From positions 2,784,001 to 2,848,000 of the forward strand of contig CAUVXB020000002.1 of NCBI GenBank assembly GCA_963555825.3: 64,000 nucleotides of DNA. Reading direction: 5' to 3'. Shown here in pieces: positions 1 through 64,000 of the stretch (position 1 is the stretch's first letter; the number at the start of each line of letters is the position of its first letter). The notes under the pieces are model-generated. The model did not search any database and was not told the origin of the DNA. It saw only the letters and a program-made list of their open reading frames with translations. A program made the position numbers and the translations under genes. Source of the DNA: Alphaproteobacteria bacterium. Lineage in GTDB: Bacteria > Pseudomonadota > Alphaproteobacteria > JAAXGF01.

Positions 1-104
1 TTCATACGGCGGATCAATGACCGCATGAAACTCAACCGCGTCGGGAAGAACGAACCCATGCGTTCCAGCCGCATCACGTCGTCGGCCGGGCGCAAGGCGA
101 TCAC
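1..104 (-). CDS. 5' part of a hypothetical protein (runs off the window)
   Basis: GTG start overlaps the dipeptidase stop (GTGA); the open frame reads MIALRPADDVMRLERMGSFFPTRLSFMRSLIRRM. Confidence 0.55.
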   Translation of the reverse strand, partial: MIALRPADDVMRLERMGSFFPTRLSFMRSLIRRM

Positions 105-1087
105 GGTCCGAAGGAACTCGCGATGAATTTCAGCCAGTTTTCGCCCATGATCAAGGCGACCTCATCATTCGAGAAGCCGGCCGCCGCCAGCCCCGCCGCT
201 ATGGTCGGGAAATCACGGTTATCGCGGAACCACTCGGGTTGCGGCGGAAAGCCCGCTTGGCCGGCGCTGCCTTCGCCAAAATCCCGCTCCCGGGTCCAGC
301 GCCCGTTGCGCATCCATTCGACGATGCTGTCGGGCTGATCCTGGCACAGGTCCGAGCCGAGGCCCATATGGCCGACGCCGATCAAGTCGGCAAGCCGCGC
401 GGCCATCTCGCAGAAGCCGGACAATGTGCAATCACTTCCGTCTTTCAGATGATGGGGGTAGAGCGAGAGGCCGATCATGCCGCCCGATTGGGCAAGCGCC
501 CGCAGCACGTCGTCCGACTTGTTACGCAAGGCCGGATGCCAGAAATCCGGGTTGGCGTGGGTGATGGCGATGGGACGCTTGGAGATATCGATCGCCTCAA
601 GGGTCGAACGCTCGGCGGAATGAGACATATCGACGACCAGGCCGACCCTGTTCATTTCGCGAATTACCTGACGGCCCATGCGGGTGATGCCGGGGTCTTG
701 CGCTTCGTAACAGCCGGTCGCCAGCAGGCTCTGGTTGTTGTAGCTGAGCTGCATGAAGCGCGCGCCAAGGCCGTGGCAGATTTCCACCAGGCCGATGTCG
801 TCCTCGATGGGCGAGCAGTTCTGAAACCCGAAGATGATCGCCGTGCGCCCTTCGGCTGCCGCGCGGACCACGTCATCCGCGCAACGCCCCGGAGTGATGA
901 GATCGCCGTGGCGCTCGAACCGGCGATTCCACTCTTCGATATTGGCTACGGTTTCGCGAAAATTCTCGTGATAGCAGATCGTCACATGGACCGCGGATAC
1001 GCCGCCTTCGGCCATTTCCCGGAAAATCTTCTCCGACCAGTTGGCGTATTGGAGGCCGTCGATGATCAGCGGGCGTTCCTCTACCAT
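101..1087 (-). CDS. membrane dipeptidase family (peptidase M19, amidohydrolase fold)
   Basis: 328 aa; motifs IIDGLQY, GFQNCSPIE, VDMSH, ITHAN, HMGLGSD. Confidence 0.85.
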   Translation of the reverse strand: MVEERPLIIDGLQYANWSEKIFREMAEGGVSAVHVTICYHENFRETVANIEEWNRRFERHGDLITPGRCADDVVRAAAEGRTAIIFGFQNCSPIEDDIGLVEICHGLGARFMQLSYNNQSLLATGCYEAQDPGITRMGRQVIREMNRVGLVVDMSHSAERSTLEAIDISKRPIAITHANPDFWHPALRNKSDDVLRALAQSGGMIGLSLYPHHLKDGSDCTLSGFCEMAARLADLIGVGHMGLGSDLCQDQPDSIVEWMRNGRWTRERDFGEGSAGQAGFPPQPEWFRDNRDFPTIAAGLAAAGFSNDEVALIMGENWLKFIASSFGP

Positions 1088-1095
1088 GGCTCGGG

Positions 1096-3111
1096 TCAGG
1101 CGCGAACCCGCGTCTTGTCCGGGTCGTAGAAGGGGATGCGCACCACCGTGGCCGGGATGCGCTTCTGGTGGCCGTCGAGCTTGCCGACCTCAACTCTTTC
1201 GCCGATGTCCGCATGTTCAACGGCCATGCGGCAGAGCGCGATATTCTTCTTCAACAGGGGCGAGCGCATGCCGCTGGTCACCACCCCGACCTGGCTCCGC
1301 CCGACATGAACGCAATCGCCGTTGACCGCCGGCTCATTGCCTTCGAGTTCGAGGCCGACGAGCACCCGGCTGGGATGTTCCTTGCCCCGGATGAGCGCTT
1401 CCTTGCCGATGAAATCTTCGTCGGCCTTTGCCTTCAGCGGCACGGTGAAACCGATGCCCGCCTCGAAGGGGTCGGTCTGGTCGTCGAACTCATAGCCGGC
1501 GAAGATCAAGCCGGCCTCGATGCGCAGCATATCGAGGGCGTCGAGACCCAGGGGCGCCATGTCATGGGGCCGGCCGGCTTCCCAGACAGCGTCCCAGACG
1601 GCCCGTCCTTGGCTCGGATGGCACCACACCTCATAGCCCAACTCGCCGGTATAACCGGTGCGTGACACCAGGATCGGAATGCCGTCGAAATCGCCGATGC
1701 GGCCGATGGTGAAGCGAAACCAGCCGAGTTCCGAGACCGTGGGCTGGGTCGGCGGCGTCCACACCACCTGGCGCAGGATATCGCGGCACAATGGCCCCTG
1801 GACGGCGATGTTGTGGAGCTGCTCGGTCGAGCTTTTTATCCAGACGCGCAGGCCCATTTCCTCGGCCTGCTTGCGCAGCCAGATGCCGCTGTAATCGTCG
1901 CCACCGATCCAGCGGAAATTGTCCGCACCGAGGCGGAACACCGTGCCGTCGTCGAGCATGCCGCCGGTCTCGTTGCACATGGCGGAATAGGCTATCTGGC
2001 CGTCGGTGAGGCGGCGGACGTTGCGGGTCAGCGTGCGCTGCAACAACACCTCGGCGTCGGGACCGAGCACCTCGAACTTGCGCAGAGGCGACAAATCGGT
2101 GACCACAGCACGCTCGCGGCAGGCGTGATATTCGGCGACGGCGCCGTATTCGGTGAAGCTGGTCGGCAGCCAGAAGCCGCGATACTCGGTAAAGTCGCGG
2201 GTGAGCGCCGATGTCCGCGCATGGAACGCGGTCTCACGGGTGAGTTGGGGTTCTGCGTCTGGGGTCATTCTGTAAGCCACTGCTTTCGAGAAGACGTTTT
2301 TCGCGGGGTACACCCGCAGGTGAATATCGGTCGGGTTCCAACCATTGGCCGCGTCGATGTCGCAGGGACAGGCCGACGAGACGCAGACCAGATCGGTGAG
2401 CGCCCGCATGAGGATGTAATCGCCGGGCCGCGACCAGGGCTCGTCGAAAGACAGCACGTTGGTCGCCCCATCAACGGCGGTATTATAGAAGAAATTGGCC
2501 GCTACCCAGCCCTTTCGCGCGGCGATGTCATAGGACGCCAGCACGGTATTGAAATTATCCGAGCAGTTGACGTGGCCGGGATAGCCCCTGTCGTCGTAGT
2601 ATTTGGCGGTGCAGGCCAGCCCGAAGGTGTCGTGGCGGCCAACCGTGTCGCGGATGACCTCGACCAGGGGCCGCTCATCCACATCGAAATACTTCGAATA
2701 GAGGCCGGGTCCGGGATAGAGTCGTGGTCGGGTCGATGTCGCGTATCACGCCGCGGTCGAGGTCGCGCCGATGAAAAGCCTGGAAGTCCGAACATTCCCG
2801 GCCCTCCACGTCGATAACCTGAATAAACTCACCGGCCTTGACCTCATAGGCCTGGGGGGTGGCCTTGGAAATCCTGAAGTCGAGGCGGGCGTCCGCCAGG
2901 GGCGGCGGCAGGGGAAATTCGATTTGCGGATCGATGCGGGCGCGCGTCACCGTGACGGCAATCTCCGTCGGCGGATCCTGGGCGTCCACGGCCATCGGCC
3001 CGCCGGGGGCGGCGACGATGCAGATCGCGTCGCGGTGGGCGGTGAGAGTTACGGCTTCGCCGGCCAGGGAACCATCGCCGAAGAAGACGGCGACCTTCAA
3101 GTCTTGCCGAT
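1096..3111 (-). pseudogene. DUF1989 + GcvT aminomethyltransferase (TMAO demethylase Tdm-like), frameshifted and 5'-truncated
   Basis: RHDTFGLAC..GHVNCSDNF..SACPCD followed by GcvT motifs (SRTGYTGELGYE, LRIEAG). The frame changes near 2720 between DIDPTTT and YPGPGLYSKYF. The 5' end is cut by an IS21 end at 3112. Confidence 0.8.
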
Positions 3112-3287
3112 TGTCAATGGCGGAGCAAAAAGGGACCACCTCGGCGGTGTAAGAAGGGACCGCTTGGCGGCTGCGGGCTTGTCCCCGTAGTCCACGGGAG
3201 GGCCCCGCGCGCGACGCGGCGTGCCCTCAACAGGCTGACGCGGCGGCGCGCGCGGGAGGGACCTGTGGGCCCACGGGGTCAAGCGTG
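3112..3287 (-). mobile_element. isolated IS21 right end
   Basis: TGTCAATGGCGGAGCAAAAAGGGACCA... identical to the IS21 ends at 34881 and 52675; cut by IS256. Confidence 0.9.
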
Positions 3288-4662
3288 GAGCTATAACCGA
3301 ATCTTGTGTACGGCGTTGAAATGAAGGCGGCGTATCCTGGTGATTGTTGATGTCACCACTTGAGCTAAGCCAAGGAAGGATACGCCATGAAAGAGAATAC
3401 CGTTGTTGCTTTTCAAAACCCATCTGATTTTCAGAAAGATCCGTTGACGGAAGTCCTACAAGCTGGAGCTCGCGAGTTGTTGGCCCAAGCCGTTGAGGCC
3501 GAGGTCTCCGTGTTTTTGGGTAGCCATGCGGCGCTTGTTGACGCCGCCGGCCGCCGCCGGGTTGTCCGCAATGGATATCTGCCGGAACGCTTCATCCAGA
3601 CCGGGATCGGCCCGGTGAGCGTGCGCCAACCCCGTGTGCGGGACCGGGGGGACGGCGCCATCCGCTTCACGTCGGCGATCCTGCCGCGCTATCTGCGCCG
3701 CGCCAAGAGCCTGGAAGACCTTTTGCCATGGCTGTATCTGAAGGGCATTTCCACCGGCGACTTCGGGGAAGCCTTGGCGGCGCTCCTGGGGAGCTCCGCG
3801 CCGGGGCTTTCGGCCTCCACGATCACCCGGCTGAAAGAGGTCTGGGGGGTTGAGGCGGAGCGCTGGCAACGGCGCGACCTCACGGCCAAGCGCTACGTCT
3901 ATTTCTGGGTGGACGGCATCTATTTCAGCGCCCGCATGGAGGAAGAGAAGCAGTGCATCCTGGTGATCGTCGGGGCCACGGACAAGGGACAGAAGGAACT
4001 GATCGCCATCGCCGACGGCTATCGCGAAAGTGAGCAGTCCTGGCTCGAAGTTCTGCTCGATCTCAAGCGGCGCGGCCTTGAAATGGGTCCGCAACTGGCG
4101 CTCGGCGACGGCGCGCTCGGCTTCTGGAAGGCGCTCCGCCAAGTCTACCCAGGCGCCCGCGAGCAACGCTGCTGGGTTCACAAGACGGGCAACGTCTTGA
4201 ACAAGCTGCCCAAGGGTCTGCAAAAGAAAGCCAAGGGGCGCCTGCAAGACATCTGGATGGCCGAAACCAGGAAGGATGCCGAGAGCGCCTTCGACTTCTT
4301 CCTGGAAGCCTACGGGCCGAAGTACGACAAGGCCGCGGCCTGCCTGGCCAAGGACCGCGACGTCCTGCTGACGTTCTACGACTTCCCCGCCGAGCACTGG
4401 AAGCATGTACGCACGACCAACCCCATCGAGAGCACGTTCGCCACGGTTCGTCTGCGCACCTACCGGACCAAGGGCTGCCTGTCGCGCAAGACGGCGATGG
4501 CCATGGTCTTCAAACTATGCCAGTGCGCTCAGAGAAAATGGAGAAAACTCGATGGATCGAACCATCTCGCCGAGATCATTCGCGGCGTCAAATTCGTAGA
4601 TGGAGAACGCCAGGATCGCGCCGCCGCATGATCAGCCCATACACAACTTTTGACAATAGCTC
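3288..4662 (+). mobile_element. IS256-family element A, copy 1 (transposase 3387-4631)
   Basis: Mutator-type DDE ORF (RNGY, WVDGIY, QRCWVHK, TTNPIES); IRL GAGCTATAACCGAATCTTGTGTACGG and IRR(rc) GAGCTATTGTCAAAAGTTGTGTATGG. Confidence 0.95.
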
Positions 4663-4805
4663 CTGCCCATCCTCCGAAATGCTCTCCAGGAACACTTGAG
4701 AAAGGCTCAGGCCGACAGTGCCATTGAAACCATCATGAAGGCAGCATAGCATCATCAACCAGCGACGCCTGCCCCACGAATTTCAACAGAGATAGGGACA
4801 TCGCC
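4663..4805 (+). mobile_element. 3' remnant of a second IS256 type (related to 20658-22108)
   Basis: Reads LPILRNALQEHLRKAQADSAIETIMKAA*, like the C-terminus of 20714-22012; ends TTTCAACAGAGATAGGGACATCGCC. Confidence 0.7.
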
Positions 4806-5070
4806 TCGGGCAGGGGCCGCTACCGTCGGCGTATGACGCCAATTTCTTTCAAGCGACATCGTTTTTCGCCAGAGATCATCCAGCATGCGGTCTGGCTCTA
4901 TGCTCGGTTCACGCTGTCATTTCGCGATGTCGAGGACCTGCTGGCCGAGCGCGGTATCGATGTCTCGAACGAGACGGTGCGACGCTGGTTTCTGAAATTC
5001 GGGCGCCTGATCTCAGGCAATCTTCGCCGCAGCCGTCCACGTGCCAGTGCTCGTTGGCACCTTGACGAAA

Positions 5071-6954
5071 GTGCGCCACGAAGGCGCGAAGGAGGAGCCA
5101 TGAGTTAGGCAAGTCCTAAGCAGCCATGCTGCACAGGAGATGAGGGTATGGCCCCTCGAAGCCGGCTTGCAGGAGCAGGCTTCAAACCGCCTCAAGCTGC
5201 TAGCGAGTCGTAAAGAGCGTGGTGGTGAGCGTTGAGGAAAAGGTTGGACGAGATCCGGTCAGGTGAGGTCCAAGGAGACGAGCGCAAGCGAACCGCTGAT
5301 GACGTGTCGAAAAGTGCAAAGAAGTCGTCAAAACCGGGTGGGTTTCGTTAGCCCGGGAGAAGTCTGGGAGATAGCCTGCTTACTGCCCAGATGGCGTCCG
5401 GCATAAAGGCGGCGTGACCTTGGTTCAGGCTCTTGTGTGGAACGTGGGAACCTGTCGCCCCGATGCAAAGGGAGAAGTCCAAGTGGAAGCCCCACGAGAC
5501 GAGCGTACCGATGCGGGGCACAGGGACGGAGTTGCGCGTAGTAGTGAAGAAGGCTCTGTAATGGAGCTGGAGCGAAGGCGCGACACTGTTCAGCTTTATC
5601 GAGAGGTCAACCGCAATGCGGGAGGAACCTTTGGCTAAAGCAAAGCCGTTCGATATTCCCAAGCCTGCGGTTTGGGAGGCTTATCAACGGGTGAAGGCGA
5701 ACCGGTGCAGCCGGAGTCGATGACCAGTCGATCGAAGCCTTTGATCAGGATGTGAAGAACAACCTTTTCAAGCTATGGAACCGACTGTCATCGGGCAGCT
5801 ACTTTCCTCCGCCGGTAAAGCGGGTAGCGATCAAGAAGCGCAATGGCGGTTCGGGGCCGTTAGGAATCCCAACGGTCTCAGACCGCATTGCGCAAGGCGT
5901 GGTGAAGGCGTACCTGGAACCAGAATTGGAAAGGTATTTCCACTCGGATTCCTATGGGTATCGGCCTGGCAAGTCGGCACTAGAGGCCGTGGGCGTGGCG
6001 CGGCAGCGATGCTGGCGCTATGACTGGGTCCTCGATCTCGACATCCAGGCGTTTTTCGACACCATTCCGCACGATCTGCTGCTCCGGGCGGTGCGAAAGC
6101 ACACCGACTGCAAGTGGGTGCCGTTGTTACATCGAGCGGTGGCTGACGGCCCCCGTGCGGCTGGAGGACGGCACCCTGGAGCCTCGGGAGAAGGGGACCC
6201 CGCAGGGTTCAGTTGTTTCGCCCCTGCTGGCGAACCTCTTCTTGCACTACGCGTTCGATCGGTGGATGGCTCAGCACCATCCTGACATTCCGTTCGAACG
6301 CTTTGCCGACGATGCCGTTTGTCACTGCAGCAGCGAGCTTCAAGCTCGAAGGTTGCAGGCGGATCTCAAGCGACGGTTTGCTGAGTGTGGACTGACGTTA
6401 CACCCAAGCAAGACGCAGATCGTGTATTGCAAGGATAACGTCCGACGAGGGCACTACCCGATCCAGAAGTTCGACTTTCTCGGCTATACGTTCCGGCCGA
6501 GACTGTCGATGAACCGATGGGGCAAGACCTTCGTCAACTTCAGTCCGGGTATCAGCAATCAGGCCGCCAAAGCGATCCGTCAGACCATTCGAGAGTGGCA
6601 GCTCAGCTGTCGTATCGACAAACGTCTCGATGACCTAGCGCGGATGTTCAACCCGATCATTCGGGGTTGGATCACCTACTATGGCCGTTACCACAAATCG
6701 GCACTTTACCCAGCGTTAAGACACCTCGACCTCTGCCTGGCACGCTGGGCGATGTCGAAATATCGACGCTTGAAGCGGCACCGTTGACGCGCACGGCACT
6801 GGCTCCGAGAGATAAGTCTCCGGGATCCGGCGTTATTTGCGCATTGGCGATTGCTGCATCGGGCACCGGCTGGACAGTAGGAGCCGGATGAGTGGAGACG
6901 CTCACGTCCGGATCTGTGAGAGCCTGGGGGTGAAATTCCCCCGGGCCACTCGAC
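5071..6954 (+). mobile_element. group II intron (RmInt1/class D-like)
   Basis: 5' GTGCG at 5071; domain V GAGCCGGATGAGTGGAGACGCTCACGTCCGGATC at 6881-6914; 3' end ..CGAC at 6954; EBS1 TTTCGT (5343-5348) complementary to exon end ACGAAA (5065-5070). Confidence 0.93.
5630..6880 (+). pseudogene. intron-encoded reverse transcriptase/maturase, disrupted
   Basis: PLGIPTVSDRIAQ, SYGYRP, DLDIQAFFD, GTPQG, RFADD, FDFLGY; frameshifts near 5705 and 6120-6130, premature TGA at 6785-6787. Confidence 0.88.
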
Positions 6955-7463
6955 TGGTCATCAGGATCCGCGGCCGAAGACATTGGCTGTGGCGGGCGGT
7001 CGACGACGAAGGTGAAGTTCTCGACTTCCTGGTCCAGCCACGACGCTGCGCCCGATCGGCGCAGAGGTTGCTGCGGAAGCTGCTGAAGAAGCAGGGCTTT
7101 GCGCCGAAGCGCATTACCACGGACAAGCTCAAATCCTACGCTGTTGCGATCCGCAAAGAGCGACTTACCGCTATTCACGATCAGGGATTGCGGGCGAACA
7201 ATCGAGCCGAGAATTCACACCAGCCGGTACGTCGACGCGAACGAAAACAACAGCGGTTCAATTCACCGGGATACGCCCAACGGTTCCTTTCAATCCACGC
7301 CGCCGTCTACAACGCTTTCTACGTCCGGCGCCATCTTTTACCCCGCCGCATTTTCAAGGCGTTTCGAGCCGAGACGTTCGCTGTCTGGAATCAAGGCTGG
7401 TGTGCTGCCTGATCCAGATCACGATCCAATTGTGCTGAACGCGGCAGTTAACGTGTCAATGCC

Positions 7464-7533
7464 AGCCAGTTACAATGCGAGCGGTTCCGAGTCACGATCA
7501 ACTCGCCGATAAGGTGTCCAAATGGGAAATCTC
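7464..7533 (+). repeat. ~70-bp repeat, copy 1, containing a tyrosine-recombinase-like (dif/lox-like) core
   Basis: Near-identical inverted copy at 46511-46581; core CTCGCCGATAA-GGTGTCCA-(T)AATGGGAAAT. Confidence 0.75.
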
Positions 7534-7763
7534 GGCTTTACAAAGCCGAGGTCATTCACCGGCGCGGGCCGTGGCGCTCGTTCGAGGCCGTCGAGATCGC
7601 TACTCTGGAATGGGTGGATTGGTTCAACAACCGGCGGCTCCTGGAGCCCATCGGAAACATCCCGCCGGCCGAAGCCGAGGAACGCCACTACGCCATGCTG
7701 GAGCAGTCAGACATGGCGGCGTGACTCAAACAAAATGGCCTCCGCCAAACCCGGCGCGGTTCA
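7534..7763 (+). mobile_element. IS3-family 3' remnant
   Basis: GLYKAEVIHRRGPWRSFEAVEIATLEWVDWFNNRRLLEPIGNIPPAEAE..*; end ..AAACCCGGCGCGGTTCA. Confidence 0.85.
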
Positions 7764-7790
7764 GACAACTGAAACGGAAAGACGACCAAT

Positions 7791-8591
7791 ATGGAAGAGA
7801 TTTCCCGGCCCGGCTTTAGGTACTTCTTCGCATGGCGCCGTGCGGTTCTTGCGCTGTTGATTTCTCCGGTTCTCGCTAGCGCCGGTCCCGCAAACGCCGG
7901 GAGCGCTGATGCCGCCTTCGATTGGGCGGAAACCTACGCGGGCGTCTTTGCCGGTTCCGGCCGGGCAGACAACCGGATCGTCGATGCGGAGGGCTTTGCG
8001 AACTGGGGCAATCCCGGCTGGGCAGTCGATTACGGCGATGCCGGGTTCATCGGTGGCGCGCTGGTCGGAAAGAAGTTCGAGGTCGGCAACGTGCCGCTCA
8101 GGATCGAGCTTGACGGCACGTTCGGCAGCTTGTCGGCGACATCGAACAGGCTCGATCCGGAGGGCCTGGACGAGACGGTGAAGTCGGAGTTCAGGTGGAT
8201 TGCAACGGCGCGCGCCGGGATCGAGCAGGCCGTCGGCCCGGCGACCGTATTCGCCTCCGGCGGGCTGGCAGCCGCGCGGATCGTCAATTCGGTGACCGAC
8301 ATCGATTTTGGCCCGGACATGCCGTCGCGGATAGACCCCGACGATTCCTTTCGCGACAGCTCGACGGAATTCGGTTGGGTGATCGGTCTCGGTGTCGAAA
8401 CCCTGCTGGCCGATGCCTGGGCACTGCGGCTCGAGGGCTCGTACCTGGATTTCGGGTGGAGTACCCATTACGTGAACCGCTCCGGCGATGGCCGTTGCGG
8501 GCCCGGAAATCCTCGCAGACCGTGCCCATACAATGTCGAGAACAAGCTTGGCATCGTGCGCCTGGCAATCATCTACCATTTCGGCCTGTAG
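7791..8591 (+). CDS. outer membrane beta-barrel protein (Omp25/RopB-like)
   Basis: Signal-like N-terminus; DWAETYAG, ATARAG, GWVIGLGVE, LRLEGSYLDFG, near-terminal YHF. Confidence 0.75.
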   Translation: MEEISRPGFRYFFAWRRAVLALLISPVLASAGPANAGSADAAFDWAETYAGVFAGSGRADNRIVDAEGFANWGNPGWAVDYGDAGFIGGALVGKKFEVGNVPLRIELDGTFGSLSATSNRLDPEGLDETVKSEFRWIATARAGIEQAVGPATVFASGGLAAARIVNSVTDIDFGPDMPSRIDPDDSFRDSSTEFGWVIGLGVETLLADAWALRLEGSYLDFGWSTHYVNRSGDGRCGPGNPRRPCPYNVENKLGIVRLAIIYHFGL

Positions 8592-9088
8592 CGGACACCC
8601 GGCGAGCCGCTTTGAGAAACCCGCAAGTCAAGAACCCACAGTATGCGCGCGGCGGCATCCCACCACCTGACGACGGGCGCGCAGCCGACTCTGCGACGCA
8701 ATCGAGAGCCGAGGCAGCCGCGCCGGAATCCGCGCTCAAGTAACAAAGGTTGATCAAAGCGGTAGGGGCCAAGCGCTTTAGGATCGCCGCTCGTGACTCC
8801 ACTGCATGGATGTCCTTCGAGAAGAAGGGCGTCGATTTCATCACCATGCCCACCCTTCCGCTCGGTCCCGCCAGCTCAGTTGCGGTTGCGAGAAAAGCCT
8901 GATCGGGACTCCGGCGGGGGCGTAACGTTTCACCCCCGTCACCGCGCCGCCTCTGTTTGCTATGCAGCTTGCTAACGAACGTCCGAGGCGGATTCCCACA
9001 TTACGTACGTGCATTAGCGCCATGTTCCGGGGAAATTCCGCGCCGGGGAGCTGATCTTCGTATTGAATGCTTGTCTTGATATTGAGCT

Positions 9089-9628
9089 TCATGTGTCAGG
9101 CTGGAAATAGGCATCCGGCACGACAATGCGTCGCCGTGACCCGTAGCGCAAACACATGGTCACGGTTGTATCCCGACGCGGGGGGCGATCGCACCGCCAT
9201 TGGCTCGGCTCCGTCGTGCCGCGTACAGCCGCGATACCCTTAAGCAACGCCTGTGCGCCGGCGACCTGCGCGCCCATCGCATGAACACGTGAGCGCAGCC
9301 CCGCGTCGGAGGTGCGATACCCTTAAGACCAGCGCTGTCGTGCGATCTGGAAGTGCACCCACCAGCTCCACGATGCGGTCGTCCGCGCTATCCCGGCCGC
9401 CGTGACCGGCGTGAACCACGGTAAGGCACTCCCGCGACGGTGCCGTGTCTCGCGGCCCCGGCCCATCGAACACGATCGTCCATACACCCCCCGGCTGCGT
9501 GCCAGCAGGGCGATCTCGGCGGCGATCCGTCGCGCGGCGCCGCCGCGGTCGCGCCACCAACCATCCGCACGCGACCCCATCACATTATTGCCATCCACGA
9601 ACACCCGGGGCTGCATCGCTTGGTTCAT
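9089..9628 (-). pseudogene. NYN/PIN-like ribonuclease (YacP-like), two frameshifts
   Basis: VFVDGNNVMG, TIVFDG..SADDRIV and TSDAGLRSRV..GAQV lie in successive frames; the first shift is at the C6 run near 9490. Confidence 0.7.
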
Positions 9629-9665
9629 GTTGTCTTGCCGTTGCCCTCGTGCTGGCTGATATCAG

Positions 9666-10352
9666 CTAATACGGCACACCGACGGCCTGCGACAGGAACC
9701 CAACGAATGCCGAGCCCTTGCGCGCGATTGCGGTGAAGCGGTTTAGGAAATCGGGCCGGCTTGCATCGGCCTCCGAAAAGCTGGTGATTGCGACATAATC
9801 CTTGCGTTTGAGATCTTCCATCAACGGATGCTCAGGGTCGTAACCACGGGGTGGGCGCTTGAGAGACTCACCCATCAACTCGAAGGTTTCACGGAAAGCT
9901 TTGGCGGTTGTGATGCGCCTCCACTCGTCTGGCCGGTCGATGATCGCGCTGCGTATTCTACCAAGCGTATGGTTGTCTGGGTGCCAGATTCCGCAACCGG
10001 CAAAACAAGTTCCAGGCTCAAGGTGGAGATAGAAGCCCGGCGCATGGGCATCCTTGCCGGCAGCATGGCGGAAATGAGCGCCCACATTGGTCTTGTAGGG
10101 CGTCTTGTCCTTGGAGAATCGGGTATCGCGATAAATCCGGAACAGCGAACCGCCGTTGGCCCGCGGATCGGCAAGAAAATGCGGGCTTATCTTCTTCAGC
10201 GGCTGCGCAAAAGCCACGATGAAATCAAGCACGGGATCACGCACCTCGGTCCTGTAACGTTCCTTGTTCGCCTCGAACCATTGCCGCTCATTGCTGGCCT
10301 TGAGGTCGCGCAGAAACTCGAAGAGCGCAGGCGTTATCGGGTGTGACGTCAT
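9666..10352 (-). CDS. DUF2461 (TIGR02453) family protein
   Basis: FLRDLKASNERQWFEANKERY, FRIYRDTRFSKDKTPYK, GFYLHLEPG, LKRPPRGY. Confidence 0.9.
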   Translation of the reverse strand: MTSHPITPALFEFLRDLKASNERQWFEANKERYRTEVRDPVLDFIVAFAQPLKKISPHFLADPRANGGSLFRIYRDTRFSKDKTPYKTNVGAHFRHAAGKDAHAPGFYLHLEPGTCFAGCGIWHPDNHTLGRIRSAIIDRPDEWRRITTAKAFRETFELMGESLKRPPRGYDPEHPLMEDLKRKDYVAITSFSEADASRPDFLNRFTAIARKGSAFVGFLSQAVGVPY

Positions 10353-10544
10353 CCTCTCGAAACCAGCGCGATTCGATCCGGAGCCATGGGGGTGACGGCA
10401 CTCCCCGCAGGCCCTGATCCACCTTTGCGGCACGCCATCGCCAATCCGATCTCACGCAGGTTCGCACCGCTGGTGCGCAAACCGGTCACGGCGCCTCCGG
10501 CCCGGGCATAGCTGCCGTCCCTTCTTGGCGAGGCGGGTCCAACT

Positions 10545-10862
10545 CTATTCTTGAAGACGGGGCGAATGCTTCTTTTGCCTTTCATTCTTGTATACGATGA
10601 AGCCCGATGCGCCCTTGCCTTTGGCGCGGCGCAGTGTGTAACCATGATTGCCGAGATTGAACCTCGGGTCATTCTCAAAGCCTGCGAGAGTCTCGACGAT
10701 CTTCATCGCCACAGGATCGGGTTTTTCTTTGGCTTGTGAGGTTGCCTCGCGCTCCAGCCACTTTGCGAAGACTTCTTCGGCGAGCTCGTCACCGACAGAT
10801 TTCCGAAGCGTGTTCAATTTTCTCACCAAACCTTTGGTGAGCCCGGTTTCATCGATAGCCAT
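10545..10862 (-). CDS. hypothetical protein, 105 aa
   Basis: Purine-rich RBS upstream and protein-like composition; no family recognised. Confidence 0.6.
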   Translation of the reverse strand: MAIDETGLTKGLVRKLNTLRKSVGDELAEEVFAKWLEREATSQAKEKPDPVAMKIVETLAGFENDPRFNLGNHGYTLRRAKGKGASGFIVYKNERQKKHSPRLQE

Positions 10863-10935
10863 TTCCTATACCTCTCGTTTCCAGACGCCCGCGGCACCAT
10901 ATATTGCCGTAAACGTCTACCCACTGCCGCGCCAG

Positions 10936-12183
10936 TCAATCGGCGGAGTTAATTCCATCGTGATGGAACAGTGCCGCCCGCACCGTATCCTGGAACAATT
11001 CTCGCCCAGGACTGCAGGGCTCTTGCCCCAGTCTGGCCAGCTCCCGGCGCGCCCATCCTGTCGCGCCAATCCGCTGCGCAGCCGTAAACAGGTATGCAAC
11101 AGCCCCTTCAGCATCCGACAGGGGCGGATTGTAACCACCGCCTCCCAGCAGTTGCCCGATCGCCATCAATGCGACCGAGGCAGCGAACCGAGGCTCAGCT
11201 TCGCCGAAATCTCGAGCTGCGCGAACCAACGTCGAGGGGTCCCCTCCGTGGGTTCCAGCGCATTCGAGGGCGATATCGAGAAACCCCTCATCCTTTGCTG
11301 CTGCGAACCATTTGCCCTTGTCACCGCGGATCTCAATCAGATCGAGAAGTATTTGACGGCGGTCGAGATCGGGATATTGGCGTACTAGCGCACGGTAGAT
11401 GGCGAGATTGGTCGTCCCGCGCGTAGCCCGCAATCCATACTTTCGATAGGCCTCATCGGTGCGGCCATGCTGGATCAGAAGATCTTCACAAAAAAGGTCT
11501 ATGGAATTGTCCTCGAAACGGGAATTCGAGGTGTCGCGCACGCCTTCAGCAAATGCGATAGCGCCTTCCCACAGACCTTGGCGGACCAACGCCTCTGCTC
11601 CGAACCGGTGCCAGGACCAGAACTTTGTCCGTCGTGTCGCGAGCAACTCCTGAAGCTCATCGTAGCGGCCAGCTTCAAGCAGGCATGACAAGCAAATCGA
11701 AGTTCCTGTCACATACTGAAAGCTTTGATGATCGGACCAGGCGCGGCGCACCATCTCGATGAGGCGATCCGCATATTTATTGATCAAATCTGGATAGTGG
11801 GCGATCTCGCCCCAGCGCTCTTCGGCCGGTCTCAGATACTCGACGCCATCGTTCTGGACCGCCTCGAACAAACGTTCGAGCCACTTGCTTCTGGTCGCAT
11901 GATCGGCCGGCGCGTCGGCCAGGATCGGAATTAGCTCGCTCAAGGTCCGGGCAACCGCCGTTCCCAAGGCACCAGACGAGGTGTCGATGTCCTGGAAGGC
12001 AGGCCAGATACGCTCCATCAGCCACACCGACCCGTCTCCCGCGGCGACTGGGTCGGATTTCGCCGCCGACCTGATCTCGGAGGCTGCTTCCTTGAGTCGG
12101 CTGATCGCAAGTTTTGACCCGCGCCAGCCAAAGGCCCTGGCCCGAAGGTTCTTCTTGAACAGCCACTTTCGACTCGCCGCCAT
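10936..12183 (-). CDS. hypothetical alpha-helical protein
   Basis: GGAGG RBS before ATG 12183; long ORF with RARAFGW, DTSSGALG, GKWFAAAK. Confidence 0.7.
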   Translation of the reverse strand: MAASRKWLFKKNLRARAFGWRGSKLAISRLKEAASEIRSAAKSDPVAAGDGSVWLMERIWPAFQDIDTSSGALGTAVARTLSELIPILADAPADHATRSKWLERLFEAVQNDGVEYLRPAEERWGEIAHYPDLINKYADRLIEMVRRAWSDHQSFQYVTGTSICLSCLLEAGRYDELQELLATRRTKFWSWHRFGAEALVRQGLWEGAIAFAEGVRDTSNSRFEDNSIDLFCEDLLIQHGRTDEAYRKYGLRATRGTTNLAIYRALVRQYPDLDRRQILLDLIEIRGDKGKWFAAAKDEGFLDIALECAGTHGGDPSTLVRAARDFGEAEPRFAASVALMAIGQLLGGGGYNPPLSDAEGAVAYLFTAAQRIGATGWARRELARLGQEPCSPGRELFQDTVRAALFHHDGINSAD

Positions 12184-13317
12184 CACCTCCATCCTTGTAG
12201 AACATAAGAACACCAAACAAGGGCAGGAAAATCTCGCTTCCTACCATCGTCTGGCGCTTTGCGTACAAAAGTGCCATCCAACCCATCAGGCCTAGACTTC
12301 AGGAGTACCGGTTCACATCATGTTGGATCCGGGTACTACAGCAACAGATGTCCAAATTGTCTTAACCGCTTATGCACTTTGTTCCGGCGCAACCAACATG
12401 TTGTAGGTGACAGGTTTGGCGCGGATGGCGATGGCGAACAGGGAGCGGAAGGTGGCGTGCCGCGTTCTGCGTCGGTTGAAGCGGAAGACGAACTCGTCGA
12501 GATAGGTTTGCAGGTATTTCCTGCGCAGCCCGTGATAGACCCCACGGGCCCAGCCCTTGAGGTTGGAGAACATCTGATGGATCCAGGGCAAGACAAGATG
12601 TGCGGCCATGGCGCCGATGACGTGGGGATCGTGCTGGTTGACGGGGACGCCGGCATATCCGGCCCATCCATCGGTCTTGGCGGTGCTGGCCGGGGCGATG
12701 TTACGGGCGATGAAGGCGTTGAGACTGCCGGCACCGTAGTCGGTGAGAGCGGCCAGGCGCAATCGGCCCGGCTTGTTGCCGTCGCCCACCTCGATGCCAC
12801 CGACCACGAGCAACTTGCCGTCATGGCTTCGCCCGGGGCCGCCGCCGGCGGGGTCGTTCTTGGTCCGGAAAGGCAGGGAGGTTTCGTCGATCTCGACCAG
12901 CCCCGACAACGGATTGCGGTCTGGATCGACCATCGCCCGGCGCAGTTTGGCGGCCAGCATCCAGGCCGTGCGATAGGACCCGAGAGCGAGCTGCTTCTGC
13001 AGCTGAAGGGCGGAGATGCCGTTCGAATGGGTCGCCATAAGATAGGCCGCCCAGAACCAGACCGTCAGATCGAGCTTGCTGCCGTGGAGGATCGTCCCCG
13101 CGGTCACCGAGGTCTGGCGATGGCAGCTGGTGCATTCGAAGGTGTGCGCCTTGGCTCGAAGCGCCCAGCCATGATCGTGTCCGCAACCCGGGCATTGGAA
13201 GCCCTCGGGCCAGCGCATCGAGAATAGCCAGGCGGCACAAGCAGCCTCGTCGGGAAACATTCGTTGGAAGCTGATCAGGCTCTTGGGAAAGCGCTCCATG
13301 GGGCGTGCTCCTGTCTA

Positions 13318-14496
13318 GTGTCCTGATCGATAAATTGATATGATTATGTCTCTATTTGTTTTTAGGAGGCGCGATTGATGGCGAGAGTGGCGGTGACGAT
13401 CTCTTTGAGCGATGACGAGCGCGCCGAATTGGAGGCGCTGTCTCGTCGTCGCAAGACGTCGCAGGGGCTTGCGCGGCGGGCTCGGATCGTCTTGGCGGCG
13501 GCGGAAGGGTTGGAGAACAAGGAGATCGCCGTTCGTCTCGAGGCGAGCGCGGACACCGTGGGCAAGTGGCGTCGCCGCTATGCGGCGGAGGGCCTCGACG
13601 GTCTGTACGACGAACCCCGCCCCGGCGCGCCGCGTCAAATCGGCGATGACGCCATCGCGGAAGCGGTCCGGCTGACGCTGGAAGAGACGCCGCCGGACGC
13701 GACCCATTGGAGCCTTCGCTCGATGGCGCGGGCGAGCGGCCACGCGCCCTCGACCATTCATCGCATCTGGCGGGCCTTCGGCTTGCAGCCGCATCGCTCG
13801 GAGACCTTCAAGCTGTCGAGCGATCCCTTCTTCGTGGAGAAGGTCCGCGACATCGTCGGTCTGTATTTGGCGCCGCCGGATCGTGCCCTGGTTCTCTGTG
13901 TCGACGAAAAGAGCCAGATCCAGGCCCTGGACCGTTCCCAGCCCCTCTTGCCGATGCGCCCCGGGCAGGCGGAGCGGCGCAGCCACGACTACAAGCGCCA
14001 CGGCACGACCTCTCTCTTCGCGGCCCTCGACATCGCCACGGGAGAGATCATCGGCAAATGTTTCCCGCGCCATCGGGCCCGAGAGTTCCGCAAATTCCTC
14101 GACCTCGTCGAGGCGAACGTCCCTGCTGATCTCGACATCCACATCGTCATGGACAACTACGGGACCCACAAGACCAAGGCGATCCGCGACTGGTTCGCCA
14201 AACGGCCGCGCTGGCAGGCCCATTTCACACCCACCAGCGCCTCCTGGCTGAACCAGGTCGAGCGCTGGTTCGGGCTGCTGACCGACAAGCAGATCAGGCG
14301 CGGCGTCCATCGCTCCACCAAGGAGTTGGAGCGCACCATCCTCGACTACATCGACACGACAAACCAGAACCCCAAACCCTTCAAATGGACCAAATCCGCC
14401 GATGACATCCTCGGCGCCATCCAGCGCTTCTGCCTCCGAACAATCGAAATCGCTGAACAGCAGGCGAAAATCATGCGAACTTCGGAATCGGGACAC
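13318..14496 (+). mobile_element. IS630-family element, copy 1 (transposase 13375-14499)
   Basis: [34 protein letters not shown]; TA on both sides; ends GTGTCC..GGACAC. Confidence 0.95.
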
Positions 14497-14498
14497 TA

Positions 14499-15682
14499 GT
14501 GTCCTGATCGATAAATTGATATGATTATGTCTCTATTTGTTTTTAGGAGGCGCGATTGATGGCGAGAGTGGCGGTGACGATCTCTTTGAGCGATGACGAG
14601 CGCGCCGAATTGGAGGCGCTGTCTCGTCGTCGCAAGACGTCGCAGGGGCTTGCGCGGCGGGCTCGGATCGTCTTGGCGGCGGCGGAAGGGTTGGAGAACA
14701 AGGAGATCGCCGTTCGTCTCGAGGCGAGCGCGGACACCGTGGGCAAGTGGCGTCGCCGCTATGCGGCGGAGGGCCTCGACGGTCTGTACGACGAACCCCG
14801 CCCCGGCGCGCCGCGTCAAATCGGCGATGACGCCATCGCGGAAGCGGTCCGGCTGACGCTGGAAGAGACGCCGCCGGACGCGACCCATTGGAGCCTTCGC
14901 TCGATGGCGCGGGCGAGCGGCCACGCGCCCTCGACCATTCATCGCATCTGGCGGGCCTTCGGCTTGCAGCCGCATCGCTCGGAGACCTTCAAGCTGTCGA
15001 GCGATCCCTTCTTCGTGGAGAAGGTCCGCGACATCGTCGGTCTGTATTTGGCGCCGCCGGATCGTGCCCTGGTTCTCTGTGTCGACGAAAAGAGCCAGAT
15101 CCAGGCCCTGGACCGTTCCCAGCCCCTCTTGCCGATGCGCCCCGGGCAGGCGGAGCGGCGCAGCCACGACTACAAGCGCCACGGCACGACCTCTCTCTTC
15201 GCGGCCCTCGGAGAGACATCGCCACGGGAGAGATCATCGGCAAATGTTTCCCGCGCCATCGGGCCCGAGAGTTCCGCAAATTCCTCGACCTCGTCGAGGC
15301 GAACGTCCCTGCTGATCTCGACATCCACATCGTCATGGACAACTACGGGACCCACAAGACCAAGGCGATCCGCGACTGGTTCGCCAAACGGCCGCGCTGG
15401 CAGGCCCATTTCACACCCACCAGCGCCTCCTGGCTGAACCAGGTCGAGCGCTGGTTCGGGCTGCTGACCGACAAGCAGATCAGGCGCGGCGTCCATCGCT
15501 CCACCAAGGAGTTGGAGCGCACCATCCTCGACTACATCGACACGACAAACCAGAACCCCAAACCCTTCAAATGGACCAAATCCGCCGATGACATCCTCGG
15601 CGCCATCCAGCGCTTCTGCCTCCGAACAATCGAAATCGCTGAACAGCAGGCGAAAATCATGCGAACTTCGGAATCGGGACAC
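14499..15682 (+). mobile_element. IS630-family element, copy 2, frameshifted
   Basis: Direct tandem copy sharing one TA with copy 1; 5-bp insertion near 15211-15215. Confidence 0.95.
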
Positions 15683-15788
15683 TAGAATAAAACAAGAATA
15701 TCCTACTCCGTCAACCCTTCCAACGCAACATCTGGGGTGACCGGATCGTCATGCACAAGCGGTAGGCGCGTTATGAGACATCCAATAA

Positions 15789-16173
15789 ACGCGCCTTCCT
15801 CGATCGAGAGCACCTGGTAGGTGATGTCGCCGTTCATGACCGCGGTCGCGGCGATCGACACCGAGGCGGCGGTCACCTGGCCCGACAGCTTGCCGCAGAT
15901 GCGCACCTTCTCGGCGGTGATCGAGCCCTCGACATGGGCGCCCTCGCCGACGGTCAGCGAGCGGCTGTTGATGTCGCCCACCACGGTGCCGTCGACCTGG
16001 ATGTCGCCGGCGCTTTCGAGATTGCCGACGACCTTGAGGTCGGCGCTGATCGCCGAGGCCTCGCCGCTCGCCTTGCCGGCGCCGCGCGCGGACGTGTCCT
16101 TGTCGGACTTGCCGAAGCCCCGCGCGGGCTGCGCCGGGCCGCTCTCTGCCTCTTTCTCGCTTTTGCCAAACAT
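15789..16173 (-). pseudogene. bactofilin (CcmA, polymer-forming cytoskeletal protein), 3'-truncated
   Basis: ISADLKVVGNLESAGDIQVDGTVVGDI..LTVGEGAHVEGSI..LSIEEGA; similarity ends near 15789. Confidence 0.8.
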
Positions 16174-16201
16174 GTCCCTCATCCCTCGCAACTTGGTTGA
16201 A

Positions 16202-17065
16202 CCGACATTCCCCATATACCATCCAAATTCGTGGAAATCGTACCACTTTCCCACCGCCAAGGGAACTGTATCCCCTATGCAGCCATCCGATGGCATGATT
16301 TTGGTAATCGGCCCGCGCTTGGAAGGCCACTCGGTCATTTTTCTCGCCATCCAGACACACCTCTCCTGTCGCTTTCTCCTCGCCGTCGATTCCCTCGGCC
16401 TACGCCGGAGCGGGTCTTCGTCGCAGATCATCAATCAAGCTCAGGATTTTCCGGAACAGGTCCCTCGGCACCGCCACCTCAGCCAATTGGAACGTAACGT
16501 AGCGGCCATGTCGGACAACCTTGGCCCCGATCTTCACCAGCTTGTCGCGCAACGTCGTCATCGACCAGTGCTCCACCTCCTTCGGCAAAGCCAGTGTCCT
16601 CATGAAGTTGCCCAGATTGTAGGCCAGGGCGTGAAGCTGGAGCCGAACGGCATTGTTGCGGAACTTGCGACATGACAGACGGGTCCAGTTGATGGCGTTC
16701 TTGCCTTCCTTGATGTGCTGCTCCGCCGTGCCACGGTGATTATAGAACGCCACCACCCGCTTGGTAGGGCGCGACAGATTAGTGACGATGAAACCGACGC
16801 GAGGAACCAGCTCGCCGGGGTGCCACTCCACTTTGGCCACGACACGGCGCTTCTTGTTCCACGATCCGGCCTGATAGCTGAAGCTGGCGTGGAAACGGCG
16901 AACATGGTCGGGCGGGCGACCGACAGGTCGCGTAAGCAGATGGGCAATGTTCCGCTGGAGAATCGCGTTCGCTTTGAGGCGGATGACGTAGAGTAATCCC
17001 TCGGCTTCGAGATATTCGTATATCTCCGGTGAGGCGAAGGCGGCATCGCCACGAAATCGACGCCT
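16202..17065 (-). mobile_element. IS1380-family 3' remnant (ORF 16400-17077)
   Basis: RGDAAF, FYNHRGTAEQHIKEGK, NAVRLQLHALAYNL; right end ..ATGGGGAATGTCGG. Confidence 0.85.
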
Positions 17066-17202
17066 GTTGCCAAGCATGGATCGACCTCATCGCAGAACCG
17101 GATCGTATGCGAACCCTCTGCGCCTATCCATGGATCATGAAGGTGATTTCATAGGCTCACTGGTATTAGTCCACCCGGGCGGAGCAAAACTAGTCCACTT
17201 AA

Positions 17203-18673
17203 CAGCCCGTTGACGAAGTCGTCACTGGACACAAGCGGCCTGGTCTGATTCTTTGACGTTCTGATTTGACCGGGGGATTCGCTGTTGACGATGGGACAGC
17301 AGAAGCATCGTCAGGGGGACTTGATGGTAGGCTGGGCGGAGATGCCGCGCTCGCCGGGTCATGTGTTTTACGACCGTCTGCAGTCGGTACTGATCGAGGG
17401 CGGTTTCGACGGCTTTGCCGAGGCGGCCTGTCGGTCCTATTACGCGGTCAGGCTGGGGGCGCCTTCGGTGCCGCCGGGGCGCTATTTCCGCATGCCCCTG
17501 GTGGGCTACTTCGAGGGCATCGACTCTGAGCGCGGGCTGGAATGGCGCTGCTCGGATTCCCTGTCGCTACGGGAGTTTCTACGGCTGGAAAGCCGGGATC
17601 GTGTGCCGGACCATTCCTGGCTGTCACGGACCCGCGCGCGCCTGCCCCATGAGGTCCACACGGCGATCTTCGACTGGGTTCTGGCTCTGATCGCCGAGGC
17701 GGGTCTGGTCATGGGCGAGCGCATCGGGGTCGATGCCTCGACCATGGAGGCCAACGCGGCGCTGCGCAACATCGTGCGGAGGGACACGGGCGAGGGTTAC
17801 CGGGGGATGCTGGCGCGCTTGGCCCAGGAGAGCGGCATCGAGACACCCACGGCCGAGGACCTGGCGCGCCTGGACCGCAAGCGCAAGGGCAAGAAGCTCT
17901 CGAACCAGGACTGGGTCTCGAAGAGCGACCCCGAGGCCAAGATCGCCAAGATGAAGGACGGCACGACCCATCTGGCCTACAAGCCCGAGCACGCGGTGGA
18001 TCTGGACACCGGCGCGGTGGTGGCCGCCGAGCTACACCCGGCCGACGAGGGCGACACGACGACGCTGGAGAAGACGCTGGCGGCGGCCAAGGAGAATCTC
18101 GAGGCGGTGGACGCGGCACCGACGGCCGAAGACCCGGCCGAATGTGTGACCGACAAGGGCTATCACTCACGGTCGGTCTTAAAGGCGCTCGACGACGGCC
18201 CCTGGAAGACGCGGATCTCCGAGCCCAAGCAGAAAGGTTTTGCGCGCTGGCACGGCGACGGGGCGGCCCGCCGGGCAGTCACCAACAACCGGACCCGGCT
18301 GTTATCGGGCGTGGCCAAGGAAGCCTTCAAGCTGCGCGCCGAGATCGTCGAGCGCTCCTTTGCGCACAACCTCGATCGCGGCGGCATGCGCCGGACATGG
18401 CTGCGCGGGCGCGAGAACGTGCACAAGCGATACCTGCTCCATGTCGCCGGCCACAATCTGAGTCTCCTGATGCGCAAACTGATCGGCGCCGGCACCCCGC
18501 GGGAGGCCGTGGCGGGCGGATATGGCTGTATTTGCGTGCTTATTGCGCCAGCTGGAGCCGTTCTGGTCGCTCAGATGGTCCTCATCGTCTCGGAGGATGG
18601 CGAAACCGCCTTCGTCGCGTTATGTTTCGCCGTCGAGTGAAACCCGGTCAATAGCGCCTTTTTCAACGGGCTG
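17203..18673 (+). mobile_element. IS1182-family element (transposase 17285-18640) with TTAA target duplication
   Basis: IRs CAGCCCGTTGA and TCAACGGGCTG; TTAA at 17199-17202 and 18674-18677; motifs PDHSWLS, GVDASTMEANA, DKGY; inserted in an IS21-like end remnant (GGCGGAGCAAAACTAGTCCA). Confidence 0.9.
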
Positions 18674-18717
18674 TTAACGTTATGCGGTATGCGGTGTTGG
18701 GGGGTTGTCCCGGTAGT

Positions 18718-20055
18718 TGTGCCTCCCATTTATCTCATCCGGGGTGCATCAAGAACGCCGACCGGTCCGCCGGCACTGGTGATGGCACCATCTTCGCTGT
18801 GAGGCGGGCATAGTCATCTTCGGAAACGACGCCCACATCGATCGGCAACCGGCTTGGGGGGCCTTGCCATAGTAAGACGGATTGCTGAGGTTACGGCGAC
18901 CCCGACGGCGTCAGAATCATCGCCGCAAGCCGATTATACGATAGCCGGTGCCAGTCAGGCCGCCAACCGCTGGTACCGATGATGCAGCCCGCCGACCTGT
19001 GGAAACGCCACGATCTTCCCGGCGCCAGCCGGCTGAACCGATCGCCGTTCAGGGGTATCCTTGCCTAGCGCCAGGTGCGTGCGGGATCGCTGGTAGTAGT
19101 CGATGTACGACAAGAGTATCGCCCGCAGATGCCGTTCGTTTAGAACGATCACGTGATCCAGACACTCTCGCCTGATGGACCCGATCACGCGCTCAACGTA
19201 CGGCGACTGCCACGGCGATCGCGGCGCCGTCACGACCTCTTCGATGCCCATCGCCTTTATCCGCGAACGAAAGGCAATACCGTACACACGATCCCGATCT
19301 CGGATCATATACCGTGGTGCTGTCTCCCACGGAAAGGCCTCCCGGATCTGTTGCGCGACCCACGCCGCAGTCGGGTGTGCCGTGGTGCCGATGTGAACAA
19401 TCCGCCGACGCTCGTGCCGCAGCACAACGAGCACGAATAGAAGACTGAACGTCGCGGTGGGTACGACGAAGAAGTCGGTCGACGCTAGGCACCCGACGTG
19501 GTTCTCGAGGAACGTCCGCCATGTCTGCGAAGGTGGCTTTGGATGGCGCGGCATGTACTTGGACACGGCCGCCTCGGAGACCTCGAAGCCGAGCATCCTG
19601 AGCTCACCGTGGATTCGGGGAGCGCCCCACAACGGATTCTCCCGAGACATCCGGCGGATAAGCCCTCGGAATTCGCTCGACACGGGCGGTCGTCCCGGCT
19701 TCCCCCGTCGCGACTTCCGGGTCCAGAAACGTCGGAAGCCCTTTCGATGCCAGCCGATAACCGTCTCCGGCTTGACGATCACCAGGATCTCCCTCCAACC
19801 CGACCACAGCCGAGACAGGACGACCCAGAAAAGGCGATCGGCCATCCGAAGCGATGGCCTGGCTCCTTTCCGATCTAAGGCGGCAAGCTGCTGTCGCAGG
19901 GCAAGGTTCTCAAGATGCAACGCCGCGCGGCTGAGGAAAGCCTCACGGACCATGGCAAGGACAATTCGAATGGTCGTGCACATGTCGGAGACGCTATCCG
20001 GCACAAGCCGGGAATACTAGGATTTCTGCGGCAGATAGGATTTATGGGAGCCACA
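18718..20055 (-). mobile_element. IS with integrase-core (rve) DDE transposase (18955-~19983), IS481/IS3-like
   Basis: ENPLWGAPRIHGEL, TDFF, IRDRD, ERVIGSIRRECLD; IRs TGTGCCTCCCATTTATC and TGTGGCTCCCATAAATC. Confidence 0.85.
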
Positions 20056-20190
20056 GGCTACTTTGTCTCGGAAGCCTCGGTTTACCGGCTTCTCAAGGCC
20101 CACGGCCTGATCACCAGCCCCGCTTTCGTGGTCATCAAGGCAGCCGATGAGTTCCGCGACAAGACCACGGCGCCGAACCAGCTGTGGCAG
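20056..20190 (+). mobile_element. internal IS3-like transposase fragment
   Basis: GYFVSEASVYRLLKAHGLITSPAFVVIKAADEFRDKTTAPNQLWQ. Confidence 0.7.
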
Positions 20191-20650
20191 AGCGCCCACT
20201 CGAGCAGCAGGTTGCCATCGCGTAGCGCCTGCCAACTCTCCAAGCTCACCTCTTTGCCCGCCCGGTCACGAACCCGTGGCCGGGCCACCTTCACTTTGCC
20301 GCCGTGGTAGCCGATCTCGCTATGTGTCCTACCCCAGCGATAACCTCGACGGTCCCCATGGCGGCGATGTCGGGCCCCGCACACGGTCGTGGCGTCCTCC
20401 TCCATCATCTCGGCCAAGGCCTCGACCCCGGCCAGAAGACAAAACCGATCCACGCTGAGATGGACTGCGTCCATCGCGTCCGCCAGCGGCGGCATAGGAA
20501 TCGAGGGGGCAAGGGCTTTCGGGCGGCTGGAACTACGGATATTATTTCCCATGGTGTCGTTCTCCCTTTTGGGTTTGCAGCACCCGGAGCCTAACGGCTC
20601 CAGGAGAGCGACACCTACCTCAACTTTTCAACATCGACCGGGACATCCCC
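20191..20650 (-). mobile_element. IS256-family 5' remnant
   Basis: ORF from 20552 is similar to the N-terminus of 20714-22012 (SVDRFCLLAG, RWG, RPRVRD); IRL GGGGATGTCCCGG..GTTGAAAAG. Confidence 0.85.
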
Positions 20651-20657
20651 TTGAAAC

Positions 20658-22108
20658 GGCGATGTCCCGCCCAATGTTGAAAAGTGCGAGATAGGCATCG
20701 TCTGATCGAGAGGCTACGCGGCCACCTCGATGTCTTCAATGACGGACTTTGCTCCGGCCTTTCTCACCGCCTCCCGCAGGGCGGCGTCAAGGACGGGGAG
20801 CTGGCGGTAGGCCTTGAGGCGGCGGAAGGTCTTTTGCGCCTCCAAGAGGCCGGCGGCGGTCCAACGCAGCGCCATCTCGGCGTTGCGCCAGCGCTTGACG
20901 TTCCGCTGCACCGTCCGGACGGTGCCGATCGCGTTCTCGATGGCGTTGGTGCAAGCCAGCGAGTGTCGAAGTTGCGGCGGGAGGCCGAGCCGGATCACGG
21001 TCAGGATATCGTCCAGGCCCTCCAGGATCGAGCCCGAGACGCCGGGTGCGTCATGCTCCAGACGGCGGGCGAGGTTGCGCAAGAGCCGTTCGGCCTTGGC
21101 CGCGTCGTCCTGCTGCCAGGCCTGCCGCAAGACCTTCCTGACGCCGGCATGGAGGCTCTCGTCCAGCCGGTCCGTGATGTTGCGCCCCTTGTGCACCTGG
21201 CAGCGCTGGAGGGCCGCCGCCCGCCCGAAGGTCCGCCGGATCGCCTTCGAGAGCGCCTTGGCGCCGTCGACGATGTAGAGCCGAGGCCGTTCGGGATCGA
21301 GACCGCGCTCGATCAGGTTGTCGAGCATGGCTTGCACCGTGGCCGCGTTCTCCGTCGCGCCCTCGGCCAGGCCCAGCACGTGCTTCGCGCCGCCGGTGTC
21401 GATGCCGATCGCCGCCACCATCAGGTGATCGCCGACATGGAGCCCGTCGATCTGGAGCACCACGAGATCGAGATCGTCGAGCGGGCTCGCCAGCCAGGCC
21501 TTCAGCTTGCTTCGCGTCAACGCCACGAAACGGCGCGAGACCGCCGACTTCGAGGTTGCGTCACCCGATGCCGCCGGCAGATCGCCGCCCGCATCGTCCG
21601 GCAGGCGCACCGCGCGGGCATACTTGCGGGTCGAGACGTTGATCACCATCAGATTCATCGCCCAGGCTTGCAAGAGTTCGGGTTCCGACAGCAGCTCCCA
21701 ACTCGGCAGGCTCATCTCCCGACCCGCGAAGTCCCGCACCCGAGGGCGCTCGACCTTCACTTTGCCGCCGTGGTAGGCGATCTCGCTCCGGGTCGTGCCC
21801 CATCGATGGCCCTTGCGCTCGCCCGAGCGGGCGTGGCGCGAACCGCACAAGGCTTCCGCGTCCGCCGACATCATCTCGTTCAAAGACTCGAGGCCCGCCA
21901 AAAGGCAGAAGCGATCGACGCTCATGCGCAGATCGTCGAAGGCCTCCGGCATCGATGGCAAGAGCCGACAGGATGGTTCCGAGGAACGGTCGTTGCGTGT
22001 AGTCTTGGTCATGGCGTCGTTCTCCTTGATGGAATCAGCACCCAGAGCCTAGCGGCTCCAGGCGGACGACGCCTACTTCAGCTTTTCAACAGAGCCCGGG
22101 ACATCCCC
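20658..22108 (-). mobile_element. IS256-family element B (transposase 20714-22012)
   Basis: LQIDG, YIVDG, QRCQVHK, CTNAIEN; IRs GGCGATGTCCCG..TGTTGAAAAG and GGGGATGTCCCG..TGTTGAAAAG. Confidence 0.92.
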
Positions 22109-22275
22109 GACTAGGCCGCACCGCGCGGAAGTCTGAGGTTGTCTCCGCTCAAGTAAATTTGATCAGCTCGCTCCCCGGATCATGAATGAATGGTCGCCAC
22201 AATGGGCACCGGCATTTACAGTGTGCTTAATGATTCAAAGAATCGCCCTCAAAAGGCGGAAACGGGAGGAAGAGA

Positions 22276-23139
22276 ATGATACCTGGTTCGTTTGATTATC
22301 ACCGACCGGACTCCCTAGACGCAGCCATCTCTCTTCTCGCCTCGCTTGGCGACGAAGCGCGCGTGGTCGCGGGCGGACACAGCCTCATCCCCATGATGAA
22401 ACTGCGTATGGCGGTGCCGGAGCATTTGATTGATTTGCAGGATATTGCTGATCTTAAAGGCATATCCGTCGATGGTGGCACGGTCACCATTGGCGCCATG
22501 ACAACGCAAACGGCCCTGATCGCATCCGAGGAGCTCGCAACCGTTTGCCCTATCATCAAGGAAACGTCCCTGCAAATCGCCGATCCGCAGGTCCGCTATT
22601 TCGGCACCATCGGCGGTAATGTCGCCAACGGGGATCCCGGCAACGACATGCCGGCGCTTATGCAGGCGTTGAACGCCGACTACATATTGCAGGGTTCCGG
22701 CGGCACGCGCGAGGTGGCTGCCCGGGCGTTCTACGAGGCCGCCTTTTTCACGGCACTCGAGGATGGAGAAATTCTCACGGCGGTCCGGTTCGCGGCGCCG
22801 TCGGCCGGCCATGGCTATGCCTATGAGAAACAAAAACGCAAGATCGGCGACTATGCGACGGCGGCGGCGGCGGTTCTGCTCACCATGAACGGCGGCAAAT
22901 GCGAAACCGCCGCGATCGCTCTCACCAACGTGGCGGACACACCACTTCTCGCCGAAGAAGCGGCACGCGCTGTTGTCGGGACATCGCTCGATGGGGCGGC
23001 TCTGAGCGCCGCGGCCGAGGCAGCCAAGGCGATCACGAGTCCCGTCAAGGACGTCCGGGGCCCGGCCGATTTCCGCAGACATGTTGCCGGGATCATGGTG
23101 CAGCGCGCCATTGAAAAAGCCGCGGCGCGGGCAAGCTAG
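22276..23139 (+). CDS. coxM: aerobic CO dehydrogenase medium (FAD) subunit
   Basis: [35 protein letters not shown]; first gene in M-S-L order. Confidence 0.93.
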
Positions 23140-23149
23140 GGAGACGGAC

Positions 23150-23643
23150 ATGTCGAAAATCCACGTCAAAATGACGGTCAACGGAACCGACGTCGAAGCG
23201 CTTGCCGACTCGCGCACCCTTCTCATCCACTTCCTGCGCGAGGAACTGGACATCACGGGGCCGCATATCGGCTGCGATACCAGCCACTGTGGCGCCTGTA
23301 CGGTCGACCTCGACGGAAAGTCGGTCAAATCCTGCACCCTGTTCGTCGGCCAGGCCGACGGCGCGGGGGTGACCACAATCGAGGGTATTTCCGGCGCGGA
23401 TGGATCGCTCCATGCGTTGCAGGAAGCGTTCAGCGAACATCATGGCCTGCAATGCGGCTTCTGCACGCCGGGCATGATCACCCGGGCCTACCGCCTGCTT
23501 CAGGAAATTCCGGATCCGACGGATGCGGAAATTCGCTTCGGGATCGCCGGCAATCTGTGCCGATGCACGGGCTATCAGAACATCGTCAAGGCCATCAGGG
23601 TGGCTGCCGAGCAGCTCAATTCCGCCGAGGAGGCGGCAGAATA

Positions 23644-23644
<1 letters not shown>
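23150..23644 (+). CDS. coxS: aerobic CO dehydrogenase small (2Fe-2S) subunit
   Basis: [27 protein letters not shown]. Confidence 0.95.
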
Positions 23645-26067
<2,423 letters not shown>

Positions 26068-26069
26068 CG

Positions 26070-26110
26070 GATATCATGGGGGAGGGCGCCCGGCCTTCCC
26101 CCATGATATC
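26070..26110 (+). promoter_or_regulatory. strong intergenic stem-loop between coxL and coxD
   Basis: GATATCATGGGGGAGGGC pairs with GCCTTCCCCCATGATATC (18 bp, one G-U); no U-tract. Confidence 0.65.
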
Positions 26111-26116
26111 ATCCGC

Positions 26117-27001
26117 ATGATCATGACAGGCTCTTTGGATATCGCGGCGCGGCTCAGGGATGTGGGCTACATTCCCGATGAAACGCTTGTCATCGCGTTG
26201 CAATTCACCCTCGACCTCGAGCGTCCGCTGTTGCTGGAGGGCGAGGCGGGGGTCGGCAAGACCGAAGTCGCCCGCGCACTTTCGGCGGTGCTCGAGACGC
26301 GGCTCATCCGGCTCCAGTGTTATGAAGGCCTTGACGCCAGCAACGCCATTTACGAGTGGAACTATCAACGCCAGCTTCTCGCCATCAAGGCGAAGGAACG
26401 CGAGAAAATTTCGGCCGACGACGTCGAGGAACAGATATTTTCCGAGACCTATCTGCTGAGAAGGCCGTTGCTTGAAGCCATCAGTCAACCGCGAGCCCCG
26501 GTTCTGCTGATCGACGAGATCGACCGCGCCGATGAGGAGTTCGAGGCCTATCTTCTCGAGGTTCTCTCCGACTATCAGATCACCGTGCCCGAACTCGGCA
26601 CCATCGAGGCGAAAACCATTCCCCATGTTGTGCTGACGTCGAACGGCACGCGGGAGCTTTCCGATGCCCTGCGCCGCCGCTGTCTTTACGCGTATGTTGA
26701 ATTTCCGAGCCTTGAGCGAGAGCTTGAGATCGTTCTCTCCCGGATTCCGGGGATCGAACAGAAGCTTGCCGGCCAGGTCGTCCGGTTCATCCATGGCCTG
26801 CGGCGGGAAGACCTTGAAAAGCTGCCGGGCGTCGCCGAAACCCTGGATTGGGCGGCGGCGCTTGTCGGCATGAAGCTCGATTCCCTATCCGGCGACGCCG
26901 AGCGCATTCGCTCGACCCTGATTTGCCTGTTGAAGACCGAAGCCGACCAAAAGGCTATTTCGATCGAAGTGGTCGACCGGTTGGCTGGCCAGGCGGCCTG
27001 A
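26117..27001 (+). CDS. coxD: MoxR AAA+ ATPase CoxD
   Basis: EGEAGVGKT, RLQCYEGLD, LLIDEID, DALRRRC. Confidence 0.92.
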   Translation: MIMTGSLDIAARLRDVGYIPDETLVIALQFTLDLERPLLLEGEAGVGKTEVARALSAVLETRLIRLQCYEGLDASNAIYEWNYQRQLLAIKAKEREKISADDVEEQIFSETYLLRRPLLEAISQPRAPVLLIDEIDRADEEFEAYLLEVLSDYQITVPELGTIEAKTIPHVVLTSNGTRELSDALRRRCLYAYVEFPSLERELEIVLSRIPGIEQKLAGQVVRFIHGLRREDLEKLPGVAETLDWAAALVGMKLDSLSGDAERIRSTLICLLKTEADQKAISIEVVDRLAGQAA

Positions 27002-27005
27002 TCCG

Positions 27006-28202
27006 ATGGCGGCATCCGGTGCTTCGCTGCTGAGTGAAAACGCCATCAGCGCGCGCGTTACCGGTTTTACCGATCATTTGCGCATGAACCACTTCAAGAT
27101 CGGACCCGCCGAGACCCATGACGCCATCGGGTTTCTGGCGGCATCGCCGCTTTTGGGCGTAACCGAGACACGCCTTCGGCTGAAAGTTCTCCTTGCCAGC
27201 CGGCAGGACGAATGGACACGGTTCGACGAACTTTTTGAAGCCTATTGGCGGCCCCGGGGACGCCGGCGCACGATCGATCGCGCCGACAGCGCCGACGATG
27301 GCCGCGGCGCCGTCTTCGGCCGCCGTCTTTGGGGCGGCCACCTGCAGTCGGACGCGGGCTCCCGAAGAAGCGATCGGCCGGCGGTGGATAGCGCCGGCGA
27401 AAGCGACATCGACGGCGATGCGCCGGGCCGTCTGATCGCGTCGGAGAGGACCACGCGGACGAAAACCGACCTCCGCCACCTTGCCGATGCGCAGGAAATC
27501 GCCGAGGCCGAACGACTAGCCTTTCGCCTGGCCCGCGCCATGCGCTACCGTCTTTCCCGGCGATACCGCCGAAGCAAGCGCGGCACGCGGCTGGATTTCC
27601 GCAAGACCATTCGTGCCAGCCTGAGCCACGGCGGAAACCCTATGACCCTGGTGCGGAAATCAAGGCCGGACCGCCCGGTTCGCATCGTCCTGTTCCTCGA
27701 TGTTTCCGGGTCAATGAAATCCTACAGCCGGTTCTTTCTGCAATTCTTGAAAGGTTTTGTCTGCGCCTGGATCGACACGGACGCCTATCTGTTCCATACG
27801 AAATTGATCCGCGTCACCGACGGCATTCGCGAAAAGGACTCGCTCAAGGCCATGACCCGGCTTTCCCTCATGGCCGATGGTTTCGGCGGCGGCACGAAAC
27901 TTGGCGCGAGCCTTCGACAATTCAACGATCTCTACGCGAAACGCGCGCTCAACTCGCGCAGTGTCGCCATTGTAATGAGCGACGGCTACGACACCGGGAC
28001 CGTGGACAGCCTGACCCGCGAGCTTGCCCGGTTGAAACGCAGGGCGCCGCGCCTGATCTGGATGAACCCGTTACTTGGATGGCGGAATTACGAACCAATC
28101 ACCGCGGCCATGGACGCGGCCTTGCCCTATATCGATCATTTCGCGGCGGCCAATACCCTGGATTCCATGGCCGCCATCGAGCCCGAACTTGCCCGGCTCT
28201 GA
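27006..28202 (+). CDS. coxE: VWA-domain protein CoxE
   Basis: MIDAS DVSGSM, GGGTKLG, MSDGYD, WMNPL. Confidence 0.92.
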   Translation: MAASGASLLSENAISARVTGFTDHLRMNHFKIGPAETHDAIGFLAASPLLGVTETRLRLKVLLASRQDEWTRFDELFEAYWRPRGRRRTIDRADSADDGRGAVFGRRLWGGHLQSDAGSRRSDRPAVDSAGESDIDGDAPGRLIASERTTRTKTDLRHLADAQEIAEAERLAFRLARAMRYRLSRRYRRSKRGTRLDFRKTIRASLSHGGNPMTLVRKSRPDRPVRIVLFLDVSGSMKSYSRFFLQFLKGFVCAWIDTDAYLFHTKLIRVTDGIREKDSLKAMTRLSLMADGFGGGTKLGASLRQFNDLYAKRALNSRSVAIVMSDGYDTGTVDSLTRELARLKRRAPRLIWMNPLLGWRNYEPITAAMDAALPYIDHFAAANTLDSMAAIEPELARL

Positions 28203-28217
28203 GGGGCGATAACCGTC

Positions 28218-29051
28218 ATGACCCATGCCTCCAAAATCTTCGATCTCATCGAAAGGCTGCGCGCCGACGATGAGGATTTTTGCGTCGCCACCGTGGTCCG
28301 CACGGCGAACCTGACCTCCGCAAAGGCCGGCGCCAAGGCCGTGGTAACCGGGGACGGTGAGATCCACGGTTTCGTCGGCGGCGGCTGCGTCACCGGCGCG
28401 GTCCGCAAAGCCGCCCTCGAGGCGATGACCACGGGCCGGCCCCATATGGTCCGCATACGTCCCAAGGAAGAGGTCACCGGCGATGTCGACGCTGACGGTT
28501 CGCCGCTTTACAAGTCGAGCTGCCCCAGTGGTGGCACGGTGGAGATCTTCCTGGAGCCCATGAAGGCGGCGCGCAAAATTGTCATATGCGGGTCGTCGCC
28601 GGTGGCCCAGGCGCTTGTCGCCATCGCCAAAGCCACTGGCTTCGCCGTGGTCCATGCCGGTGCTTCCGATGCCCGCGACAGGACCCAGGGCGCCGATGAA
28701 TACCTTGACAGTTTCGATCTCGCCGACGCCGGACTGCAGCCCGGCGATTGCATCGTCATCGCCACCCAGGGCACGCGGGATCGCGATGCCCTGCGGGGCG
28801 CCCTGGCCTCGCCGGTGGCTTACGTGTCGATGATCGGCAGCCGCCGCAAGATCGAATCACTCAGGAATGGTCTGGCCAAGGAAGGGGCGATATCCGCGGA
28901 CCGGCTCGCCGAGCTCAGGGGGCCAGCGGGTTTCGATATCGGCGCGGTGGGGCCCGAGGAGATCGCGCTGTCGGTTGTTACCGAGATTGTTGCGTATTTC
29001 AGGCAACCGGATGTCGTGGACACGCCTGTTTCCGGCGCGGTGGAGACGTAG
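28218..29051 (+). CDS. coxF: XdhC/CoxF family accessory protein
   Basis: SAKAGAK, GFVGGGC, CPSGG, MIGSRRK, PEEIALS. Confidence 0.88.
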   Translation: MTHASKIFDLIERLRADDEDFCVATVVRTANLTSAKAGAKAVVTGDGEIHGFVGGGCVTGAVRKAALEAMTTGRPHMVRIRPKEEVTGDVDADGSPLYKSSCPSGGTVEIFLEPMKAARKIVICGSSPVAQALVAIAKATGFAVVHAGASDARDRTQGADEYLDSFDLADAGLQPGDCIVIATQGTRDRDALRGALASPVAYVSMIGSRRKIESLRNGLAKEGAISADRLAELRGPAGFDIGAVGPEEIALSVVTEIVAYFRQPDVVDTPVSGAVET

Positions 29052-29095
29052 ATCATGTTGCGCTGGGATCAAGTTTGGCTGGACTGAGTTTTGCT

Positions 29096-29689
29096 ATGGA
29101 ACTGAATTCAGAACACACGATCAATGCGCCGCGAGAGGCGGTATTCGCGGCGCTCAACGACCCGGAAATCCTGCGCCAATGCATTCCCGGCTGCGAAAGC
29201 CTGGACAAGGAATCCGACACCGAGATGTCGGCAATGGTCACCCTGAAGATTGGTCCGGTTAAAGCCAGGTTCAAAGGACGGGTCGAGATATCGAACCTGG
29301 TTCCCCCGGAGAGTTATTCCATTTCCGGGCAGGGAAGCGGGGGCGCATCGGGTTTCGCGAAGGGCGGCGCCGACATTACATTGATCGAAATCGGCGACGC
29401 GACCCTCCTCCAATACGAGGTCAAAGCCGAAGTGGGTGGCCGTCTCGCGCAGTTGGGCGGCCGGCTCATCGAGTCCACGGCAACGGTCCTTTCGCGAAAA
29501 TTTTTTGAGCGATTCTGCGAATTGGTGGAAGGCGAAAAAGCGGCCGATCTAGACACCGGGGATGCCGCCCAGGACACGGTTGTTACGTCCCATGAGGACA
29601 AAACAGAGGGGAGAACCTGGATTTGGATCGGCGCCGGGGTTGCTGCTCTGATCGCCGTCCTCGCCATAATATTTTCGACCAGCGGATGA
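29096..29689 (+). CDS. coxG: CoxG (SRPBCC domain with C-terminal membrane anchor)
   Basis: LNDPEILRQCIPGCE, IGPVKARF, GGRLAQLGGRLI, hydrophobic tail. Confidence 0.9.
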   Translation: MELNSEHTINAPREAVFAALNDPEILRQCIPGCESLDKESDTEMSAMVTLKIGPVKARFKGRVEISNLVPPESYSISGQGSGGASGFAKGGADITLIEIGDATLLQYEVKAEVGGRLAQLGGRLIESTATVLSRKFFERFCELVEGEKAADLDTGDAAQDTVVTSHEDKTEGRTWIWIGAGVAALIAVLAIIFSTSG

Positions 29690-29699
29690 TTTCGAAGCC

Positions 29700-30308
29700 T
29701 CAGGCAATGATGGCCTGATAGGCCTCCCGAGTGTCAATGTCGCGGATAAAATTTGGATTGTTCATCTCGATTGGGGCGACCAGGGCTGGATTGTCACGGA
29801 TCAGGTTGCGGCACCCGAATGTCATCCCCCGCTCCAGGATTTCGTCCTTGAGGAACGCCGGAAAAATAATCGGGTTCCCGCGTTCACCCTTTACCGTCGG
29901 CACGGCGACCTGACCCCGGGTAAGCGAGGCCGAGGCCGCGATGAGACTGCGATAGTCCTCGGGCGAAAGCAGCGGTTGATCGGCTAGGCAGATCATGACA
30001 GCGTCGGAGCCCGGGGAGACGGCGGCTAAGCCTGCGTGAACCGACGTCATCTGTCCGTCCGTGTAGCGGCCATTGAAAACACATGTACAAGACAGGCCGC
30101 GGAGCGCCTCAGCTACCCTTTCGCAATCATGGCCCAGCACGACGACAAGCTCGCAAACGCCGCATCCCAGAATCGCCTCGGCGGTCCTGCGAACCATGGG
30201 TACGCCCCCCACTTCCAGCAGCAGCTTGTTCGCATCGACCATGCGTTCAGACAGGCCCGCGGCCAGCAGGACAGCGGCAATTCCGCGCGGCGTGGCCTCG
30301 TCCGTCAT
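29700..30308 (-). CDS. mocA: molybdenum cofactor cytidylyltransferase (MocA-like)
   Basis: LLAAGLSERM..NKLLL, GQMTSV, LADQP, GNPIIF, DIDT; start uncertain (30308 or 30374). Confidence 0.8.
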   Translation of the reverse strand: MTDEATPRGIAAVLLAAGLSERMVDANKLLLEVGGVPMVRRTAEAILGCGVCELVVVLGHDCERVAEALRGLSCTCVFNGRYTDGQMTSVHAGLAAVSPGSDAVMICLADQPLLSPEDYRSLIAASASLTRGQVAVPTVKGERGNPIIFPAFLKDEILERGMTFGCRNLIRDNPALVAPIEMNNPNFIRDIDTREAYQAIIA

Positions 30309-30490
30309 AAACTGTTGCTCGGAGGCTCCTGCCCGGCGCCCGCCCGTCGCGGGCATCGACTTCTCTCCCATCACGTCCTTCCTGGTATTCTTGTTATCGA
30401 TGTTCGAACTTCATGGTCGCGCTATCAGGTCGGAAAGTCGAGTCCACGGTCGGCCTTTTGCTCCGTGCCCCAATGACCGCTTTGGGTCCA

Positions 30491-32172
30491 GCCTGTGTAG
30501 AAACGCACGCTGCGTCATCTGTACGGCGCGTCTCTGGGTTTGGATGATCTGTCGAGACGGGTTTTCCGGGATTATGGATTTTCGCCGCTCGTGCGGGCAT
30601 GTCGGCCGGTTGGAGCCGGTGTGAGGTGTATTTCGGCCGGATCGGGGCGCAATTTGCGGCGCAGAGAGGCCTATGCCGCCCTCATTGCCGCGATCAGTGG
30701 GTCGATGCCCAGGATGTTCATGACGCGCTTGAGATTGTAGGCCAGCACGTGCAGGGCCATCTCGGTCCTCACCCGTTTCAGCGTCTTCGTCTGGAAATGC
30801 GTCGCGCCCATCCAGGACTTGATGGTGCCGAAGGGATGCTCGGCCGTCTCGCGCCGCCGACGCATCGCCTCCGGGTGCTCGTCGAGCCGCCTCTCGACGG
30901 CCTCGAGAACATGCTCGTGCTGCCAGCGGGTGATGCGGCGCTGCTTGGCCGTGGTGCAGCGATGCTTGATGGCGCATCCCTGACAGGCGTTGGTCCAGTA
31001 GCGCCGCATGCTCAGCCCCCTCTCCTGGCTGGTGAAGCGGTAGACCAAACGCTCGCCGGCCGGGCAGCGATAGACATCGTCGGCGGCCAGATAGACGAAG
31101 TCCTGTTTGCCGAAGCGGCCCTTGGCCTTGGCTCCAGAGGTCAGCGGCTTAGGCAATGTGACGGTGATGCCGGCCTCATCGCAGGCCAGAATCTCCTTGC
31201 CGTTGTAGTAGCCGCGATCGGCAACGACATCCAACTCGTCGGTCTCCAGAGCCGCCTTGGTCCGCTTCGCCATGGCTAAGAGCTGGGCGCGGTCAGTGCC
31301 CTGATTGGTCACCTCGTGGGCAACGATCAGGTGGTGCTTGGTGTCGACGGCGGCCTGAACGTTGTAGCCCACCACGCCGGAACCCCGGCCGCTCGTCGCC
31401 ATCGAGCGGGCATCGGGATCGCTCAGAGAGATCTGCTGGTCCGGGCTCGCACGCCGCTCGACTTCAAGCGCCTTCAGGCGCCGCATCTCCTGCTTGAGGA
31501 TCGCAATCTTGTCGGCCAGACGAGCGGTCTTGGTCGTCCGCGCCAGCGACGGCTCTTGCCGGTCGGCGCTGTCCAGTTGCGCCAGATAGCGCCCGACGCT
31601 CTCCTCGATCTGCGCCACCCGCCGCGCCATCTTGGCCCGCGTGAAGTTCCTGTCCCGGCTGTTGACCGCCTTGAACTTGCTGCCATCGATCGCCACGCTC
31701 GCCTCGGCGAACAGCTCGAGCCGGCGGCACAGCGCGACGAACCGGGCGCAGACCTTGCGGATCGCTCCGCCGTTGTCCTTACGGAAGTCGGCGATCGTCT
31801 TGTGATCCGGCACCAGCCGACCGACCAGCCACATCACTTCCACGTTGCGCCCGGCCTCCCGTTCCAGCCGACGGCTCGACTGAACCCGGTTGAGATAGCC
31901 GTAGATGTAGAGCTTCAACAAATCGCAAGGATGATAGGCCGGCCTGCCGGTCGCCAGCGGCTCGACCCGGTCGAACCCGAGACCCCCAAGATCGAGCTCA
32001 TCGACGAAGACGTCGATCGCCCGAACCGGGTTGTCGTCGCCGATCCAGTCTTCCAGGCGCTCGGGAAACAACGTGCCCTGGCCGCGATCGACACCCTCGA
32101 CAAAACGCTTCATCAGACCCTCCCGCCGGTACTATCGAGGGATTCTAACAGGCCCCACGTTTTTACACAGCC
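30491..32172 (-). mobile_element. IS1182-family element (transposase 30671-32113)
   Basis: PDHKTIADFR, IDGSKFKA, GYNVQ, ADRGY, EHPFGTIK; IRs GCCTGTGTAGAAACG and GGCTGTGTAAAAACG; TGGGTC on both sides. Confidence 0.92.
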
Positions 32173-32429
32173 TGGGTCACCAGCAGACTTTAGACGGTGA
32201 CGCGGCCGGCGTCTGCTTTGTCGCGGGAACCGGACATCGATCGTCAACACTCTGAATTCCACGCCTGCCACGTCGGCTTTCGAGCGGAGAGCAGACCTCG
32301 CGGCGCGGCGCTGAGAATGGCAGAGCAATAATCCCCCACTTAAGCGGCCGGTCGATCCGGCTGCGGCGGACCAAAATGGGACCGCGTATAGCCTTCTGTC
32401 AGGGTTGCTCTGACTGGAAGGCGGGGGGG

Positions 32430-33929
32430 ATGTATCGGGTGGAGTTGTACGCACGGGTTCGGCGGGCGTGTCATGTCGAGGGGATGAGCACCCGCGAGGC
32501 CTCGCGGGTGTTTGGTGTAGACCGCAAGACGGTCCGTAAGATGCTGTCGTTCTCGGTGCCGCCAGGGTATCGCCGAAGCGCGCCGCCGAGGCGGCCAAAG
32601 CTGGGTCCGTTCACGGGAATCATCGATCGGATCTTGGAAGACGATCGGACCAGCCACCGCAAGCAACGGCACACTGCGAAGCGCATCTTCGACCGCCTCC
32701 GGGACGAGTACGGTTTCACGGGCGGCTACACCATCGTGAAGGACTACGTTCGTGAGCAGGGGCTTCGGTCGCGTGAGGTGTTCGTGCCACTCTCCCATTC
32801 CCCCGGTCACGCCCAGGCGGACTTCGGCGAAGCGATGGCGGTGATCGGCGGCGCGTTACGGAAGATCCACTTCCTTGCCTTCGACCTTCCCCACAGTGAT
32901 GGTTGCTTTGTTGCGGCCTATCCGGCGGAGACGACCGAAGCATTCTGCGATGGCCACAACGCGGCGTTTGCCTTCTTCGGCGGCGTCCCCCGATCCATCC
33001 TGTACGACAACACCAAGCTGGCGGTTGCCCGGATCCTGGGCGATGGGAAGCGGCAGCGAACGCGCGTCTTCACGGAGCTTCAGTCCCACTATCTGTTCGA
33101 GGACAGGTTCGGCCGGCCGGGCAAGGGCAACGACAAGGGCAAGGTCGAGGGACTGGTCGGCTTCATCCGGCGGAACTTCCTGGTCCCCGTCCCGCGTGCC
33201 GAGAGCTTCGCGGCCCTCAACGATGCTCTCGCCGAACAGTGCCGCCGGCGCCAGGCGGCGCGGCTGCGGGGCCACAAGGAGACCATCGGCGAGCGTCTCG
33301 AGCGGGATCGTCAAGTTCTCTTGCCATTGCCGCCTGCTCCCTATGATGCCTGCGATAAGCGCCCTGGACGGGCGAGTTCGCTGTCGCTGGTGCGTTACCG
33401 CAGCAACGACTATTCCGTGCCCGTGGCCTACGGCCACCGTGAGGTGCTCATCCGGGGCTACGTCGATGAGGTGGTGATCAGCTGCGGGGCCGAGGTGATC
33501 GCCCGGCACCGCCGGTCCTACGACAGCGAGGACCTGATCTTCGACCCGCTGCATTACCTGCCCTTGATCGAGCAGAAGATCGGCGCCCTCGACCAGGCCG
33601 CGCCATTGGCGGGCTGGGACCTGCCCGAGGCCTTCATCACTCTGCGGCGGCTCCTCGAAGCTCGTATGGGCAAGGCAGGCAAGCGCGAGTACGTCCAGGT
33701 GCTCCGTCTACTGGAGACCTTCCGGCTCGAGGAGGTCGAGGGTGCGGTCGGCGACGCCCTGCGGCTCGGCGCAATCGGCTTTGATGCGGTGAAGCACCTG
33801 GTACTGTGCCGCATCGAGCGGCGGCCGCCCAGGCTCAACCTCGACGTCTATCCGTATCTGCCGCGCGCCCGGGTCGCGATGACGTCCGCCAAGTCGTACA
33901 TGAGCCTGCTGTCGGGGCTCGGCGCATGA
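32430..33929 (+). CDS. istA: IS21 transposase
   Basis: QADFG, LYDN, KGKVE. Confidence 0.95.
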   Translation: MYRVELYARVRRACHVEGMSTREASRVFGVDRKTVRKMLSFSVPPGYRRSAPPRRPKLGPFTGIIDRILEDDRTSHRKQRHTAKRIFDRLRDEYGFTGGYTIVKDYVREQGLRSREVFVPLSHSPGHAQADFGEAMAVIGGALRKIHFLAFDLPHSDGCFVAAYPAETTEAFCDGHNAAFAFFGGVPRSILYDNTKLAVARILGDGKRQRTRVFTELQSHYLFEDRFGRPGKGNDKGKVEGLVGFIRRNFLVPVPRAESFAALNDALAEQCRRRQAARLRGHKETIGERLERDRQVLLPLPPAPYDACDKRPGRASSLSLVRYRSNDYSVPVAYGHREVLIRGYVDEVVISCGAEVIARHRRSYDSEDLIFDPLHYLPLIEQKIGALDQAAPLAGWDLPEAFITLRRLLEARMGKAGKREYVQVLRLLETFRLEEVEGAVGDALRLGAIGFDAVKHLVLCRIERRPPRLNLDVYPYLPRARVAMTSAKSYMSLLSGLGA

Positions 33930-34690
33930 CCGACACACCGCAAGTGCTGCTCGCCCACCACCTCAAGACGCTGAAGCTGCCGACCTTCCTGCGCGAGTAC
34001 GACAAGATCGCCCGGCAGTGCGCCTCGGAAGGCGTCGATCACGTCCGCTACCTGTTGAGACTCGCCGAGCTCGAGCTGATCGACCGCGAGCGCCGCATGG
34101 TCGAGCGGCGCATCAAGGCGGCGCGCTTCCCCGTGGTCAAGAGCCTCGACAGCTTCGACTTCAAGGTCATCCCCTCGCTCAACAAGGCGCTGGTCCTGGA
34201 GCTGGCCCGCTGCGAGTACATCGAGCGCCGCGAGAACCTCATCGCGCTCGGCAACAGTGGGACCGGCAAGACCCACATCGCCCTCGGTCTCGGCCTGGCG
34301 GCCTGCCAGAAGGGCCTCTCGGTCGGCTTCATCACCGCCGCCGCGCTGGTCCACGAACTCATCGAGGCCCGCGATGACAAGCAGCTGCTGAGGTTCCAGA
34401 AGAAGCTCGCCACCTACAAGCTTCTGATCGTCGACGAACTCGGCTTCGTGCCGCTGTCGAAGACCGGCGCCGAGCTGTTGTTCGAGGTGTTCAGCCAACG
34501 CTACGAGCGGGGCTCGACCCTGGTCACCACCAATCTGCCCTTCGACGAATGGACCGAGGTGTTCGGCTCCGAGCGCCTCACCGGCGCGCTCCTCGATCGC
34601 CTCACCCACCACGTCAACATCCTCGAGATGAACGGTGACAGCTACAGGCTCAACCAGAGCCGCAGGCGTCAAACCCCGACTGCTAACTGA
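33926..34690 (+). CDS. istB: IS21 helper AAA+ ATPase
   Basis: GNSGTGKT, LLIVDELG, TTNLPF, LLDRL. Confidence 0.95.
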   Translation: MTDTPQVLLAHHLKTLKLPTFLREYDKIARQCASEGVDHVRYLLRLAELELIDRERRMVERRIKAARFPVVKSLDSFDFKVIPSLNKALVLELARCEYIERRENLIALGNSGTGKTHIALGLGLAACQKGLSVGFITAAALVHELIEARDDKQLLRFQKKLATYKLLIVDELGFVPLSKTGAELLFEVFSQRYERGSTLVTTNLPFDEWTEVFGSERLTGALLDRLTHHVNILEMNGDSYRLNQSRRRQTPTAN

Positions 34691-34881
34691 ACCGACCACC
34701 CAGCCCACGCTTGACCCCGTGGGCCCACAGGTCCCTCCCGCGCGCGCCGCCGCGTCAGCCTGTTGAGGGCACGCCGCGTCGCGCGCGGGGCCCTCCCGTG
34801 GACTACGGGGACAAGCCCGCAGCCGCCAAGCGGTCCCTTCTTACACCGCCGAGGTGGTCCCTTTTTGCTCCGCCATTGACA

Positions 34882-35325
34882 GATATCCTGGTTCAGTCCC
34901 GGAGGAACAAGAAAGCAGCACTCAAGCTGATGCGCAAACTGCTCAAGAAGCAGGGGTATGCGCCGAATAAGGTGGTGACCGATAAACTGCCATCTTACGG
35001 GGCAGCATTGCGTGATCTCAACATGACGGGGAAACACGTTACCGGCGGACGGAGCAACAATCGGGCGGAGAATTCGCACCTGCCGGTTCGACAACGAGAA
35101 CGCAGGATGCAGGGCTTCAAGTCATCAGGATCGGCGCAAAGGTTTCTCTCCACTCACGCCGCCATCTACAACACCTTCAATGTCCAACGTCATCTGATCA
35201 CTCGCAAGACAATGAGCCAATTCCGCGGTGACGCGATGAACACGTGGCGGACCGTGACCGCTGCTGCTTGAGCCGCTCAGTTCAGACGTTCAACTGCGAC
35301 CTGCCTTCGTTAAGTTGACAGCACC
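34882..35325 (+). mobile_element. IS6-family 3' remnant
   Basis: DILVQSRRN..VTDKLPSY..NNRAENSH; right IR GTTAAGTTGACAGCACC. Confidence 0.88.
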
Positions 35326-35493
35326 TTCAGGGCCGTGTACACGGTTCGGTTCGAAACGGCGGTCTATGTCCTTCATGCCTTCCAGAAAAAGGCCAAACGG
35401 GGCGCCGCCACCCCGAAACCGGAACTCGACATGGTCCGGCGCCGGCTGAGGGTGGCCGAGCAACATGACCGGGACACGCATGGCGGAGGGTAG
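35326..35493 (+). pseudogene. RelE/HigB (Gp49-like) toxin, 5'-truncated by IS6
   Basis: FRAVYTVRFETAVYVLHAFQKKAKRG..TPKPELDMVRRRL. Confidence 0.8.
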
Positions 35494-35497
35494 AACC

Positions 35498-35836
35498 ATG
35501 ACCACATCCGACTCGACCGTCGAACGCGGCAGCGGCAACGTCTTCGCGGACCTCGGCCATCCCGAGGCCGATGCCCATCTGCTCAAGGCGGACCTCGTCA
35601 CCCGCATCGACACCATCATCCGCCAGCGCGGCATCACCCAGACCGAGGCGGCACGCCTGCTCGGCCTCACCCAGCCCGACGTGTCGCGGCTGCTCAGGGG
35701 CGACTTCCGCGAGTATTCCCTGGAACGCTTTTTCCGCCTGTTCACCGCCCTCGGCCGCGATATCGACATCGTCATCCGCCAGCCACGCTCGGCCTCCGGC
35801 GGGAAGCTGCGCATCGCGGCAAGCGAGATCGGCTGA
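35498..35836 (+). CDS. XRE-HTH antitoxin (HigA-like)
   Basis: GSGNVFADLG, TQTEAARLLGLTQPDVSRL, YSLERF. Confidence 0.88.
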   Translation: MTTSDSTVERGSGNVFADLGHPEADAHLLKADLVTRIDTIIRQRGITQTEAARLLGLTQPDVSRLLRGDFREYSLERFFRLFTALGRDIDIVIRQPRSASGGKLRIAASEIG

Positions 35837-36082
35837 CGCCACCCTCGCGTCGCCCCTCGCGGCGGGTCTGCTACGCAGCCGGCCCGCCCTCCGCCGCTCC
35901 GGTTGACCGCCATACCCGATATTCGCTACCCCTCCAGAACTCATCGTGCCGCGTTCGCGAACCGATTGCGCGACACTCTGCATCATGACCCCATTCTTCC
36001 GATGGAGGAGTACGCGAGTGCCCAGATCCGCATCCCCTGACGACTACGAACTCCTGACAGTGTCCGACGCGATCCATCGTGG

Positions 36083-38134
36083 GATGAGTTCGTGGACCAG
36101 CGCGGCGGCGGTGATGAAGCCGACCGAGAGGCCCTTCTGGCAGGCCGCCAGGCCGAGACCGAGGGCGATGTGGGTCTTGCCGGTCCCACTGTTGCCGAGC
36201 GCGATGAGGTTCTCGCGGCGCTCGATGTACTCGCAGCGGGCCAGCTCCAGGACCAGCGCCTTGTTGAGCGAGGGGATGACCTTGAAGTCGAAGCTGTCGA
36301 GGCTCTTGACCACGGGGAAGCGCGCCGCCTTGATGCGCCGCTCGACCATGCGGCGCTCGCGGTCGATCAGCTCGAGCTCGGCGAGTCTCAACAGGTAGCG
36401 GACGTGATCGACGCCTTCCGAGGCGCACTGCCGGGCGATCTTGTCGTACTCGCGCAGGAAGGTCGGCAGCTTCAGCGTCTTGAGGTGGTGGGCGAGCAGC
36501 ACTTGCGGTGTGTCGGTCATGCGCCGAGCCCCGACAGCAGGCTCATGTACGACTTGGCGGACGTCATCGCGACCCGGGCGCGCGGCAGATACGGATAGAC
36601 GTCGAGGTTGAGCCTGGGCGGCCGCCGCTCGATGCGGCACAGTACCAGGTGCTTCACCGCATCAAAGCCGATTGCGCCGAGCCGCAGGGCGTCGCCGACC
36701 GCACCCTCGACCTCCTCGAGCCGGAAGGTCTCCAGTAGACGGAGCACCTGGACGTACTCGCGCTTGCCTGCCTTGCCCATACGAGCTTCGAGGAGCCGCC
36801 GCAGAGTGATGAAGGCCTCGGGCAGGTCCCAGCCCGCCAATGGCGCGGCCTGGTCGAGGGCGCCGATCTTCTGCTCGATCAAGGGCAGGTAATGCAGCGG
36901 GTCGAAGATCAGGTCCTCGCTGTCGTAGGACCGGCGGTGCCGGGCGATCACCTCGGCCCCGCAGCTGATCACCACCTCATCGACGTAGCCCCGGATGAGC
37001 ACCTCACGGTGGCCGTAGGCCACGGGCACGGAATAGTCGTTGCTGCGGTAACGCACCAGCGACAGCGAACTCGCCCGTCCAGGGCGCTTATCGCAGGCAT
37101 CATAGGGAGCAGGCGGCAATGGCAAGAGAACTTGACGATCCCGCTCGAGACGCTCGCCGATGGTCTCCTTGTGGCCCCGCAGCCGCGCCGCCTGGCGCCG
37201 GCGGCACTGTTCGGCGAGAGCATCGTTGAGGGCCGCGAAGCTCTCGGCACGCGGGACGGGGACCAGGAAGTTCCGCCGGATGAAGCCGACCAGTCCCTCG
37301 ACCTTGCCCTTGTCGTTGCCCTTGCCCGGCCGGCCGAACCTGTCCTCGAACAGATAGTGGGACTGAAGCTCCGTGAAGACGCGCGTTCGCTGCCGCTTCC
37401 CATCGCCCAGGATCCGGGCAACCGCCAGCTTGGTGTTGTCGTACAGGATGGATCGGGGGACGCCGCCGAAGAAGGCAAACGCCGCGTTGTGGCCATCGCA
37501 GAATGCTTCGGTCGTCTCCGCCGGATAGGCCGCAACAAAGCAACCATCACTGTGGGGAAGGTCGAAGGCAAGGAAGTGGATCTTCCGTAACGCGCCGCCG
37601 ATCACCGCCATCGCTTCGCCGAAGTCCGCCTGGGCGTGACCGGGGGAATGGGAGAGTGGCACGAACACCTCACGCGACCGAAGCCCCTGCTCACGAACGT
37701 AGTCCTTCACGATGGTGTAGCCGCCCGTGAAACCGTACTCGTCCCGGAGGCGGTCGAAGATGCGCTTCGCAGTGTGCCGTTGCTTGCGGTGGCTGGTCCG
37801 ATCGTCTTCCAAGATCCGATCGATGATTCCCGTGAACGGACCCAGCTTTGGCCGCCTCGGCGGCGCGCTTCGGCGATACCCTGGCGGCACCGAGAACGAC
37901 AGCATCTTACGGACCGTCTTGCGGTCTACACCAAACACCCGCGAGGCCTCGCGGGTGCTCATCCCCTCGACATGACACGCCCGCCGAACCCGTGCGTACA
38001 ACTCCACCCGATACATCCCCCCCGCCTTCCAGTCAGAGCAACCCTGACAGAAGGCTATACGCGGTCCCATTTTGGTCCGCCGCAGCCGGATCGACCGGCC
38101 GCTTCAGTGGGGGATTATTGCTCTGCCGTTCTCA
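36083..38134 (-). mobile_element. IS21 copy 2: intact istA (36517-38016), istB truncated, right end lost
   Basis: Matches copy 1 until 36083. Confidence 0.93.
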
Positions 38135-38142
38135 GGTGTTTC

Positions 38143-38175
38143 TTTCTTCACACACCGCTGCACTAAAGTGCGCTG
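38143..38175 (-). promoter_or_regulatory. candidate oriT
   Basis: Hairpin GCACT-TT-AGTGC followed by AGCGGTGTGTG, similar to MOBF nic regions (..GGTGT^G), about 190 bp upstream of the relaxase. Confidence 0.45.
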
Positions 38176-38359
38176 GGCCAAGGAGGCTGTTTCTGGAGAT
38201 CGGTCGATGAGGGATGTTCCGCTTGGCAAATCCCGGTAACGATCGGACGCTTATGAGGATTTTCGCTCCAGTAGTCATGGACGCCGTCCCGGCCCCGGGC
38301 CGGAAGGCGGCGCTTGGCTCCGTCGCCGCGGTCATTCCCCCTGCCTTGCGGAGCTCATC

Positions 38360-41300
38360 GTGGTAGCGACACTCGCCCAGGCGGCGTCTGCCGCGTACTA
38401 CCTGGAGAGCCAGCGCTCGTTCCGCCATCCCAACGAGTATTACACGGCGGGAGAAGAGCCGGACGGAGTGTGGTTCAACCCCAACGGCCTGTTTGGTCTT
38501 GTCGACGGCGGCAAGGTCGACAGCAGCGACTTCCACCGGCTGTATCACGGCTTCGCCCCGAACGGCGGAGGCAAGCTCACGCGGAATGCCGGCAGCGAGC
38601 GCCGTTCGGCCGGTCTCGACATGACCTTCAGCGCGGACAAGAGCGTCTCGGCCTTGTGGGCCATCGCCGATCCCGAGCTACGTTCAAAGATCGAGGACGC
38701 GCATAACGGTGCGGCTCGCGTAGCGCTGGAGGAAACAGTGCTGAGGCATTGCGCCTATACCCGTATCCGTAACCGGGACGGCGAGATCGAAGTGCTGCCG
38801 GCCGATATCGCGGCAGCGATGTTTCAGCACGGCACCAGCCGGGATAACGACCCCCAGCTGCATACCCACTGTGTGATCTTCAATGCCGCCCGGACACACC
38901 GGGACGGCAAGTACCGGGCGCTGCATCAACACCCGGTCTACACCTGGATGAAGGCAGCGGGAGCGGTCTATCGCAATGCGCTGTCCTGGCGCTTGCAGGA
39001 ACGCCTCGGCATCCGCATGGAACAGTATGGCAAGGATGGAGAGTTCACGCGCATCGCAGGCATACCCGAGGACCTGATCGGACACTGGTCGAAGCGCCGG
39101 GCGGCGATTATCGAAGCGGCCCGGGAGATGGGCTTTACGGTCGAGGGCAACGCGCCGCGGGCGGCGGCGGCGAACAAGATCACACGGGCCGGCAAGTCGT
39201 CGGACAATGATCCGGAGATTCGCCACCGGCGCTGGCGAGGCGAAGCGGAGGGGTATGTCGAGCGCGAAGTGCTGATTGCCTCGCTATTGGGCAAGTCGGA
39301 AGAGATTACCCAAGAGCAGATCCGGGCGCTGACGGAAGTCCTGGAAGACCTGCCGTACCGTCTTACACGCGAGGAAGCAGTATTCCGCCTGCCCGACATC
39401 GTCGAGCGGGTGGGCAACGCCACCGCGGGACTTCTGAACCACGACGCGGTGGCGACAAGTATCGAACGCGTGCTTCTAAGCCCGGAGGTGGTGCGCCTGA
39501 CCCGCCCGCCGCGTTCGGCCGAGGGCCGGGCCGATATGGCGCACACCAGGCTCTATTCCACCCGTCACAACCTGCATATGGAGCAGGAAGTCAGGAATAT
39601 GGCGGAAGGCATGGCCGCCGATACGGGCCATTCCTTGTCCCCCCAGGCTATCGGGGCAAAGGTGGCGGGGTTGCTGAAGGCGGGTTATCCGCTGAGCGAG
39701 GAACAGATCGCGGCGATCCGCTCGGTTACCTCATCCGAGGGCCGGGTCGCCATCATCGAAGGGGCGGCAGGCTCGGGCAAGACCACGACATTGCGGCCCA
39801 TCGCCGATCTCTACCGTGAACACGGACAGAGCATCATCGCCACCGCCGTGGCCTGGCGCACGGCGGTGGCGCTTGGCAACGACGTCGACGCGCGGCCGTT
39901 CTGTGTCGACAAGCTGCTGCGCCTTGCCGCGCGAGGCGGCATCGGGATTAACAAGGATACCACCATTATCGTTGACGAGGCGGGGATGCTGTCGACCCGC
40001 CAGGCGCATCATATTCTCCAGCTCTCCGAACGCCACGGAGCGAAGATCGTCTTCGCGGGCGACACGCAACAACAGCAACCCGTTGAGGCGGGACCGGGGC
40101 TGAGGCTGATCCGCGATGCCGTTGGCAGCGTCCGGGTGGACCGCATACGGCGCCAGAAAGCGGACCTGGAGGATATCCTGACCCATGTCCAGGGGGAGAC
40201 ACCCGAGAGGGCACGGCTCCTGGCGAGTTCGATGGCAGAGGAGAGGCGCACCAGAATTCTTACGTACTACGAGAGCATGAAGGGAAAACTTGTTTTTATG
40301 CCGTGGCAGGTCGCTGCTTCCGAGGCGCTGCGCGACGGCGATGCGGCGGCGGCCATTGCAGCGCATCACCTGCGTGGACGGTTCCATATCGGGTACGATG
40401 AAGAAAAGACGCTGACCAGCCTTGTCGACGACTGGGACCGCTACCAGCGGGCTAACCCCGGCAAATCCAGCGTGGTACTGGCGCGTACACGGTCTGAAGT
40501 GAGGGCACTGTCGCACCTGATGCGGGAACGCCGGTTCGCTTCGTTGCCGGATGGGGAACGGGCCGATATGGACCGGGCCCATGCGGACCGGGTGACGGTG
40601 ATCGTCAGCAGGGGCACGGAAGACCAACGGACGACTTCGCCACTCGAGATCGCACGCGGCGACCGGTTGCGCATCGGCGCCACGCACTGGGAGAAGCAGC
40701 TGTTCAACGGCACCGTGGTCACTGTCGAGGACTTCAAGATTGAGAGGGGTGAGGCCGCAACAGAGCCGAGTGTCCTGATATCGGCGCGCACCGAGGATGG
40801 GCGGGCCGTCTCGTTCCATCACGACGAAATTCGCGACTGGTACGGCAATATCCGTCTCGATCACGGCTATGCCCTCACTATTACCTCCGCCCAGGGGCTG
40901 ACCGTGGACCGGACGTTCCTGCTGGCCGACGCGAGGCCCTCGCGCGAGACGATTTATCCCGCCGCAACGCGCCATCGCGAGAGGCTCGACATCTACGTCA
41001 ACCGGGCGCCGCTCACCCTCGATATCGCCGACAGGCGAGTCGACAGGCGAGCCGACAACGACCGGGAAGTTGCGGTGACGGACACCGAGATCCGGGCGTA
41101 TCTGGCCGAACGATGGTCGCGCTCGCAGCCCAAGGAGGCGGCGCTCGACAATATGGCCGACGGCATATGGGAAGACCGCCGGGAGGATGTCCGGGAGGAC
41201 AGAAGCCGCTCCCCTGGCGAAGCCCAGGGCGAGGCGGGTGATATCCGCGCAGCTGCGAACGACAACGCGCTGGCTCGCATCGCGCGGGATGTCCGGCGCA

Positions 41301-43849
41301 CTGCCTTCGGCTGGCGTCACGCCCAGACGGTGAGCACTTTCGTCGATGGCCGAAGAGAGGTTCTCGCGGAATATGACGATCTCCGCGAAAGGACCCGCAT
41401 TGAAGGCGATGCCGTGGCGCTCAGCGGAGCCTACCGCGAGACGCTCACCCGCCATGCCGTGTTGCAGAAACAGGCAGCGGCCTTTCGCGCCCGGCCGGAC
41501 GACTTCGCGTCCCTGCTGGCCGAGCGCGGCGGCATTGCCCGCAAGGACCTCGACGCCTTCGAGGAACTCCACGCTCGCGCGCGACGCCACCAGCGAGCGG
41601 CCACGATGCGGCACGTGCATCGGATAAAGAAGGAAGCGGAACAGGAGGCACAACAACCGAAACCCGAATTGCGGCAAGGGGAGCTGGCGCTGGAGGGCGG
41701 CCGCGCCGAAGCGCCCATGCGCGCCGATACGGTGACGCGGGACACGGCCGGGATGCTGTCTTCGGATCGTGACGCAACACCGGCCCGGCACGTTGACACC
41801 GTCCCGCCGGTCGAAGCCGAAGATTACCCCTGGGCACATGCCGCGGCCGCGCAGGAGGATGTGCCGCCGCCCAGGCTGGACCAGGATCCCCCCAAGCCGG
41901 ACTGGCATGCGCCTTACGAAGCATTGTGGCGGGACTGGAGCGAACTGATCGAACGCGTCCGGCAAGCCGGGGAGCCGTTATTCTACGCCAAGGGCTACAT
42001 GGACATGATCCCACGTATTCAGGCGCTGGCGGAGAACCCGGATATCGCGGCCGAGACACGGGCGCCGATGATTGAGGCATTCGAAAAATACCAACGGGAT
42101 CTCTCGGCGCGCCAATACGTCGAGGACTATCTTGACGCCGCCGAACGGCACATGGACACGCATGCTTCCCTCCAGCGCGTCGCCGATGGCCTCGGCGTTC
42201 GGATCGTTGAGGTATCGGATCACCTGGGCTGGAGGCAGGAAGCGGACCGTCTGACGGAAGCGGCCGAGGCCATCCTCGCGGACGGCGAGACGTATGGCGT
42301 CCATCTCGACAATATGGAAACCGGCAGGGTGCGCGTGGAACGGGAGCTATCACGGCGGAGCCACGTCATCCGGGACGACGGCGAATATGCCTCTCAACGT
42401 AAGACATCGGAACCGCACAGCGAACCTGCGGATACACGGGAGAAAGTCGAACAACCGGAGCCCGCGAAGCCGGCCTGGATGCCAGCTTACGAAGCCTTGC
42501 GGCAGGACTGGAACAGCCTCATCGAAGGCGCCCGGCAAGCCGGTATGCCGTCATTCTACGCCAAGGGCTACATCGACATCATCCCGCGCATCCGGGAATT
42601 GACGGAGAACCCGGATATCCCAGCCAAGTCACGGGCGCCCTTGATCCGGGTCCTTGAGAATCACCAGCGCTATCTCTCGACCCGCAAACATATCCTGGAC
42701 TATCCGGGCGAAGTGGAACGGCACATGGATGCCCGGGCCTCTCTTCAAGACGTTGCGGGTGATCAGGAAATCGAGGTGACCGGGGTTCTGGCCTACCCGG
42801 ACTGGCGGCAGGAGGCCGAGCGCCTGACGGCGGCGTGCGAGGCCATCCTCTCCGGCAAGAGAACCTATGGCGCCCATCTTGACAGGATCGTGGATGCCAA
42901 GATGCACATGATAAGAGCGCTCTCGGAGCTTCGCGAGGCGACCCGGGATGATGACAAGGAACTGGCCGAACGGGCTGCCCGAGAGCTCCGACGCCAGCGA
43001 TTCCTCCACATGGCCGGTCCCCGGTTCGCATCGGATGACGGCGCCGCGCCGGACCCGGCGCGGGCCATGTCTAGCGGCGCCGCGCCTGTGCGGGCGGCGC
43101 TCTCCCGCTTCGGCCGCACCATTGGCCATCTCGTCGGCGGGCAGGACTACCACGATCGGCTGCGGACCGCGACCTTCGCGCGGGAGGCTCTGGAGCGATC
43201 GGAGGAACTGAAGCGGGACTGGAACCGCCAGGTGGATCGCGCCGCGGAGGAGGGCGTCCATGTCATCTACACGGATGGCTACGACCGTCTGCACAAGGAG
43301 CTCGACACCATCGCCGGAGACATGCTTCTGGATCGTGGCGTAAAATCGGAGATAAGCGCCGTGCTCGCTCAGCTCGGCAAGGCAATGTCAAACCGCAACT
43401 ATTTCGACAACTGGCCCAAGCTCATGGCGGGTCAGATGGACCGCCGCGAAGCGCTGGCGGCCAAGGCGGCCGAGCGGGGCGTGGCGGTTCCCGACCATGA
43501 GGACTACGACACATGGCGGAACGTGACCGACTTTGCGGTGGGCCGTTGCGAAGGACTCATGGACGACCCGGTGAATTACGGCATCCACCTAGATTACATC
43601 GCACTCCGAGAAGAGAGCCTCGGCTCAGCGCTCACGCGGGTGCGCGACGTGCTTGAAGACGACGACCGGCACCTCGCGGCAACCCTGGCAGGACAACGCG
43701 CGGGTGAGAGCCTCCAGATGCGCGAGGAGCGCGTCGCCCGCCTCCTCGACGATCCGGAGAAGCTCCGGGAGTTGCGGCAACAGCGCGCCGAGCGCAAGGC
43801 CGAAAGGCAGCAGCAGAGCAAGGGCCGGTATTGGAGCATGCGAATCTAG
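38360..43849 (+). CDS. MOBF (TrwC/TraI-like) relaxase-helicase with long repetitive C-terminus
   Basis: YY..YY, DMTFSADKSVS, HGTSR..DPQLHTH (HUH), GAAGSGKTT, VDEAGM, GYALTITSAQGLT. Confidence 0.93.
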   Translation: MVATLAQAASAAYYLESQRSFRHPNEYYTAGEEPDGVWFNPNGLFGLVDGGKVDSSDFHRLYHGFAPNGGGKLTRNAGSERRSAGLDMTFSADKSVSALWAIADPELRSKIEDAHNGAARVALEETVLRHCAYTRIRNRDGEIEVLPADIAAAMFQHGTSRDNDPQLHTHCVIFNAARTHRDGKYRALHQHPVYTWMKAAGAVYRNALSWRLQERLGIRMEQYGKDGEFTRIAGIPEDLIGHWSKRRAAIIEAAREMGFTVEGNAPRAAAANKITRAGKSSDNDPEIRHRRWRGEAEGYVEREVLIASLLGKSEEITQEQIRALTEVLEDLPYRLTREEAVFRLPDIVERVGNATAGLLNHDAVATSIERVLLSPEVVRLTRPPRSAEGRADMAHTRLYSTRHNLHMEQEVRNMAEGMAADTGHSLSPQAIGAKVAGLLKAGYPLSEEQIAAIRSVTSSEGRVAIIEGAAGSGKTTTLRPIADLYREHGQSIIATAVAWRTAVALGNDVDARPFCVDKLLRLAARGGIGINKDTTIIVDEAGMLSTRQAHHILQLSERHGAKIVFAGDTQQQQPVEAGPGLRLIRDAVGSVRVDRIRRQKADLEDILTHVQGETPERARLLASSMAEERRTRILTYYESMKGKLVFMPWQVAASEALRDGDAAAAIAAHHLRGRFHIGYDEEKTLTSLVDDWDRYQRANPGKSSVVLARTRSEVRALSHLMRERRFASLPDGERADMDRAHADRVTVIVSRGTEDQRTTSPLEIARGDRLRIGATHWEKQLFNGTVVTVEDFKIERGEAATEPSVLISARTEDGRAVSFHHDEIRDWYGNIRLDHGYALTITSAQGLTVDRTFLLADARPSRETIYPAATRHRERLDIYVNRAPLTLDIADRRVDRRADNDREVAVTDTEIRAYLAERWSRSQPKEAALDNMADGIWEDRREDVREDRSRSPGEAQGEAGDIRAAANDNALARIARDVRRTAFGWRHAQTVSTFVDGRREVLAEYDDLRERTRIEGDAVALSGAYRETLTRHAVLQKQAAAFRARPDDFASLLAERGGIARKDLDAFEELHARARRHQRAATMRHVHRIKKEAEQEAQQPKPELRQGELALEGGRAEAPMRADTVTRDTAGMLSSDRDATPARHVDTVPPVEAEDYPWAHAAAAQEDVPPPRLDQDPPKPDWHAPYEALWRDWSELIERVRQAGEPLFYAKGYMDMIPRIQALAENPDIAAETRAPMIEAFEKYQRDLSARQYVEDYLDAAERHMDTHASLQRVADGLGVRIVEVSDHLGWRQEADRLTEAAEAILADGETYGVHLDNMETGRVRVERELSRRSHVIRDDGEYASQRKTSEPHSEPADTREKVEQPEPAKPAWMPAYEALRQDWNSLIEGARQAGMPSFYAKGYIDIIPRIRELTENPDIPAKSRAPLIRVLENHQRYLSTRKHILDYPGEVERHMDARASLQDVAGDQEIEVTGVLAYPDWRQEAERLTAACEAILSGKRTYGAHLDRIVDAKMHMIRALSELREATRDDDKELAERAARELRRQRFLHMAGPRFASDDGAAPDPARAMSSGAAPVRAALSRFGRTIGHLVGGQDYHDRLRTATFAREALERSEELKRDWNRQVDRAAEEGVHVIYTDGYDRLHKELDTIAGDMLLDRGVKSEISAVLAQLGKAMSNRNYFDNWPKLMAGQMDRREALAAKAAERGVAVPDHEDYDTWRNVTDFAVGRCEGLMDDPVNYGIHLDYIALREESLGSALTRVRDVLEDDDRHLAATLAGQRAGESLQMREERVARLLDDPEKLRELRQQRAERKAERQQQSKGRYWSMRI

Positions 43850-44189
43850 TCCGGCCTGGTCGCGCTGGCGACGAGATCGCGATTGCGTCGTTCATCGGAC
43901 GAAGGGAGTCCCCGACACGACAAGACCAAGGTGCGTCGGGTGTGAGAACCAACCGCCGAAGGGCGTCCCCATCCCGCTTCCTGACCGGTCAAGTGCTCGT
44001 GCATTGAAAGCCGTTGTGCAACCGGCATTTAGCCCGAGCGGCGCTTGAGCGGCAGCGCCCGCCGCGCCACCTGTGGAAACAGTCCCCGAACCGCCGCGCG
44101 GCTTCCGAGCGGCACTAAAGATCCTATGGGGCGAAATGGAGACCGGCGCTACGGTGCCGTTCTTGTGAACCCTCATCAGGAGATAGAAA

Positions 44190-45380
44190 ATGCCAGCAAG
44201 AAACAAAATCACCGCCGTACCGACCGACGTAGAACATAGAACGCTGTAAGTCGCGATCGAGATCAGCCGGAAGAGCTGGGTGGTTGGGCTCAAGAGCCCG
44301 GCGGGTGAGCGTATCGGCCTTCACCCGCTTGGCGCCGCAGATGTCGAGGGCCTCAAGACTCTAATTGAGCATCACCGGGCCAAGGCCAAACGGGCACTCG
44401 GCCGTGAGATGCGTGTTCTGTGCTGCTACGAGGCCGGGTACGAGGGGTTCTGGCTGACGCGTTGGCTGGACCAGGCCATGTCTGTCGAGATGATCGTGTT
44501 GGATCCTGCGAGCCTCCTGGTGAACCGGAAGGCAAAGCAGCGGAAGACGGACCGGATCGACGCGAAGAAGATGGTCCGTGCATTGCTGGCACACGACCGG
44601 GGCGACGCTGCCGTGTTGAGCCGGGTGCGGGTGCCAAGTGTGGACGAGGAGGACCGCAAGCGCCTGCTTCGGGAGCGCCAGCGGCTGGTGAAGGAGCGGA
44701 CATCGCTGACGAACTCGATCAAGGCGCTCCTGAAGCTGCATGGCCTCTTCGACTTGGAGCCTCGCTCCAAAGGGTTCGGGGCGAAGTTCGCCGAAGTGAA
44801 GACCGCATATGGATCGTCATTCCCGCCGCGAGCCCGGCAGGAGATCCTGCGGCTTGCGGAGCGCTTGGCACTGGTGGAGCGGCAGATCGCGCAGGTCGAG
44901 GCCGAGCGCAACGCAGTTGCCCGCCAAGGCGCGGAGCTTTCGCCGATGGAGGTGTCCGAGAATAGCGAAGCGCAGGCGGCGGTAAAGATTGCGACGCTGA
45001 CCCGGTTGAAGGGGATCGGCGCGAACGACGCAACCCTGCTGACCCATGAAATCTTCTGCCGCGGGTTCCGCAACCGCCGGGAGCTCGCGAGCTGGGTCGG
45101 CATGACGCCAACCCCCTGGGCGAGCGGTGTCATGGAACGCGATCAGGGGATCGGCCGCGACGGTCCCGCCTGGATCCGGGCCCAGCTCATTCAAATGGCA
45201 TGGCGCTGGTTGCGCCATCAGCCCGAAAGTGCGCTTTGCAAGTGGTTTGAAGAGCGTACTGCAGGAGCCCGGGGACGGATCCGCCGGGTGATGATCGTGG
45301 CGCTCGCCCGCAAACTTCTCATCGCCCTCTGGCGCTTCTGTGAGACCGGTCTCGTGCCAACGGGTGCACGCTGCGCCTGA
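44190..45380 (+). pseudogene. IS110-family recombinase with nonsense codon at 44247-44249
   Basis: AGGAG RBS, ATG 44190 MPARNK..RTL*VAIEISRKSW; CYEAG, KTDRIDA, GIG, PWASG, VALARKL. Confidence 0.9.
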
Positions 45381-45680
45381 TCGATACGGGATCTACTAAT
45401 CCAGTCCGGCTGGATGTGGCCGAGGCTGGGCCGGGTGGATGTGTGACCGTGTGCTTCCTTGGCTGAAAGATGCCGCACTATAGAGGGGTCCCATCCTCCG
45501 GAACGCCACGCCCGCAGCAAGCGGGATCAGGGTTAGGACCCGGCTCCAAGTCGGGTGACAACCGGATACAAGGTGGGTTCGGTGTTGATCGCCGGCCGAT
45601 GTGGAGAAGCGTTCCGCGCCTGGAACATTGAACAAAGAAAGGAGTGATCGTGACAATGCATGAACCGTAGAAAACCACCC
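45381..45680 (+). ncRNA. bridge/seek RNA of IS110 element 1
   Basis: Scaffold shared with element 2; guide GCACTATAG (45475-45483) matches its left flank GCACTAAAG (44112-44120) at 8 of 9. Confidence 0.8.
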
Positions 45681-45930
45681 TTGACTTGGAATAACCGTTC
45701 GGCCAAGCCGTGGCTGCCCGGATGCGCGGAGACAGCGAATGGCCGCTGTGGCAGGAAACCGTGCGGCTCGACACTCGGACCTCACCCGCTGGTCGGACGC
45801 CTCCACAGCGTGACAGAAGGGATACGGCCCGGTAATCCTTCCGACACGCCGTGACCGCCGCTCTGCCTCGAATCAGCGCGGACAGGCGCGCGCCGCATTC
45901 CGGCGCGTTTGTCGGTTGCCCCTCCGCCCC

Positions 45931-46428
45931 TTACTCGATCATGGAGAAAATGATCGCCGGTACCAACGGCTCGCCGGCCGGCTGAATCGCCTCGATGCAC
46001 ATATTGGCGTCGGGGTTGCTGGCCGACATCATCACTTCCAGCACGTCGCCCGCCTCCATGGGAACGATACCCTGCGAAATGATGACGTCCTTCGCCATGC
46101 TGCCTTCGTCCTGGCAGAGCTGCACGTTGGAGTTGGCGACATCCGTGCCGTTGACCCGCAGCCACAGGTCGAAGCAGCCGTAGGGCCCCCCGCCCTCGCG
46201 CCCGACTTGCGGCGCGGCGACGATCAGATAGGGCCCGGCCTCGCCGACGGTCACCTTGTTGTTCGCCAGCGTGATGCCGTTGGCGGCATCGACGATGTCC
46301 ATCTCCACCAGCTTGGGCGCCTTGCCCGGGCACTGGGTAACCGAAGAGGAGGCCTGCAAGTACTGGCCGGCGTGCGCAACGCTCACCGACGCGCCAAGAG
46401 CCGCCAATGTCATGACGAGTTTCTTCAT
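45931..46428 (-). CDS. secreted beta-rich protein, C1q/TNF/BclA-CTD-like
   Basis: Signal peptide MKKL..AHA; pattern VTVGEAGPYLI..Q..WLRVNG..GIVPMEAGDVLEV. Confidence 0.65.
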   Translation of the reverse strand: MKKLVMTLAALGASVSVAHAGQYLQASSSVTQCPGKAPKLVEMDIVDAANGITLANNKVTVGEAGPYLIVAAPQVGREGGGPYGCFDLWLRVNGTDVANSNVQLCQDEGSMAKDVIISQGIVPMEAGDVLEVMMSASNPDANMCIEAIQPAGEPLVPAIIFSMIE

Positions 46429-46510
46429 GAGTTCTCTACCTCGCTGTTTTGCCATTGCCGATACGATTCACCCGGTCCGGCCCGCCCGCGCCTTGGCAGG
46501 GATTGTGCCT

Positions 46511-46581
46511 GAGATTTCCCATTATGGACACCTTATCGGCGAGTTGATTATAACTCGGAACCGCTCGCATTGCAACTGGCT
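46511..46581 (-). repeat. ~70-bp repeat, copy 2
   Basis: Inverted copy of 7464-7533; ATTTCCCATTA-TGGACACC-TTATCGGCGAG at 46514-46543. Confidence 0.75.
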
Positions 46582-46592
46582 TGCGTCCTGCG

Positions 46593-47905
46593 TGTCGATA
46601 ACACGTGATATGGCCGGTCAATGTAACAAATGATCTGTCCGGCATTAGAACTCCTCCAGAAAGTGGCGGAGCTGATGCGCCGGACAGAGCAGTTACAGGG
46701 GTTGAGATTGATGAAGTTCGATGAGGTTTACGGACGCACCTACAGGGGTGAGTTGAGCCAGCTGGAGGCAGCCGAGATCCTGGGCATGTCCGAGCGCACG
46801 TTCCGACGCTGGCGCGATCGCTTTGAGGCCGAGGGCGCGGAGGGTCTTTACGACCGCCGCCTGGGTCGGGTTTCCGCGCGCCGCGCCGGGGTCGACGAGG
46901 TGGTGGCACTGTTGGATCTGTTCGATACCAGGTACCGGCATTTCACCGCCTGGCACTTCTGGGAGAAGCTGGTTGCAAAGCACGACGTCACGCGCAGTTA
47001 CAACTGGGTGCGGCTGACGCTCCAGGCGCACGGCCGGATCGCGCCGGCGCCGCGGCGCGGCGTGCACCGCCGCAAGCGGCCGCGCCGGCCGATGGTCGGC
47101 ATGATGTTGCACCAGGACGGCTCCGCGCACCAATGGGTGCCGGGTCAGTACTGGGACCTGATCGTGACCATGGACGATGCCACTTCGGAGATCTATTCCG
47201 CCTTCTTCGTCGCCGAGGAGGGCACCATGTCGAGCTTTGTGGCGCTGCTGGAGGTGGGGTCGGCCATGGGGCTGTTCTGCTCGCTTTATGCAGACCGGGC
47301 CTCGCACTATTGGCACACGCCGGAGGCCGGCGGCAAGGTCGACAAGGACAATCCAACCCAGGTCGGACGTGCCCTGCAGCAACTCGGTATTGAGCTGATC
47401 CCGGCCTATTCGCCGGAGGCCCGGGGCCGCTCGGAGCGCATGTTCGGCACCCTGCAGAAACGCCTGCCGCAGGAACTCGAGCTCGCCGGCATCACCGATA
47501 TGGCGGCCGCCAACCGGTTCCTGAAAGAGGACTTCCTGCCGGCCCACAATGCCCGCTTCGCCCGGCCGGCCGAGGACACAGGCTCCGCCTTCGTGCCGTT
47601 CGCCGGCAACCTGGCGGACATCCTCTGTGTGCAGGAGGACCGTGTGGTCGGCAATGACAACACGGTGCGCTACAAGAACTTGAGCCTGCAGATCCCGGCA
47701 GGCCGCCATCGCCACCACTACGTCAAGGCCAAAGTGAGTGTGCACGAATATCCCGACGGCGACCTTGCCGTCTTCCATGGCCAGCGCTGCCTGGCCCGCT
47801 ACAAGAAAGACGGCACGCCGATCGAAAGCAGCGAAAGGCGGGCCGCGTGATCCGCTTCGACGCGACCGGCCGGCGCTCTGCGGATAAGTGGACAGCTCGA
47901 CTGCG
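46593..47905 (+). mobile_element. IS1202/ISNCY-like element (transposase 46675-47850), right end cut
   Basis: TGT start; N-terminal HTH, LHQDGS, MDDATS, YADR, SPEARGRSER. Confidence 0.85.
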
Positions 47906-47923
47906 GAGCTATTGTCAAAAGTT

Positions 47924-50900
47924 GACGGGGCGGTAAAAAGTTGTTGGCCGATGGCGTGCTTGTACAGGTCTTTGCGGTTCGGTGAAGAATATTTGCCTGT
48001 CTCCGCGTTGCTGGTGGATAAAACCTGATATTACCTACCCTTGGCTTCTCCTTGGCTTCGTTTTTTATGGTGCGATTGCCGCGCAGCGTCGGATATTGAG
48101 GCCGAGGGCACGCAGATTGACCACGTAGCGCATGGCCGGCATGCCGCGAATGCGTAGGTGAGCCAGGTTCAGAGCTATTGTCAAAAGTTGTGTATGGGCT
48201 GATCATGCGGCGGCGCGATCCTGGCGTTCTCCATCTACGAATTTGACGCCGCGAATGATCTCGGCGAGATGGTTCGATCCATCGAGTTTTCTCCATTTTC
48301 TCTGAGCGCACTGGCATAGTTTGAAGACCATGGCCATCGCCGTCTTGCGCGACAGGCAGCCCTTGGTCCGGTAGGTGCGCAGACGAACCGTGGCGAACGT
48401 GCTCTCGATGGGGTTGGTCGTGCGTACATGCTTCCAGTGCTCGGCGGGGAAGTCGTAGAACGTCAGCAGGACGTCGCGGTCCTTGGCCAGGCAGGCCGCG
48501 GCCTTGTCGTACTTCGGCCCGTAGGCTTCCAGGAAGAAGTCGAAGGCGCTCTCGGCATCCTTCCTGGTTTCGGCCATCCAGATGTCTTGCAGGCGCCCCT
48601 TGGCTTTCTTTTGCAGACCCTTGGGCAGCTTGTTCAAGACGTTGCCCGTCTTGTGAACCCAGCAGCGTTGCTCGCGGGCGCCTGGGTAGACTTGGCGGAG
48701 CGCCTTCCAGAAGCCGAGCGCGCCGTCGCCGAGCGCCAGTTGCGGACCCATTTCAAGGCCGCGCCGCTTGAGATCGAGCAGAACTTCGAGCCAGGACTGC
48801 TCACTTTCGCGATAGCCGTCGGCGATGGCGATCAGTTCCTTCTGTCCCTTGTCCGTGGCCCCGACGATCACCAGGATGCACTGCTTCTCTTCCTCCATGC
48901 GGGCGCTGAAATAGATGCCGTCCACCCAGAAATAGACGTAGCGCTTGGCCGTGAGGTCGCGCCGTTGCCAGCGCTCCGCCTCAACCCCCCAGACCTCTTT
49001 CAGCCGGGTGATCGTGGAGGCCGAAAGCCCCGGCGCGGAGCTCCCCAGGAGCGCCGCCAAGGCTTCCCCGAAGTCGCCGGTGGAAATGCCCTTCAGATAC
49101 AGCCATGGCAAAAGGTCTTCCAGGCTCTTGGCGCGGCGCAGATAGCGCGGCAGGATCGCCGACGTGAAGCGGATGGCGCCGTCCCCCCGGTCCCGCACAC
49201 GGGGTTGGCGCACGCTCACCGGGCCGATCCCGGTCTGGATGAAGCGTTCCGGCAGATATCCATTGCGGACAACCCGGCGGCGGCCGGCGGCGTCAACAAG
49301 CGCCGCATGGCTACCCAAAAACACGGAGACCTCGGCCTCAACGGCTTGGGCCAACAACTCGCGAGCTCCAGCTTGTAGGACTTCCGTCAACGGATCTTTC
49401 TGAAAATCAGATGGGTTTTGAAAAGCAACAACGGTATTCTCTTTCATGGCGTATCCTTCCTTGGCTTAGCTCAAGTGGTGACATCAACAATCACCAGGAT
49501 ACGCCGCCTTCATTTCAACGCCGTACACAAGATTCGGTTATAGCTCCCAGGTTCATCTGGTACTTTAATCGCGACATGGTCGCTTCTATGCCGGCCCGCC
49601 ATCTGTAGACGTTGCGGAAGGCATCGCTTTGTTCATAAAGCCGGCGCTTTTGGTTGGCAGCCCTGGCCGGGGTATATTGAAAGCGGGAAAATTGGCCGTC
49701 ACGCTTGGCCGCCTGCACGGGACATCGCAGTATATCGGGACATTTTTGGCAGATGGAGAGGTCGAAACGGGCCTGCAGCTTGGCTTTGGCGAGCGAGGCT
49801 GAAACCGGTTCGACGTTATTGGGACAGCGCAAGACCAAGCCTTCTTCGTTGAGAGTGAAATCCTCCAACGTCAACCGTCCCGAGACGGCGCCTTTCGGCG
49901 GTCGTGCGGGCGCCACGAGATTGATGTTCTGTTCGCGCGTCAGAGCCATGTTGTCACTGGAACCGTAATGTGAATCACCCAGCATCACCGCCGGCGTCAG
50001 CGCGCGCTCGCTCAGATCATCCAGCGCATCGGCTAAGCGATGGCCGTCATGCACCGTCATCTTGTGGACCTCCACGTGGGTGATGAGGTCCGGTGTCGCG
50101 GCAACCGCCTCGTTACTGACATCTTCACAATAGGTTTCGACGATCTGCGCCATGTATCCTTGACCCTTGTGCGCGTTGTAGCTCGCGTCCGGGTCGGCCG
50201 GATTGCCGACGGTATCGCACGGCACATCCTTTGGATCTCGAATCGCGGCGCGCGTTGCGTCACGATCGCCATACTCATCATCAACGATCTCGAACTGATC
50301 GCGCAGAACCCTCTCCAGGATCGCAAAACTGAAAAGCTTTGCCGCCGCCGTGTCACGGAATTGCAGCACCAGGGCTAGGAGATACTGACCCGCTTCGCCG
50401 AGGCGCCGTTTTGAAACACTCGGCGCCGTATTCGCGAACGCGCCATTACCCTCGCGATCGACATAGCGGCGGATCACCTCCTTGCTGATCTGCTCGTGCA
50501 GACCGGGATGATATCGCTCAAGCTCACGGGCAAACTTCGAGATGCTCTCAACAACGATACCAAGTCGTGTCAGCGCCCGCATTGCCGAACGAAGGGCCGT
50601 CGAATCCATGCGTTGGTGGCTGGTATCGACAGAGAACCCCTGCACCAGCCGATCCGTCAAACACCGGAACAGCAATTCATCGAGACCTTGTTCGATAAAC
50701 AGACGGCGATAGTTGCGCAGGGTTTTCTCACAGAAATAGCTGTCCGCTTCGCTGCGCACGTCCAAGGCATAGTGCCACGCCATATTGAAGGCCAGGGCCT
50801 CGACGGTCTCTGCATCGCTCAGATCGTGCAGCTGCTGCAAAAGCAAGACCCCGATGACAACGTGTAGATCCTTCGATGGTCGGCCCATGCGTTCATCAAG

Positions 50901-51108
50901 GTGACGGCAAAGATCGTCAACCGGAAGTTCGACAAGCAGATGGTTCCGAAAAACCCCGGCCCAGGATTGCTCCATCAGGCGCCGACGTTTGTCCCCGAAA
51001 TCGGACCAGCGATCAAACAATTCCCCAGTCCGTCGGTCGCGTAAAGTAAACATGCACAATTATAATCCAGCCGACTCTCATGAGGAATCGACTTTTTACC
51101 GCCCCGTC
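47924..51108 (-). mobile_element. IS1182/IS5-like element (transposase 51059 to 48065) interrupted by IS256 A
   Basis: Perfect 18-bp IRs GACGGGGCGGTAAAAAGT; GRPS, DST, DPDASY, GDSHYG, YRWRAGIE; frame resumes LAHLRIRG..LNIRRCAAIAP* after the IS256 is removed. Confidence 0.88.
48172..49546 (-). mobile_element. IS256 element A, copy 2 (transposase 48203-49447), 9-bp target duplication
   Basis: CCAGGTTCA at 48163-48171 and 49547-49555. Confidence 0.96.
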
Positions 51109-52472
51109 GAATCTTGTGTACGGCGTTGAAATGAAGGCGGCGTATCCTGGTGATTGTTGATGTCACCACTTGAGCTAAGCCAAGGAAGGATACGCCATGA
51201 AAGAGAATACCGTTGTTGCTTTTCAAAACCCATCTGATTTTCAGAAAGATCCGTTGACGGAAGTCCTACAAGCTGGAGCTCGCGAGTTGTTGGCCCAAGC
51301 CGTTGAGGCCGAGGTCTCCGTGTTTTTGGGTAGCCATGCGGCGCTTGTTGACGCCGCCGGCCGCCGCCGGGTTGTCCGCAATGGATATCTGCCGGAACGC
51401 TTCATCCAGACCGGGATCGGCCCGGTGAGCGTGCGCCAACCCCGTGTGCGGGACCGGGGGGACGGCGCCATCCGCTTCACGTCGGCGATCCTGCCGCGCT
51501 ATCTGCGCCGCGCCAAGAGCCTGGAAGACCTTTTGCCATGGCTGTATCTGAAGGGCATTTCCACCGGCGACTTCGGGGAAGCCTTGGCGGCGCTCCTGGG
51601 GAGCTCCGCGCCGGGGCTTTCGGCCTCCACGATCACCCGGCTGAAAGAGGTCTGGGGGGTTGAGGCGGAGCGCTGGCAACGGCGCGACCTCACGGCCAAG
51701 CGCTACGTCTATTTCTGGGTGGACGGCATCTATTTCAGCGCCCGCATGGAGGAAGAGAAGCAGTGCATCCTGGTGATCGTCGGGGCCACGGACAAGGGAC
51801 AGAAGGAACTGATCGCCATCGCCGACGGCTATCGCGAAAGTGAGCAGTCCTGGCTCGAAGTTCTGCTCGATCTCAAGCGGCGCGGCCTTGAAATGGGTCC
51901 GCAACTGGCGCTCGGCGACGGCGCGCTCGGCTTCTGGAAGGCGCTCCGCCAAGTCTACCCAGGCGCCCGCGAGCAACGCTGCTGGGTTCACAAGACGGGC
52001 AACGTCTTGAACAAGCTGCCCAAGGGTCTGCAAAAGAAAGCCAAGGGGCGCCTGCAAGACATCTGGATGGCCGAAACCAGGAAGGATGCCGAGAGCGCCT
52101 TCGACTTCTTCCTGGAAGCCTACGGGCCGAAGTACGACAAGGCCGCGGCCTGCCTGGCCAAGGACCGCGACGTCCTGCTGACGTTCTACGACTTCCCCGC
52201 CGAGCACTGGAAGCATGTACGCACGACCAACCCCATCGAGAGCACGTTCGCCACGGTTCGTCTGCGCACCTACCGGACCAAGGGCTGCCTGTCGCGCAAG
52301 ACGGCGATGGCCATGGTCTTCAAACTATGCCAGTGCGCTCAGAGAAAATGGAGAAAACTCGATGGATCGAACCATCTCGCCGAGATCATTCGCGGCGTCA
52401 AATTCGTAGATGGAGAACGCCAGGATCGCGCCGCCGCATGATCAGCCCATACACAACTTTTGACAATAGCTC
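51109..52472 (+). mobile_element. IS256 element A, copy 3 (transposase 51197-52441), first 11 bp of IRL missing
   Basis: Same ORF as copies 1 and 2; begins at GAATCTTGTGTACGG. Confidence 0.95.
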
Positions 52473-52648
52473 CGTTCCTGACCGCGATACGCGAACAATA
52501 CGGAATAATCGAACGGCACCACATGGCGTAATGCCTGAACCAGTACAGCCGGAAGCCGTGGCGTGTCTTCCGCCGAAATAACCTGCGCAATTTGGCCATG
52601 CCAACTGCGGGTATCCAATTTTTGGATCGTGTTTGGGCCATTAGTCAT
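52473..52648 (-). pseudogene. N-terminal fragment of a probable LuxR-type regulator, cut by IS256
   Basis: MTNGPN..LPAVLVQALRHVVPFDYSVLFAYRGQER. Confidence 0.5.
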
Positions 52649-54295
52649 GGCTGGCGGTAATATCCCTTCTCCAGTGTCAATGGCGGAGCAAAAAGGGACC
52701 ACCTCGGCGGTGTAAGAAGGGACCGCTTGGCGGCTGCGGGCTTGTCCCCGTAGTCCACGGGAGGGCCCCGCGCGCGACGCGGCGTGCCCTCAACAGGCTG
52801 ACGCGGCGGCGCGCGCGGGAGGGACCTGTGGGCCCACGGGGTCAAGCGTGGGCTGGGTGGTCGGTTCAGTTAGCAGTCGGGGTTTGACGCCTGCGGCTCT
52901 GGTTGAGCCTGTAGCTGTCACCGTTCATCTCGAGGATGTTGACGTGGTGGGTGAGGCGATCGAGGAGCGCGCCGGTGAGGCGCTCGGAGCCGAACACCTC
53001 GGTCCATTCGTCGAAGGGCAGATTGGTGGTGACCAGGGTCGAGCCCCGCTCGTAGCGTTGGCTGAACACCTCGAACAACAGCTCGGCGCCGGTCTTCGAC
53101 AGCGGCACGAAGCCGAGTTCGTCGACGATCAGAAGCTTGTAGGTGGCGAGCTTCTTCTGGAACCTCAGCAGCTGCTTGTCATCGCGGGCCTCGATGAGTT
53201 CGTGGACCAGCGCGGCGGCGGTGATGAAGCCGACCGAGAGGCCCTTCTGGCAGGCCGCCAGGCCGAGACCGAGGGCGATGTGGGTCTTGCCGGTCCCACT
53301 GTTGCCGAGCGCGATGAGGTTCTCGCGGCGCTCGATGTACTCGCAGCGGGCCAGCTCCAGGACCAGCGCCTTGTTGAGCGAGGGGATGACCTTGAAGTCG
53401 AAGCTGTCGAGGCTCTTGACCACGGGGAAGCGCGCCGCCTTGATGCGCCGCTCGACCATGCGGCGCTCGCGGTCGATCAGCTCGAGCTCGGCGAGTCTCA
53501 ACAGGTAGCGGACGTGATCGACGCCTTCCGAGGCGCACTGCCGGGCGATCTTGTCGTACTCGCGCAGGAAGGTCGGCAGCTTCAGCGTCTTGAGGTGGTG
53601 GGCGAGCAGCACTTGCGGTGTGTCGGTCATGCGCCGAGCCCCGACAGCAGGCTCATGTACGACTTGGCGGACGTCATCGCGACCCGGGCGCGCGGCAGAT
53701 ACGGATAGACGTCGAGGTTGAGCCTGGGCGGCCGCCGCTCGATGCGGCACAGTACCAGGTGCTTCACCGCATCAAAGCCGATTGCGCCGAGCCGCAGGGC
53801 GTCGCCGACCGCACCCTCGACCTCCTCGAGCCGGAAGGTCTCCAGTAGACGGAGCACCTGGACGTACTCGCGCTTGCCTGCCTTGCCCATACGAGCTTCG
53901 AGGAGCCGCCGCAGAGTGATGAAGGCCTCGGGCAGGTCCCAGCCCGCCAATGGCGCGGCCTGGTCGAGGGCGCCGATCTTCTGCTCGATCAAGGGCAGGT
54001 AATGCAGCGGGTCGAAGATCAGGTCCTCGCTGTCGTAGGACCGGCGGTGCCGGGCGATCACCTCGGCCCCGCAGCTGATCACCACCTCATCGACGTAGCC
54101 CCGGATGAGCACCTCACGGTGGCCGTAGGCCACGGGCACGGAATAGTCGTTGCTGCGGTAACGCACCAGCGACAGCGAACTCGCCCGTCCAGGGCGCTTA
54201 TCGCAGGCATCATAGGGAGCAGGCGGCAATGGCAAGAGAACTTGACGATCCCGCTCGAGACGCTCGCCGATGGTCTCCTTATATGAGGCGTTTGC

Positions 54296-54301
54296 TGTCA
54301 A
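54296..54301 (-). promoter_or_regulatory. outward-facing -35 hexamer (circle-junction promoter)
   Basis: TTGACA 15 nt inside the right end; equivalent TTGACT at 45681-45686 in element 1. Confidence 0.65.
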
Positions 54302-54595
54302 GGTGGATTTAATCTACGCCACATGATCGTCTCTTCCATTGGTTATGGCTTTGTATCCAGGGCGGGTCTTGCGATGAGTTCCGTGTTTCGTGCGAGTGAT
54401 CGCATCACCTTATATCCGGCAGCTCCGATCCGGCTTGCCACAATGCTGTATACATGGACCATCACAGGACGGGGATGGGACTAATCTTGTGGACGGCACC
54501 TTCGCCAAGGAGACATGCAGTCACACATCCAACCTGCCAACAAGCGTTCCCATCGGGGAATGAAGCCCGTTAGAACGCTGAGCTGATCCGCAGTC
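54302..54595 (-). ncRNA. bridge/seek RNA of IS110 element 2
   Basis: Four short segments match both halves of the target and both halves of the donor, each pair separated by a hairpin. Confidence 0.88.
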
Positions 54596-55729
54596 CTATT
54601 TGACGACAGCACCCACCGGGATCAGCCCGGTTTCCAGATACCGCCAAAGCGCGATCGCCAGTTTGCGGGCCAGGGCGACGATCATGACGCGCCTGATGCG
54701 CCCCTTCTGACCTTGGGTGCGGTCATGGAACCACTGGGTCAGAGCGCTATCGGGTTGATGGCGGACCCAAAGCCATGCGGCTTCGATCATGGCAACCCGT
54801 GCCAGCCGATTGCCCGCCTTGGAGATGCCTTGGCTGCGGCGCCCGTCGCCGCTGTCATAGGCACTGGGCGTGATCCCGATATAGCTTGCCACCTGTCGGC
54901 GATTGGCGAACTGGCGATAATAGACTTCCCGTGCGAGCGTCGTGGATAAGGCCGGGCCGAGGCCCTTTAAGCGCAGCAGCTGGTGACGCTTGCTTTCCGT
55001 GGCCACACACGGTGTCGGCGCTTGATCACGCTCACGCTCGACCTCGACGATCTGCGCTTGGACCTGGGCCAGTCTCGCGATCTCCCGCGCGATCTCGCGG
55101 CCGAGACGGTCCGGCAGGGGTCGGCCGTCTCCGGTGACCAGCGCCGCCGGTGTCAAGGTCTTGTAGCGCGCCTTGACATTGATGCCGCGAATGCCCTGAC
55201 CGAATAGCAGACCCTTGATCCGGTTGATGTGGGCGGTTCGCTCGCGGACCAATCGGTCACGTTCCCGATGAGAGCGGCGAAGGTCCTCCTCCGCGACGCT
55301 CGGAATCACCACCATGGAGCAGACATGACGCTCGCCGCGGCACCAGGCGATCAGCGTATGAAGAATATTCTCGACATCGATGCGGTCGGTCTTCACCCGC
55401 CGCGCCCGGCGGTTGACCCGCAAGCTGGCCGGCTCCATGACCAGACACTCGATGCCGCGCTGCTCGAGGAACCGCGCCAACCAGAAGCCGTCGTAGCCGG
55501 CCTCGTAGCACAGCGTTATCGTCGGCGTTCGACCCGTCACCTTGACCACCCGGTCCCGCGCCGCGTCCAGCTTGGCCATCAGTCCTTCAGCGTCGCCGCC
55601 CTTGATCGGATGCAAGCTCGGATTGCCCCGCCCCGGAGCCTGGATCGCCAAAAGCCAGCTGTTCTTGCTCAACTCCAGTGCCGCATAAATAGCGTGTTCA
55701 TTGGAGGTCGATACCGGAAACTGTGCCAT
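54596..55729 (-). CDS. IS110-family recombinase, intact
   Basis: ALELSKNSW, CYEAG, KTDRIDV, GLG, AYDSG, ISKAGN, VALARKL; AAGGAG RBS. Confidence 0.95.
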   Translation of the reverse strand: MAQFPVSTSNEHAIYAALELSKNSWLLAIQAPGRGNPSLHPIKGGDAEGLMAKLDAARDRVVKVTGRTPTITLCYEAGYDGFWLARFLEQRGIECLVMEPASLRVNRRARRVKTDRIDVENILHTLIAWCRGERHVCSMVVIPSVAEEDLRRSHRERDRLVRERTAHINRIKGLLFGQGIRGINVKARYKTLTPAALVTGDGRPLPDRLGREIAREIARLAQVQAQIVEVERERDQAPTPCVATESKRHQLLRLKGLGPALSTTLAREVYYRQFANRRQVASYIGITPSAYDSGDGRRSQGISKAGNRLARVAMIEAAWLWVRHQPDSALTQWFHDRTQGQKGRIRRVMIVALARKLAIALWRYLETGLIPVGAVVK

Positions 55730-56898
55730 CGTGTCGCTCCTTCTGATCGAGGTTGAAATAATCGAAGGAGCTTGAGGCTGCGTCCTTCAGCCTCATAGCA
55801 TCTTGTGGCCCCGCAGCCGCGCCGCCTGGCGCCGGCGGCACTGTTCGGCGAGAGCATCGTTGAGGGCCGCGAAGCTCTCGGCACGCGGGACGGGGACCAG
55901 GAAGTTCCGCCGGATGAAGCCGACCAGTCCCTCGACCTTGCCCTTGTCGTTGCCCTTGCCCGGCCGGCCGAACCTGTCCTCGAACAGATAGTGGGACTGA
56001 AGCTCCGTGAAGACGCGCGTTCGCTGCCGCTTCCCATCGCCCAGGATCCGGGCAACCGCCAGCTTGGTGTTGTCGTACAGGATGGATCGGGGGACGCCGC
56101 CGAAGAAGGCAAACGCCGCGTTGTGGCCATCGCAGAATGCTTCGGTCGTCTCCGCCGGATAGGCCGCAACAAAGCAACCATCACTGTGGGGAAGGTCGAA
56201 GGCAAGGAAGTGGATCTTCCGTAACGCGCCGCCGATCACCGCCATCGCTTCGCCGAAGTCCGCCTGGGCGTGACCGGGGGAATGGGAGAGTGGCACGAAC
56301 ACCTCACGCGACCGAAGCCCCTGCTCACGAACGTAGTCCTTCACGATGGTGTAGCCGCCCGTGAAACCGTACTCGTCCCGGAGGCGGTCGAAGATGCGCT
56401 TCGCAGTGTGCCGTTGCTTGCGGTGGCTGGTCCGATCGTCTTCCAAGATCCGATCGATGATTCCCGTGAACGGACCCAGCTTTGGCCGCCTCGGCGGCGC
56501 GCTTCGGCGATACCCTGGCGGCACCGAGAACGACAGCATCTTACGGACCGTCTTGCGGTCTACACCAAACACCCGCGAGGCCTCGCGGGTGCTCATCCCC
56601 TCGACATGACACGCCCGCCGAACCCGTGCGTACAACTCCACCCGATACATCCCCCCCGCCTTCCAGTCAGAGCAACCCTGACAGAAGGCTATACGCGGTC
56701 CCATTTTGGTCCGCCGCAGCCGGATCGACCGGCCGCTTCAGTGGGGGATTATTGCTCTGCCGTTCTCACCTGCCGTCGTAACAAAATCCTGCCTTGGAGC
56801 GGCCCATTGTCACGAATAGCCGATTTCGGCCGTTCGTCTCGACACAAAAAACGCACTAAATCAATGACTTAGATTTTCCATACCAGACCCACACCCCT

Positions 56899-57618
56899 CA
56901 AGACCATGAATTCGGCTGCATCGTCAAGCGGGCCGACGGTGGTTTCATTGCCGGAACCAATGCCGGACTGGTGCATCTGGACGCCAATCTGAAATCACTC
57001 GATATATTCGCCACCCCTGAAACCGAATTTCCGAACAACCGGTTCAATGATGGAAAATGCGACCGCCGAGGGCGGTTCTGGGTCGGCAGTACGGACATGG
57101 ATGAAACGGAACCGAACGGCGCGCTCTATCGGGTGAACGGCACCGGCGACGTTTTTCGGATGATCCCCGGTGTGATCGTCTCCAACGGCCTGGGCTGGGG
57201 CCCCGACGACAAAATCATGTACTTCACCGATAGCGGCCATGGCGCGATCTACGCGTTTGATTTTGATGTGGACACGGGCGAGATCGACAACCGGCGGGAA
57301 TTTGCCCGGGTTGCTCCGGCCGATGGCATGCCCGATGGACTGGCGGTGGATGCGCAAGGTTTCGTGTGGGGCGCCCATTGGGGCGGCTGGCGAATCACCC
57401 GTTACGATCCGGACGGACGGATTGATCGAGTTATCGACATGCCGGTGCCGCAGGTGACGAGCGTCGCGTTCGGTGGGGTCGGTCTGGATCAGATGTTCGT
57501 CACCACGGCGCGGCTCGGACTGACGAAGGACCAGCTGAACGAGGCCCCCTTGTCCGGTGGTCTGTTCATGATCGATGCGGGCGTCGCCGGACTGCCGGAA
57601 ATTCCCTATCAGAATTGA
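56899..57618 (+). pseudogene. SMP-30/gluconolactonase family protein, apparently 5'-truncated
   Basis: NRFNDGKCD..GRFWVG, SNGLGW, PDGLAVD, TSVAFGG; the N-terminal EGP motif is absent. Confidence 0.75.
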
Positions 57619-57799
57619 ACAATTCAATCAGCGAGGCATGCTTGAACGCCTCCTTCGGATCAACAGCGGACCACAGCCCAACGTGACAGCTCAGGACCGA
57701 ATTCGCCGTCGGATGCCCATTGTGCTAACATCTTCGGCAACCGGGGGGAGCCATCTGGGCGATCTCGGTTGCGACGATCCACAGAGACGGAGTACCGAG

Positions 57800-58277
57800 A
57801 TGACCATAAAACTACTCTCAGCCGCCTTGTTCGCCATCGTCATCGCCCTCGCGACGTCTCAGGCCTGGGCCGCCGCGACGATCGGCTCGGCGGCGAAATC
57901 GAAGCCCGTCTCGATCGACTACGTCGCGGGCAAGAAGGCGGCCGACGCCGGCGACTACGAGACCGCGGTCGAAAATCTCAAGAAGGCGGTCGCGACCGAC
58001 CCGTCGAGCGCCGACGCGTACAACCTGCTCGGCTACAGCTATCGCAAGCTGGGCGACACCGACGCGGCGTTCGAGAACTACCAGACGGCGCTCCGACTCA
58101 ACCGGATGCACCGCGGTGCCAACGAGTATCTCGGCGAGCTCTATCTCGAGATGGGCAACGTCGCCGAGGCGAAGAAGCTTATGCAGGCGCTCGGCAAGTA
58201 TTGCACCTATTTCTTGTGCCGAGTACAAGGAGCTCAAGGAAGAGATCGCCAACTACACGGCCGCTCATGGCGGTTGA
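57800..58277 (+). CDS. exported TPR protein, probable frameshift near the C-terminus
   Basis: Signal peptide; ADAYNLLGYSYRKLG, HRGANEYLGELY; the tail AEYKELKEEIANY lies in another frame after ~58209. Confidence 0.7.
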
Positions 58278-58622
58278 AGGTGTTGCCCTCGATCCGCCAG
58301 CGAAGAACCTATGCGCAGAGAGAATTGTCGGGATGTCGGCTCATGGCCGAGGCTGTTCTCTAACTCGGGGGTAGGCTGCCAAGCTCTCCGTGACGTACCT
58401 GCCGGGTTCGCTGTTCTCTCCGCGATAGGGGCCGAGCCCTCCGCATGATGGCGCTGGAGGACGTTGGCGGATCAATATTGAAGACGCGTTTGCCTCGATC
58501 AGACATCGCAATACCTCGGTCGATTTCACCGACGCCGTTCGGTGTGCTTACGCCCTTCCACTGGAAGGACGGTCACACCTCACCCGGCAGGGGCATCGGT
58601 TGTCGCACTTCGGCCGCCGGTT

Positions 58623-59429
58623 CTAGTCGATCAGCGCCGTGCTCGCGAGATCGGAGACGAACATGTGGCCCGGCGCGTGGCTGATGGCGATCTCGGGCCG
58701 GGCGGCCAGCACCACCGCCTGGGGCGTCACGCCGCAGGCCCAGAACACCGGGACCTCGCCCGCCCGCACGGTCACCGGGTCGCCGTAGTCGGGCGCATCG
58801 AGGTCGGCGATGCCGAGCGCGGCCGGATCGCCGAGCTGGCCCGGCGCGCCGTGGACGCGCTGGTAGGGCCGGGTGACGTCGACGGCGCGCGCCGCCTGGT
58901 CGGGCGTCATCGGGCGCATCGAGACGACCATCGGGCCCGCGAAGCCGCCGGCCGGCGCGCAGGCGCGGTTGGTCCGGTACATCGGCACGTTGACGCCTTC
59001 GTCGAGGTGGCGCAGCGGCAGTCCGGCGCGCGCCAGCGCGTCCTCGAAACTGTACGAGCAGCCGATCAGGAAGCCGACCATGTCTTCGCGCCACAGATCG
59101 CGCACGTCGGTCCGCTCCTCGGTGAACTCGCCATCGCGGAACACACGGTAGCGCGGCAGGTCCGAGCGCAGGTCGGCATCGGGCGCGATCGCCCGCGGCG
59201 CCGGGTCGCCCGGGTCGGTGATGTCGAGCAGCGGGCAGGGTTTCGGGTTGCGCTGGCAGAACACCGCGAAGTCGTAGGCCCAGGCCTTCGGCACGGCCAT
59301 CAGGTTGGCCTGCACGCGGCCCGGCGCCTGGCCGGCGGTCAGCCCGTCGAAGCGGCCGGCGCGGCACGCGGCGCGCAGCGCGGCCGGATCGTCGATCGGC
59401 GCAAGGCTGGCTTGGGCGAAGTCATTCAT
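58623..59429 (-). CDS. DUF1445 putative hydro-lyase / D-glutamate cyclase family
   Basis: QANL, RNPKPCPLL, GCSYSFE, NVPMYRT, VFWACGVTPQ, HAPGHM. Confidence 0.9.
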   Translation of the reverse strand: MNDFAQASLAPIDDPAALRAACRAGRFDGLTAGQAPGRVQANLMAVPKAWAYDFAVFCQRNPKPCPLLDITDPGDPAPRAIAPDADLRSDLPRYRVFRDGEFTEERTDVRDLWREDMVGFLIGCSYSFEDALARAGLPLRHLDEGVNVPMYRTNRACAPAGGFAGPMVVSMRPMTPDQAARAVDVTRPYQRVHGAPGQLGDPAALGIADLDAPDYGDPVTVRAGEVPVFWACGVTPQAVVLAARPEIAISHAPGHMFVSDLASTALID

Positions 59430-59568
59430 GGCGGCCGCCAGCTTGCGCGCATTCAAACACCGGCGCAAGCGCCCGGCCGGACTTCGGCTTAGACAAACCA
59501 TAGATGTCCGGCGCGGTCGAATGCGCGCTATCATTCGCGTCGGACATCGACGGCGGCAGGGGCATGGC

Positions 59569-60996
59569 ATGACCGATCTGGAACTTCGCGGGCGCGACGG
59601 CGGGACCCTGACGGGCGCGGCCGACGACTTGGAAAGGCTGCGCGGCAGCCTCGGGGGTCCGCTCTGCCTGGCCAATGACGACGGCTACGAGGACGGTTGC
59701 CGGATCTGGAACGGGCAGATCGGTCGGCGCCCCGCCGCCGTGGTGCGCGCGAGCGGCACCGCCGACGTCATCGACACCGTCAATTTCGCGCGCGACCGCG
59801 GCCTCGCCCTGTCGGTCAAGGGCAACGGCCACAACGTCGCCGGCCTGGCGCTGGTCGATGGTGGCCTGTGCCTCGATCTGACCGCCATGCGCGGCATTCA
59901 CCTCGATCCGGCCAGCCGGATCATGCGCGTTCAACCGGGTTGCAACTGGCGCGACGCCGACCGCGAGGGCCAGGCCTTCGGCCTCGCGGTGCCGGGCGGC
60001 GCCGTCTCGACGACCGGCGTCTCGGGCCTCGTGCTGGGCGGCGGCTTCGGCTGGGTGACGCGGAAATACGGGCTGACCTCCGACAACCTGCTCTCGGCCG
60101 ACGTGGTGACGGCCGACGGACGGTTGCTGACGGCGAGCCCGGACGAGAATGCCGACCTCTTCTGGGCGATCTGCGGCGGCGGCGGCAACTTCGGCGTGGT
60201 CACCTCGTTCGAGTTCCGCGCCCAGCCGGTCGGTCCCGAGGTCACCGGCGGCCTGATCCTCTGGCCGATCGACCAGGCGCAAGAGGTCGGCCGGCTCTAC
60301 CGCGAGGTGAGCGAAGGCGCCGACGACGATTTCTGCGCCGCCCTGGTCATGCGCCTGGCGCCGCCGGCGCCGTTCGTGCCCGAGGCCATGCACGGCAAGC
60401 CGGTGGTCGGCATCGTGCTCTGCCACATCGGCGCCGAAGATGCTGCCGCCAAGGCCGTCGCGCCGATCAGGGGCTTCGGCGAACCGCTCGCCGACGTCAT
60501 CACCCGCGTGCCGTTCACCGGACAACAGACGCTGTTCGACGCCTCGTTCCCCTACGGCCGGCGCTATTACTGGAAGTCCGACTACTTCGACGCGATCAAC
60601 GACGACATGGTCGCGATCATGGCCGACCACTCGGCGCGGCCTACCTCGCCCCATTCGAGCCTGTTGTTCTTCCAGTTGGGTGGCGCGGCGGCGCGCCTGG
60701 CGGCCGATCATTCGGCGGCGGGCAATCGATCGGCGAACTACATTCTCAACATCAACGCCGCCTGGGAGGCGCCGCCCGACGAGCACCATATCGCCTGGGC
60801 GCGTGACTTCTGGCAAGACCTGCACCCGCATTCGACCGGCGGGGTCTACGTCAATTTCATGACCGAGGACGAGGACGATAGCCGCGTCGAGGCGGCCTAT
60901 GGGACGGCCCTTCTCAACCAACTCGCGGCGGTCAAGGCAAAGTACGATCCCGGCAACCTGTTCCAGGTCAACCAGAACATCCGACCCGCCGCGTAG
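59569..60996 (+). CDS. FAD-linked oxidase (berberine-bridge / 6-hydroxy-D-nicotine oxidase-like)
   Basis: GNGHN, GLVLGGGFG, GGGGNFGVVT, YVNF, KAKYDPGNLF. Confidence 0.9.
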   Translation: MTDLELRGRDGGTLTGAADDLERLRGSLGGPLCLANDDGYEDGCRIWNGQIGRRPAAVVRASGTADVIDTVNFARDRGLALSVKGNGHNVAGLALVDGGLCLDLTAMRGIHLDPASRIMRVQPGCNWRDADREGQAFGLAVPGGAVSTTGVSGLVLGGGFGWVTRKYGLTSDNLLSADVVTADGRLLTASPDENADLFWAICGGGGNFGVVTSFEFRAQPVGPEVTGGLILWPIDQAQEVGRLYREVSEGADDDFCAALVMRLAPPAPFVPEAMHGKPVVGIVLCHIGAEDAAAKAVAPIRGFGEPLADVITRVPFTGQQTLFDASFPYGRRYYWKSDYFDAINDDMVAIMADHSARPTSPHSSLLFFQLGGAAARLAADHSAAGNRSANYILNINAAWEAPPDEHHIAWARDFWQDLHPHSTGGVYVNFMTEDEDDSRVEAAYGTALLNQLAAVKAKYDPGNLFQVNQNIRPAA

Positions 60997-61028
60997 GGCG
61001 CCGCGCCAGCGCGGCGTGGCTCGGACGG

Positions 61029-62150
61029 CTACGCCAGCCGGCCGCGGGCGGCGACCGGCCAGACGCGCTCGACCACGTCGCCGCGCACACCGACGTACCA
61101 GTCGTAGAGGTTGACCGTCGGGTCGCAGTGGCCGGGGATCAGCATGACCGCATCGCCGAGGCCGAGCGTGGCGCCCTCGGCGAGCGCCAGCGTGCCGTGT
61201 TCGTCGGACGGGCCCTCGTAGGTGACGCCGTCCAATCCGTGGACCAGTGGCGGCCCCGAATCGAAGGCCAGCGCCTTGAGCCCGGCGTCGGTCACGCGGC
61301 GCGTCGGCGTCGGCGCGCTCATCACCGTGGCGCGCACGAACAGGCTGTTCTCGAAGGTCTTCCAGAGATCGCCGCCGGCGTCGAGGTTGCGGCCGTAATC
61401 GGCGTCCATGAAGACGTATGAACCGGCCTGCAGCTCGTTGAGCACGCCGGCCGCGAGGTCGAACTCGAGCGAGCCGGTGCCGCCGCCCGCCAGCACGGCG
61501 CAGTCGAGGCCGGCGGCGGCGAGCAGGTCCGCGGTTTCGCGGGTCAGTGCGGCGGCGCTCTCATTCGCGGCGCGTCGATCGCCGTGGCCGCGGATGTGCT
61601 GGGCCGCGCCGTGATAGGCCTGCAGGCCGGCGAAGCTGAGCCCCTCGGTCGCGTCGACAACCTCGGCCAGGCGCACCGCTGGCTCGCCCGCGGGCACGCC
61701 GCAGCGGCCCATGCCGACCTCGATCTCGACCAACACGTTCAGCTCGCTCGCGAACGCCTCGGCCGCTGCGCCGAGATCGGCGACATTGTCGGCGTCGTCG
61801 ACGCAGACCGAGATCCTCGCGTGACGCGCCAGTGCCGCGAGGCGGGCGATCTTGCGCGGGCCGACGACCTGGTTGCTGACCATGACGTCGCGCACGCCGC
61901 CCTCGACCATGACCTCGGCCTCGCCGACCTTTTGGCAACACACGCCGATGGCGCCGTGGGCGACCTGGTCGAGGCCGATGATCGGCGATTTATGGGTCTT
62001 GGCGTGGGGCCGCAGGCGCACCGGCGCGCCGGCCAGCCGCTCGGCCATGCGCGCGAGGTTGCGTTCGTATGCCGCGAGGTCGACGACCAGCGCCGGCGTG
62101 TCGATTTCGTCGATCGCCATGCCGATCGCGGCGGGCGCGGGCTGGGTCAT
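61029..62150 (-). CDS. fold-type III PLP enzyme (D-threonine / 3-hydroxy-D-aspartate aldolase, DSD1 family)
   Basis: DTPAL, RPHAKTHK, QAYHG, GGGTG, ELQAGSY, SDEHG, PGHCDPT. Confidence 0.9.
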   Translation of the reverse strand: MTQPAPAAIGMAIDEIDTPALVVDLAAYERNLARMAERLAGAPVRLRPHAKTHKSPIIGLDQVAHGAIGVCCQKVGEAEVMVEGGVRDVMVSNQVVGPRKIARLAALARHARISVCVDDADNVADLGAAAEAFASELNVLVEIEVGMGRCGVPAGEPAVRLAEVVDATEGLSFAGLQAYHGAAQHIRGHGDRRAANESAAALTRETADLLAAAGLDCAVLAGGGTGSLEFDLAAGVLNELQAGSYVFMDADYGRNLDAGGDLWKTFENSLFVRATVMSAPTPTRRVTDAGLKALAFDSGPPLVHGLDGVTYEGPSDEHGTLALAEGATLGLGDAVMLIPGHCDPTVNLYDWYVGVRGDVVERVWPVAARGRLA

Positions 62151-62161
62151 CGGATGATCTC

Positions 62162-62608
62162 CTATTTCGCGGCGGTGTCGAACCAGATGGTGACCGGGCC
62201 GTCGTTGATCAGGCGGACCGCCATATGGGCCTGGAATTGGCCGGTCTTGACGGCGACGCCGTGGCTCTCGAGGTTCTTGCAGAACGCGGCGACCAGCGGC
62301 TCGGCGACCTCGGGCGGCGCGGCGCCGGAGAAGCCTGGTCGGTTGCCGCGCGAGGTGTCGGCGCAGAGCGTGAACTGGCTCACGGCAAGCGCTTCGCCGC
62401 CGGCATCGAGCACCGAGAGGTTCATCTTGCCGGCGTCGTCCTCGAAGACGCGCAAATTGGCCACCTTGCGCGCGAGATACTCGGCCTCGGCCTCGCCGTC
62501 GCCCTCGGCGACGCCGACCAGCACCAGGAGACCCTTGCCGACCGCGGCGATCTCCCTACCGCCGACCGCGACGCTGGCCTTGCTGACCCGCTGCACCAAT
62601 GCCCTCAT
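62162..62608 (-). CDS. dtd: D-aminoacyl-tRNA deacylase
   Basis: [32 protein letters not shown]. Confidence 0.96.
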
Positions 62609-62621
62609 GTCGCTCTCCCCA

Positions 62622-64000
62622 TCAAATCGCCCGCGCCGCCAGCGCGCCTTCGGCCATGGCGACGTCGACGGTGCGCGGCGCGACGCAGTCGCCGACCATG
62701 TGAAGCTCGAGGCCGGCCGCCTCGATCGCCGCGCGCAGATCGTCGAGCGCCCGGTTGCCGCGCCAGGCGACCAGCAGGTCGACCGGGCCGATGCGGCTCT
62801 CCTCGCCGCTGTATACGTTGCGCGTGACCACCTCGGCGCCGTCGAGCGCGACGACGTCGGCGTTGGCGACGAACGACGTGCCGGCCGCCAGCAGGCGTTC
62901 GTAGAGCGGCACGCGCTGCACCACGTCGACGTCCTCGGCGACCGCGAAGGCCGGCGTGACGACGTGAACCCGGCATCCTTGTGCGACCAGCGCCTCGACC
63001 GCGCCGAGGCCGATCATGCCGCCGGCGTGGTCCCAGACGACGGCCGAGCACGCATCCGGCCGGCCGTCGCGCACCACGTCGTGCGGCGTCGCGACCTCGA
63101 CCGGCGAGGCGTCGGCGCCCGGCAGATCGGTGGTCTTCGGCAGCGCGCCGCTCGCCAGCACGACGGCGTCGGCGTCGAGCGAGCCGACCGCGTCGGCAGT
63201 GATCTCGCGGCCCAGCTCGACGCGCACCTGGAGCTTTTCGAGCTGGCCGCGCTGCCAGTCGATGATGCCCTGGAACTCGGCCCAGGCCGGGATCGAGGCG
63301 CGCAGCAGCAACTGGCCGCCGAGCACGGCGTCGCGGTCGTAGAGGGTGACGCGGTGGCCGCGCGTGGCGGCGACGCGCGCCGCCTCCAACCCGGCCGGGC
63401 CGCCGCCGATCACCGCGACGCGCTTGGCGCGCCCGGCCGGCGTCGCGGGGCCCCATTCGTGCTCGCGCGCGGCCTCGGGGTTGTGAATGCAGCGGATCGG
63501 CCCGCCGGCCATGGCGCGCGCGATGCAGACGTTGGCGCCGACGCAGGGCCGGATGTCGTCGAGCCGGCCTTCGCGCGCCTTGGACACCAGGTCCGGGTCG
63601 GCGATATGGGCGCGCGTCATGCCGACCATGTCGGCGTGGCCGGCGGCCAGGATGCGCTCGGCGTGCAACGGATCGACGATGCGCCCGACCGTGAACACAG
63701 GCAGCGAGACGGCGCGCTTGATGCCTGCGGCGAGCGGCACGAACAGGCCGTGCGGCGCCGGCGTTGGCGGCCAGTGCGTGGTGCGGTGCACGCGGTCGAG
63801 GTTGATGCCGGCGATGACGTTGAGGTAGTCAAGCTTGCCGGTCGCCTCGAGGACTTGTGCGATCTCCTGCATCGCCGCGGCATCGAGGCCGTCGTCGACG
63901 AATTCGTCGCCCGGGATGCGCATGCCGACGATGAGGTCACGCCCGGCGCCCTCGCGCACCGCCTCGATGATCTCGATGGCGAAGCGCAGCCGGTTCTCCA
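62622..64000 (-). CDS. NADH:flavin oxidoreductase (Old Yellow Enzyme barrel plus FAD domain), partial
   Basis: Frame open to the window edge (ENRLRF); [39 protein letters not shown]. Confidence 0.88.

What the first reader, a model, noticed from the sequence alone, without database searches (positions are those of the whole stretch)
44112..45700. Second bridge RNA: same scaffold, different guides, compensatory covariation
Seen: element 1 reads GGATGTGTGAC-cgtgt-GCTTCCTT-GGCtgaaagatGCC-GCACTATAG-aggg-GTCCCATCC and element 2 reads GGATGTGTGAC-tgcat-GTCTCCTT-GGCgaaggtGCC-GTCCACAAG-atta-GTCCCATCC. Each 9-nt guide matches its own left flank at 8 of 9 (GCACTAAAG; GGCCACAAG). In the donor loop GGGAT (45523-45527) pairs with left end ATCCT (one G-T wobble), whereas AGCAT pairs with ATGCT in element 2. 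ATACAAG (45566-45572) predicts the deleted right tip ..GCCCCATAC-AAG, and GCTTCCTT predicts AAGGAAGC, of which GGAA is seen after the deletion. This copy is dead (nonsense codon, lost tip).
Basis: partly seen in the sequence, partly recalled or inferred. Interest (0 to 1): 0.85.

Follow-up and report, generated by a model that had tools for sequence, protein, structure and literature searches.

The report
Dead IS1111-type element with bridge RNA
This is a broken copy of a known kind of jumping gene (IS110/IS1111 family) that still carries its guide ("bridge" or "seek") RNA, whose guide segments correctly predict where it inserted; it is a clean natural example, not a new mechanism.

Summary
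It is a new member of a known kind.

**Element 1** (window 44121 to about 45687, + strand) is an IS1111-group insertion sequence.
- Its DEDD transposase gene (44190-45380) carries an in-frame TAA at 44247-44249.
- Its last roughly 17-19 bp are missing.
- Its 3' non-coding region folds into the same two-loop scaffold as element 2 (54278-55801, - strand, 44% identical transposase).

**Evidence for RNA guiding:**
- Across 27 relatives the scaffold shows 9 base pairs with compensatory changes, and 0 of 500 shuffles reach the observed score.
- The right target guide matches its own right flank at 6 or more of 7 positions in 21 of 24 element-site pairs. Only 14 of 538 mismatched pairs do so.
- The left target guide averages 4.96 of 7 against its own flank, versus 2.11 of 7 for mismatched pairs.
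- The right donor guide equals the last 7 nt of the element in 35 of 38 rows.

**Decisive results for element 1:**
- An empty paralogue of its left flank in the same genome reads GCACTATAG|GAAGCAC. This is exactly what its two target guides predict, and it is the only exact hit to the 14-nt core of that prediction in 6.04 Mb.
- Three metagenome contigs hold intact relatives ending ..CCTCATACAAG|GAAGCA.

**Not supported:**
- The claim that "GGAA" after the break is a remnant of the old flank.

The parts
44112..44120 (+). Left half of the target site (GCACTAAAG), ending in the core AG (44119-44120). It matches the left target guide at 8 of 9.
   Evidence: The empty paralogue reads GCACTATAG (9 of 9 to the guide).
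44121..44189 (+). Left end of element 1. The tip is ATCCT, which pairs with the left donor guide GGGAT. The subterminal inverted repeat TATGGGGC lies at 44125-44132.
   Evidence: The left end ATCCTATG(A/G)GG is conserved in relatives.
44190..45380 (+). DEDD transposase pseudogene (396 codons plus stop) with an in-frame TAA at 44247-44249.
   Evidence: translation. (PF01548 and PF02371). (NF033542, 'IS110 family RNA-guided transposase', 179.7 bits against a cut-off of 140). (one DNA contig of run X7 reads C at 44249, giving TAC, Tyr).
45431..45501 (+). Target-binding loop of the bridge RNA. Outer stem CCGG/CCGG, then stems GGATG/CATCC and GACC/GGTC. Right target guide GTGCTTC 45451-45457. Hairpin 45461-45474. 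Left target guide GCACTATAG 45475-45483.
   Evidence: covariation: 5 pairs of this stem change on both sides. (guide-to-flank matches).
45502..45600 (+). Donor-binding part of the bridge RNA. Left donor guide GGGAT 45523-45527. Internal hairpin. Right donor guide ATACAAG 45566-45572.
   Evidence: hairpin covariation, e.g. column 106:143 shows GC 12, UA 10, CG 4. (the donor guides track the element ends).
45601..45687 (+). Remaining right-end sequence. It holds a 4-codon mini-ORF (45656-45670) and CTTGAC (45680-45685). Similarity to relatives stops at about 45687, and the last 17-19 bp, including the right inverted repeat and the tip ..CATACAAG, are gone.
54278..55801 (-). Element 2, the comparator. 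It is an intact 1524-bp relative (transposase 54596-55729, 377 aa) inserted in an IS21-type istA gene, and has the same scaffold. Guides: ATGTCTC (54516-54510), GTCCACAAG (54494-54486), AGCAT (54447-54443), ATATAAG (54415-54409).

Best explanation
Element 1 is a decayed IS1111-group member of the IS110 family. It once moved as a circle using a DEDD recombinase guided by a bridge RNA (seekRNA) encoded in its own 3' non-coding region.

**How the RNA reads its sites:**
- The RNA has two internal loops.
- In the target loop, the 5' segment (GTGCTTC) is complementary to the top strand of the right half of the target. The 3' segment (GCACTATAG) has the sequence of the left half plus the core AG, so it pairs with the bottom strand.
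- In the donor loop, GGGAT pairs with the left tip ATCCT. ATACAAG has the sequence of the right tip plus the same core AG.
- Recombination at the shared AG inserted the element into GCACTATAG|GAAGCAC, downstream of a large ORF on a repeated segment.

**What happened afterwards:**
- The right tip and the right flank were lost by a deletion or rearrangement.
- In this genome a Tyr codon then mutated to TAA.
- The copy can no longer move.

**Shown here:**
- the anatomy of the element
- covariation in the RNA scaffold
- covariation of guides with flanks and of guides with element ends
- the empty site
- intact relatives in the homologous site

**Inferred from published work on the family:**
- that the RNA is made
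- that it binds the recombinase
- that it directs strand exchange
For: 1. **Protein family.** PF01548 and PF02371 match. Both element 1 and element 2 proteins pass NF033542, 'IS110 family RNA-guided transposase'.
2. **Layout.** The long non-coding region lies 3' of the gene, and there are 8-bp subterminal inverted repeats 4 nt from each tip of element 2 (TATGAGGC/GCCTCATA). This is the IS1111 layout described in PMC11187229 (section 6) and PMC11208160 (passages on IS1111).
3. **Scaffold.** On 27 RNAs, the 26 predicted pairs are 98.3% paired. Nine pairs change on both sides. 0 of 500 shuffles reach the observed covariation score. Slid controls are 29-59% paired.
4. **Right target guide against its own right flank.** 21 of 24 distinct element-site pairs match at 6 or more of 7, against 14 of 538 mismatched pairs. 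The best of three offsets was used for both sets.
5. **Left target guide against its own left flank.** The mean is 4.96 of 7 for 26 pairs, against 2.11 of 7 for 640 mismatched pairs.
6. **Right donor guide.** It equals the last 7 nt of the right end in 35 of 38 rows, across six different 7-mers. All 4 of 4 rows with ATACAAG end CATACAAG.
7. **Left tip against left donor guide** (read by eye). ATGCT goes with AGCAT or TGCAT (6 elements). ATCCT goes with GGGAT or AGGAT. ATCCC goes with GGGAT.
8. **Element 2's own insertions in this genome.**
   - The 5 distinct complete sites all have GAGAC on the right, and 3 of the 5 have GAGACAT, which is 7 of 7 to the guide.
   - The 6 distinct left flanks match GTCCACAAG at 6 to 9 of 9.
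   - The IS21 site occurs 69 times empty as GGCCACAAGGAGAC and 9 times occupied.
9. **Element 1's empty site.** A paralogue 91.5% identical over 425 nt ends its similarity exactly at 44120 and continues GAAGCACGAGG. The empty site therefore reads GCACTATAG|GAAGCAC, 16 of 16 to the two guides. The 14-mer searched is the only exact hit in the genome. My arithmetic gives about 0.05 expected by chance.
10. **Metagenome contigs.** L109, L112 and L113 carry 77-81% identical relatives with the guides GCTTC, GAACTATAG and ATACAAG. Their intact ends read ..GCCTCATACAAG|GAAGCA. These elements sit in sequence homologous to element 1's left flank (L112) or to the empty paralogue's right flank (L109, L113).
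11. **A second empty site.** Loose ends of DNA run X7 continue from 44117 with TAGGAAGCAC...
Against: - **No direct proof of the RNA.**
  - The RNA-library contigs that cover 45296-46480 (X16) and 45365-46104 (X17) have depth near 200, against 4 or less over the transposase gene.
  - Contigs carry no strand. A strong promoter-like site on the minus strand (46575-46547) could drive the neighbouring minus-strand ORF through this region as antisense.
- **Single-sequence folds do not single out the structure.** The z-score is -2.07 for element 1 and +0.68 for element 2.
- **No Rfam family matches**.
- **Some guide matches are weak.**
  - One subgroup (L061, L063, L065, L067) matches its left flank at only 3 of 7 outside the core.
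  - L045's right guide matches at only 4 of 7.
  - The register of the right guide relative to the hairpin varies by 1-3 nt.
- **Element 1's own flank** has one mismatch to its guide (A at 44118 against T).
- **Relatedness.** Related sequences are not independent, so the permutation figures overstate significance.
Confidence: 0.93

Rival explanations
1. The conserved 3' region is a DNA-level feature (recombinase-binding end sequence), and the recombinase protein chooses the target. On this view the similarity between internal segments and flanks is a by-product, not RNA guiding.
For: No strand-resolved RNA evidence was obtained. The right end also holds DNA signals, namely the subterminal repeat and TTGAC.
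Against: Paired columns change on both sides in 9 pairs while pairing is kept, which DNA binding sites do not require. The segments lie about 1.3 kb from the left flank and about 230 nt from the right tip. Very close relatives that differ in a guide differ in the flank in the same way: L094 has CCCCTTCC with flank GGAAGGGG, and L095 has CCCCCTCC with flank GGAGGGG. Published experiments on IS1111 and IS110 members show that the RNA is required and programmable (PMC11187229, abstract and section 9; PMC11208160, passages).
Confidence: 0.03
2. The matches in element 1 are chance, picked post hoc from a GC-rich sequence.
For: Each single match is short (5-9 nt). GGATGTGTGAC with 1 mismatch allowed is not rare: 3 hits against 1.0 expected, and 8 of 100 shuffles reach 3.
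Against: The two guides together predict a 16-mer. It is found exactly at the point where the paralogue's similarity to the left flank ends, and the 14-mer searched is unique in 6.04 Mb. The same rule holds in 21 of 24 pairs (right guide) and 35 of 38 rows (donor guide) of independent relatives.
Confidence: 0.01
3. The RNA of dead element 1 is not a fossil. It is kept as an orphan guide that other resident recombinases, such as element 2's, use in trans, or it acts as a regulatory RNA.
For: Element 1 and element 2 have identical target-loop stems (GGATGTGTGAC/GTCCCATCC), although their proteins are only 44% identical. The RNA region shows no obvious decay, and RNA-library contigs cover it at high depth. 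The truncated copy is identical across DNA runs of several studies.
Against: The donor guide of element 1 (GGGAT) does not fit element 2's left tip (ATGCT). The perfect element 1 target in the genome is empty. The strand of the RNA contigs is unknown. No element 2 copy sits in an element 1-type site.
Confidence: 0.03

Closest known systems
IS1111-group insertion sequences with a 3' seekRNA (ISEc11, ISPa11, ISKpn4, ISPst6; Siddiquee et al. 2024, PMC11187229; abstract and sections 6, 9 and 13 read)
   Same: DEDD transposase. Long non-coding region downstream of the gene. Subterminal inverted repeats. An RNA in which the segment complementary to the top strand of the target lies 5' of the segment complementary to the bottom strand. 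A G--P----SG motif, read by eye (GMTPTPWASG and GITPSAYDSG). Each element or clade has its own target.
   Different: The transposases here are longer (377 and 396 aa, against 330-350 aa stated for the IS1111 family in section 6). The targets are new. Element 1 is a dead copy. No experiment was done here.
IS621 bridge RNA (IS110 group; Durrant et al. 2024, PMC11208160, passages on IS1111 read; PDB 8wt6)
   Same: A two-loop RNA with a target-binding and a donor-binding loop. Each loop reads both strands around a shared core dinucleotide. That paper predicted bridge RNAs in the right end of 93.0% of IS1111 elements.
   Different: In IS621 the RNA is in the left end. Its core is CT (recalled, not from a call), whereas here it is AG. 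The proteins are only distantly similar (E 6.8e-08 over residues 218-369). The order of the guide segments is reversed between the two groups (PMC11187229, abstract).
IS4321/IS5075, which insert into the terminal repeats of Tn21-family transposons (title seen in the reference list of PMC11208160; paper not read)
   Same: An IS1111-group element whose preferred target lies inside another mobile element. Element 2 sits in 9 of 78 copies of an IS21-type istA gene.
   Different: The host element and the target sequence differ. The target here is inside a coding region.
ISPpu9 with the Ssr9 small RNA of Pseudomonas putida (PMC12288879; search listing and start of abstract only)
   Same: An IS110-family element with a small RNA gene downstream of the transposase. 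Extra RNA copies occur without a transposase, like the 5'-truncated remnants seen here.
   Different: Not compared at sequence level.

Membership tests
IS110 family, IS1111 group | DEDD (RuvC-like) N-terminal domain plus the IS116/IS110/IS902 C-terminal domain | tested here: met
   PF01548 E 1.1e-09 and PF02371 E 1.2e-12 for element 1. NF033542 scores 179.7 bits (element 1) and 204.4 bits (element 2), with a cut-off of 140.
IS110 family, IS1111 group | Longer non-coding region downstream of the transposase gene | tested here: met
   Element 2 has 317 nt after the stop (54595-54278) against 72 nt before the start (55801-55730). Element 1 has 69 nt before the start and at least 307 nt retained after the stop.
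IS110 family, IS1111 group | Subterminal inverted repeats (7-17 bp) set in from the tips | tested here: met
   Element 2 has TATGAGGC 4 nt from the left tip and GCCTCATA 4 nt from the right tip (read; too short to appear in the top 25). In element 1 only the left copy, TATGGGGC, survives.
IS110 family, IS1111 group | Insertion without target duplication at a specific sequence that shares a short core with the element's joined ends | tested here: met
   The empty IS21 site reads GGCCACAAGGAGAC (69 copies). The occupied site reads GGCCACAAG[1524 bp ending ..ATATAAG]GAGAC. AG is invariant in the left target guide and in the right donor guide.
Bridge RNA / seekRNA | Structured RNA with conserved stems supported by covariation | tested here: met
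   26 pairs, 98.3% paired, 9 pairs with changes on both sides, 0 of 500 shuffles.
Bridge RNA / seekRNA | Loop segments complementary to both strands of the target, varying with the target | tested here: met
Bridge RNA / seekRNA | Loop segments matching the element's own ends (donor) | tested here: met
   (35 of 38 rows). (left tip against left donor guide, read by eye).
Bridge RNA / seekRNA | The RNA is transcribed, binds the recombinase and is required for transposition | not testable with these tools
   Only RNA-library contigs without strand information, which is inconclusive. Binding and requirement need experiments.
Rfam family | Match to a curated covariance model | tested here: not met
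   Searches gave no relevant hit. No match only means that nothing among the 4227 models reached threshold.

The most novel reading that the evidence does not exclude
The bridge RNA of dead element 1 survives as a transcribed orphan guide. Because its target-loop stem is identical to that of the active element 2, element 2's recombinase could load it in trans, as a split target loop. That would lend element 2 a second target specificity or titrate its recombinase.
Probability: 0.04. Interest if true: 0.6.

Novelty: new member of a known kind. Interest (0 to 1): 0.3.

Why it matters
The finding adds nothing new in mechanism. Its value is as a well-controlled natural case.
- Two related guide RNAs in one window read different targets.
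- One is validated by an empty paralogous site in the same genome and by intact relatives in metagenomes.
- The other is validated by 5-6 independent insertions, including repeated hits in another insertion sequence.

The roughly 30 distinct guide, target and donor sets collected here give natural programming rules for an AG-core IS1111 clade:
- a right target guide of about 7 nt
- a left target guide of 6-7 nt plus AG
- a left donor guide of 5 nt
- a right donor guide of 5 nt plus AG

These rules could help people who mine bridge recombinases for genome engineering.

Tried and rejected
**Searches that found nothing or were uninformative**
- Megablast of element 1 against plasmids found nothing.
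- blastn of its two flanks against plasmids found nothing.
- A DNA search of 13 genomes of the same family found no close copy.
- An exact search for element 1's target loop in metagenome contigs gave 0 hits.
- Rfam gave only weak, irrelevant matches, both at gathering scores and at E up to 10.
- Single-sequence folds pair the guide segments spuriously and were not used.
- The top 25 of the inverted-repeat scan are longer chance pairs and do not list the 8-bp subterminal repeat.

**Parsing and alignment problems**
- My first hairpin regex anchored on an upstream stem-loop, so searches were superseded.
- The loosened regex mis-anchored the target loop in many rows. Only its right-donor-guide against right-end comparison is used. 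Its 'LDG' column is discarded.
- The MAFFT alignment A2 was replaced by A3. In A3 the outer CCGG stem is shifted by one column in part of the rows, so only 2 of its 4 pairs were counted.

**Ideas rejected**
- The CTT after the right target guide is not a complement of a 3-nt core AAG. In relatives these three bases are CAG, TTG, CTG, CCG, GCG or ACG.
- GGAA at 45688-45691 is not shown to be a flank remnant.
- The A at 44118 did not come from a 3-nt crossover. In other elements the base before AG follows the target, not the donor.

**RNA-library contigs**
- They cover the non-coding region at high depth. Strand and ends cannot be read from contigs, so this is no evidence of expression of the bridge RNA.
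- Parts of the transposase gene without RNA cover are likewise no finding.

**Rows left out**
- Of the 52 loci, 37 with a near full-length match were parsed. L033, L054, L064, L066 and L071-L083 were left out because the match was partial or the 3' region was replaced.
- L090 comes from unpublished genome G251.
- L114 shows no bridge RNA upstream and is taken as a chance or remnant hit. L107 is too short to read.

**Tools and sources not available**
- Supplementary tables of PMC11208160 and PMC11187229, which may list these or similar elements, were not available.
Full report
**What is there**

The finding spans an insertion sequence on the + strand.
- Its left tip is at 44121 (ATCCTATGGGG..), directly after GCACTAAAG (44112-44120).
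- An ORF runs from ATG 44190 to the stop at 45380. It has one internal stop, TAA at 44247-44249, codon 20.
- The protein carries PF01548 and PF02371. It passes the NCBIfam equivalog NF033542, 'IS110 family RNA-guided transposase'.
- Relatives read ..STLYVA(I/V)E(I/V)S.. where element 1 reads ..RTL*VAIEIS.., so a Tyr codon became TAA.
- One DNA contig of public run X7 that spans the same left junction reads C at 44249 (TAC). Run X9 reads TAA.
- The same truncated right junction is present in both runs. The loss of the tip therefore seems older than the nonsense change.

**The comparator**

A second element lies on the minus strand at 54278-55801. It is 1524 bp, with a transposase of 377 aa that is 44% identical to element 1's.
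- The genome (6.04 Mb, 2 contigs) holds 11 complete copies, 3 left-end-only copies and fragments.
- Element 1 is single-copy in the genome.

**The quoted strings**

**Is the scaffold an RNA structure?**

I collected relatives of the element 1 protein from genome contigs: 52 loci at 86-30% identity. I aligned 27 distinct 3' regions (alignment A3).
- RNAalifold predicts a long interrupted stem that closes the first loop, a small invariant hairpin inside that loop, and a second hairpin region.
- Of the 26 pairs, 98.3% of cells are standard pairs and 9 pairs change on both sides. Examples are column 9:67 (GC 17, AU 10), column 10:66 (UA 15, CG 9, UG 3), column 16:62 (AU 17, GC 9) and column 106:143 (GC 12, UA 10, CG 4).
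- 0 of 500 shuffles reach the observed covariation. Sliding the 3' partners by 1-3 columns drops pairing to 29-59%.
- The proposed guide segments are unpaired in the consensus.
- A covariance model built from A3 finds 16 places in the genome: element 1, 11 copies of element 2, one truncated copy of element 2, and three remnants.
- Single-sequence folds are not informative, and Rfam has no match.

**Do the guides track the flanks?**

*Left target guide.*
- This is the 7 nt before the invariant AG.
- For 26 element-site pairs distinct in guide or flank, it matches its own left flank at a mean of 4.96 of 7.
- For 640 pairs of a guide with another element's flank, the mean is 2.11 of 7.

*Right target guide.*
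- This is 7 nt, taking the best of three offsets before the hairpin.
- It matches the reverse complement of its own right flank at 6 or more of 7 in 21 of 24 pairs (mean 6.2).
- Only 14 of 538 mismatched pairs reach that, treated in the same way.

*Weak cases.*
- L061, L063, L065 and L067 match at 3 of 7 on the left.
- L045 matches at 4 of 7 on the right.

*A pair of close relatives.*
- L094 has CCCCTTCC in the RNA and GGAAGGGG in its flank.
- L095 has CCCCCTCC in the RNA and GGAGGGG in its flank.

**Element 2 as an internal control**

Its copies sit in 5 distinct complete sites plus one site with the left end only.
- Right flanks: GAGAC in 5 of 5, and GAGACAT in 3 of 5. The guide is ATGTCTC.
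- Left flanks match GTCCACAAG at 8, 6, 7, 9, 6 and 7 of 9.
- The commonest site lies inside an IS21-type istA gene. It occurs 69 times empty (GGCCACAAGGAGAC) and 9 times occupied. This also shows there is no target duplication.

**Donor loop**

*Right donor guide.*
- Its 7-mer equals the last 7 nt of the element in 35 of 38 distinct rows.
- Six different 7-mers occur: ATAAAAG 20, ATAAGAG 5, ATACAAG 4, ATATAAG 3, ATGTGAG 2 and ATATGAG 1.
- The 3 exceptions each differ by one base.

*Left side, read by eye.*
- Tip ATGCT goes with AGCAT (element 2, L085, L086) or TGCAT (L094, L095, L101).
- Tip ATCCT goes with GGGAT (the element 1 clade), with AGGAT (L087), and once with GGGTT (L100, one mismatch).
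- Tip ATCCC goes with GGGAT (L088, L092).

**The decisive tests for element 1**

1. *Empty paralogue in the same genome.*
   - The genome holds a paralogue of the left flank on contig C2, near 646,960 on the minus strand.
   - It is 91.5% identical over 425 nt to window 43697-44120, and the similarity stops exactly at 44120.
   - The paralogue continues GAAGCACGAGGTAACAG...
   - The uninterrupted site reads GCACTATAG|GAAGCAC. This is identical to the left guide (9 of 9) followed by the reverse complement of the right guide GTGCTTC (7 of 7).
   - The 14-mer I searched is the only exact hit in the genome. My arithmetic gives about 0.05 expected by chance.
2. *Intact relatives in metagenome contigs.*
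   - I scanned metagenome contigs for the predicted right junction, TTGAC, 7-9 nt, C(C/T)CATACAAG, GAAGC. This gave 9 loci.
   - L109, L112 and L113 are relatives 77-81% identical to element 1. They carry the guides GCTTC, GAACTATAG, GGGAT and ATACAAG, and an intact end ..TTGACATGCTGTGCCTCATACAAG|GAAGCA...
   - The right flank of L109 and L113 is homologous to the empty paralogue's right flank.
   - The left flank of L112 (..GGCGGCACTGTAG) is homologous to element 1's left flank.
   - Four further hits are other IS1111-type right ends whose RNA carries GCTTC, CGCGCTTC or ACTTC at the right-guide position: L106, L108, L110 and L111.
   - L107 is too short to read, and L114 shows no RNA upstream.
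3. *A second empty site.*
   - Loose ends in DNA run X7 continue from 44117 with TAGGAAGCAC...

**What was lost**

- Relatives have 19 nt after CTTGAC, ending in the right inverted repeat and the tip.
- Element 1 has CTTGACTT (45680-45687) and then unrelated sequence.
- The paralogue's right flank is nowhere in the window. The break therefore removed the tip and the adjoining flank.
- The GGAA at 45688-45691 cannot be called a remnant.

**Expression**

- Element 1 is held by runs from 8 studies, several labelled sponge metagenome.
- In two RNA libraries of one study, contigs cover 45296-46480 and 45365-46104 at depth near 200. The transposase gene has 4 or less.
- Contigs have no strand. A strong promoter-like site on the minus strand (46575-46547, 10 of 12 matches) precedes the minus-strand ORF 46455-45931.
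- This coverage is therefore not evidence for the bridge RNA.

**Comparison with what is known**

- Siddiquee et al. (PMC11187229; abstract and sections 6, 9 and 13 read) show the following for IS1111-family elements. The long non-coding region lies downstream of the gene. It gives a seekRNA that co-purifies with the transposase and is needed for transposition. The top-strand match lies 5' of the bottom-strand match. The anatomy found here is the same.
- Durrant et al. (PMC11208160; passages on IS1111 read) predicted bridge RNAs in the right end of 93.0% of IS1111 elements.
- The solved IS621 and ISCro4 recombinases are only distant relatives.
- Differences here are longer transposases, an AG core and new targets.

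**Verdict**

The finding is a new member of a known kind and of modest interest.

Noticed in passing
window 54273-54277 and 55802-55810; genome-wide: Element 2's commonest target lies inside the istA gene of an IS21-type element. That site occurs 78 times in the genome, 69 empty and 9 occupied. The genome is very rich in insertion sequences, and one insertion sequence repeatedly disrupts another.
   Followed up: partly
window 45656-45670 (element 1); right ends of most relatives: A purine-rich Shine-Dalgarno-like stretch is followed by ATG and a very short ORF of 2-8 codons. It lies some 10-45 nt upstream of the TTGAC near the right tip in many relatives (read by eye). Its role is unknown.
   Followed up: no
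window 45680-45685; element 2 at 54302-54297: A conserved (C)TTGAC lies 19 nt from the right tip. In a circle junction it would sit 17 nt from GAT(C/G)CT, formed by the last base of the right end and the first five of the left end. This is a possible junction promoter for the transposase. It was read by eye; I did not build or scan the junction.
   Followed up: no
genome C1:1793700-1794227 and C2:716681-717000: Two further 5'-truncated remnants of related elements keep the bridge-RNA region and an intact right end (..CCCTCATAAGAG| and ..CGCCTCATAAAAG|GCCCGCGG). They lack a transposase.
   Followed up: partly
window 44249: One DNA contig of run X7 reads C (TAC, Tyr) where the window has A (TAA stop). 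Run X9 reads A. The nonsense change is therefore polymorphic among sampled populations.
   Followed up: partly
window 45296-46480: RNA-library contigs of runs X16 and X17 have depth near 200 across the 3' end of the transposase gene, the bridge-RNA region and the neighbouring minus-strand ORF (45931-46455, 174 aa, with a hydrophobic N-terminus). Strand is unknown. A promoter-like site lies at 46575-46547 on the minus strand.
   Followed up: partly
window 45692-45725: Short contigs in the RNA runs match only this 34-nt stretch and continue differently on both sides. The continuation AGGTAGCCGTTCGTCCAAGCCG resembles the stretch itself, which suggests a small repeated motif just beyond the truncation point. 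The surrounding 312 nt (45689-46000) gave only a self-hit when searched against the genome.
   Followed up: no
window 5142-5264 and 6879-6954: Rfam hits to group II intron domains: RF01999 at 104.9 bits and RF00029 at 53.3 bits.
   Followed up: no
window 38360-43849 and genome C2 near 646,950-647,375: Element 1's target lies about 270 nt downstream of a 1829-aa ORF. By eye this ORF looks like a conjugative relaxase-helicase (recalled, not tested). The segment has a paralogue elsewhere on the same contig, and the homologous target is used by relatives in metagenome contigs.
   Followed up: partly

Follow-up and report, generated by a model that had tools for sequence, protein, structure and literature searches.

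The 64,000-nt window, by which we mean the whole stretch of DNA that was analysed, very probably contains at 54278-55804 on the minus strand a complete IS110-family insertion sequence of IS1111-type layout that is equipped with a two-armed bridge/seek RNA. The data display directly the anatomy of this element, its site specificity within the genome, and the covariation of guides and helices with the flanks and ends of its relatives. The principal parts of the element and of the interrupted host gene are as follows.

54278-55804, minus strand: whole insertion sequence, 1,527 bp with the AAG of each end counted, or 1,524 bp plus a single core copy
55790-55797, minus strand: left sub-terminal inverted repeat TATGAGGC, 8 bp, set in from the left end by 4 nt (ATGC extension)
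54282-54289, minus strand: right sub-terminal inverted repeat GCCUCAUA, 8 bp, followed by U and the core; kept in relatives
54596-55729, minus strand: recombinase/transposase gene, 377 aa, an open reading frame with ribosome-binding site AAGGAG 7 nt upstream of the ATG
55805-56704, minus strand: 5′ part of the interrupted istA (rve domain), from open reading frame and domain search
53627-54277, minus strand: 3′ part of the interrupted istA (Mu-transpos_C_2), from open reading frame and domain search
52866-53750: istB, after the 3′ part of istA

The original prediction of an intact IS110-family element with an IS1111-like layout was borne out in its family, layout, exact ends and full-length protein. 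Eleven full copies, 100% identical, are present in the genome, and their similarity ends precisely at 54278 and 55804, so the boundaries are exact. The copy in the window interrupts istA of an IS21 element. Its flanks align end to end to the empty istA site with AAG alone in common; indeed, the filled site differs from the empty one by the element plus one AAG, with no target duplication beyond this shared AAG. The left core is separated from the ATG by 72 nt of non-coding sequence, as compared to 315 nt between the stop codon and the right core. The inverted repeats (TATGAGGC at 55797-55790 and GCCTCATA at 54289-54282), at 8 bp each, fall within the 7-17 bp that PMC11208160 gives for sub-terminal inverted repeats of the IS1111 group.

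The recombinase scores 204.4 bits with NCBIfam NF033542 (IS110 family RNA-guided transposase; cut-off 140) and also matches the Pfam domains PF02371 (Transposase_20; 60.9 against 21.3) and PF01548 (DEDD_Tnp_IS110; 38.7 against 29). An AlphaFold model (pLDDT 84.1) was compared with solved structures by Foldseek, for which the best nine matches were all IS621/ISCro4 chains (8wt6, 8wt9, 9t56; E 1e-11 to 8e-10; TM 0.58-0.72), and the modelled fold is like that of the solved bridge recombinases IS621 and ISCro4. Residues E76, D115 and D118 are kept in 76-77 of 77 sequences. The first catalytic position, canonically Asp, is the likewise acidic Glu19 in all 74 aligned homologs; IS4321, IS5708 and ISSso6 have Asp at the aligned position, and in the model Glu19 sits at the end of strand 13-19. 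The C-terminal G..P....S(T)G motif reads GITPSAYDSG, with P288 kept in 76/77 sequences and both S293 and G294 in 77/77, and S293-G294 aligns with the TG of IS4321. Overall identity is 23% to IS4321, 22% to IS5708 and 27% to ISSso6. Membership of the IS1111 group is assigned by architecture only, and the 377-aa length falls outside the 330-350 aa typical of that group.

Within the 315-nt region between the recombinase gene and the right end, the following elements were delineated, all on the minus strand.

54365-54534, minus strand: predicted bridge/seek RNA core, ~170 nt, with an outer stem GGU to ACC (RNAalifold consensus, 26 sequences)
54519-54529, minus strand: target-loop closing stem, 5′ strand (GAUGUGUGACU), pairing with 54482-54474
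54507-54514, minus strand: 5′ target guide GUCUCCUU, complement of top-strand AAG-GAGAC (core plus right half)
54495-54506, minus strand: target-loop apical hairpin GGCGAAGGUGCC, judged by eye to occur in every aligned relative with altered stems, e.g. GGU..ACC
54486-54494, minus strand: 3′ target guide GUCCACAAG, in the sense of left half plus core and thus pairing with the bottom strand
54474-54482, minus strand: target-loop closing stem, 3′ strand (AGUCCCAUC), from RNAalifold and pair counts
54455-54468, minus strand: long stem around the donor multiloop, 5′ strand (CCUGUGAUGGUCCA), pairing with 54383-54368 in the minimum-free-energy (MFE) fold
54443-54447, minus strand: putative 5′ donor guide AGCAU, complement of the left end ATGCT
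54417-54440, minus strand: near-invariant hairpin between the donor guides (UGGCAAGCCGGAUCGGAGCUGCCG), its motif found in 31 of the 32 loci L022-L053
54409-54415, minus strand: 3′ donor guide AUAUAAG, same sense as right end plus core
54392-54403, minus strand: small hairpin GCGAUCACUCGC within the donor multiloop, one pair being A-U (12 sequences) or C-G (9 sequences)
54368-54383, minus strand: long donor-arm stem, 3′ strand (CGGAACUCAUCGCAAG), from duplex energies and the MFE fold
54296-54301, minus strand: TTGACA near the right end, from reading of the sequence; TTGAC is kept in close relatives

All four guide motifs lie exactly where they had been proposed (GUCUCCUU at 54514-54507, GUCCACAAG at 54494-54486, AGCAU at 54447-54443 and AUAUAAG at 54415-54409). 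The predicted target guides, whose insertion target is GGCCACAAGGAGACC, flank a hairpin, overlap at the core and address one target half each, on opposite strands; the top-strand match GUCUCCUU precedes the bottom-strand match GUCCACAAG. To estimate chance occurrence, 20,000 dinucleotide-shuffled versions of the 315-nt region were generated. Of these, 0.2% contained the 8-mer complement of AAGGAGAC, 2.5% CCACAAG and 1.0% AUAUAAG, while none of the 20,000 held both target motifs jointly; AGCAU arose in 34% and is therefore uninformative alone. Contigs from the RNA libraries X18 and X19 cover 54273-54631 and 54277-54673, respectively, and as contigs they carry no ends, strand or level. Folding of the non-coding region as a single sequence was no better than that of shuffles (z = +0.79, +0.77 and +1.29), and an Rfam search of it gave no match.

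All 11 full copies are located at (C/T)CA(C/T)-AAG|GAGAC, a single motif, and they occupy five different kinds of site. Seven interrupt istA; the other four share the motif but lie outside IS21. Two further istA copies in the window retain the empty site, as the original prediction had stated, within 111 bases that are identical between the two.

33270-33283, plus strand: unoccupied target in istA copy 1, exact match to GGCCACAAGGAGAC
37163-37176, minus strand: unoccupied target in istA copy 2, exact match to GGCCACAAGGAGAC

The count of pattern matches in the window is weak evidence alone, since at least two matches (with up to 2 mismatches) were found in 13 of 100 shuffles. To describe these as two unoccupied targets nearby was correct for the window and yet an understatement, because 73 perfect istA targets are unoccupied genome-wide; that so many remain unfilled indicates that activity is low, recent or regulated. 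The further claim that the element is aimed at IS21 is right only in part, in that the 3′ target guide agrees with istA at 8 of 9 positions but with the site in a large serine recombinase gene (the copy at C2:3454581) at 9 of 9.

The alternative that survives best concerns these seven copies, most of which could be hitch-hikers generated by one insertion followed by transposition of the IS21 element, with IstA/IstB supplied in trans from intact IS21 copies. The element would still be RNA-guided, but "aimed at IS21" would overstate its specificity. Consistent with such a history, IS21 is hugely expanded, with 73 empty and seven filled target regions, of which 48/80 do not differ from the consensus across 2,421 bp. 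Six of the seven filled copies are themselves identical to the IS21 consensus, so that no haplotype sets them apart, and the better guide match to the serine recombinase gene points the same way. Against it stand the four full copies at non-IS21 sites with the same motif, the one filled copy with 3 private differences, and three more IS21 copies that hold differently truncated remnants of the element (L012, L013 and L015). On this evidence we regard hitch-hiking as rather unlikely to account for most of the istA copies, although it may account for some of them.

To compare the guides with the sites that they would address, we collected 80 relative loci of at least 49% identity, aligned 26 relatives, and tested guides on relatives of 56-89% protein identity. 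The 5′ target guide matched its own right flank at an average of 6.74 of 8 positions as compared to 4.58 for the flanks of others, and the 3′ target guide matched its own left flank at 5.23 of 7 positions as compared to 2.90. Neither difference was reached in 20,000 permutations (n = 22 and n = 23 loci), with the same outcome after dereplication (n = 15 and n = 19), although such permutation tests are inflated by relatedness and many of the loci are copies within one genome. The guides of the closest relative (L022, 89% identity) differ by four bases and its site differs correspondingly. Close relatives of the element target unrelated palindromic sites. The core common to target and donor is AG in the relatives and AAG in the window element only.

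The 3′ donor guide is similarly linked to the element ends. In 49 of 63 loci its sequence is that of the final 7 bases of the right end, an identity that runs through three sequence states (33 loci with ATATAAG, 13 with ATATGAG and 3 with ATACGAG). The 5′ donor guide is the weakest part of the guide scheme, being an exact 5-nt complement of the left end in 29/71 loci and mismatched in the remaining 42/71. Even so, three states of this guide match three states of the left end, including AGGAU with ATCCT in 9 loci and GGAAU with ATTCC in 7/7; four loci (L043, L046, L048 and L052) carry AGGAU beside the mismatched left end ATGCT. The proposal that the non-coding RNA matches both target and donor is supported by the two target guides and the 3′ donor guide, which covary with their partners; the 5′ donor guide tracks the left end only in part.

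This partial agreement bears on a second alternative, in which the RNA guides target choice alone, as a seekRNA in the narrow sense. The protein would then identify the ends by the sub-terminal repeats or by target halves flanking the donor, and AGCAU and AUAUAAG would be conserved scaffold rather than donor guides. The 42 mismatched loci and the ease with which AGCAU arises by chance fit this view, as does ISEc11, for which, according to PMC11187229, an 82-nt RNA with two target matches sufficed for transposition and the donor flanks had to match the target. It is harder to reconcile with a 3′ donor guide that follows the right end through three states, or with the pairing of GGAAU with ATTCC and of AGGAU with ATCCT. 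In addition, donor-binding bases in a multiloop have been predicted for many IS1111 members (Durrant et al., PMC11208160). We therefore consider guidance of the target alone improbable and retain the two-armed RNA, with guides for both target and donor, as the preferred reading.

The helices of this RNA also evolve in a compensatory manner. Across the alignment 96.8% of 598 cells are paired, as compared to 34-46% when partners are slid, and 9/23 pairs change on both sides. The target-loop closing stem has 97.1% of its cells paired, and relatives carry two-sided changes at 6/8 of its pairs, while in the hairpin between the donor guides 5/8 pairs are invariant and 99.5% of cells are paired. The long donor stem has a duplex energy of -17.4 kcal/mol with its own partner and -14.1 with the partners of others, a difference not reached in 20,000 permutations. 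A purely coincidental origin of the guide matches, with targets chosen by the protein, could appeal to the unremarkable thermodynamic folding and the lack of an Rfam match, and was rejected as having a negligible chance of being correct, contradicted as it is by the absence of both target motifs from the shuffles, the covariation of guides with flanks and the compensatory helices.

Together these features suggest how the element may operate. The non-coding region would encode a bridge/seek RNA of ~170 nt with two arms: a target arm in which a stem closes an internal loop, and a donor arm formed by a three-way junction in which AGCAU and AUAUAAG flank the conserved hairpin and would match the joined ends of a circle (…CATAT-AAG-ATGCT…), a junction predicted from the element ends. 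The recombinase, with a RuvC-like domain (E19, E76, D115 and D118) and the C-terminal Ser293, would bind this RNA, join donor and target, and exchange strands at the shared core with no target duplication. RNA binding, circle formation, strand exchange and programmability are presumed here by analogy with IS621, ISEc11 and ISEc21, and "active" and "reprogrammable" are to be read as presumed properties in the same sense. In a circle, 17 nt would separate the TTGACA near the right end from the GATGCT of the left end, and the two may form a junction promoter; no promoter-like site was found in the linear form of the element.

The element offers a good example from nature of a mechanism reported in 2024; the mechanism itself is not new, and the picture of how IS110-family elements work is unchanged. 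Its value lies in the fact that the logic of a bridge/seek RNA can be read directly in one natural genome, where 11 identical copies fill sites of five kinds and 78 further sites, graded by match, are empty, and in a ladder of relatives along which all four guides vary together with their DNA partners, the 5′ donor guide only in part. Because all parts are readable and this ladder exists, it is a convenient test case for mismatch tolerance, IS1111-like donor recognition and the role of the first-position catalytic Glu, on which experiments so far have mainly been conducted in IS621. A broader and tentative reading, which we think unlikely to hold in its entirety, would combine three propositions. 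The element and its relatives of at least 49% identity may form a separate IS110-family clade, neither classical IS110 nor IS1111, marked by the Glu-Glu-Asp-Asp site, a protein of the 375-aa class, the AG core and the donor three-way junction. In this genome, four guide substitutions may have naturally retargeted the element from palindromic intergenic sites to istA and the large serine recombinase gene. Finally, if the combination were true, the element would live as a parasite on an IS21 burst still in progress, at about 80 copies, and would also act as a brake on it.

The closest known systems are the IS1111-family elements with a seekRNA, namely ISEc11, ISPa11, ISKpn4 and ISPst6 (Siddiquee et al. 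2024, PMC11187229). They share with the window element a long non-coding region after the transposase gene, sub-terminal inverted repeats, no target duplication, a top-strand match located 5′ of a bottom-strand match with overlap at the insertion point, natural retargeting through guide changes between close relatives, and a -35 box close to the right end that would fit a junction promoter. The window element differs in its 377-aa protein (reportedly 330-350 aa in that family), its first catalytic Glu and its target, and its transposase is only 23% identical to that of IS4321.

A second comparison is offered by the bridge recombinases IS621 and ISCro4 with their bridge RNA (Durrant et al. 2024, PMC11208160; PDB 8wt6, 9t56). 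The folds are similar (Foldseek E about 1e-11), a target loop is followed by a donor loop, and the two halves are read on opposite strands, left on bottom and right on top, with overlap at a short core. In contrast, the RNA of the window element lies at the right end rather than the left, the order of guides within the loops is reversed, a three-way junction takes the place of the simple internal loop for the donor guides, the inverted repeats, at 8 bp, exceed theirs in length, and identity is about 20%. The IS110-type element ISEc21 is described by Siddiquee et al. [quoted passage not shown] It therefore provides a precedent for one insertion sequence inserting into the transposase gene of another, although its RNA is upstream, its guide order is opposite, and its target is IS3 rather than IS21 istA. 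Site-specific insertion into another mobile element was also reportedly described by Partridge and Hall in 2003 for IS4321/IS5075 of the IS1111 family, and the window element, like these, inserts site-specifically into another mobile element.

The element interrupts istA of an IS21-family insertion sequence between the parts encoding the rve and Mu-transpos_C_2 domains, and istB then follows. Read on the minus strand, its left junction (55810-55790) is …GGGGCCAC-AAG-ATGCTATGAGGC… and its right junction (54289-54272) is …GCCTCATAT-AAG-GAGACC…; the target sequence for its insertion is GGCCACAAGGAGACC, and the junction of an excised circle is predicted to read …GCCTCATAT-AAG-ATGCTATGAGG…. The ends bear 8-bp sub-terminal inverted repeats, and the non-coding stretches measure 72 nt on the left and 315 nt on the right. 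The features are as follows.

54278-55804, minus strand: IS110-family element within istA
55729-54596, minus strand: recombinase ORF, 377 aa
54514-54507, minus strand: predicted 5′ target guide
54494-54486, minus strand: predicted 3′ target guide
54447-54443, minus strand: predicted 5′ donor guide, AGCAU
54415-54409, minus strand: predicted 3′ donor guide, AUAUAAG

The original prediction held that the downstream non-coding region encodes matches both to the insertion site and to the element's own joined ends, and this observation was confirmed in its motif positions, empty sites and shuffle controls. All four RNA motifs lie exactly where they had been placed, and the 14-base empty site has exact matches at 33270 (+) and 37163 (-), both embedded in 111 identical istA bases. 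When the element's flanks were aligned with these empty sites the alignment was gapless and free of duplication on both sides, with AAG alone being shared. When the 315-nt non-coding region was shuffled 20,000 times with dinucleotides preserved, the complement of AAGGAGAC appeared in 0.2%, CCACAAG in 2.5%, AUAUAAG in 1.0% and AGCAU in 34%, while both target motifs never appeared jointly (0/20,000); AGCAU is thus the sole motif that is uninformative on its own. The left end also contains a hairpin, GAGGCUG-AAGGACG-CAGCCUC (55768-55795, minus strand), which overlaps the sub-terminal repeat, is kept in relatives with altered bases (for example, GAGGCCG…CGGUCUC) and may act as a putative shield of the recombinase gene against read-through transcription. 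The surrounding region is dense in mobile elements, and an IS256/Mutator-family transposase gene (51197-52441, plus strand; Transposase_mut, E 1.3e-58) adjoins the interrupted IS21 element.

From the 405 related stretches that a scan of species-representative genomes returned, the best 80 were retained. A nearly invariant 31-nt donor-arm motif was found in 31 of the 32 loci L022-L053, the exception being L026, whose contig ends there. Twenty-six non-redundant non-coding regions were aligned, with L023, L036, L041, L044, L046 and L048 omitted as truncated or duplicate; the two target guide positions proved the most variable, each tracking the flanks of its own element. A search of a plasmid collection returned distant relatives only (≤70% nucleotide identity), every one annotated 'IS110 family transposase'.

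Target guides and insertion flanks of the element and of related loci
Element: guides GUCUCCUU and GUCCACAAG; left flank …CCACAAG, right flank GAGAC
L022, L025, L027, L030: guide GUCCGCUU; right flank CGGAC
L028: guides GGUAGCUU and GCCCGAUAG; left flank …CCCATAG, right flank CTGCC
L024: guide GAGGUAGAG; left flank …GGGTAGAG

Mean guide matches to own flanks and to those of other elements, all loci with a known flank
3′ target guide with left flank: own 5.23/7; others' 2.90; n=22; permutations 0/20,000
5′ region with complement of right flank: own 6.74/8; others' 4.58; n=23; permutations 0/20,000

This covariation was unchanged after dereplication (n=15 and n=19), and since relatedness among loci inflates the permutation tests, they demonstrate covariation rather than supply a calibrated probability. 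The closing stem of the target loop was found by RNAalifold with 6 of its 8 pairs altered on both sides, and 96.8% of 598 cells pair in the consensus structure versus 34-46% when the partners are slid by 1-3 columns. Several relatives have G or T preceding AG at the left junction and still AAG at the right end; therefore, the clade's donors and targets have AG as their common core, and the third base shared here, as in AAG, is peculiar to the element's own target. In the subclade comprising L039-L046, L048 and L049 the right junction reads …CATATAAA followed by TCG, with AAG in the left junction and donor guide, so that the last core base differs systematically between junctions in several genomes, in a register made ambiguous by an A-run in the target. 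Another IS110-family element, diverged from the first (~70% nucleotide identity), lies in the window itself on the plus strand (44118 to about 45690). It has the same RNA scaffold with different guides: the left flank GGCACTAAAG accompanies the 3′ guide GCACUAUAG, and the left end ATCCT accompanies GGGAU. A TAA stop interrupts its recombinase frame near the N-terminus (…TL*VAIEISRKSW), and the right end appears to be deleted.

The donor arm consists of a long stem (54468-54455 / 54383-54368) around AGCAU, a conserved hairpin followed by AUAUAAG, and a small hairpin, and would form a three-way junction. Across elements, the 5′ strand of the stem has a more favourable duplex energy with the 3′ strand of the same element (-17.4 kcal/mol) than with that of another (-14.1; permutations 0/20,000), and both arms were recovered in the MFE fold of a 176-nt stretch. 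Single-sequence folding energies were not better than those of shuffles, and thermodynamics alone therefore lends no support. Across all fetched loci, the 3′ donor guide equals the last seven right-end bases in 49/63 (ATATAAG 33, ATATGAG 13, ATACGAG 3) and is off by the last base only in 11 more, with 3 of the 63 right-end picks probably being wrong sites. The 5′ donor guide is the exact left-end complement in 29/71 loci, and many of the inexact ATCCT loci have GGGAU, which pairs via one G·T. Of the two donor-loop guides originally proposed, AUAUAAG is accordingly well supported and AGCAU in part only.

Loci with an exact 5′ donor guide complement, by left end
ATGCT: 13/19
ATCCT: 9/35
ATTCC: 7/7
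ATACC: 0/8
ATTCT: 0/2

The element's own genome (two contigs, 6.04 Mb) contains 11 full copies at 100% identity together with truncated or diverged pieces. Seven full copies are in istA at GGCCAC-AAG, followed by GAGACC, and the remaining four have the left flanks GTCCAC, ATCAC, GCCAT and GTCAC with GAGAC invariably on the right. All 11 full copies fit the motif (C/T)CA(C/T)-AAG, followed by GAGAC. The GTCCAC copy, which matches the 3′ target guide at 9/9 positions, interrupts a gene for a large serine recombinase (Resolvase 3.4e-18, Recombinase 2e-5; Zn_ribbon_recom 1.3e-4, below its cut-off). Allowing ≤2 mismatches over 40 bases, we counted 73 unoccupied istA targets and 9 left and 8 right filled istA junctions, the surplus of filled junctions being explained by the 3′-truncated copies L012 and L013 and the 5′-truncated copy L015. 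Outside IS21 there are 5 more unoccupied CA(C/T)AAGGAGAC sites, and a genome search for a REP-like palindromic target, GTCTCC…AAGGAGAC, gave 0 matches.

The truncated pieces have structures of their own. In L012 (contig C2, 1500115-1501532) and L013 (C2, 1618220-1619490) the element gives way at about position 1423 or 1300 to istA sequence that resumes 30-75 bases before the target, with an intact empty target after the resumed sequence; the L013 junction falls in DNA encoding the 5′ target guide, with microhomology to istA (CCTTGG/CCTGG). Both look as if a filled and an empty IS21 copy had undergone illegitimate recombination or conversion. A left-end fragment of 93% identity, L016 (C2, 1770000-1770129), follows TGTCTCCTCCTGGCTAC-AAG, a flank that would form a hairpin-like palindrome if GAGAC came next; its likeness to close relatives' targets, GTCCGCTT…AAAGCGGAC, hints at palindromic intergenic repeats as the ancestral targets.

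The genome carries about 80 copies of the host IS21-family element (~2.4 kb), among them those in the window around 32200-34800 and 35700-38250. Forty-eight of the 80, 6 of the 7 filled copies among them, match the 2,421-bp consensus perfectly, a sign of a very recent burst; because the copies are so uniform, IS21 haplotypes are uninformative for separating independent hits from hitch-hiking.

Six sequencing runs on record as RNA contain the element, and contigs of four were compared with it. A 386-nt contig in X18 covers 54273-54631, contigs in X19 tile 54277-54673, and those of X9 and X16 cover the entire element. Such contigs attest presence in RNA libraries and give no ends, strand or level, and although X18 and X19 cover the non-coding region without the recombinase gene body, the missing cover is no evidence. 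A skip joint from 54277 to 55802 (X9, X16, X19) was rejected as a sign of excision, as it comes from other IS21 copies whose istA is uninterrupted. No joint corresponding to the circle junction was seen in the contigs of the four runs, which is not evidence of absence. No Rfam family matched 53500-56500 at E ≤ 1, and a scan of 54200-55900 revealed no promoter-like site; the lone terminator-like site in the latter interval lies across the right junction, on the wrong strand.

The recombinase is full-length when judged against relatives, has DEDD_Tnp_IS110 and Transposase_20 domains, and passes NCBIfam NF033542 'IS110 family RNA-guided transposase' (204.4 bits; cut-off 140). The nine best PDB matches of its structure model (pLDDT 84.1, built on 38 sequences) are all chains of IS621 / ISCro4 synaptic complexes. 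Of 77 sequences, 76-77 retain E76, D115, D118 and S293-G294; L051 and L052, whose frames contain a stop codon, were excluded from one of the alignments (A3). Every one of the 74 homologs that align at the first catalytic position has Glu there (Glu19), opposite the Asp that IS4321, IS5708 and ISSso6 carry in GIDL/GLDV; no Glu variant of the IS110 catalytic site was reported in the literature searched.

The covarying guides, the helices and the genomic sites support the reading of this element as an RNA-guided member of the IS110 family, and its mechanism is inferred, by analogy, to be that of the bridge RNAs (IS621) and seekRNAs (ISEc11, ISPa11, ISKpn4, ISEc21). As in IS621, the left half is read on the bottom strand and the right half on the top strand with a core overlap, and the target loop precedes the donor loop. 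The RNA position and the guide order within the loop are those of the IS1111 family, as far as described in passages of PMC11187229 and PMC11208160. The element would fit the IS1111 group by architecture, with a protein only 22-27% identical to those of IS4321, IS5708 and ISSso6 and longer than typical IS1111 transposases. According to Durrant et al. (PMC11208160), the donor-binding bases of many IS1111 members seem to lie in a multiloop, and the three-way donor junction fits this. No IS110-family element targeting istA was reported in the literature searched, and the clade may be held in the supplementary tables of Durrant et al. (PMC11208160) and Siddiquee et al. (PMC11187229), indicated there as covering hundreds of ISfinder elements with targets. 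Targeting of another element's transposase gene by an IS110-type element is already described, since ISEc21, according to the part of PMC11187229 concerned, targets that of IS3. The element will not surprise a specialist, but it is a good natural test system. It departs from the textbook case in having a Glu that never varies as the first catalytic residue, covarying guides in a three-way donor junction, and a very large stock of unoccupied IS21 targets.
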